From Pseudodesulfovibrio mercurii (GTDB taxonomy: Bacteria > Desulfobacterota > Desulfovibrionia > Desulfovibrionales > Desulfovibrionaceae), in assembly GCF_000189295.2 (NCBI RefSeq), contig NC_016803.1:930001-962000 (forward strand): a stretch of 32,000 nt of DNA. Direction: 5' to 3'. Positions 1 through 32,000 of this stretch are shown here, in pieces. The notes below the pieces were generated by a model that saw only the letters and a list, made by a program, of their open reading frames with translations, had not been told where the DNA came from and ran no database searches. Made by a program: the position numbers and the translations under genes. Position 1 is the first letter of the stretch. The number at the start of each line of letters is the position of its first letter.

Positions 1-135
1 CACTGGGAATGCCAGAGCTGCCACAGCCTCTACGTGGCCTCGGGCGAGGCCGACAAGCCCGCGCCCAAGAAGCCGCGCATGCGCTCCGCCATGGAAAAGA
101 GCGTGCCCCTGTTCCTGGAACAGGAAATGGGCTGA
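1..135 (+). CDS. 3' end of an unidentified gene (C-terminal 44 codons, contains a CxxC pair)
   Basis: Frame 1 is open from the window edge to TGA at 133-135 and reads HWECQSCHSLYVASGEADKPAPKKPRMRSAMEKSVPLFLEQEMG. A strong hairpin terminator follows. Too short to assign a family. Confidence 0.4.
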   Translation, partial: HWECQSCHSLYVASGEADKPAPKKPRMRSAMEKSVPLFLEQEMG

Positions 136-154
136 TCCGGCCCCGCCACGCGAG

Positions 155-194
155 AAAAGCCCCCGCACGGAACGCCGTGCGGGGGCTTTTTCTT
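155..194. terminator. Rho-independent terminator, probably bidirectional
   Basis: 12-bp GC stem gcccccgcacgg (159-170), loop aacg, ccgtgcgggggc (175-186), then a T-run at 187-194. An A-run precedes it, so it also reads as a terminator for the minus-strand gene ending at 266. Confidence 0.65.
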
Positions 195-265
195 GACGTT
201 GATTTTCCGATGGGCGGAATCGAATCCCGAAGGCCGCTTTGCGGAGAAAGAACGCAGGGACCGGC

Positions 266-1705
266 CTAGAGGAACTTGGTCCCGAACAGGGTGGCCCTCC
301 GGGTCCAGAGTTCGGTCATGCCGTCGTAGTCGAACTTGACCATGCCCCAGGCCAGGTCGTCCACGTTCATGCCCGGCAGATAGACCGCCACGAGCACGTT
401 CTTGGTCACCCGGCGATGGTCCTTCCACAGGCTGGCGGCAAAGTCCTGAAGGGCCGCGCGGTCGGGCAGCTTGGTGGTGGACAGGAAGACCTTGAGCACG
501 ATCCAGACCTGACCATACTCGCGGGTCTCGGACTGTTCCAGGAGCTTGTAGCGGTAGCCGTGGGCGGTCTGGTCCGGGGTCGGATCGGGCCGTTTGACGT
601 CCTGGAAGGCGGACCGGTCGATGACCAGGGTCTGCTGCTTTCCGGATTCGGGCGCGGTCCGGGGCTCATAGGCCGGTTCCGGCGCGGTCCGGGGCTCGGA
701 CTTCGTGGCCTCGGCCTTGATGGCGGCGGCCGAAAGCTCGGGTGCCTCCACCTTGGTGGGCCGGGCGGGTTCGGCGGGTTTCGCCGGGGCCTCGGCCCGG
801 ACGGACGCGGCCTGGGGCGTCACCGGCGCGACCACCACGCCCGCCTCGCGCGAATTGGCGTCCATGGCCGAGCGCAGGGAGTAGCCCAGGGAACTGCTCT
901 CCGAGCGGATCATGTCGCTGGCCTTGAAGACCGCGTACCAGCCGTTGGCGAGCAGGCCGAGCTGAACCACGTCGCCGGGCCGCAGGGTCCTGACCAGGGG
1001 CGAATTGGTGGTCCGGCTCTGGTACACGTTGACCTCGTTGGTCAGGGCCACCCGCTGGATGGCCGTGGACTGCTGTTCGGGCGCGGCTTCGGCCCGGACC
1101 GGCGCGGCGGGCGCGGCGGCCGGAGCCGGGGCCGGGGCTGCGGCGGCGACCGGAGCCGGGGCTGCGGTGCGCTCCCCTGCCGGGACCGGCTCCAGGTACT
1201 TGGTGCTGCAATAGCCGATGCCGTTCATCTTGGAACGGATGGTCGCCTCGGCCGAAAAGACCATGGTCCAGTCGTCCTCGGGAAAATCGATGAGCACGGG
1301 CTCCCCGGCCTCCAGGGTGCGGACCTTGGTCCCCCGGACGTTCGGCTCGGAGCGGATGTTCAGCTTGGTGGACGAGCGGACCAGCTCACCCCACGGCTTG
1401 GGCTCGTAACGGTCCCGTGTGGACGTGAGGAACTTGGCGTTGGAGTAGCCGGCGGCCTTGGCCTCGCTCGGGTCCGTGGCGGCGGGCTCGTAGATGGCCA
1501 CCCAGCCGTCCTTTTCGTGGGCCACCCGGACCTTCTGTCCGGCGTACAGGCTGCCTATCCACTCGGCCTTGGGCGAACGGCCGTCGCGCAGGTTGAGCGG
1601 ACGGTCCGTGTACATGATCCTGCCGAAGGCGAAGGCGGAGGAAGCGGCCAGGACCAGGGCCAGGGCCGCGACGAGAGTCAGGGAAAGTCTGCGCATGATC
1701 GTCAC
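266..1705 (-). CDS. Secreted protein with three bacterial SH3 (SH3b)-like modules, Ala/Pro-rich linkers and an unassigned C-terminal domain
   Basis: Signal peptide MTIMRRLSLTLVAALALVLAASSAFA. Three SH3b-like stretches: LNLRDGRS..GQKVRV..DGWVAIY, LNIRSEPN..GEPVLI..DDWTMVF and VNVYQSRT..GDVVQL..NGWYAVF. Linkers include [22 protein letters not shown]. The last ~130 aa show no motif I recognise. Confidence 0.75.
   Translation of the reverse strand: MTIMRRLSLTLVAALALVLAASSAFAFGRIMYTDRPLNLRDGRSPKAEWIGSLYAGQKVRVAHEKDGWVAIYEPAATDPSEAKAAGYSNAKFLTSTRDRYEPKPWGELVRSSTKLNIRSEPNVRGTKVRTLEAGEPVLIDFPEDDWTMVFSAEATIRSKMNGIGYCSTKYLEPVPAGERTAAPAPVAAAAPAPAPAAAPAAPVRAEAAPEQQSTAIQRVALTNEVNVYQSRTTNSPLVRTLRPGDVVQLGLLANGWYAVFKASDMIRSESSSLGYSLRSAMDANSREAGVVVAPVTPQAASVRAEAPAKPAEPARPTKVEAPELSAAAIKAEATKSEPRTAPEPAYEPRTAPESGKQQTLVIDRSAFQDVKRPDPTPDQTAHGYRYKLLEQSETREYGQVWIVLKVFLSTTKLPDRAALQDFAASLWKDHRRVTKNVLVAVYLPGMNVDDLAWGMVKFDYDGMTELWTRRATLFGTKFL
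645..704 (-). repeat. Imperfect 30-bp tandem duplication inside the SH3b gene
   Basis: The 17-nt core ggcgcggtccggggctc occurs at 651-667 and again at 681-697 (period 30, about 22/30 identity over the full unit). It encodes EPRTAPEPAY / EPRTAPESGK. Confidence 0.6.
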
Positions 1706-1708
1706 CCC

Positions 1709-2218
1709 CTACTTCATGGAGTTGAGTTCACGGATGACCCGGTCCGTGATGTCCATGTTGCCGTCCACGTAACCGATGATCTCCGGGTCGGTCAGGATCA
1801 TGGTGAACCCCTGCTCTCGGGCGATCTCCCTGAGGATGGAGTCGGCCCGGCGCATGACGAAGCGGATCAGGCGGCGTTCCTCGTCCTGAATCTCCTGGTT
1901 GCTGTTCTGGACCAGCTGCTCGTAGCCGCGCACGGCCAGGCGCAGCTCGTTCTCGCGGCTCTGCTGTTCGCTCACGGACAGGGCGTCCTCCTTGAGGCCC
2001 TCCTGCAACTTGTTGACCTTGTCCAGGGCCCCGCGAACGCGGCGGTCCTTTTCCTTGCCCAGTCCGGCCAAGTCCTCCTGGGCGATCTTGCCGATCCTGG
2101 ACTCGTTGATGATCCGCTGCGGGTTGACGAACCCGACCTTCGAAGGTTGGGCCGAAGCCGAAACCGCAGGCAGGAGCAGGACGGCGCACAGCCACAGGCA
2201 CAGGGAAAAACGCTTCAT
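1709..2218 (-). CDS. skp: Periplasmic chaperone, OmpH/Skp family
   Basis: Signal peptide MKRFSLCLWLCAVLLLPAVSASA, then KVGFVNPQRIINESRIGKIAQEDL and a long charged coiled-coil region. Size is 169 aa. All are typical of Skp. Confidence 0.8.
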   Translation of the reverse strand: MKRFSLCLWLCAVLLLPAVSASAQPSKVGFVNPQRIINESRIGKIAQEDLAGLGKEKDRRVRGALDKVNKLQEGLKEDALSVSEQQSRENELRLAVRGYEQLVQNSNQEIQDEERRLIRFVMRRADSILREIAREQGFTMILTDPEIIGYVDGNMDITDRVIRELNSMK

Positions 2219-2285
2219 AGGGGGTGATTACCTCATTGTTGCAAAGTGGGGCCAGCCTAGCCGACAACCCGGCCCCTGTCGATAC

Positions 2286-4667
2286 CTACAGGGTGGACAG
2301 GGGGTCGAGGTCCAGGCCGGTGCGGACCGTGCGCGGGTCGGGGTTGGCCCGGACCATGGCCGCGTACAGCCCCCGGACCTTGCCCCAGTCGTCGGACTTG
2401 AGCAGGCAGTTGAACCGCCTGCGCCCGCGCAGCATGGCCAGAGGCGCGGGGGCCGGGCCGAGCACGTCCACCTGAAGCGCCCTGCCCTGCTCGCGCAGGA
2501 CCTGGCCCAGGAGGTTGACCGCTGCCTGGCCGTTCTCGAAGTCCGCGGGAAAGCTGATGCGCACCAGGGCCAGATGCGAGAACGGCGGGTAGCGGAACAG
2601 GGTCCGCCGGGATATCTCGCGGTCGAAGAATCCCCGGTAGTCGCCGCCCAGGACCTCCTTCCAGATGGGGTGGTCCGGGTTGCGCGTCTGGATAAGCACC
2701 CGGCCCGGCCGGTCGCCGCGCCCGGCCCTGCCCGCCACCTGGACGAGCAGCTGGAAGGTCCGCTCCGAGGAACGGTAGTCCGGCAGGTTCAGGCCGAGGT
2801 CGCCGTCGGCCACGACCACCAGGGTCACGCCGGGGAAATGGTGCCCCTTGGAGATCATCTGGGTGCCCACCAGGACCTGGGCCTCGCCCCGCCCGAAGGC
2901 CCCGAGAATCTCCTCCAGCCGCTCCTGCTGCCGAGTGGAGTCGCGGTCCAGGCGCAGGACCCCGGTGTTCTCGGGCAACAGTTCGGCCAGGGTCTCCTCC
3001 AGCTGTTCCGTGCCCTCGCCCATGGGGATGAAATGCGCGCCGCCGCACTTGCGGCAGGTCAGGGGCCAGCCGTAGGTCCGGCCGCAGTAGTGGCAGACAA
3101 GTCGCTCGCGCCCCTTGTGGTAGGTCATGCCCACCTCGCAGTCCGGGCAGCGCACGGTCTCGCCGCAGTCCAGGCAGTACATGAGCGGGGCGTAGCCGCG
3201 CCGGTTGAGCATGACGATGACCTGCTCCCCGGCCTCGACGGTCTCGCGGACCGCCTCGCGCACTTTGGGCGACAGGAGCTGCCCGGAACCGCCGATGTCG
3301 GCGATGTTGACCAGCTCCACCTCGGGCAAGCGGCTGTCGCCCACCCGCTCCTTCAGCGTGGACACCCGGATGCGCCCGGTGACCGCCGCCTGGAAGGTCT
3401 TGACGTCGGGCGTGGCCGAACCGAGCAGGAGCAGCCCCTTGTTGCGGCCGGTGCGGAACCAGGCCACCTCCTTGGCGTGGTAGGCCAGCCGGTCCTCCTG
3501 CTTGAAGGACTCGTCGTGCTCCTCGTCCATGACCACCATGCCCAGGTCGGGCAGGGGCAGGAACACGGCGGACCGGGTGCCGACCACCAGGACCGGGTCA
3601 TGGCCTCCGGCCAGCTCGCGGAAGGCGGCCTCGCGCTTCTTCGGGCTCTGGTAGCCGTGGTAGAAAATCGTCCGGTACTGCGGAAACCGCCGGGCCACGG
3701 TGCGGTAGAGCTGGCAGGCCAGGGCCACCTCGGGCGCGAGGAAGAGCACGGACCGCCCCCGTTCCAGGAGCCGCCGGGCCATCTCCATGTAAAGCACGGT
3801 CTTGCCGCTGCCGGTCACGCCGTGGACCAGGTGCGCGCCGCCGCCCCGCTCCATGGTCTCGGTCATCTCGTCCAGGGCGGTCCGCTGCTCCGGGGTCAGG
3901 GTGAAGGCGCAGCCGGGATCATCCCCTTGGCTCCCGCCCTCTCCGCCCCGGCCCGCGCCGTCGATCTCGGCCAGATGATCGGCGGTCAGCTCGCCCATGC
4001 GGACCACGCCCGCGCCCTCCAGCCGGGCGGCCGTGTCCGGGGCCCAGTCGCCCAGGGAATGGCGCAGGGCATAGAGGGACTGCGGGCCGTTCTCCATGAG
4101 ATATTCGAGCAGCCTGAGCTGCCGCTTGGCGTTGGGCCGCACGGCCCACGGCGGGTCGGAGAGGAGGGACACGAAGCGTTCCTCGGCCTCCTTCCGGGCG
4201 TTGACGCGCACGCGCATGCGCCCGTCGAGCCACAGGGCCAGGAGGGCCTCCCGATCCCTGTCCCCGGCCCGGACGATGTCCGGCGGACGCAGGGAGCCGG
4301 GCAGGTCGCGGCCGGTCATGTGCCGGTCCACCTTGAAGGTCACGGCCGCCGTGCGCAGCCCGCGCGGCAGGGCTATCTCCAGAATGCGGCCCACGTGGAC
4401 CATCTGCCGGGCGGCCAGGTTCACGGCCATGTCCACGAAATCCTTGTCCAGCAGCGGCGCGGGCTCCAACGGCCAGATCATGTTCCGAATCTCCACGCCC
4501 TCGGGCGCGGACTCGGCCGGACCGACCACCACGCCCGCCCGGTGGGACTTGCCGAAGGGGATGACCACCCGCTGCCCCGGAGCCAGGGGCGGGAAATGGG
4601 AAGGGAGCCCGTAGGTCCACGTCGCATAGGGCGGACTGACGAGCGTTACCTGCCAGAGATCGGCCAT
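2286..4667 (-). CDS. priA: Primosomal protein N' (replication restart helicase PriA)
   Basis: Walker A GVTGSGKT and a DEEH box (VVMDEEHD). Zinc-binding Cys cluster CLDCGETVRCPDCEVGMTYHKGRERLVCHYCG...CRKCG. I place the start at ATG 4665-4667 (MADLWQVTLVSPPY), a typical PriA N-terminus. The track start at 4790 would overlap the upstream gene by 116 nt. Confidence 0.9.
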   Translation of the reverse strand: MADLWQVTLVSPPYATWTYGLPSHFPPLAPGQRVVIPFGKSHRAGVVVGPAESAPEGVEIRNMIWPLEPAPLLDKDFVDMAVNLAARQMVHVGRILEIALPRGLRTAAVTFKVDRHMTGRDLPGSLRPPDIVRAGDRDREALLALWLDGRMRVRVNARKEAEERFVSLLSDPPWAVRPNAKRQLRLLEYLMENGPQSLYALRHSLGDWAPDTAARLEGAGVVRMGELTADHLAEIDGAGRGGEGGSQGDDPGCAFTLTPEQRTALDEMTETMERGGGAHLVHGVTGSGKTVLYMEMARRLLERGRSVLFLAPEVALACQLYRTVARRFPQYRTIFYHGYQSPKKREAAFRELAGGHDPVLVVGTRSAVFLPLPDLGMVVMDEEHDESFKQEDRLAYHAKEVAWFRTGRNKGLLLLGSATPDVKTFQAAVTGRIRVSTLKERVGDSRLPEVELVNIADIGGSGQLLSPKVREAVRETVEAGEQVIVMLNRRGYAPLMYCLDCGETVRCPDCEVGMTYHKGRERLVCHYCGRTYGWPLTCRKCGGAHFIPMGEGTEQLEETLAELLPENTGVLRLDRDSTRQQERLEEILGAFGRGEAQVLVGTQMISKGHHFPGVTLVVVADGDLGLNLPDYRSSERTFQLLVQVAGRAGRGDRPGRVLIQTRNPDHPIWKEVLGGDYRGFFDREISRRTLFRYPPFSHLALVRISFPADFENGQAAVNLLGQVLREQGRALQVDVLGPAPAPLAMLRGRRRFNCLLKSDDWGKVRGLYAAMVRANPDPRTVRTGLDLDPLSTL

Positions 4668-4674
4668 GACGGGA

Positions 4675-5400
4675 TTACTTGGTCCCTGGATAGCGGAAGG
4701 CGTCGCGCAGAAAACCGAAGGGCTCGGCCGGTTCCACGCACGGCGCGGGATCGAGCCCCTCGCGGGCGTAGAGCTCTTCGCCGCCCGCATTGTTCAGCCG
4801 GACCCACTGCACGTCGGCGGCCAGTTCGCCCCGGTCCGTGCGCACGGTCACCCGGCCCGGCACGCGGTAGCCCGCAAAGGTCCGGTAGTCGGCGAACTCC
4901 ACGGAGATCATGCCCGCGGCGGAAGAATAGCGGACCAGGAGCGGGGCCAGGTCCTCGTTGTTCAGATAGACCGTGGGCCGGGCCGCGTCGGCCGGATTCG
5001 CGCCGAGCATGAGGCACGGGTCCTCGCCGCAGAAGCCATAGTCGCCCGCGGTCACGTCCACGCCCCAGGCCTGCCAGGCCTTGACCGGATGGGGAACCAT
5101 CCAGACGAACAGGGGCGACAGGGGGAAGGGACCGGGGGTGCACGCCCCGACCACGTTGCCCAGCGACCCCACGGCCACGGCCTTGCCGTCCGCCCGCCAC
5201 TCCTGCCGCCAGCGGCCGCCCGCGTACCACAGGTCCACGGCCACGCCCGGATGGTCCGGGAAGGTCATGGTGGCCTGCCACGAACGCATGGGGCCGTAGT
5301 GCTTTTGCAGGCGCGCGGCCAGTTCCTCGCCGTCGGGCACGAAGGCGTGGGCGGGCAGCGCGGTCAGACACAGGAGCAGTAATGTCAGCAGGGTCTTCAT
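4675..5400 (-). CDS. Secreted hypothetical protein, possibly LolA-like fold
   Basis: Signal peptide MKTLLTLLLLCLTALPAHA. The N-terminal segment LAARLQKHYGPMRSWQATMTF resembles the start of LolA/LolA-like proteins. Size is 241 aa. Function is not established. Confidence 0.6.
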   Translation of the reverse strand: MKTLLTLLLLCLTALPAHAFVPDGEELAARLQKHYGPMRSWQATMTFPDHPGVAVDLWYAGGRWRQEWRADGKAVAVGSLGNVVGACTPGPFPLSPLFVWMVPHPVKAWQAWGVDVTAGDYGFCGEDPCLMLGANPADAARPTVYLNNEDLAPLLVRYSSAAGMISVEFADYRTFAGYRVPGRVTVRTDRGELAADVQWVRLNNAGGEELYAREGLDPAPCVEPAEPFGFLRDAFRYPGTK

Positions 5401-5422
5401 GGTCTCTCTGATTCCGGTTCGG

Positions 5423-5452
5423 AACGGCGGGCGCGCCGGGCGCCCGCCGGTT
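5423..5452 (-). terminator. GC-rich hairpin downstream of galU (possible terminator or attenuator, no clear U-tract)
   Basis: 12-bp stem with one bulge: aacggcgggcgc (5423-5434) pairs with gcgcccgccggtt (5440-5452) around a 5-nt loop. It lies between the galU stop (5462) and the next start (5400). It lacks a T-run, so it may not terminate efficiently. Confidence 0.35.
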
Positions 5453-5461
5453 CAATACGCA

Positions 5462-6337
5462 TTAGGTCGAGGAGCAGGACAACAGTTCCCGCAGCCGCTT
5501 GACGAGATCGTCGCGCAGTTCCTCGTCCTGCAGGGCGAAGTAGATGTTGGCCGTGAGATATTCCACCCAGTCGCCCGCGTCAAACCGCTGGCCACCCAGC
5601 CGGACCGCCAGGAGCTTGTCCCGGTCGGCCAGCCCCTGAAGGGCGTCGGTCAGCTGAATCTCGCCGCCCACGCCCGCGCGCTGGCCCTCGAGGATGTCGA
5701 ATATCTCGGGCAGCAGGACGTAGCGGCCGATGATGGCCAGGTTGGACGGGGCCTTCTCGGGCGCGGGTTTTTCCACCAGGCTGGTCACGCGGTAGGTGTG
5801 CGAGTCGATGGCCTCGCCCTGGATCACGCCGTAGCGGCTGACCTTGGCCTTGGGCACCTCGATGACGCCGATGACGGCCTTGCCGGTCTCCTTGGCGGTC
5901 TTGATCAGCTCGCCGATGCCGGTCTGCACGCCGAACATGAGGTCATCGCCGAGCATGACCGCGAAGGGCTGGTCCTGACAGACCTCGCGGGCGGTCAGCA
6001 CCGCGTGTCCCAGGCCGAGCTGCTGTTTCTGGCGCACGCCGATGACGTTGACCAGGCTGGCCACGCGGCGGACCTCCTCGAGCATGGCGGTCTTGCCCGC
6101 GCGCTCCAGGAGCTGCTCCAGGAGGAAGTTGCGGTCGAAGTGGTCCTCGATGATGGTCTTGTTCTGGTTGGTGATGAAGACCACGTCCTTCAGGCCCGCG
6201 CTGATGCCCTCCTCCACTATGTACTGCACGATGGGCTTGCGGAAGATCGGCAGCATCTCCTTGGGGACGTTCTTAGTGGCCGGGAGTGAACGGGTGCCCC
6301 AGCCAGCGACCGGGATGACGGCTTTGGTGATATCCAT
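5462..6337 (-). CDS. galU: UTP--glucose-1-phosphate uridylyltransferase
   Basis: N-terminal signature AVIPVAGWGTRSLPATKNVPKEMLPI, size 291 aa, and SD GGAGGA 4 nt upstream of the ATG. Confidence 0.9.
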   Translation of the reverse strand: MDITKAVIPVAGWGTRSLPATKNVPKEMLPIFRKPIVQYIVEEGISAGLKDVVFITNQNKTIIEDHFDRNFLLEQLLERAGKTAMLEEVRRVASLVNVIGVRQKQQLGLGHAVLTAREVCQDQPFAVMLGDDLMFGVQTGIGELIKTAKETGKAVIGVIEVPKAKVSRYGVIQGEAIDSHTYRVTSLVEKPAPEKAPSNLAIIGRYVLLPEIFDILEGQRAGVGGEIQLTDALQGLADRDKLLAVRLGGQRFDAGDWVEYLTANIYFALQDEELRDDLVKRLRELLSCSST

Positions 6338-6362
6338 GGGATCCTCCGCTGTGGAAGTTGAA

Positions 6363-7715
6363 CTACTTCAAGTGCTTCTCGCACGCCTCAACAATGTCGC
6401 CCGTCAATTTCTCCACCAGCTCCGGGTCCTGGCCCTCGACCATGACGCGGCAGACCGCCTCGGTGCCGGAGTAGCGCAGGAGCACTCGGCCCTTGCCCTT
6501 GAGGGCGGCCTCCACCCGGCGCACGGCCTCCTGGACCTCGGGGGCCTGGTCAAAGGGAACCTTGCGCTTGACGTGGACGTTCCGGAGCACCTGGGGGAAG
6601 GGTTCGAGCAGCCCGGCCAGTTCAGACAGGGGCCGCTCCCGCTCGCGCATGATGCGCAGAAGTTGCAGCGCGGCCAGGAGCCCGTCGCCCGTGGTGGCAT
6701 GGTCCATGAAAATGAGATGCCCGGACTGCTCGCCGCCCAGGGTCGCCCCCTCGCGGCGCATGGCCTCGACCACGTAGCGGTCGCCCACGTCCGTGCGCAA
6801 GAGCCGCCCGCCGTGCTCGGTCATGAACAGTTCGAGCGCCATGTTGGACATGACCGTGGCCACGAGCATGTTCCCGGGCAGCCGGTCCTTCTCCATGAGC
6901 TCCAGGGCGCACAGGGCCATGATCTGGTCGCCGTCCAGGATGCGGCCGTTCTCGTCGCAGACGATGAGTCGGTCCGCGTCGCCGTCCAGGGCGATGCCCA
7001 GGTCCGCGCCCTCCTCCACGACCATCCTGGCGATGACCTCGGGATAGAGGGAGCCGCATTTCCGGTTGATGTTCAGGCCGTCCGGGTTCACACCGACCTT
7101 GACCACCTCGGCCCCCAGCTCCTCGAGCACGTCCGGGGCCACGCCGTAGGCCGCGCCGTGGGCGCAGTCGAGCACGATCTTGAGCCCGTCCAGGGTCAGG
7201 TGCGGGGAAAAGCTGTTCTTCAGGTAGACGATGTACCGGCCGCGCGCGTCGGCGATCCGATGGGCGCGGCCCACGTCCTCGGCCGGGGGATAGTCCCACT
7301 TGGTGTCCTGGCCCAGGACCAGCTCGCTGATCTCGTCCTCGACCTCGTCGGGCAGCTTGAAGCCGTTGCGGTCGAAGAACTTGATGCCGTTGTCCATAAA
7401 CGGGTTGTGCGAGGCGGAGATGACCACGCCGAGATCGGCGCGCATGTTCCGGGTCAGAAAGGAGATGGCCGGGGTGGGCATGGGGCCGACCAGGAAGACG
7501 TCCATGCCGTTGGCGCACAGGCCGCTGGTCAGGGCGGTCTCGAAGACGTAGCCGGACAGCCGGGTGTCCTTGCCGATGACCACCCGGTGATGCTTGTCGC
7601 CGTTGCGGAAGTACTGCCCCGCCGCCAGGCCGAGCCTGAGGGCGATCTCGGGGGTCATGGGGAAGATGTTCCCCTGCCCCCGCAGGCCGTCGGTTCCGAA
7701 AAGCCTCTGTTTCAT
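6363..7715 (-). CDS. glmM: Phosphoglucosamine mutase
   Basis: N-terminus [12 protein letters not shown] and phosphoserine loop [18 protein letters not shown] at 7713-7715 is preceded by GGAG with a 6-nt spacer. The track start at 7727 is a TTG with no SD. Confidence 0.9.
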
Positions 7716-7746
7716 GACACGCTCCAACTTGTCGCCCGGCGGGCGG

Positions 7747-8652
7747 CTAATTCTTTTTGATGACGGTGGTGACCGTCTCGGGATTCTTCTTTTCGAGCCT
7801 GCACCCTTCGGGAAGGGTCACCTCGTAGTTCATTTCGAACTCGCCCTCGGCCACCTTGCCGCCGAAGACCACGGAGGCCAGGATGGCCTTCCGGTATTCG
7901 TCGTCGTGGAACAGGAAGACCGGGCCCTGGATGAGCAGGCGCACGTAACGTTGGGAGACCGAGACCTTGTACCCCTCGGGGTCCTGGTACTCGATGGGCA
8001 CCTTGACCCATATCTCGCGGGTCTTGGGCGCGAAGTAGGCCTCCACGTTGACCTGGCCGGGCGAGGCCTCGATCTCGTCGGGGACCTCCAGGGCCACGTC
8101 CTCGGCCCAGGACCGGGGCACGTCCTCGGGGAAGTCGCCCTTGAGGACCACCCGGGTCTTGGAAATCTTTCTGAGCAGGGTCTCGGGCCCCCGGATGGTG
8201 ACCACGTCGGGCGAGGCCGTGACCTCCTGCAACCGGTAGTCGGAATTGAGGTTGCCCGCCCAGGCGGCCTCCACGGTGATCTTCTTGGAGATGCGCCGGT
8301 CCACGGTCAGGCGCAGCCGGTTGGGCCGGACCTCGATGATCTCGTAGGTGGAGGACAGGGGAATCTTGGCCGGGTCGATGTCCACCACCTGCTCGCCGAT
8401 CTTGAGGTTGCTGACGTTGATCGGATAGACCAGGTTCTGGGAGGACAGGTTGCCGACCAGCCCCTTGGGCCCGCGCAGGCGGACCTGAATCTTGTCCACC
8501 AGGCCGTCCTCGATGATCAGCCCCTCGGGCGGGTTGGTCATGACCACGGGCATGTCCACCCACGTCTCGACCACCTCACGGCCGGTGACCAGGAACCAGG
8601 TGAACACGGCCAGGGCTACGGACAGCAGTACGGTTTGCCAGTTCTTGAGCAT
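7747..8652 (-). CDS. cdaR: YbbR-domain protein, CdaR-type regulator of diadenylate cyclase
   Basis: N-terminal TM segment [16 protein letters not shown] followed by repeated YbbR-like modules (e.g. VPINVSNL..., [15 protein letters not shown]..., [11 protein letters not shown]...). It begins 1 nt after the cdaA stop. Confidence 0.8.
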
Positions 8653-8653
8653 G

Positions 8654-9403
8654 TCAGCGCCCCAAAGCGTTCTTGAGCACGCGCCGCAGGCGCGTCTCGT
8701 CCAGGCTGGTGGTCAGGCGGCCGTTCATGGCCACGGAAACTTCGCCCCGCTCCTCGGAGACCACCACGGTGATGGCGTCCGACCCCTCGGAAATGCCGAG
8801 CGCCGCCCGGTGCCGGGTGCCGTACATGGGCTGGCCGCGCAGCTTGTTGGACAGGGGCAGGATGCAGGCCGCGGCCACGATGCGGTCGCGGCGGACGATG
8901 ATCGCCCCATCGTGCAGGGGCGTGTCGGTGAAAAAGATGGTCTCGATGAGTTCCTTGTTGACCTTGGCGTCCAGCTCGATGCCGCGCTCGATGATGTCGC
9001 CCAGCGGCATGTTCTTCTCGATGACGATGATCGCGCCGGTGGAGGAGTGCGACATGGACATGACCGCCTGGGTCAGCTGGTCCAGGGTGTCGTCGCGCAC
9101 GTTGGACTTGGTCCAGAACCGCTTGGTGCCCACCGAGGCGAGCCCCTTGCGGATGTCGGTCTTGAACAGGATGACCACCACCAGGAACAGGGAGGTCAGG
9201 AACTCGCCGAGGAGCGCGTTCAGGGTGTAGAGGTTGAATTTCTCGGCCACGTAGTAGACCACGAGCACGATGACCAGGCCGTAGAGCACGGCGGCGGCGC
9301 GGGTCCCCCGGACGAGGACGATGATGTTGTAGTAGATGAAGGCCACCAGCCCGATGTCGAGCAGGACCCTCCAGGTGACTTGAATACCGAAAAGCTCAAA
9401 CAT
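8654..9403 (-). CDS. cdaA: Membrane-bound diadenylate cyclase (c-di-AMP synthase), CdaA/DacA type
   Basis: Three N-terminal hydrophobic helices, then a DAC domain with the DGA motif (PLHDGAIIV) and RHR motif (GTRHRAALGIS). Confidence 0.9.
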   Translation of the reverse strand: MFELFGIQVTWRVLLDIGLVAFIYYNIIVLVRGTRAAAVLYGLVIVLVVYYVAEKFNLYTLNALLGEFLTSLFLVVVILFKTDIRKGLASVGTKRFWTKSNVRDDTLDQLTQAVMSMSHSSTGAIIVIEKNMPLGDIIERGIELDAKVNKELIETIFFTDTPLHDGAIIVRRDRIVAAACILPLSNKLRGQPMYGTRHRAALGISEGSDAITVVVSEERGEVSVAMNGRLTTSLDETRLRRVLKNALGR

Positions 9404-9412
9404 GCTCTTTAA

Positions 9413-10255
9413 CTACGCCAATTCCCGAGCTATGGTCAACGTCTGTCGCGTTAATTCGACTTCGTGCACGCGATGGATGGGCACGCCCCTGGCCGCCAGC
9501 ACGGCCGTGGCCGCCTGGGTGGCGTTCCCGCGCTGCCCGACCTCGAGCCCGAGGAGCCCCTGCCACAGGGACTTGTTGGACAGCCCCATGTACACGGGCA
9601 GGCCGAACAGGTTGAAGCGCTCGATCTCCCGCAGGATGGCCAGATTGTGTTCGAGCTTCTTGCCGAAGCCGATGCCGGGGTCCAGGACCACCCGGTCCAG
9701 CGGCAGTCCGGCCCGCTCCAGGACCCCCAGCCGCTCCTCGAAAAAGGCCAGGATGTCCTCCACCACGTCGTCGTAGCGCGGCTCGTCCTGCATGTCTTCG
9801 GGGCGGCCCAGGGAGTGCATGAGCACGTAGCCGGGCTTGTACTCGACGAGCACGTCCAGCAGCTCCGGCTCGAAACGGAACCCGGACACGTCGTTGACGA
9901 TGGCGGCCCCGGCCTCGAGGCAGCGGGCGGCCACCTTGGCCTTGTAGGTGTCCACGGAGATGACCGAGCAGGTCCGGGCCGCGATCAGCCCCTCGACCAC
10001 GGGCAGGACGCGGGCCAGTTCCTCGGCCTCGCTCACCGGTTCTCCGTAGGGCCGCGTGGACTCGCCGCCCACGTCCAGGATGTGCGCGCCCTCGCGGGCC
10101 AGCCTGAGCCCGTGGGCCACGCCCGTGACCGTGTCGGGGTGGGTCCCGCCGTCGTAGAAGGAGTCCGGGGTCACGTTGACGATCCCGGCAATAAAGAAGG
10201 GGGCTGGTCCCAAGACCTTGCCCCCCTTAACTGTCCATATTGTATCGTGCATCAT
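9413..10255 (-). CDS. folP: Dihydropteroate synthase
   Basis: Motifs GIVNVTPDSFYDGG, DVGGESTRP and VNDVSG. Size is 280 aa. Confidence 0.9.
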   Translation of the reverse strand: MMHDTIWTVKGGKVLGPAPFFIAGIVNVTPDSFYDGGTHPDTVTGVAHGLRLAREGAHILDVGGESTRPYGEPVSEAEELARVLPVVEGLIAARTCSVISVDTYKAKVAARCLEAGAAIVNDVSGFRFEPELLDVLVEYKPGYVLMHSLGRPEDMQDEPRYDDVVEDILAFFEERLGVLERAGLPLDRVVLDPGIGFGKKLEHNLAILREIERFNLFGLPVYMGLSNKSLWQGLLGLEVGQRGNATQAATAVLAARGVPIHRVHEVELTRQTLTIARELA

Positions 10256-10270
10256 CGGTACGTCCGGTGA

Positions 10271-12331
<2,061 letters not shown>

Positions 12332-12473
12332 AGGAGAGTCCTCCGTAAGGGTCTATTGAACGGCCCGGGGGGCCCGCTGAGTCCGCGTTGCCGCGATTTC
12401 AGGAATCTAGAGTAATGCCGTCGTTTCAAAAATCAAGTGAATCGGCAAAAAAACCCGGATTACGGACAGCCCC

Positions 12474-13859
12474 CTACAGGGACCCGAGCCACGCCCGCAA
12501 CGCCCCGATCTGCGCGGCCACGGACGCCGGTCCGGTGCCGCCGGGGGTGATCCGCCGCTCGATGGCCGCGTGATAGTCGAGTACCGCGTAGACGTCCTCG
12601 CCGATCTCGCCGGAGAAACGCTTCAGCTCGGCCAGGTCCAGGTCCTCGAGTCCCACGCCCTTGCCTTCGGCATAGGCCACGGCCGCGCCGGTGATGTGGT
12701 GCGCCTCGCGGAAGGGCACGCCCTTGGCGGCCAGGTAGTCGGCCAGCTCCGTGGCGTTGAGGAAGCCGCGCCTGACGGTCTGCGCCATCTTTTCGGGCAC
12801 GAACTCCATGAGCCGGAGCATGTCGGCCATGATGCCGAGCGACGCGGAGACCGTGCGGTCGGCGTCGAAGAACGGCTCCTTGTCCTCCTGCATGTCCCGG
12901 TTGTAGGTCATGGGCAGCCCCTTGATCAGGACGAGCAGCCCCATGAGGGAGCCGACCACCCTGCCGGTCTTGCCGCGCATGATCTCGCAGGCGTCGGGGT
13001 TCTTCTTCTGGGGCATGATGGAGGAACCCGTGGAGTACTGGTCGGGCAGCTTCACGTACCCGAAATTCGGGTTGGCCCAGATGATCAGCTCCTCGCACAT
13101 GCGCGACAGGTGGGCCATGATCAGGGAGCCCGCGAACACGGCCTCGACCACGAAGTCGCGGTCGGAGACGGCGTCCATGGAGTTGGCGAAGGTCTCGGTC
13201 AGCCCCAGGTCCTCGGCCACCAGCGCGGGGTTCACCGGGTGGGTGGTTCCGGCCAGGGCCGCCGCGCCGAGCGGCATGACCCGGACGCGCTTCAGGGCGT
13301 CGGCCACGCGCTCATGGTCGCGCTTGAACATCTGGCAGTAGGCCAGCAGGTGGTGGCCCAGGGTCACGGGCTGGGCGGGCTGGAAATGGGTGCAGCCGGG
13401 CAGCATGGTGTCCTTGTGCTCCTCGGCCCGGTCCACGTAGACCGTTATCAGGGCGGCCAGCTTCTCCTGCCACCCGGCCAGGCGGGCGGCCACGTGCAGC
13501 CGGAAGTCCAGGGCCACCTGGTCGTTGCGGCTGCGCGCGGTGTGCAGCTTGCCGCCCAGCGGGCCGATGAGTTCGGTCAGCCGGGACTCGACGTTCATGT
13601 GCACGTCTTCCATGGCGGCCTTCCATACGAACTCGCCGGACTCGATCTCGGCCTTGACCCGGTCCAGCCCCTCGCACAGGGTCCGGCCCTCGTCCTCGGT
13701 CAGGAAGCCTTGTTTGGCCAGCATGCGGGCATGGGCCTGGGAGCCGCGGATATCCTCGGCGTACAGGAGCCGGTCAAAGGACACGGACTCGGAAAACGCT
13801 TCCATGGACGCGGCGGTTCCCTTGGAGAACCGCCCGCCCCACATCTTCTTGTCTGCCAT
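12474..13859 (-). CDS. argH: Argininosuccinate lyase
   Basis: N-terminus KMWGGRF, fumarate-lyase signature [12 protein letters not shown], size 461 aa. Confidence 0.92.
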
Positions 13860-13862
13860 AAC

Positions 13863-15095
<1,233 letters not shown>

Positions 15096-15120
15096 CGTAA
15101 ATTCCTCGTACTGTGTCGAA

Positions 15121-16020
15121 TTATTTAAAGATCCACTCAAGGATCGCCTTTTGCGCGTGGAGCCGGTTCTCGGCCTGGTCCCAGACGATGGAGGCCGGGG
15201 ACTCGAAGACCGCCTCGGAGACCTCCTCGCCGCGATGGGCGGGCAGGCAATGCATGAAGGAGGCGCCCGGCGCGGCCAGGCCCATGAGAGCCTCGTCCAC
15301 CATGTACCCGGCGAACGCGACCTCGCGCTTCTTCTGCTCCTCTTCCTGGCCCATGGAGGCCCAGACGTCGGTGTTGACGTAGTCCGCCCCGTCCACGGCC
15401 CGCTTCGGGTCGTCGGTCAGGGTGATCCTGGCGCCGAGGTTCACGGCCTTGTCCAGGATGGCCGCGTCCGGGGCGTACCCCTCGGGGCAGGCCAGGGAAA
15501 GTTCGTAGCCGAAGGCGGCCGCACCGTTGATGAAGGAGTGGGCCATGTTGTTGCCGTCGCCCACCCAGGCCACCTTGACCTTGTCCAGGTCCGGGGTGCG
15601 CTCGTACATGGTCAGGATGTCGGCCATGACCTGGCACGGGTGGTATTCGTCGGTCAGGGCGTTGACCACCGGGATGTCGCCGTAATCGACCAGGGTTTCA
15701 AGCTTTTCCTGGCCGAAGGTGCGCATGATGATCCCGTCGGCGTAGCGCGACAGGACGCGGGCCGTGTCCTTGATCGGCTCGCTGCGGCCCAGCTGGGAGT
15801 CGCGGGCGGAGATGAACACGGGCTCGCCGCCCAGCTGACGCACGCCCACCTCGAAGGAGACGCGGGTCCGGGTGGAGGCCTTCTCGAAAATCAGCAGCAG
15901 GGTCTTGCCGTCCAGAAGATCCGTGCGGACCTTGCCGTCCTTCATCTCCTTGGCGCGCAGGATGACCTGCCTCACTTCATCCTTGGGGATGTCCAGAATG
16001 GTCAAAAAATGTTTGGGCAT
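15121..16020 (-). CDS. argF: Ornithine carbamoyltransferase
   Basis: Carbamoyl-phosphate motif STRTRVSFE, plus the HPCQ and HCLP motifs. Size is 299 aa. Confidence 0.9.
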
Positions 16021-16150
16021 CGTACGTTTACTCCCTCAGCGATTGCCTTGATATCAACAAAGAGATGGAGTTTGGCCCATATTACCATGAATGTAAAGGG
16101 ATTTGGCCCCCGGAAAATGGGGAAAACCCAGGCGGCGCATGGCCGCGCGG

Positions 16151-17731
16151 CTACTGGTGCTTCTTCAGCCAGTCGTGGAACTGCCTGAGGGTCAGGCACC
16201 GGCTGGCCGGGCCGCTGCGCACGTAGAATTCCTCGCCCTTGGCCGCGTCCAGAATGGCCGGGGCCTGGGCCTGGATACAGTGCACGCGCAGGACCCGCCT
16301 GTCGTCCACCGCGATGATCCGGCTGTCGATGTAGCGCGAGAACTCGGTGCCGATGTGCCGGTCCACCAGATTGTTGAAATGCAGGAGCGCCCTGTCGTCG
16401 CTCTCGAAACCGTCCTCGTCGAAGCCGGTCACGGTGCCGTCGTCGGCCACGCCGATGAGCAGGGTCCCGCCCTCGGTGTTGAGGAAGGCGGACACGGTCT
16501 TCAGGCAGGCGTGCTCGATCTCCTTGCCGTTCTTGCCGGACTTGAGGTTGAAGCGCAGGGTCTGCTTGAATTCCAGCCGGCCGCCCTCCCCCGAACGGAT
16601 GAGGTCGAGCACGTCCCCGGCGCTGGCTGCCGCCTCGCGGCGGCGGCCCAGGGACTCGATGCGCTCACGGTTGCGGTGCAGGACGAAGAGCACGCCGAAG
16701 GCCATGAGGATGAGGACCACGGCCCCGGCCTGGAGGAAGGAGTCGCTGGTCAGGGTGGACAGGACGTTCTTGCGCGGCACGGCCACGCCCAGGGAGAGGG
16801 TGTCGCCGAAGATGGACAAGGGCATGGCCCAGGTCCACCAGACCTCGTGGTCGCTGACGAAGGAAAAGGGCTTGCCCGGCGCGCCGTCAGGGGCCTTGGC
16901 ATGGGTGGCCAGCCCGGACACGGCCAGCCGGACCACGGGATCGGGCAGCTGCTCCGGGGCCAGGGCCCGTCCGGCCAGGTCCGGACCAACGTCCGCGCCC
17001 AGGCCGCTCACGGGCATGGCCCGGCCGTCGCCCCAGTAGAGGAAAATCCGTTCGGCACCGCCCCGCTCCGCCTCGCTCAGCTGGGACAGGATGGCCTCGG
17101 CCGGAAAGGCGAAGGAAAGCATGAGCCGGTCGCCCGCGCCCGACTCCGCCAGGGAGGAGGCCGTGATCCAGGCCGCGCTGACGTGATGGAAGCGGCCCGC
17201 GCTGCGCCAGTTGACCTGGCCCGGCTCCAGGTGGCTGAACTCGTCGGACAGGACGCGGTCCACCTGGTGCAGGTCCATGTCCCAGCCGGTGAAGGGCTCC
17301 TTGTCCGGCCTGCCGTCCTTGAGCAGGGTCCAGGACACGGCGGTGTGCAGTTCGTCGGGCACGGCCTCGACCGTGCCGCCGAAGCGCCGGGTCAGCAGGT
17401 AGCGCAGCCCCTGGCCGTCGCTGACCATGATGGCCGAAAGGTTCTGGTGGTCCCGGAGGACCGTGCCGAATTCCCGGCGCAGGGCCTCGGACTTGAGGCT
17501 CTTGAGCAGCCCCTGGCCCATCTCCTGGTTGGAGTTGCGCACCGCGTTGAGGAGCACGGTCACCGCGCCGGACAGGCCGCGCGCGGAACTCTCCACGGCC
17601 ACCACCGCGGCGTCGTGGCGGATCTCGCGCACGCCCATGTAGGCCAGCGCGCCCACGGCGGCCACCACGAAGATGACGCCGTAGAAGACCAGCTGGTAGA
17701 GTTGCCTGCCCCGGAGACCGTGCATGCTCAC
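16151..17731 (-). CDS. Membrane sensor-like protein: TM, ~300-aa extracytoplasmic region, TM, cytoplasmic AlbA_2 (Schlafen-core-like) domain
   Basis: TM1 is LYQLVFYGVIFVVAAVGALAYMGV and TM2 is FLQAGAVVLILMAFGVLFVLH. The C-terminus carries AlbA_2 hallmark motifs GGRLEFKQTL and LKTVSAFLNTEGGTLLIGVADDGTVTGF. The GTG start overlaps the ybeY stop (GTGA) and has GGAGG 7 nt upstream. Confidence 0.7.
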   Translation of the reverse strand: MSMHGLRGRQLYQLVFYGVIFVVAAVGALAYMGVREIRHDAAVVAVESSARGLSGAVTVLLNAVRNSNQEMGQGLLKSLKSEALRREFGTVLRDHQNLSAIMVSDGQGLRYLLTRRFGGTVEAVPDELHTAVSWTLLKDGRPDKEPFTGWDMDLHQVDRVLSDEFSHLEPGQVNWRSAGRFHHVSAAWITASSLAESGAGDRLMLSFAFPAEAILSQLSEAERGGAERIFLYWGDGRAMPVSGLGADVGPDLAGRALAPEQLPDPVVRLAVSGLATHAKAPDGAPGKPFSFVSDHEVWWTWAMPLSIFGDTLSLGVAVPRKNVLSTLTSDSFLQAGAVVLILMAFGVLFVLHRNRERIESLGRRREAAASAGDVLDLIRSGEGGRLEFKQTLRFNLKSGKNGKEIEHACLKTVSAFLNTEGGTLLIGVADDGTVTGFDEDGFESDDRALLHFNNLVDRHIGTEFSRYIDSRIIAVDDRRVLRVHCIQAQAPAILDAAKGEEFYVRSGPASRCLTLRQFHDWLKKHQ

Positions 17732-18222
17732 AGGGGTGCCTCCGCATGTTCGAGCAGGGCCAGGTCCACGGCCGCGTCGGTCATGTCGAACATGACCTCG
17801 CCGTGGTCGAACCCGGCCAGATGCAGCAGGCCGTGGGCCAGCAGACGGGCCAGGTGCTCCAGGGGGAGCTGGCCGTACAGGTCGGTCTCCCTGGCCAGCG
17901 CGTCCACGGACAGGGCCAGTTCGCCGAGGAATTCGCCGTCGTCCTCCGGGTCGCCGACCTCCCCGTCCGCCAGGGCGTCGGTCCCGTCCCCGTCGCGGGC
18001 CGGAAAGCTGAGGATGTTGGTCGGGCCGGTGCAGCCCAGGAACTCGCGGTTCAGGCGGGCGATCTCGCGGTCGTCCACCAGCTTGAGCAGGAAGGTGCGG
18101 CCGGTCAGTCCCAGGGCGTCCAGCAGGGTTGCGGCCAGTCCGGACAGCTCGCGCCGGGACAGGGGAAACCTCGGGTCGAGCCGGGTCTCGTAGAGGATGT
18201 CGGCCGGGCCGGTCACGCTCAT
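17728..18222 (-). CDS. ybeY: Endoribonuclease YbeY (16S rRNA maturation factor)
   Basis: Zinc-binding motif HGLLHLAGFDH, size 164 aa, and an ATG that overlaps the phoH stop (ATGA). Confidence 0.88.
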   Translation of the reverse strand: MSVTGPADILYETRLDPRFPLSRRELSGLAATLLDALGLTGRTFLLKLVDDREIARLNREFLGCTGPTNILSFPARDGDGTDALADGEVGDPEDDGEFLGELALSVDALARETDLYGQLPLEHLARLLAHGLLHLAGFDHGEVMFDMTDAAVDLALLEHAEAPL

Positions 18223-19151
18223 TCCGCCTCGCCTTCGCGGGTTTCGTAGGCCTTGACGATGCGTCCCACCAGGGGGTGGCGGATGACGTCCCGCTCGTCG
18301 AAAGTCACGAAGCGCACGCCCTTGACCCCGTCGAGGATGCGCCGGGCGTGGACCAGGCCGGACTTGGCGTGGACCGGCAGGTCGATCTGGGTGATGTCGC
18401 CCGTGACCACGGCCTTGGAGCCGAAGCCGAGCCGGGTCAGGAACATCTTCATCTGCTCGGGCGTGGTGTTCTGGGCCTCGTCCAGGATGATGAAGGCGTC
18501 GTTCAGGGTGCGGCCGCGCATGAAGGCCAGGGGGGCCACCTCGATGACCCCGGAGTCCTGGTAGTCCTGGACCTTGGCGAAGTCGAGCATGTCGTGCAGG
18601 GCGTCGTACAGGGGCCGCAGGTAGGGGTTGATCTTCTCGGCCAGATCGCCGGGCAGGAAGCCGAGCTTCTCGCCCGCCTCCACGGCCGGGCGGGTCAGGA
18701 CGATGCGCTTGACCTCGCGCCGACTCAGGGCGCCCACGGCCATGGCCACGGCCAGGTAGGTCTTGCCCGTGCCCGCCGGACCGATGCCGAAGGTCATGTC
18801 CGCGTCGCGGATGGCGTCGAGATATTCCCGCTGGTTCAGGGACTTGGGCGACACGGTCCGCTTGCCGGAGGTGGCGTAGACGTCGCCCTTGAAGACCTCG
18901 CCGACGTCGGCCGAGGGCTGGCGTTCGAGGATGCGGCAGGCGAAGTCCACGTCCTGGGGATACACGGCCTTGCCGCGCCGGACCATGGCGTAGAGCTGGG
19001 TCAGGACCTGGGCGGCCAGGTCGGCCCTTCCCTCCTCCCCTTCCGGGGCGGTGATGGTCAGGGTGTTGCCCCGGCTGTCGATGCGCACGCCCGCGCGCTC
19101 GGCCAGGAGCTTGAGGTGCTGGTCGTGGGGACCGAAAAGCTGGCCGGCCAT
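18219..19151 (-). CDS. phoH: PhoH-like ATPase (PhoH/YbeZ family)
   Basis: Walker A GPAGTGKTYLAVAMAV and Walker B-like IILDEAQN. The first ATG at 19151 has no SD. An in-frame CTG at 19185-19187 sits 7 nt downstream of GGGAGGA, so the true start may be 12 codons upstream. Confidence 0.88.
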   Translation of the reverse strand: MAGQLFGPHDQHLKLLAERAGVRIDSRGNTLTITAPEGEEGRADLAAQVLTQLYAMVRRGKAVYPQDVDFACRILERQPSADVGEVFKGDVYATSGKRTVSPKSLNQREYLDAIRDADMTFGIGPAGTGKTYLAVAMAVGALSRREVKRIVLTRPAVEAGEKLGFLPGDLAEKINPYLRPLYDALHDMLDFAKVQDYQDSGVIEVAPLAFMRGRTLNDAFIILDEAQNTTPEQMKMFLTRLGFGSKAVVTGDITQIDLPVHAKSGLVHARRILDGVKGVRFVTFDERDVIRHPLVGRIVKAYETREGEAE

Positions 19152-19203
19152 GCGGCCGTCGTCGAATTCGAGCTTGGTGACGGGCAGAACGATTTCCTCC
19201 CAG

Positions 19204-19961
19204 TTAGTCCTTGGCGCGCAGGAACATCCACCTGCACGCCTTGCGCTCCAGCACGTTGGCGACCTCGTACAGGGCCGCGCCCATGATGGACATGCCGAGA
19301 ATGCCGGAGAACATGGTCAGATAATCCATGGCTCCCCAGGCGTCCATTATCATGTAGCCCAGGCCGCGGGTGGTGGCAAAGGATTCCACGAAAAAGAGCA
19401 CGGCCACGGACACGCCGGTGCCCAGGCGCAAGGCCGTGAACCCGTGCGGCAGGGCCGCCGGGAGCAGGACCTCGCGCAGGACGTCCATGTGCCCGCCGCC
19501 CAGCGAACGGACCGAGTCGAAATACTTGGGGTGGATGGAGCGCACCCCGTCGCGGGTGGTGACCAGGACCTGGTAGCCCAGGATCAGGGCGATCATGGCG
19601 ATCTTGGAGGTGTCGCCCAGGCCGAGCAGGAGCAGGAAGATGGGCAGGAGCACGATCTTGGGCACCGGATAGGTCAGGAAGACGAAGGGCGACAGGACCC
19701 TGTCCACGCGCTTGACGCTGCCCATGACCAACCCCAGCGGGAAGGCGATGATCCAGGCCAGCCCCATGCCCGTCACCGAGCGGTACAGGCTGACCCCGAA
19801 GTGCTCCCAGAAGATTTGCGTGGACATGGCCTGGACCAGGGCGACCAGGGCGTCCTCGGGATCGGGCAGGATGACCCCGCCCATGGACACGGCGGCCAGC
19901 TTCCACAGGACGCCCATGACCAGGACGACCAGGCCGTAGCGCAGCGCGACGTTGAACAGCC

Positions 19962-19968
<7 letters not shown>
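19204..19968 (-). CDS. ABC transporter permease, nitrate/sulfonate/taurine (NitT/TauT) type
   Basis: Six hydrophobic segments and size (254 aa) fit SsuC/TauC-like permeases. The GTG start has GGAGG 4 nt upstream and overlaps the ATPase stop. Confidence 0.8.
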
Positions 19969-20696
<728 letters not shown>

Positions 20697-20699
20697 GGG

Positions 20700-21626
20700 C
20701 TACTTGCGCACGGGCGGCAGGGCCACGGCATCGGCCACCCGCGCCTTGAGCAGCCCCTTGGCGATCATCCAGTCCTGGACCTCGGCCAGTTCGGCCGGTG
20801 CGGGCAGCTCCGGCGCCGGGTAGGGATAGACCGGAAATCCGGAGACCAGCGGCTTGGGGATGCGGCAGGTCTCGGCCATGAGCGGCCGGTACTTCTCCGG
20901 ATTTTCGGCCAGGAGCCGGATCGCCTCGCGGTAGGCGGCCAGGAATTTGTCGTAGGCCGCGCCGTTGTTCTCGAAATAACGCTGGTGCAGGCAGAGCACG
21001 GTCACGGGCAGGTTCAGGTCCTCGGCCGTGACCAGGACGTTGCCGCCCTTGAGTCTGGCCAGGGACAGGAGCGGCTCGGGCAGGAGCGCGGCGTCCACCT
21101 GATCGGTCAGGAGCATCTGCAGCCGGATGGGCATCTTCTTGACCTCCAGCTGCGAGAAATAGCCGCGCTTGACCCCGAGATGGTCCTCCAGCCTGTCGCA
21201 GAGGAACTCCATGATCGTGGACCTGGACAGGGCCAGGGAGCGGCCCTGCATCCCGGCAAGGTTTTGGTCGCGGTTGGCGGGCGACAGGGCGATGCCGAAC
21301 ATGGGATAGCCCGGCGTGGTCCGCCAGGAGGTCAGGGCGATGCGCATGGGCACGCCCCGGTCCAGGAGCAGGTAGGTGGCGATGAGGTCGCCGAAATACC
21401 CGTCGATCTGGCCGGTCTGCATGGCCGTGTCGCGCTCCAGGGCGGACATGAACCGGACCAGGGTCACGTTCAGGCCGTGCTTGGCGAACAGCCCTTCCCT
21501 GTCGGCCACCTGCAACGGCAGGGTGTCGATGACCGGCAGCACGCCGAAGCGCATGGCGGCGTCTTGCGCCCGTGCGGTGGTGGCCAGGGCCAGGATCACG
21601 GCCAGGGCGAGGAGGATTTTCTTCAT
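20700..21626 (-). CDS. ABC transporter periplasmic substrate-binding protein (NMT1/SsuA-like)
   Basis: The start is taken at ATG 21624-21626 (MKKILLALAVILALATTARA signal peptide, SD AAGGGGAA upstream). The upstream 404 codons of track ORF 20700..22838 lie out of frame over the permease gene and were discarded. Confidence 0.75.
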   Translation of the reverse strand: MKKILLALAVILALATTARAQDAAMRFGVLPVIDTLPLQVADREGLFAKHGLNVTLVRFMSALERDTAMQTGQIDGYFGDLIATYLLLDRGVPMRIALTSWRTTPGYPMFGIALSPANRDQNLAGMQGRSLALSRSTIMEFLCDRLEDHLGVKRGYFSQLEVKKMPIRLQMLLTDQVDAALLPEPLLSLARLKGGNVLVTAEDLNLPVTVLCLHQRYFENNGAAYDKFLAAYREAIRLLAENPEKYRPLMAETCRIPKPLVSGFPVYPYPAPELPAPAELAEVQDWMIAKGLLKARVADAVALPPVRK

Positions 21627-21710
21627 ACCGATTCCCCTTGGATTTGCTGGCGGGCTTTTAGCATGTTGCGCAGGGAAAGAAAAGGCGCGACCGCCCGTTA
21701 TGACCGCGTC

Positions 21711-21734
21711 GGGGGAAAGGTTCCGACCGGAACC
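21711..21734 (-). terminator. Candidate terminator after the ArsP-like permease
   Basis: On the minus strand, hairpin GGTTCC-ggtc-GGAACC (21719-21734) is followed by TTTCCCCC. The stem and U-tract are both short. Confidence 0.35.
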
Positions 21735-21745
21735 CGGAATCAGCC

Positions 21746-22834
21746 TCAGCCGCCCGAGTCCGCGTGCCCGCCCCGCCCGACGAAGCTCCTGGCCACCAGG
21801 GTCAGGAGGATCAGGGCCGAGGCCACGCCCACCCAGTGGGGCAACAGCTCGTCCACGTTCGAGACCGTGGCCCGGATGTCCAGGCCGAGCGCGGCGTAGA
21901 GATGGTCCGTGGCCCAGGCCAGGGCCAGGGAGCAGACCACGATGGAGGCCACGTACAGCCCGGCGGCGCGCTTGCCCAGGGTCTTGAGCATGACCGTGAT
22001 GGTCGCCCCGTTGGTGGCCGGTCCGGCCAGGAGAAAGACCAGGGCCGCGCCGGGCGAGAGCCCCTTGAGCAGGAGCGAGGCCGCGATGGGCGTGGAGGCC
22101 GTGGCGCAGACGTAGAGCGGCAGGGCCACCACGAGCATGGCCAGGTAGGAGAGCGGACCGCTGCCCACCCAATGGTCCAGGGCGTCGGCCGGAACCAGGG
22201 CCGAGATGAGCCCGGCCACGAGCACGCCCACCAGGAGCCAGCGGCCGATGTCCTCGATCATCTCGCCGAAGGCGTGGCGCATGCCCGAGGCGAAGCGGGC
22301 CCCGAAGGTGGCTCGCGGAGGCACGGCGCAGCTGCCGCCGCAGCCGCAGCTTGAGCGCGGGGCCGGTCCGGCGGACAGTCCGTCGGCCAGTCCGGCCAGG
22401 GGCGCGGGCGCGTCCTTTTCGTCCGGAAACAGGTTGATGAGCACCCCGGCGAACACGGCGGTCAGGGAGGCGGCCACGGGCCGGATGGCGGTCATGAGCG
22501 GATCGATGAGGGCGTAGGTCACGGCCATGGAGTCCACCCCGGTCTCGGGGGTGGAGATCATGAAGGCCGTGGTCGCGCCCTTGCTGGCCCCCTGTCGGCG
22601 CAGCCCCAGGGCCGTGGGCAGCACGCCGCAGGAGCACAAAGGCAGCGGCACGCCGATGACGGCGGCCTTGAACACCGAGCCCACGGACCGCCCGCCCAGG
22701 TGGCGGGCCATGAACGCGTCGGGCACGAACCCCTTGAGCAGTCCGGCCACGAAAAAGCCGAAGAGCACATAGGGGGAGGCCTCCACCAGGACGTGCCAGG
22801 ACTCCGCCAGGACATTGAAAACCATCTCCATCAT
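21746..22834 (-). CDS. ArsP/DUF318-family permease (predicted metal or metalloid transporter)
   Basis: Multi-TM protein with the vicinal-cysteine motif PLPLCSCGVLP characteristic of the ArsP_1 permease family. It also has a central Cys-rich loop SSCGCGGSCA. It lies immediately downstream of an ArsR-family gene. Confidence 0.75.
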   Translation of the reverse strand: MMEMVFNVLAESWHVLVEASPYVLFGFFVAGLLKGFVPDAFMARHLGGRSVGSVFKAAVIGVPLPLCSCGVLPTALGLRRQGASKGATTAFMISTPETGVDSMAVTYALIDPLMTAIRPVAASLTAVFAGVLINLFPDEKDAPAPLAGLADGLSAGPAPRSSCGCGGSCAVPPRATFGARFASGMRHAFGEMIEDIGRWLLVGVLVAGLISALVPADALDHWVGSGPLSYLAMLVVALPLYVCATASTPIAASLLLKGLSPGAALVFLLAGPATNGATITVMLKTLGKRAAGLYVASIVVCSLALAWATDHLYAALGLDIRATVSNVDELLPHWVGVASALILLTLVARSFVGRGGHADSGG

Positions 22835-22853
22835 ACACTCAACCTACAAGTTC

Positions 22854-22872
22854 ATTATATTCACAAGTGAGT
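22854..22872 (-). promoter_or_regulatory. Candidate -10 box and near-palindromic operator upstream of the permease
   Basis: The minus strand reads ACTCACTTGTGAATATAATG. There is a perfect TATAAT (plus-strand 22854-22859) abutting the 14-bp near-palindrome ACTCAC-TT-GTGAAT (22859-22872). The -35 is weak (ATGAAC). Confidence 0.35.
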
Positions 22873-22892
22873 AGTTGTTCATAAAACCGGAC

Positions 22893-22921
22893 AAAAAAAG
22901 AAGAGGCGGGCTACGCCTCTT
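22893..22921 (-). terminator. Rho-independent terminator of the arsR-family gene
   Basis: The minus strand reads AAGAGGCG-tagcc-CGCCTCTT followed by CTTTTTTT, an 8-bp stem and a T7 tract. The arsR stop codon TAG lies in the loop. Confidence 0.7.
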
Positions 22922-23267
22922 CCTTGATGTGGTCCAGCCCCTGGGAGACCAGGTTGCGCACGTGGTCGTCGTCCAGGGAATAAAATACGTTCTTGCCCTC
23001 CTTGCGGTAGCGCACCAGCTTGGCGGCGCGCAGCAGCCTGAGCTGATGGGAGATGGCCGACTGGGACATGTCCAGGACCTCGGCCAGGGCGCATACGCAG
23101 AGTTCGCCGACGGACAGGGCGAACAGGATGCGCACCCTGGTGTAGTCCCCCAGGGCCTTGAAGAGTTCGGCCAGGAACAGGAACTCCCGTTCGGAGAGCA
23201 TGGCCGTTTTGGCGGCAGCCACGTTTTTGGCGTGCTGCTCGGTGTCACTGCAAGCAATGTTCGACAT
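22911..23267 (-). CDS. ArsR/SmtB-family metalloregulatory repressor
   Basis: Motif ELCVCALAEVLDMSQSAISHQLRLLRAAKLV combines a CVC metal or metalloid site with the wHTH recognition helix. ATG at 23265-23267 is preceded by GAGGGAAG. The track GTG at 23291 would lie almost at the predicted transcription start. Confidence 0.85.
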   Translation of the reverse strand: MSNIACSDTEQHAKNVAAAKTAMLSEREFLFLAELFKALGDYTRVRILFALSVGELCVCALAEVLDMSQSAISHQLRLLRAAKLVRYRKEGKNVFYSLDDDHVRNLVSQGLDHIKEEA

Positions 23268-23279
23268 TTCTTCCCTCAC

Positions 23280-23332
23280 ATGAATAATCACTCATTTGCT
23301 ATGACAATACAGTCATACACCCTGTTTGTCAA
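23280..23332 (-). promoter_or_regulatory. Candidate sigma70 promoter with two ATGA..TCAT inverted repeats (putative ArsR operators)
   Basis: On the minus strand, TTGACA (23327-23332), a 17-nt spacer, then TATTGT (23304-23309). ATGAC-tgtatt-GTCAT (23301-23316) overlaps the -10. A second repeat, ATGA-N8-TCAT, is at 23280-23295. Confidence 0.45.
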
Positions 23333-23382
23333 GCCCGGTCTCCCCGCCTGCCGGGGCGCCGGGCCGATTTTCGCATACCACC

Positions 23383-26343
23383 CTACCCCAGGCCCAGGCG
23401 GTCCAGGGTCAGGAGCTTGCGGCCCGAGTAGTCGAGGATGCGGTCGATGAGTTCGGCGTGGGGCAACCCCGCGGCACGTACCTCGGCCATGAGCCCGGCC
23501 ACGATCTTCTCCTGTTCGAGGTAGCCGAAGACCACCTCGCGCACGTCGCGCAGGGAGACCAGCCGGTCGGCCCAGCCCATGCCCTCCTGATAGAGCATCT
23601 TGGCCGAGATGAACGAGGCCAGCAGGGCCAGCTGGTGGGCGCGCGGCAGGTCGGTGACGATCCGCTCGCGGTACTTCTCGACCAGCACGGCCGGACAATA
23701 GGCCAGCAGGACCTCGACCAGCTCCGGGTCGTCGGCCACCCGGTCCACCGAGGCCGTGAGCACGCCGTCCACGCGGTCGGCCAGGGCGTTGATGGACGCG
23801 GACAGGGCGTAGGACAACTCGGTGATGGTCCGTCCGCCCCCGGACAGCTTGTACTCGCGCATGAGCACGCGCGCCTCGGAACGCGCCCGCAGCCGCAGGA
23901 TGTCCAGGAGCTGCCGGATATACTCGTCCTTGATGCCCAGGAACTCCTCCTCGCTGAGGATGAGCCCGGCCAGGATCTCGTAGGACGAGCAGATGACCCC
24001 AGTCTTGTTGGCCGACGGGCCGGGGACCACCAGGACGCCCGCCCTTTCGAGCTGGGCGCGGGCGTCGGTCGAGATGAAGATGTTCGCTCCCTCGACGATG
24101 CCCCTGGCCGAGGGCGTGCCGTCCTTTTGCAGGAATTCCTTCCAGTTGGACATGTTCACCGTATCCGGCCTGCCGCCCGAGGGGATGAAGATGTCGGCCA
24201 CCACGGTATTGTGCAGGGTATTGCGCACCCGGGTCCCGTTCGGCTCCGCCGTGGAGACCGCCAGGGCGCCCTCCCCCCTGAGCCTGGTCCGGTCAAAGTC
24301 GGCGGCCTTGAGGTCGTTGTCCATGAGCCGCAGCAGTTCGGCGTGGTCCATGCCCGCCGGGTCGAAGACCGCGCCGTGGCCATCGCTCATGGCCACGATC
24401 CGCGCGTTGTCGCCATACTCGCGCATGAGGATGCGCATGACGTTGGAGGCCACGTCCCCGGCCGGACCGCCGGTCAGCTTGACCGTGAACGGCTGCTTTC
24501 GGGGGTCGATGCCCAGCGTGCGCAGCAGCTCCTCGGCAAAGACGATGACGCCCTCGGAGGTCACGCCGTACTTCTTGTGGGCGATGCCCGCGCCGGGCTT
24601 GGAACTCATGAAGGCGCTGGGCCACTTGTAGCCGCGCCGGGCCGCCCGGTCGGCCATCCACTGGATGTGGGCCGGGGTGATGTTCTCGTCCGGGCCCAGG
24701 AAGATGATCTCCTCGCGGTTGAGGTAGTCCACGATGCCGGGCTGTACGAAACCCTCAGCCCCTTCCGGCACCACCAGAAGGTCCAGGAAGGAGTCGACCA
24801 TGGACTTGACTGCCAGGTCGATGTCCCCTTCGGGACCGAGGAGGATGACCGCCTTGGACCCGCCCTCGGGGATGTCCTTGTTCTTGAACTGCTGGGCGCG
24901 GGCCAGCTTGGTGACCTCGTCCAGGAGCCGGTTGGACTCCACCTCGAACTGCTCCTGGCTCCAGGTCCGGACCACGCGCACGCCGCCGCGCGCCATGTCG
25001 CGGTAGCGCACCTGGAAGGCCCAGCTGTAGGGACCGTGGAAGCAGTACAGGCCGAAGGGCCGCTCCCTGCGGGGCAACGGGGCCAGGATGAGGGGGTCGA
25101 GCCGGAAGCTCAGGCCGAACTTGTGCTCCAGGTAGTAGTTGGTGCGCAGGGTGTAGCGGAAGAACTTGTAGACGTAGGTCAGGATGTCGCGGTGGATGGC
25201 GTTGTCCACGTCGCGGATGGCCGCGCGCACCCGGTCGCGCCGTTCGCGCACGGCCGCGGGCCGGTCGCCGGTGAAGGCCGGGTCGCAGCGCACCCGGAAG
25301 TAGTCCATGAGCAGCCGGGTCACGTCCCGATGCTTGAGGATGGCGTAGACGATGCGCGACGAGGTGTAGGCGTGCAGGTCCCGCCGGATGAGGAACTGAT
25401 GGGCGAACTCGCCCGCGGCCTGCATGAGCATGACCTGGCCGATCTCCCAGCCGTCCTCGTAGGCCAGCGCCTCCAGGCCGTGGGGCGCGAACCACTTGCA
25501 CAGTTCAAGCTGCCGCTTGAGGCGCAGCCAGCGCTCGCCGCCCTCCTCGAGGTCCACGCGCGTGCGGTCGAGGTAGAAGCTCATGATGGAGATGGCGGGC
25601 AGGCCGGGCCGCTCGAACTCGTCGGCATAGGCCCGGTCCACGGGAATGCCCTCCCTGGCGAAGACGTTGACCACGGTGTGCAGCAGCCCCTTCTTGGGCG
25701 GCTGGACCATGGCCACGCCGATGCGGTCGAAGCCGGGGTGGACCTCCTTTTCGAGCTGCACCTGGACGCGCTCCTCGTTCTCCACGCAGCCGCAGGTCTT
25801 GAAGTGGCGCACGGCCCGGCCCGGCTCGAACTTCTCCATGTAGTCCTCGCTGACCCAGCCGAGGAACCGCTCGAACCCGTTCAGGTCGCCGGGGGCGAGG
25901 TCCATCTGCCCGGCCCTGGCCTTTTCCAGGACCTCGCGCACGCCCACGTTGTCCGCCGCGCAAGCGGGCTGCGGCCCGAGGACGAAGGTGTCCAGCCGGA
26001 TGGTGTCGTCGCGGCTGGAGTAGATGCGCGCGTGCTGAATGTCCTTGTCGCGGTACTGCTTGAGGACCCAGCCCAGGGTGTCCATGTCCCCGCCGGGGGA
26101 GATGTGCGTCACCCGCGAGCCGCACGGGCTGTGCAGGGCGATGGCCTGCTTCTCCTCCCGGACCATGCCGGAGATCAGGGCCATGAGGTGCTTGACCTGC
26201 TCGTCCTCGCCGTGGGTCTGGAAATAATACTCCGGCATGTCGGCATAGAACCACGGTACCAGGGTGGCCGCCGAGCTTTCCAGGGTCTTCAGGAGCTTCC
26301 GCCGAATCTTCTCCGGATCAACAGGCCTTGCGCCGTCCATCAT
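23383..26343 (-). CDS. Large (about 110 kDa) NAD-specific glutamate dehydrogenase-like protein
   Basis: Catalytic-lysine region FKNKDIPEGGSKAV and dinucleotide loop KLTGGPAGDVASNV match the large GDH class, embedded in long N- and C-terminal extensions. The start is placed at ATG 26341-26343 (MMDGARPVDPEK, SD AGGGAG). The 38 upstream codons of the track ORF are Arg/Pro/Ser-rich and contain the candidate promoter. Confidence 0.8.
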   Translation of the reverse strand: MMDGARPVDPEKIRRKLLKTLESSAATLVPWFYADMPEYYFQTHGEDEQVKHLMALISGMVREEKQAIALHSPCGSRVTHISPGGDMDTLGWVLKQYRDKDIQHARIYSSRDDTIRLDTFVLGPQPACAADNVGVREVLEKARAGQMDLAPGDLNGFERFLGWVSEDYMEKFEPGRAVRHFKTCGCVENEERVQVQLEKEVHPGFDRIGVAMVQPPKKGLLHTVVNVFAREGIPVDRAYADEFERPGLPAISIMSFYLDRTRVDLEEGGERWLRLKRQLELCKWFAPHGLEALAYEDGWEIGQVMLMQAAGEFAHQFLIRRDLHAYTSSRIVYAILKHRDVTRLLMDYFRVRCDPAFTGDRPAAVRERRDRVRAAIRDVDNAIHRDILTYVYKFFRYTLRTNYYLEHKFGLSFRLDPLILAPLPRRERPFGLYCFHGPYSWAFQVRYRDMARGGVRVVRTWSQEQFEVESNRLLDEVTKLARAQQFKNKDIPEGGSKAVILLGPEGDIDLAVKSMVDSFLDLLVVPEGAEGFVQPGIVDYLNREEIIFLGPDENITPAHIQWMADRAARRGYKWPSAFMSSKPGAGIAHKKYGVTSEGVIVFAEELLRTLGIDPRKQPFTVKLTGGPAGDVASNVMRILMREYGDNARIVAMSDGHGAVFDPAGMDHAELLRLMDNDLKAADFDRTRLRGEGALAVSTAEPNGTRVRNTLHNTVVADIFIPSGGRPDTVNMSNWKEFLQKDGTPSARGIVEGANIFISTDARAQLERAGVLVVPGPSANKTGVICSSYEILAGLILSEEEFLGIKDEYIRQLLDILRLRARSEARVLMREYKLSGGGRTITELSYALSASINALADRVDGVLTASVDRVADDPELVEVLLAYCPAVLVEKYRERIVTDLPRAHQLALLASFISAKMLYQEGMGWADRLVSLRDVREVVFGYLEQEKIVAGLMAEVRAAGLPHAELIDRILDYSGRKLLTLDRLGLG

Positions 26344-26387
26344 GCATCTCCCTTGGGTACGGGTCAGTTTTTCGCTTGTCTTCCTTG

Positions 26388-26403
26388 TGCATGGACGCGG
26401 CCA
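26388..26403 (-). promoter_or_regulatory. Candidate sigma54 (-24/-12) promoter for the GDH gene
   Basis: The minus strand reads TGGCCG-CGTCC-ATGCA. The GG and GC elements have canonical spacing relative to TGGCAC-N5-TTGCW. It lies about 45 nt upstream of the proposed ATG. GG-N10-GC also arises by chance in GC-rich DNA. Confidence 0.3.
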
Positions 26404-26579
26404 GCGCGTCAACCCCGTGAGAGGGCCCGAGGAGGACCGGCGAGGCGGCCGGGCCATAGCCCGAAGACGTTATAAATGTCTTAGTTCTCAATCTAATGCC
26501 GTGGACATAAAATGTGCGACAGCGTAATGACTCGGGTATGACCACCTGGGAAAGAGCATTCGAAAAGGGAGCAGGCATT

Positions 26580-27524
26580 ATGAGTAAAAGCGCCATAGAT
26601 ACCGGCATCCTCCTGGAAACGGGGACCAACGAGCTCGAAATACTCGAGTTCTACATCAACGAGATCCGCGAGGAGGGCAAGGAGCCCGTACCCAACTTCT
26701 TCGGCATCAACGTCGCCAAGGTCATGCAGGTCATCGAGACGCCCAATCTCGAACCGCCCGAGTCCGCCCCCCACCCCTCGTTCATGGGCACCATCCCGCT
26801 GCGCGACCTGATCCTCCCGGTCCTGGACCTGTCCGTCTGGCTGGAGCTGGACATGCCCAAGACCGAACGGGACATCGTCATCGTCACCGAGTTCAGCAAA
26901 TCCGTGACCGGGTTCCTGGTCTCGGGCGTGACCGAGATCCACCGCGTGGGCTGGGGCGAGGTCATCCCGCCGTCGAGCATCATCTCGACCAACACGGACG
27001 CCATCGTCGGCCTCATCGACAAGGGCGACTACTTCGTTCAGCTCCTGGACCTGGAGACCATCCTGTCCCAGTTCGAGCCCGACGACGGCGTGGAGATGGC
27101 CGTGTCCGAGCACGAGTACAAGGTCCTGGTGGCCGACGACTCGGCGACCATCCGGGCCATGATCAAGGCCAACCTGACCGAGGCCAACTTCAGGCCGATC
27201 ATCACCAACAACGGCGACGAGGCCCTGCGCACCGTCCTGGACCTCAAGGCCCGGGCCGAGACCGATGGCAGGGACATCACCGAATACGTGGACCTGATCA
27301 TCTCCGACATCGAGATGCCGCTCATGGACGGCTTCAGCCTGACCAAGAACATCAAGCAGGATCCGGTCTTGCGCAAGCTCCCCGTGATCCTGTACTCTTC
27401 CATCATCACGAACGAACTGCGGCACAAGGGCGAGTCGGTCGGCGCGGACATGCAGATATCCAAGCCCGACCTGCACACCATCCCCCAGGTGGCGCTCGAA
27501 CTCATCGAAGGCGGTGCGGGTTGA
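26580..27524 (+). CDS. cheV: Chemotaxis protein CheV (CheW-like domain fused to a receiver domain)
   Basis: CheW-like N-terminus GILLETGTNELEILEFYI...FFGINVAKVMQVIE. Receiver domain has KVLVADDSATIR, the phospho-acceptor context LIISDIEMPLMDG and ISKP. ATG 26580 is preceded by AAGGGAG. Confidence 0.85.
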   Translation: MSKSAIDTGILLETGTNELEILEFYINEIREEGKEPVPNFFGINVAKVMQVIETPNLEPPESAPHPSFMGTIPLRDLILPVLDLSVWLELDMPKTERDIVIVTEFSKSVTGFLVSGVTEIHRVGWGEVIPPSSIISTNTDAIVGLIDKGDYFVQLLDLETILSQFEPDDGVEMAVSEHEYKVLVADDSATIRAMIKANLTEANFRPIITNNGDEALRTVLDLKARAETDGRDITEYVDLIISDIEMPLMDGFSLTKNIKQDPVLRKLPVILYSSIITNELRHKGESVGADMQISKPDLHTIPQVALELIEGGAG

Positions 27525-27922
27525 TGCAACGGGGCGACGAAGTCCTGGAAATCTTTCTCGAAGAGACGGCGGAGCGGCTCGACGCCATCGAGTCGGGCCT
27601 GCTCCACCTGGAGAATTGCGGCGCGGACTGCGGGTCCGAGACCATCAACTCCATCTTCCGCGACGCCCACTCGGTCAAGGCGGGCTCCAACCTGCTCAAG
27701 CTGACCAACATCGAGGACCTGGCCCACAAGCTGGAGAACGTCCTGGAGATGATTCGCAAAAAACAGATCGCGCCCTCGGAGATGATCGTCACCGCCTGCC
27801 TCGAATCCGTGGACAAGCTGCGCGAGCTGATCGAGAACGTCGAACGCAGCGAGACCATCTCCACCCGGCTGCACACGCACATGCTCGCCGTGGCGGTCCA
27901 GAAGACCCTGCATGGGGAATGA
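27524..27922 (+). CDS. Standalone Hpt (CheA P1-like histidine phosphotransfer) protein
   Basis: Contains the FRDAHSVKAGS phospho-histidine motif in a four-helix-type sequence of 132 aa. No kinase, dimerisation or CheW-like domain follows. The ATG overlaps the cheV stop (TGATG). Confidence 0.8.
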   Translation: MQRGDEVLEIFLEETAERLDAIESGLLHLENCGADCGSETINSIFRDAHSVKAGSNLLKLTNIEDLAHKLENVLEMIRKKQIAPSEMIVTACLESVDKLRELIENVERSETISTRLHTHMLAVAVQKTLHGE

Positions 27923-27941
27923 CTCCCGAAACACGACAAAA

Positions 27942-27975
27942 CGGCCGCGTCCCTCGGGATGCGGCCGCTTTTTTG
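27942..27975. terminator. Bidirectional rho-independent terminator
   Basis: CGGCCGC-gtccctcgggat-GCGGCCG (27942-27967) is followed by CTTTTTTG on the plus strand. An A-rich tract precedes it, which gives a U-tract for the convergent minus-strand gene ending at 27986. Confidence 0.7.
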
Positions 27976-27985
27976 TGCGCGAAAA

Positions 27986-28495
27986 CTAGTTTTCCAGGGT
28001 GGACAGGAGTTCCTGGGCCTCGCTCATGCGCGCGAAGGAGGTGTTTTTGAAGACCTCGCCCTCCACGGCCTTGACGAACTCGTCGTAGGTCATGATCCGG
28101 AAGTCCATCATCACGCCCTTGACCTTGAAGTACGCCTCAAGGAAGGCGTAGACCGGCTCGTCCCCGAGGCACTTGGCCAGGTCGCGGCCGTTGTTCATGG
28201 CCGTGAACGGCTTGTTCAGGCCGCCCAGGAAGAACATGTCCAGGCCGGACCGCCCGTCCGTGACCACCCCGAGCAGGTTGAAGTTCATGAGCCGGGCCGC
28301 GAACTCCTCGGTCATGTCGGGAAATTCCAGGAGGTCCTTTTTGGGGTACATGCCCACGAAGACCATCTGCCCGCCCTCCTCGGCCATGGTGTGGCGGAAG
28401 ACGTGCTCGTCCCGGTTCCTGCGGGCGGCCTTGACGGTCTCGTAGAGGTCCAGGGCAAAGGCGAGTTTCAGTTCGTCGGCGACTTTCTGGTCCAT
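27986..28495 (-). CDS. Hypothetical protein (169 aa), co-operonic with the UbiD-family decarboxylase
   Basis: The ORF has a good SD (GGAGAA 4 nt upstream of the ATG) and starts 11 nt after the UbiD stop. Amino-acid composition is balanced, unlike the antisense artefacts. I recognise no family motif. Confidence 0.65.
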   Translation of the reverse strand: MDQKVADELKLAFALDLYETVKAARRNRDEHVFRHTMAEEGGQMVFVGMYPKKDLLEFPDMTEEFAARLMNFNLLGVVTDGRSGLDMFFLGGLNKPFTAMNNGRDLAKCLGDEPVYAFLEAYFKVKGVMMDFRIMTYDEFVKAVEGEVFKNTSFARMSEAQELLSTLEN

Positions 28496-28506
28496 GTGCT
28501 TCTCCG

Positions 28507-30351
28507 TTAGATGATGCCGTGCAGCGGGCCGCCCTCGGCGCCCAGTTCGTCCACGCGCTTCTCCACCTCGGGGTCCTCCTCAAGGGGCGGCGCGTGGTAG
28601 GTCTTGAGTCTCGCGTCCACGACCAGGGCCTTGTCCGCGCCCCAGTGCTTGGCGTGGGTGAATGCGCCCGCTCCGTAGATGTCCGTGGCCGGGTCGGAGC
28701 GGGTGAAGGTCACCCACAGGAAATTGTCCCAGTTCGCGGCCGTGAAGCGCGCGTCGTCGGCCACCACGACGAGCGGGAACCCCTCGATGCCCGGCACCCG
28801 CGCCAGGGTCTCGCCCAACCGCTCCAGGGCCGGGTCCTGCCGGTCCCGTCCCCGACGGTGCCTGGGCCCCTTGAGGACCAGGATGCCCGGAGCGAAGACC
28901 CGTGGATCGCGGAAGCCGCGCGGCAGGTCGAGCCCGGCCGGGAGTTCGGTCCCCAGCTCGCGCTTGGGCGGCCCGGCCACGGCGAAGATGACCTTGGAGC
29001 CCTGGTTCAGGCTGATGCCCGAGTAGTCCAGGGTGTCGATGGTCGTCCGGGTGATGAAGTGTAGGTCGCGGGTCAGGTCCGCCCGCTCGAGCATGTGGCG
29101 GAAAAAGGCGGGCACGTCGTGGCAGCCCACCCCGGCGGGCAGGTCCTCGCGGGCCGCGATGAGCACGTACTTCGACAGCGCGGTCTGGGTGTTGCCGAGC
29201 AAACCCATGGCGTTGGTCAGCAGCTCCTGGGGCTGGCGCTCGGCGGCATACGGCACATAACGTTCGCTGCCCACGGCCAGAAGCAGCGGGTGTACCCCGG
29301 CCGCGTCCACGGCGTGGACCTCGTGCACCCCCGCGAAGACCGACGGCACCAGCTCGGCGGTCAGCTCGTGGACGAACTGGCCGAACAGGGTGTCCTCCTG
29401 GGGCGGGCGGCCCACGGTGGTGAAGGGCCAGACCGCGTCGTCGCGGTGGTAGACCCTGTCCACCTTGAGGACCGGAAAATCGTGAGCCAGACTGTAGTAG
29501 CCCAGGTGGTCGCCGAAGGGGCCCTCGGGCTTCTCCCCGCCCCGGACGATGGTCCCGCAGATGCAGAAGTCCGCCTCGGCCGGGATGGGCAGCTGGCCCG
29601 GCCGCCTGACCATGGCGATGCGGTGGCCGCCCAGGGCCCCGGCGAAAAAGAGTTCGGCCAGCCCCTCGGGCAGAGGCATCATGGCGGCCACGGTCATGGA
29701 CGGTGCGCCGCCCACCGCGATGTTGACCTTGAGCGCTTCGCCCCGGCGCAGGGCCTCGGCGTGGTGGTGACCGATGCCGCGATGGATCTGGTAGTGCAGC
29801 CCCACCTCCCGGTCCTGCACGTAGTCGTTGCCCGACAGCTGGACGCGATACATGCCCAGGTTGGAACCGGCGTAGCCGGGCCGGGCCGGGTCCTCGGTGT
29901 AGACCTGGGGCAGGGTCACGTAGGGCCCGCCGTCCAGGGGCCAGGACTTGAGCTTGGGCAGGCTGGACACGGCCGTCTCGTTGGCCATGACCGGGCCGTC
30001 GGACACGGTCCTGGGCAGGGTGTGCCAGGCGGTCCGGGGCGCGCCCAGGTACTGCCACGGACGGCGCAGCAGCTCCATGGGCTCCAGCTTGAGCTTCATC
30101 AGCCGTTCCACCGTGTCCACGGTGTCCCGGAACAGGAAGCGCATGCGTTCGCGGGTGCCGAAGAGGTTCGCGGCCATGGGGAAGCGGCAGCCCCGGACGT
30201 TGCTGAAGAGCAGGGCCGGACCCTTGGCCCGGAAGACGCGGCGCTGGATGGCGCCGATCTCCAGGTCCGCGTCCACGCACTTGTCGATGCGGACGAGTTC
30301 GCCCCGCGCCTCGAGGGCGTCGAGGCATTCACGCGTGTTCCTGTATCCCAT
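28507..30351 (-). CDS. UbiD-family decarboxylase, long form (futalosine-pathway menaquinone decarboxylase type, MqnL-like)
   Basis: N-terminus ECLDALEARGELVRIDKCVDADLEIGAIQRRV and overall UbiD-like sequence. The 614-aa length matches the long UbiD homologues of organisms that use the futalosine pathway. A ubiX gene lies 1.3 kb away. Confidence 0.85.
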   Translation of the reverse strand: MGYRNTRECLDALEARGELVRIDKCVDADLEIGAIQRRVFRAKGPALLFSNVRGCRFPMAANLFGTRERMRFLFRDTVDTVERLMKLKLEPMELLRRPWQYLGAPRTAWHTLPRTVSDGPVMANETAVSSLPKLKSWPLDGGPYVTLPQVYTEDPARPGYAGSNLGMYRVQLSGNDYVQDREVGLHYQIHRGIGHHHAEALRRGEALKVNIAVGGAPSMTVAAMMPLPEGLAELFFAGALGGHRIAMVRRPGQLPIPAEADFCICGTIVRGGEKPEGPFGDHLGYYSLAHDFPVLKVDRVYHRDDAVWPFTTVGRPPQEDTLFGQFVHELTAELVPSVFAGVHEVHAVDAAGVHPLLLAVGSERYVPYAAERQPQELLTNAMGLLGNTQTALSKYVLIAAREDLPAGVGCHDVPAFFRHMLERADLTRDLHFITRTTIDTLDYSGISLNQGSKVIFAVAGPPKRELGTELPAGLDLPRGFRDPRVFAPGILVLKGPRHRRGRDRQDPALERLGETLARVPGIEGFPLVVVADDARFTAANWDNFLWVTFTRSDPATDIYGAGAFTHAKHWGADKALVVDARLKTYHAPPLEEDPEVEKRVDELGAEGGPLHGII

Positions 30352-30458
30352 TGCGGTTCCCGTTTGTTGACTTGTGGCCCGACAATCTAGACGGAAACGG
30401 CGGAAAAGTTAAGCGAAGAATCGATCCGCACGGGAGCCGTGGAGCGGAAATCGCCGGG

Positions 30459-30737
30459 CTATTGCGTGGCCGAGGGCGGTTCCCAGACGCAGTCGTAGCG
30501 CATGGGCGACAGCCTGCGATAGGCCGTATTCAATTCCACATCGAGGGGTTTCATCCAGCGCGAGGCGAGATTGCGGCAGGTATTGCAGAACTCCTCGGGG
30601 TAGCTGCACACCAGACAATAGGGCTGGTAGTCGTCGCAGCTCAGGGAGTTCCAGGGACGTTGGCGCCCGAGAATGCATCGCTTGTGGAAGAAGACGCATT
30701 CCTGGCAGTTGTTTGACATCGTTAACATTTTCTGCAT
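30459..30737 (-). CDS. Small cysteine-rich protein (92 aa), unknown family
   Basis: Strong SD GGAGGA 7 nt upstream of the ATG. Cys pattern is C-x2-C-x6-C-x12-C-x6-C-x2-C-x6-C-x2-C plus one distal Cys. Local GC is lower than in the neighbours. Confidence 0.55.
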   Translation of the reverse strand: MQKMLTMSNNCQECVFFHKRCILGRQRPWNSLSCDDYQPYCLVCSYPEEFCNTCRNLASRWMKPLDVELNTAYRRLSPMRYDCVWEPPSATQ

Positions 30738-30966
30738 TGCTCAGTCCTCCGAACCGGGTATGATCTCAGTATGCCCTGTAAGCACGGCGGCCGCATTTTT
30801 TGTATTATAATCTGATCCGCCCAGCCTGTTTTTTCCCCGCCGGGCACGGAGCCGGGACCAACCCGCCGGAATGACGCGATTCTTCAACCGCACGCAATCA
30901 CGGCCTTGTCATTTGCCCGGTATCTGCTAGATTTCGCGGACCCAATACCGCCTTCGGAGGATATCG

Positions 30967-31371
30967 ATGCCCCTCATTCAATGGGACGAGACCATGTCCC
31001 TGGACATGGACGAGCTGGACGAACAGCACAGGGAACTGATCGACCTGATCAACGAGGCCTTTGACGCCATCCAGCGCAACGACGAACGATGCATGGCCCC
31101 GCTCATCGACAAGATGCGGGACTACGCCGTGGTCCACTTCGAGGCCGAGGAGGCGATCCTGCGCAGCTGCGGCTACCCCGAAAGCGAGGTCCACGCCGGG
31201 CAGCACCGCGTCTTCGAAGAGAAGGTGGAGGAGTTCCGGCGCAACCTGGCCGCCCAGGCCAACCTCTCCCAGGTCTTCATCTTCCTCAGCCGCTGGCTGA
31301 CCAGCCACATCATGCACGAGGACCGCAAATTCCTCCCCTGGCTCCCGGAGACGGACGACGAGGGGGCATAG
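30967..31371 (+). CDS. Bacteriohemerythrin (hemerythrin-like metal-binding protein)
   Basis: N-terminus IQWDETMSLDMDELDEQH and di-iron ligand motifs HFEAEE, HAGQH and WLTSHIMHED. Size is 134 aa. SD GGAGGA lies 5 nt upstream of the ATG. Confidence 0.85.
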   Translation: MPLIQWDETMSLDMDELDEQHRELIDLINEAFDAIQRNDERCMAPLIDKMRDYAVVHFEAEEAILRSCGYPESEVHAGQHRVFEEKVEEFRRNLAAQANLSQVFIFLSRWLTSHIMHEDRKFLPWLPETDDEGA

Positions 31372-31382
31372 CGAACAAAAAG

Positions 31383-31419
31383 AAAAAGCCCCTGCGCGGC
31401 AGGGGCTTTTTCTTTTTTC
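31383..31419. terminator. Bidirectional rho-independent terminator shared by hemerythrin (+) and tRNA-Arg (-)
   Basis: GCCCCTG-cgcgg-CAGGGGC (31388-31406), extendable by A-T pairs. It is followed by TTTTTCTTTTTT on the plus strand and preceded by an A-rich run. Confidence 0.75.
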
Positions 31420-31420
31420 A

Positions 31421-31497
31421 TGGTGGGCTATGCAGGATTCGAACCTGCGACCTCTTGCTCCGGAGGCAAGCACTCTATCCAACTGAGCTAATAGCCC
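31421..31497 (-). tRNA. tRNA-Arg (anticodon CCG)
   Basis: The reverse complement folds as a 77-nt cloverleaf. Acceptor is GGGCTAT/ATAGCCC, D arm GCTC-AGTTGGATA-GAGT, anticodon stem CTTGC/GCAAG with loop CTCCGGA, and T arm GCAGG-TTCGAAT-CCTGC. Discriminator is A and the CCA end is encoded. Confidence 0.9.
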
Positions 31498-31511
31498 ACG
31501 GGAAGGAAGTA

Positions 31512-31538
31512 GCTATACTTCGCGTTCTCGTTTGTCAA
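31512..31538 (-). promoter_or_regulatory. Candidate promoter for tRNA-Arg
   Basis: On the minus strand, TTGACA (31533-31538), a 15-nt spacer, then TATAGC (31512-31517), ending about 14 nt before the mature 5' end. The spacer is shorter than optimal. Confidence 0.3.
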
Positions 31539-31603
31539 GGCTATACTAAGCGATGTAAAAATGAAACAAGGACCGGGCAGAAACCGCGCCGGGCGGTTTC
31601 GCC

Positions 31604-31633
31604 TTGCAAAAAAAGATCAAAAAAGTCTATAGG
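31604..31633 (+). promoter_or_regulatory. Candidate sigma70 promoter for ubiX
   Basis: TTGCAA (31604-31609), an 18-nt A-rich spacer, then TATAGG (31628-31633), ending 28 nt upstream of the ubiX ATG. Confidence 0.3.
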
Positions 31634-31661
31634 TCTGAAGAATAGGACAAGCGGAAACAGC

Positions 31662-32000
31662 ATGGACAGCAAACGAATCATCCTCGCGGTCAGCGGCGCA
31701 AGCGGCACCCTGTACGCGGCCGCCCTGGCCGACGCCCTGGCCGGACGCGACGACGTGGAACTGCACGTCATCATCTCGGACGCGGCCCGCAAGGTCATGG
31801 ACCTTGAAACCGACCTGGCCCCGGACGCCCTTGAGCGGGGCGCGACCGCGGTCTACGCGCCCGACGACATCGCCGCACTGCCCGCCAGCGGCTCCTGGAA
31901 GCACGACGGCATGATCATCTGCCCCTGCTCCATGGCCACCCTGTCGGCCGTGGCCACGGGCTTCGGCCACACCCTCATCCACCGGGCCGCGGACGTGACC
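31662..32000 (+). CDS. ubiX: Flavin prenyltransferase UbiX (5' part, runs off the window)
   Basis: My own translation from ATG 31662 reads MDSKRIILAVSGASGTLYAAALADAL...HVIISDAARKVM...SGSWKHDGMIICPCSMATLSAVATGFGHTLIHRAADVT. It shows the UbiX motifs (SGASG, PCSMATL, RAADV). The frame is open to the window end, so it is absent from the ORF track. Confidence 0.85.
   Translation, partial: MDSKRIILAVSGASGTLYAAALADALAGRDDVELHVIISDAARKVMDLETDLAPDALERGATAVYAPDDIAALPASGSWKHDGMIICPCSMATLSAVATGFGHTLIHRAADVT

Follow-up and report, generated by a model that had tools for sequence, protein, structure and literature searches.

The third gene of phoH-ybeY clusters is usually ybeX/corC, pgpH/7TM-HD or dgkA. 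In Pseudodesulfovibrio mercurii this place is taken by another gene, which raises the question of what its product is and whether it works with YbeY and PhoH. In the window, i.e., the whole stretch of 32,000 nucleotides that was analysed, the gene resembles the usual ones in that it encodes a membrane protein and follows ybeY directly, in the same orientation and with a tight junction. However, its protein family is unrelated to theirs, and the linkage was found in one Desulfovibrionaceae clade only. The gene and its surroundings comprise the following features.

18219..19151, minus strand: phoH, 310 aa (PF02562, E=1.8e-97); stop codon shared in part with the ybeY start (ATGA)
17728..18222, minus strand: ybeY, 164 aa (PF02130, E=6.8e-20; TIGR00043, E=2e-22); stop codon shared in part with the sensor-gene start
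17739..17743, minus strand: GGAGG, Shine-Dalgarno-like, within the 3' end of ybeY and 7 nt 5' of the GTG, by direct reading
16151..17731, minus strand: the whole sensor gene, an open reading frame of 526 aa with a GTG start, for a membrane dCache-Schlafen/AlbA_2 protein
16132..16146, minus strand: weak terminator-like hairpin GCGGC-CATGC-GCCGC and then CTGGGTTTTC, 5 nt past the sensor-gene stop and before the 130-nt spacer to argF

An earlier note on this DNA had described the 526-aa reading frame with its GTG start, the GTGA and ATGA overlaps and the GGAGG 7 nt upstream, and each was confirmed in the sequence: GTG (17731-17729) overlaps the ybeY TGA (17730-17728), and the ybeY start and phoH stop share ATGA at 18222-18219. 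The product is 100% identical to the NCBI protein of P. mercurii (P0001), which is given as 524 aa and begins at an alternative ATG (17725-17723), two codons inside the GTG start. The N-termini of homologues align from this ATG rather than from the GTG. Because the ATG lies 2 nt past the ybeY stop, the gene is tightly coupled to ybeY under either start. At the other end, the hairpin is only suggestive of the end of the operon, since terminator-like hairpins occur at chance level (one seen versus 1.8 in shuffles), and the fold of the 3' UTR is not unusually stable (z=0.83). A scan for internal promoters found no sigma-70-like site, such a scan being uninformative for P. mercurii.

The protein can be divided into the following segments.

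17630..17731, minus strand: short cytoplasmic N-terminus and TM1, aa 1-34 (hydropathy 12-34; part of a continuous model helix 8-72)
16745..17629, minus strand: predicted periplasmic dCache-fold sensor domain, aa 35-329 (model secondary structure and Foldseek)
16673..16744, minus strand: TM2, aa 330-353 (hydropathy 331-353; model helix 330-353)
16589..16672, minus strand: Arg-rich helical linker from TM2 to the putative nuclease domain, aa 354-381 (model helices 355-364 and 371-380)
16151..16588, minus strand: Schlafen/AlbA_2 domain, aa 382-526, and the stop codon (PF04326 and fold)
16565..16588, minus strand: predicted catalytic motif E382-G-G-R-L-E387-F-K389, i.e., E-x4-(E/D)-x-K (profile alignment onto rat Slfn13 E-S-A-S-I-E-F-K)
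16442..16444, minus strand: D430 in G-V-A-D, predicted third acidic active-site residue (aligned to the second D of rat Slfn13 G-V-D-D)

A Kyte-Doolittle analysis gave exactly two hydrophobic segments, at about aa 12-34 and at 331-353, which flank about 295 aa and agree with the two transmembrane helices around some 300 aa that had been noticed earlier. The topology was assigned from this hydropathy, from a modest positive-inside bias (7 versus 5 K/R) and from the location of Cache domains, which as a rule is extracytoplasmic. Five K/R are found in aa 354-375, and the linker region contains no HAMP or other module between TM2 and the Schlafen domain. The AF2 model of the full-length protein has a mean pLDDT of 91.4.

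In the model, the dCache-like region fills the whole stretch between the two transmembrane helices, with a long stalk helix followed by two alpha/beta PAS-like modules (about 100-210 and 228-319). A Foldseek search of the PDB with this ectodomain returned dCache ligand-binding domains for all of its best 50 matches (E 1.6e-8 to 1.5e-5, probability 1.00, TM-score normalised to target 0.25-0.63), including 2p7j, 3lid, MkcA, TlpA, PscC, Mlp24 and PctA. No Pfam Cache model, dCache_1 (PF02743) included, matched the P. mercurii protein at E<=1; distant family members gave sub-threshold dCache_1 scores of 24-36 bits against a cutoff of 45 (E 2e-5 to 9e-9). A word-index-limited profile search with the ectodomain alone recovered its own family and one adenylate cyclase fragment annotated as dCache_1 (E=2.9e-9). 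The sensor-type ectodomain of the earlier note is thus borne out by the model and the fold matches; a Cache identity of this region was not seen by Pfam and appeared at the level of the fold. We conclude from the model that the ectodomain has a diverged double-Cache sensor fold. Of the 150 family representatives, 78 carry an R-x-W-[YF] motif, which a homologue from Marichromatium gracile, for one, retains as RPW[YF]; the corresponding stretch is replaced in the Pseudodesulfovibrio clade, suggesting that ligand binding there may be altered or lost.

The only Pfam match of the protein is PF04326 (SLFN_AlbA_2) at aa 382-511, which scores 70.6 bits at a gathering threshold of 25.3 (E=2.2e-19) and spans positions 1-115 of the 118 in the profile; a scan against NCBIfam gave no match. 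No HTH or ATPase domain was found by Pfam, despite database names of this kind. The isolated domain was modelled with a pLDDT of 94, and all of its best 30 Foldseek matches in the PDB have the AlbA_2/Schlafen/SAMD9 fold (probability 0.82-1.00, TMq <=0.65), among them DIP2311 (3lmm), the SAMD9 tRNase (7ksp, 9o0d), 2kyy and SLFN5/11/12/13/14. Both searches support the earlier proposal that AlbA_2 is the only cytoplasmic module. Pfam detects a single AlbA_2 stretch and the model contains a single such domain, not the two-lobe core of mammalian Schlafens.

The motifs GGRLEFKQTL and VSAFLNTEGGTLLIGVADDGTVTGF, which had been taken as hallmarks of AlbA_2, are both present in the translation. D430 lies downstream of the SAFLN Schlafen box (aa 414-418) and the glycine stretch G421-G422 and is aligned to the residue of rat Slfn13 that we take to be D248. 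The E-x4-E-x-K motif is invariant in the family alignments A1 and A2, D430 is invariant in A1, A2 and A3, and the nuclease signature of E-x4-(E/D)-x-K, Schlafen box and D is kept in all 150 family representatives examined. The subfamily has a conserved 5-residue basic insertion past the EFK motif (T-L-R-x-N-L-K-x-G-K). The register of EFK from a single-sequence phmmer search against the PDB was rejected, being shifted because of this insertion; a profile search gave the correct alignment. The pattern agrees with experimentally validated motifs, namely the Ex4(E/D)xK motif of prokaryotic Schlafens (PMC13056530), the catalytic residues E17/D22/K24 of CbCash (PMC13462974) and the motif of a further study (bioRxiv 10.64898/2026.05.29.728809). 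Judged from its residues, the domain carries the complete catalytic signature of proven Schlafen RNases. The earlier wording, a nucleic-acid-binding or nuclease-like domain, is therefore right as to AlbA_2 and can be sharpened to this full signature.

The architecture is not a rare or local oddity. It belongs to a large, widely distributed family, which counts no fewer than 150 and perhaps as many as about 2,500 clusters at 50% identity and occurs in Desulfobacterota, Chromatiaceae, Competibacteraceae and Verrucomicrobiota. Median lengths over 206 members are 298 aa for the ectodomain (IQR 292-305), 31 aa for the linker (IQR 31-34) and 145 aa from the E-motif on to the C-terminus (IQR 144-148), and none of the 206 has an additional domain. 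Exactly two TM-like segments are found in 119/134 full-length representatives. The AlbA_2 subfamily also has archaeal forms with 6 TM segments. Cultivated organisms carrying members include P. mercurii ND132, which is genetically tractable, as well as Marichromatium, Thiocapsa and Desulfosarcina.

The linkage to phoH-ybeY extends beyond this genome, being present in 9/9 genomes or contigs of the Pseudodesulfovibrio/Salidesulfovibrio/D. oxyclinae clade. The junction between ybeY and the sensor gene is -4 nt in P. mercurii (+2 with the ATG), in the same orientation; in seven relatives it is -4, -14, +15, +2, -1, +2 and +13 nt, and for the eighth (L001) adjacency only was recorded. The slot is vertically conserved in the clade down to 42% identity. 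The gene 3' of the sensor gene varies, and a Peripla_BP_6 gene is inserted in 3/9. Outside the clade, none of 79 relatives, Fundidesulfovibrio of the Desulfovibrionaceae included, has phoH or ybeY within 7 kb. All-against-all clustering of the ORFs at 80 loci found no universal neighbour and only lineage-specific synteny, namely Mla/MCE-type ABC genes at 7-10 loci of Desulfobulbales and, in Chromatiaceae, pepA together with lptF/G-like genes. Among the best 120 of 698 matches in a search for YbeY homologues, the named sources were all Pseudodesulfovibrio except for two unclassified MAGs. The linkage is conserved in the clade and was not seen across distant lineages. The clade is collinear from an ABC transporter to argH, and the collinearity continues to ftsH in every case whose retrieved DNA was long enough. 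Since this larger block is also syntenic, phylogenetic inertia could explain the adjacency to phoH-ybeY. Within the clade, the sensor gene probably ends a phoH-ybeY-X unit and shares its expression with the two RNA-metabolism genes. The joint action with PhoH and YbeY that the earlier note had proposed draws on this clade-restricted synteny, which weakly supports a functional tie.

Our best explanation, held with moderate confidence, is that the protein is a one-component transmembrane receptor, which gates a single-lobe Schlafen RNase by a rearrangement of the dimer, the likely substrate being tRNA or rRNA. The periplasmic dCache domain, held by TM1 and TM2, would bind an extracytoplasmic ligand. 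The signal would then travel via TM2 and the helical linker, of a fixed length of about 31 aa, which would run straight into a single-lobe Schlafen domain with a predicted intact, Mg2+-dependent E-x4-E-x-K ... D site. Cache receptors are dimers. Because single-lobe prokaryotic Schlafens are active only when at least two copies are properly juxtaposed, a ligand-driven rearrangement of the dimer or oligomer would most likely toggle RNA cleavage on or off. The substrate would most probably be tRNA and possibly rRNA, and the output would be throttled or remodelled translation. DNA binding is known for some mammalian Schlafens and for SAMD9, so RNA is only a putative substrate. Single-lobe prokaryotic Schlafens have been described as sensor-controlled tRNases activated when their protomers are re-juxtaposed, as in the CbCash filaments (PMC13462974), and the SLFN-pAgo dimer mimics the mammalian horseshoe of N- and C-lobes (bioRxiv 10.64898/2026.05.29.728809).

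Abortive infection is another possible role, in which phage adsorption, damage to the envelope or a periplasmic molecule of phage origin would be sensed by the dCache domain, whereupon the Schlafen domain would deplete tRNA and so stop the production of phage, as in other prokaryotic Schlafens. The intact catalytic signature suits this role, and all prokaryotic Schlafens characterised experimentally so far are sensor-fused tRNase effectors of phage defence, namely RorSlfn5 and EcoSlfn7 (PMC13056530), Cash (PMC13462974) and SLFN-pAgo (bioRxiv 10.64898/2026.05.29.728809), together with the toxicity of Avs9 (PMC12680541). The locus nevertheless makes such a role unlikely. Around the gene lie ftsH, argHGF, ybeY, phoH and an ABC importer, all core housekeeping genes like the rest of the window, and neither defence nor mobile genes occur within 10 kb. 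In 9/9 clade genomes or contigs the gene has been kept vertically in this slot, unlike the patchy distribution of defence genes. PADLOC found no defence-family match except a marginal one to pAgo (E=0.005) over part of AlbA_2, and nothing in two relatives. Among 20 flanking genes at ten diverse relatives, a limited sample with no formal DefenseFinder score, no recognisable defence gene was seen. Moreover, 30.4% of prokaryotic Schlafens are not associated with defence (PMC13056530). The same conserved slot can be read as physical or functional work with YbeY and PhoH, by which an envelope signal would reach 16S rRNA 3'-end processing or 70S quality control. The tight phoH-ybeY-X junctions, probably translationally coupled, and their retention in all 9 clade genomes or contigs while the downstream gene changes are consistent with this, as is the ability of some Schlafens to cleave rRNA besides tRNA, SLFN13 and SLFN14 being examples. 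A preprint has mammalian Schlafens cleaving tRNA or rRNA. We consider such cooperation quite unlikely, because the 79 relatives outside the clade lack phoH and ybeY within 7 kb, the family as a whole shares no neighbour, and an adjacency within a larger collinear region may be inherited rather than selected.

It is also conceivable that the AlbA_2 domain is non-catalytic and serves as a membrane-tethered nucleic-acid binder, e.g., a DNA-binding regulator in the style of ToxR/CadC or an RNA tether. The name given in databases, "AlbA family DNA-binding domain-containing protein", points this way, the crystal structure of the SAMD9 AlbA_2 domain contains DNA (7ksp), and SLFN11 binds ssDNA (PMC13462974). 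However, invariant acidic and lysine catalytic residues in 150/150 diverged representatives would be hard to explain, no HTH or ATPase domain accompanies AlbA_2 despite the database names, and mammalian Schlafens without catalysis typically lack these residues (PMC13462974), which makes a purely binding function very improbable.

The receptor-nuclease reading can be compared with known systems on both sides. The single-lobe AlbA_2 domain with E-x4-(E/D)-x-K, Schlafen box and glycine stretch is shared with pSlfn5 (Ig-like-Slfn), DUF262-Slfn, Cash (Csx15-Slfn) and SLFN-pAgo (PMC13056530, PMC13462974, bioRxiv 10.64898/2026.05.29.728809). Alike are also the fusion of a sensor to the domain in one polypeptide and the expected dependence of activity on the arrangement of protomers. 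However, the characterised sensors of these systems are cytoplasmic and respond to phage proteins, cA4 or nucleic acids, whereas here the sensor is an extracytoplasmic dCache domain of an integral membrane protein. Moreover, the Schlafen domain of the P. mercurii protein lies at the C-terminus and has the 5-residue basic insertion after EFK, and the context is housekeeping and vertically inherited, with no defence island. The mammalian SLFN11/12/13/14 and the SAMD9/9L tRNase have the same fold and catalytic residues in their nuclease C-lobe, and sequence-level matches to SLFN12 and rat Slfn13 were obtained at E of about 1e-3 to 2e-4. By contrast, the P. mercurii protein lacks the N-lobe, the linker/helicase domains and the SAM, SIR2 and NTPase modules, and the second lobe would have to come from a homodimer.

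On the sensor side, the dCache_1 receptors (the chemoreceptors PctA, Mlp24 and TlpA, histidine kinases such as vpHK1S-Z8, and GGDEF proteins) have the same order of TM1, stalk helix, two PAS-like modules and TM2, with a similar ectodomain of about 300 aa that our model matches at a fold probability of 1.00. Their outputs are MCP, HisKA/HATPase, GGDEF/EAL or cyclase domains; here, in contrast, a putative nuclease domain follows without HAMP, and the ectodomain is too diverged in sequence for Pfam dCache_1. In IRE1, with its sensor across the membrane, and in RNase L, with its ligand-binding domain, an RNase is controlled by ligand-driven dimerisation or oligomerisation, so that a signal is turned straight into RNA cleavage. 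The likeness to these is one of logic only, with no homology; the folds are unrelated (KEN-domain RNase and kinase module), and nothing in the P. mercurii protein points to a kinase-like intermediate. The models of the reference Cache survey were built solely from proteins with known signalling outputs (PMC4822843), and the dCache-Schlafen class would have been left out of it for this reason. Sensor-fused prokaryotic Schlafens are already known as tRNases. In the main texts of the accessible literature, we found no characterised membrane or Cache form of a Schlafen, and within this scope the statement of the earlier note that the architecture has no characterised example holds.

Among the extracellular sensors of bacteria, Cache domains form the largest family, and to our knowledge their outputs have been thought to be the classical ones only, i.e., chemotaxis, phosphorelays, and cyclic nucleotides and dinucleotides. 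If the proposed receptor is real, its nuclease output would be a new form of signal transduction, leading from a ligand to RNA cleavage without a second messenger or transcription factor, and the protein would be the first membrane-embedded Schlafen that senses the cell exterior. It would provide ligand-gated control of translation, by a logic that in eukaryotes is seen in IRE1 and RNase L. About 30% of prokaryotic Schlafens lie outside defence neighbourhoods (PMC13056530), and for this non-immune part the family is a strong candidate. Because the family is large, its geometry uniform and some of its hosts cultivated, the hypothesis is directly testable. In the dCache-Schlafens, the Cache and Schlafen fields meet in a combination that neither has described. 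We suggest tentatively that they may form a widespread, unrecognised class of receptors that turn an extracellular cue into cleavage of tRNA or rRNA, serving physiology rather than immunity and, in Pseudodesulfovibrio, wired into the phoH-ybeY operon of ribosome maturation.

The sensor gene, X, lies where the earlier note had placed it, and both motifs quoted there were found in its translation:

16151-17731, minus strand, X, 526-aa open reading frame from GTG

The P. mercurii database entry is 100% identical to the product, is annotated as 524 aa and begins at an ATG two codons downstream of this GTG. Upstream of X are ybeY (PF02130, TIGR00043) and phoH (PF02562, E=2e-97). The close junctions described in the note are confirmed: the X start and the ybeY stop overlap as GTGA, phoH and ybeY overlap as ATGA, and GGAGG stands exactly 7 nt before the X start. 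The ybeY-X junction is tight with either GTG or ATG. Public names for X and its orthologues conflict ('helix-turn-helix domain-containing protein', 'ATP-binding protein', 'AAA-4 family protein', 'AlbA family DNA-binding domain-containing protein'). Because Pfam detected neither an ATPase nor an HTH domain in the product, the HTH, ATP-binding and AAA-4 names are misleading; the 'ATP-binding' and HTH names are presumably left over from the old 'divergent AAA' name of PF04326. EukProt includes, on a TRINITY contig of a eukaryotic transcriptome assembly, a 558-aa copy of the protein with 70% identity (P0016), which most probably stems from contaminating bacteria.

The sole Pfam match in X is PF04326 SLFN_AlbA_2 (aa 382-511, 70.6 bits against a cutoff of 25.3, E=2.2e-19), and an NCBIfam scan of the protein gave no match. 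The cytoplasmic domain was modelled alone with a pLDDT of 94. The best 30 matches in a fold search with it were all AlbA_2/Schlafen folds (bacterial DIP2311, the SAMD9 tRNase domain, a RecG-related N-domain and SLFN5/11/12/13/14), which together with the Pfam match bears out the AlbA_2 domain assigned to the C-terminus. In a profile search of PDB sequences, E382-GGRL-E387-F-K389 of X pairs with E-SASI-E-F-K of rat Slfn13, and G-V-A-D430 with G-V-D-D, in an alignment that allows a family-specific 5-residue insertion. X bears the E-x4-(E/D)-x-K motif, the Schlafen box (as SAFLN) and the glycine stretch, all defined experimentally in prokaryotic and mammalian Schlafen RNases (PMC13056530; PMC13462974; bioRxiv 10.64898/2026.05.29.728809); the catalytic residues E17/D22/K24 are given in PMC13462974. 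Judged from these residues, the nuclease site of X is intact.

Hydropathy analysis gave exactly two TM-like segments in X (aa 12-34 and 331-353), in agreement with the two helices claimed. The full-length AlphaFold2 model (73 homologues in the alignment; mean pLDDT 91.4) is composed of the following parts:

aa 8-72, TM1 and stalk, one continuous helix
about aa 100-210 and 228-319, two alpha/beta modules
aa 330-353, TM2
aa 355-380, two short helices after TM2
aa 386-525, compact alpha+beta domain

A Foldseek search of the PDB with the whole model returned double-Cache ligand-binding domains as all of its best 50 matches, including 2p7j, vpHK1S-Z8, MkcA, TlpA, PscC, Mlp24 and PctA (E from 1.6e-8, probability 1.00). 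The Cache-type sensor sought in the ectodomain was thus recovered as a fold, but not as a Pfam Cache match in X itself. Relatives at about 27% identity have sub-threshold Pfam dCache_1 matches (E 2e-5 to 9e-9), and an ectodomain-only profile reaches a dCache_1-annotated cyclase fragment (E=2.9e-9). Therefore, the ectodomain of X is a diverged dCache fold.

An exhaustive HMMER search with the full-length profile against 1.84 billion 50%-identity representatives gave 15,283 matches. At E<=1e-30 there are 2,486, an upper bound for the dCache-AlbA_2 architecture because strong AlbA_2-only matches can also reach this value. The best 150 of the 15,283 (E<=3e-90) cover all of the profile, or most of it in truncated entries; the complete nuclease signature is present in all 150, and the lysine-to-Schlafen-box spacing is identical in 148. 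Exactly two hydrophobic segments were found in 119/134 full-length representatives. The geometry is nearly fixed across 206 family members, with an ectodomain of 298 aa (IQR 292-305), a TM2-to-E-motif linker of 31 aa (IQR 31-34), 145 aa (IQR 144-148) from the E-motif to the C-terminus and no sequence module C-terminal to the nuclease domain. In a scan of species-representative genomes, 59 of the 80 best loci carry the architecture. It was seen in Desulfobacterales, Desulfobulbales, Chromatiaceae (Marichromatium, Thiocapsa, Thiorhodococcus, Thiobaca), Competibacteraceae, Verrucomicrobiota/Kiritimatiellales relatives and others.

A second membrane Schlafen architecture was observed in archaeal MAGs (Pacearchaeota, Woesearchaeota, Thermoplasmatota, Methanomethylophilus and Nanoarchaeota; loci L051, L062, L064, L072, L074, L075 and L077). 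These proteins, of about 370-390 aa, begin with a polytopic region of 4-6 TM segments and end in an AlbA_2 domain that has 37-51% identity to that of X and, like it, carries a T-L-R-x-N-L...K-x-[IV]-E loop behind the EFK motif.

The order phoH-ybeY-X is conserved in 9/9 genomes or contigs of the Pseudodesulfovibrio/Salidesulfovibrio/D. oxyclinae clade (42-100% identity), with ybeY-X junctions of -14 to +15 nt in the eight measured, but neither phoH nor ybeY occurs within 7 kb in any of 79 relatives elsewhere. Because the larger block of ABC importer-phoH-ybeY-X-argFGH is also collinear in the clade, as is ftsH wherever the fetched DNA reached, the adjacency could be plain inheritance. The functional link of X to phoH/ybeY is weak. 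A Peripla_BP_6 gene (branched-chain amino-acid-type periplasmic binding protein) separates X from argF in three clade genomes, so X stays with ybeY and not with the arg genes. This gene, absent from the window, might be a co-receptor or else an unrelated insertion; it is carried by P. sediminis, the contig with the P. indicus protein P0015 and Pseudodesulfovibrio sp. zrk46 (L086 7643-8803, L088 5697-6800 and L089 5660-6805). In the window, a weak hairpin and T-tract follow the X stop codon, and the spacer before argF is 130 nt long. This AT-richer spacer holds a perfect 10-bp palindrome, TTGATATCAA (16048-16057), a candidate operator for argFGH, e.g. an ArgR-type site.

Outside the clade, no neighbour family common to all lineages was found. 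The 20 flanking genes at ten diverse loci encode GGDEF/EAL proteins, GNAT acetyltransferases, solute-binding proteins, PLD, TatD, squalene synthases, FemAB-like, LTXXQ and similar proteins, with no recognisable defence gene among them. A GGDEF or GGDEF-EAL gene adjoins the X relative at three of the ten loci (L002 5688-6779, L024 4867-6930, L007 8667-9794) and a GNAT gene lies directly downstream at two (L004 8574-9035, L010 8701-9222), counts from too small a sample of distant relatives to tell from chance. By eye, an apparently Mla/MCE-type ABC cluster (ATPase, MlaE-like permease, MCE-like protein, lipoprotein) lies a few kb from the X relative at Desulfobulbales/Desulfocapsa loci L012, L014, L019, L023, L025, L026 and L032, an NhaA-like antiporter gene is also near at some of these loci, and Chromatiaceae relatives lie near apparent pepA and lptF/G-like genes.

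The genes of the window are all housekeeping (priA, skp, cdaA/cdaR, folP, ftsH, argHGF, ybeY, phoH, ABC importer, arsR, ArsP-type permease, gdh, cheV, ubiD), and a PADLOC scan gave no meaningful defence match. Other features are:

6042-7760, plus strand, 572-aa ORF, no Pfam match, third-position GC 0.73
7747-9403, minus strand, cdaA (DAC + CdaA_N), c-di-AMP synthase, and cdaR, YbbR-domain regulator
23383-26457, minus strand, NAD-specific glutamate dehydrogenase, 1,024 aa (Bac_GDH_CD + ELFV_dehydrog)
27959-28510, plus strand, 183-aa ORF, no Pfam match, third-position GC 0.60
31424-31497, minus strand, tRNA gene

The two ORFs without Pfam matches may be spurious or foreign; third-position GC is 0.84-0.95 in all but one other gene picked. 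No confident gene call was made in 4790-6042. The cdaA-cdaR pair lies immediately downstream of folP and ftsH and shares the orientation of the arg/ybeY/phoH run, and the glutamate dehydrogenase gene adjoins those of the arsR-family regulator and the ArsP_1-type permease. The tRNA gene was the sole Rfam match in the window, with no riboswitch or sRNA family near phoH-ybeY-X.

In X, TM2 and a helical linker of fixed length connect a dimer-prone extracytoplasmic sensor fold to a single-lobe Schlafen domain whose active site is fully conserved. We are highly confident of the two-part architecture itself, a transmembrane dCache sensor with a Schlafen domain; the earlier architectural reading was right and is strengthened by the dCache fold and the nuclease residues. 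Prokaryotic single-lobe Schlafens are tRNases and stay inactive until their sensor re-juxtaposes the protomers (PMC13462974; bioRxiv 10.64898/2026.05.29.728809): Cash is activated via cA4-induced filaments (PMC13462974), and a pair of single-lobe domains in SLFN-pAgo re-creates the horseshoe that the two lobes form in mammalian Schlafens (bioRxiv 10.64898/2026.05.29.728809). We modestly favour a scheme in which a ligand would bind the dCache domain of X and rearrange the membrane-held dimer or oligomer; this would gate cleavage of RNA, most likely tRNA and possibly rRNA, and the cleavage would modulate translation.

An anti-phage abortive-infection role, although consistent with every characterised prokaryotic Schlafen, is unlikely given the core, vertically inherited and defence-poor context of X. 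The partnership with PhoH/YbeY in ribosome quality control, as proposed in the earlier note, is compatible with a receptor-nuclease, but clade-restricted synteny is the one observation in its favour, and we consider it somewhat less likely still. Least probable is that the AlbA_2 domain acts as a non-catalytic nucleic-acid binder, which is hard to reconcile with the catalytic residues kept throughout the best 150 representatives.

As partners of prokaryotic Schlafens, recent surveys give HisKinase-type ATPase, HTH, DUF5929, Ig-like, DUF262, TBP-like, methyltransferase, NACHT, Csx15 and pAgo; they leave 17% of partners without annotation and place 30.4% of the genes away from defence neighbourhoods (PMC13056530, PMC13462974). 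The main texts of these surveys do not mention membrane, transmembrane or Cache; Supplementary Table 2 of PMC13056530 might still list such a partner. No paper combining AlbA_2 with a transmembrane sensor was found in the literature searched. The reference Cache survey drew solely on proteins whose signalling output was known (PMC4822843), so a dCache-Schlafen class would have been left out. The X family can be classed equally well as sensor-fused prokaryotic Schlafens or as Cache receptors whose output is new; it is not categorically new. Because dCache-AlbA_2 represents a large uncharacterised receptor family, the finding is broader than one gene.
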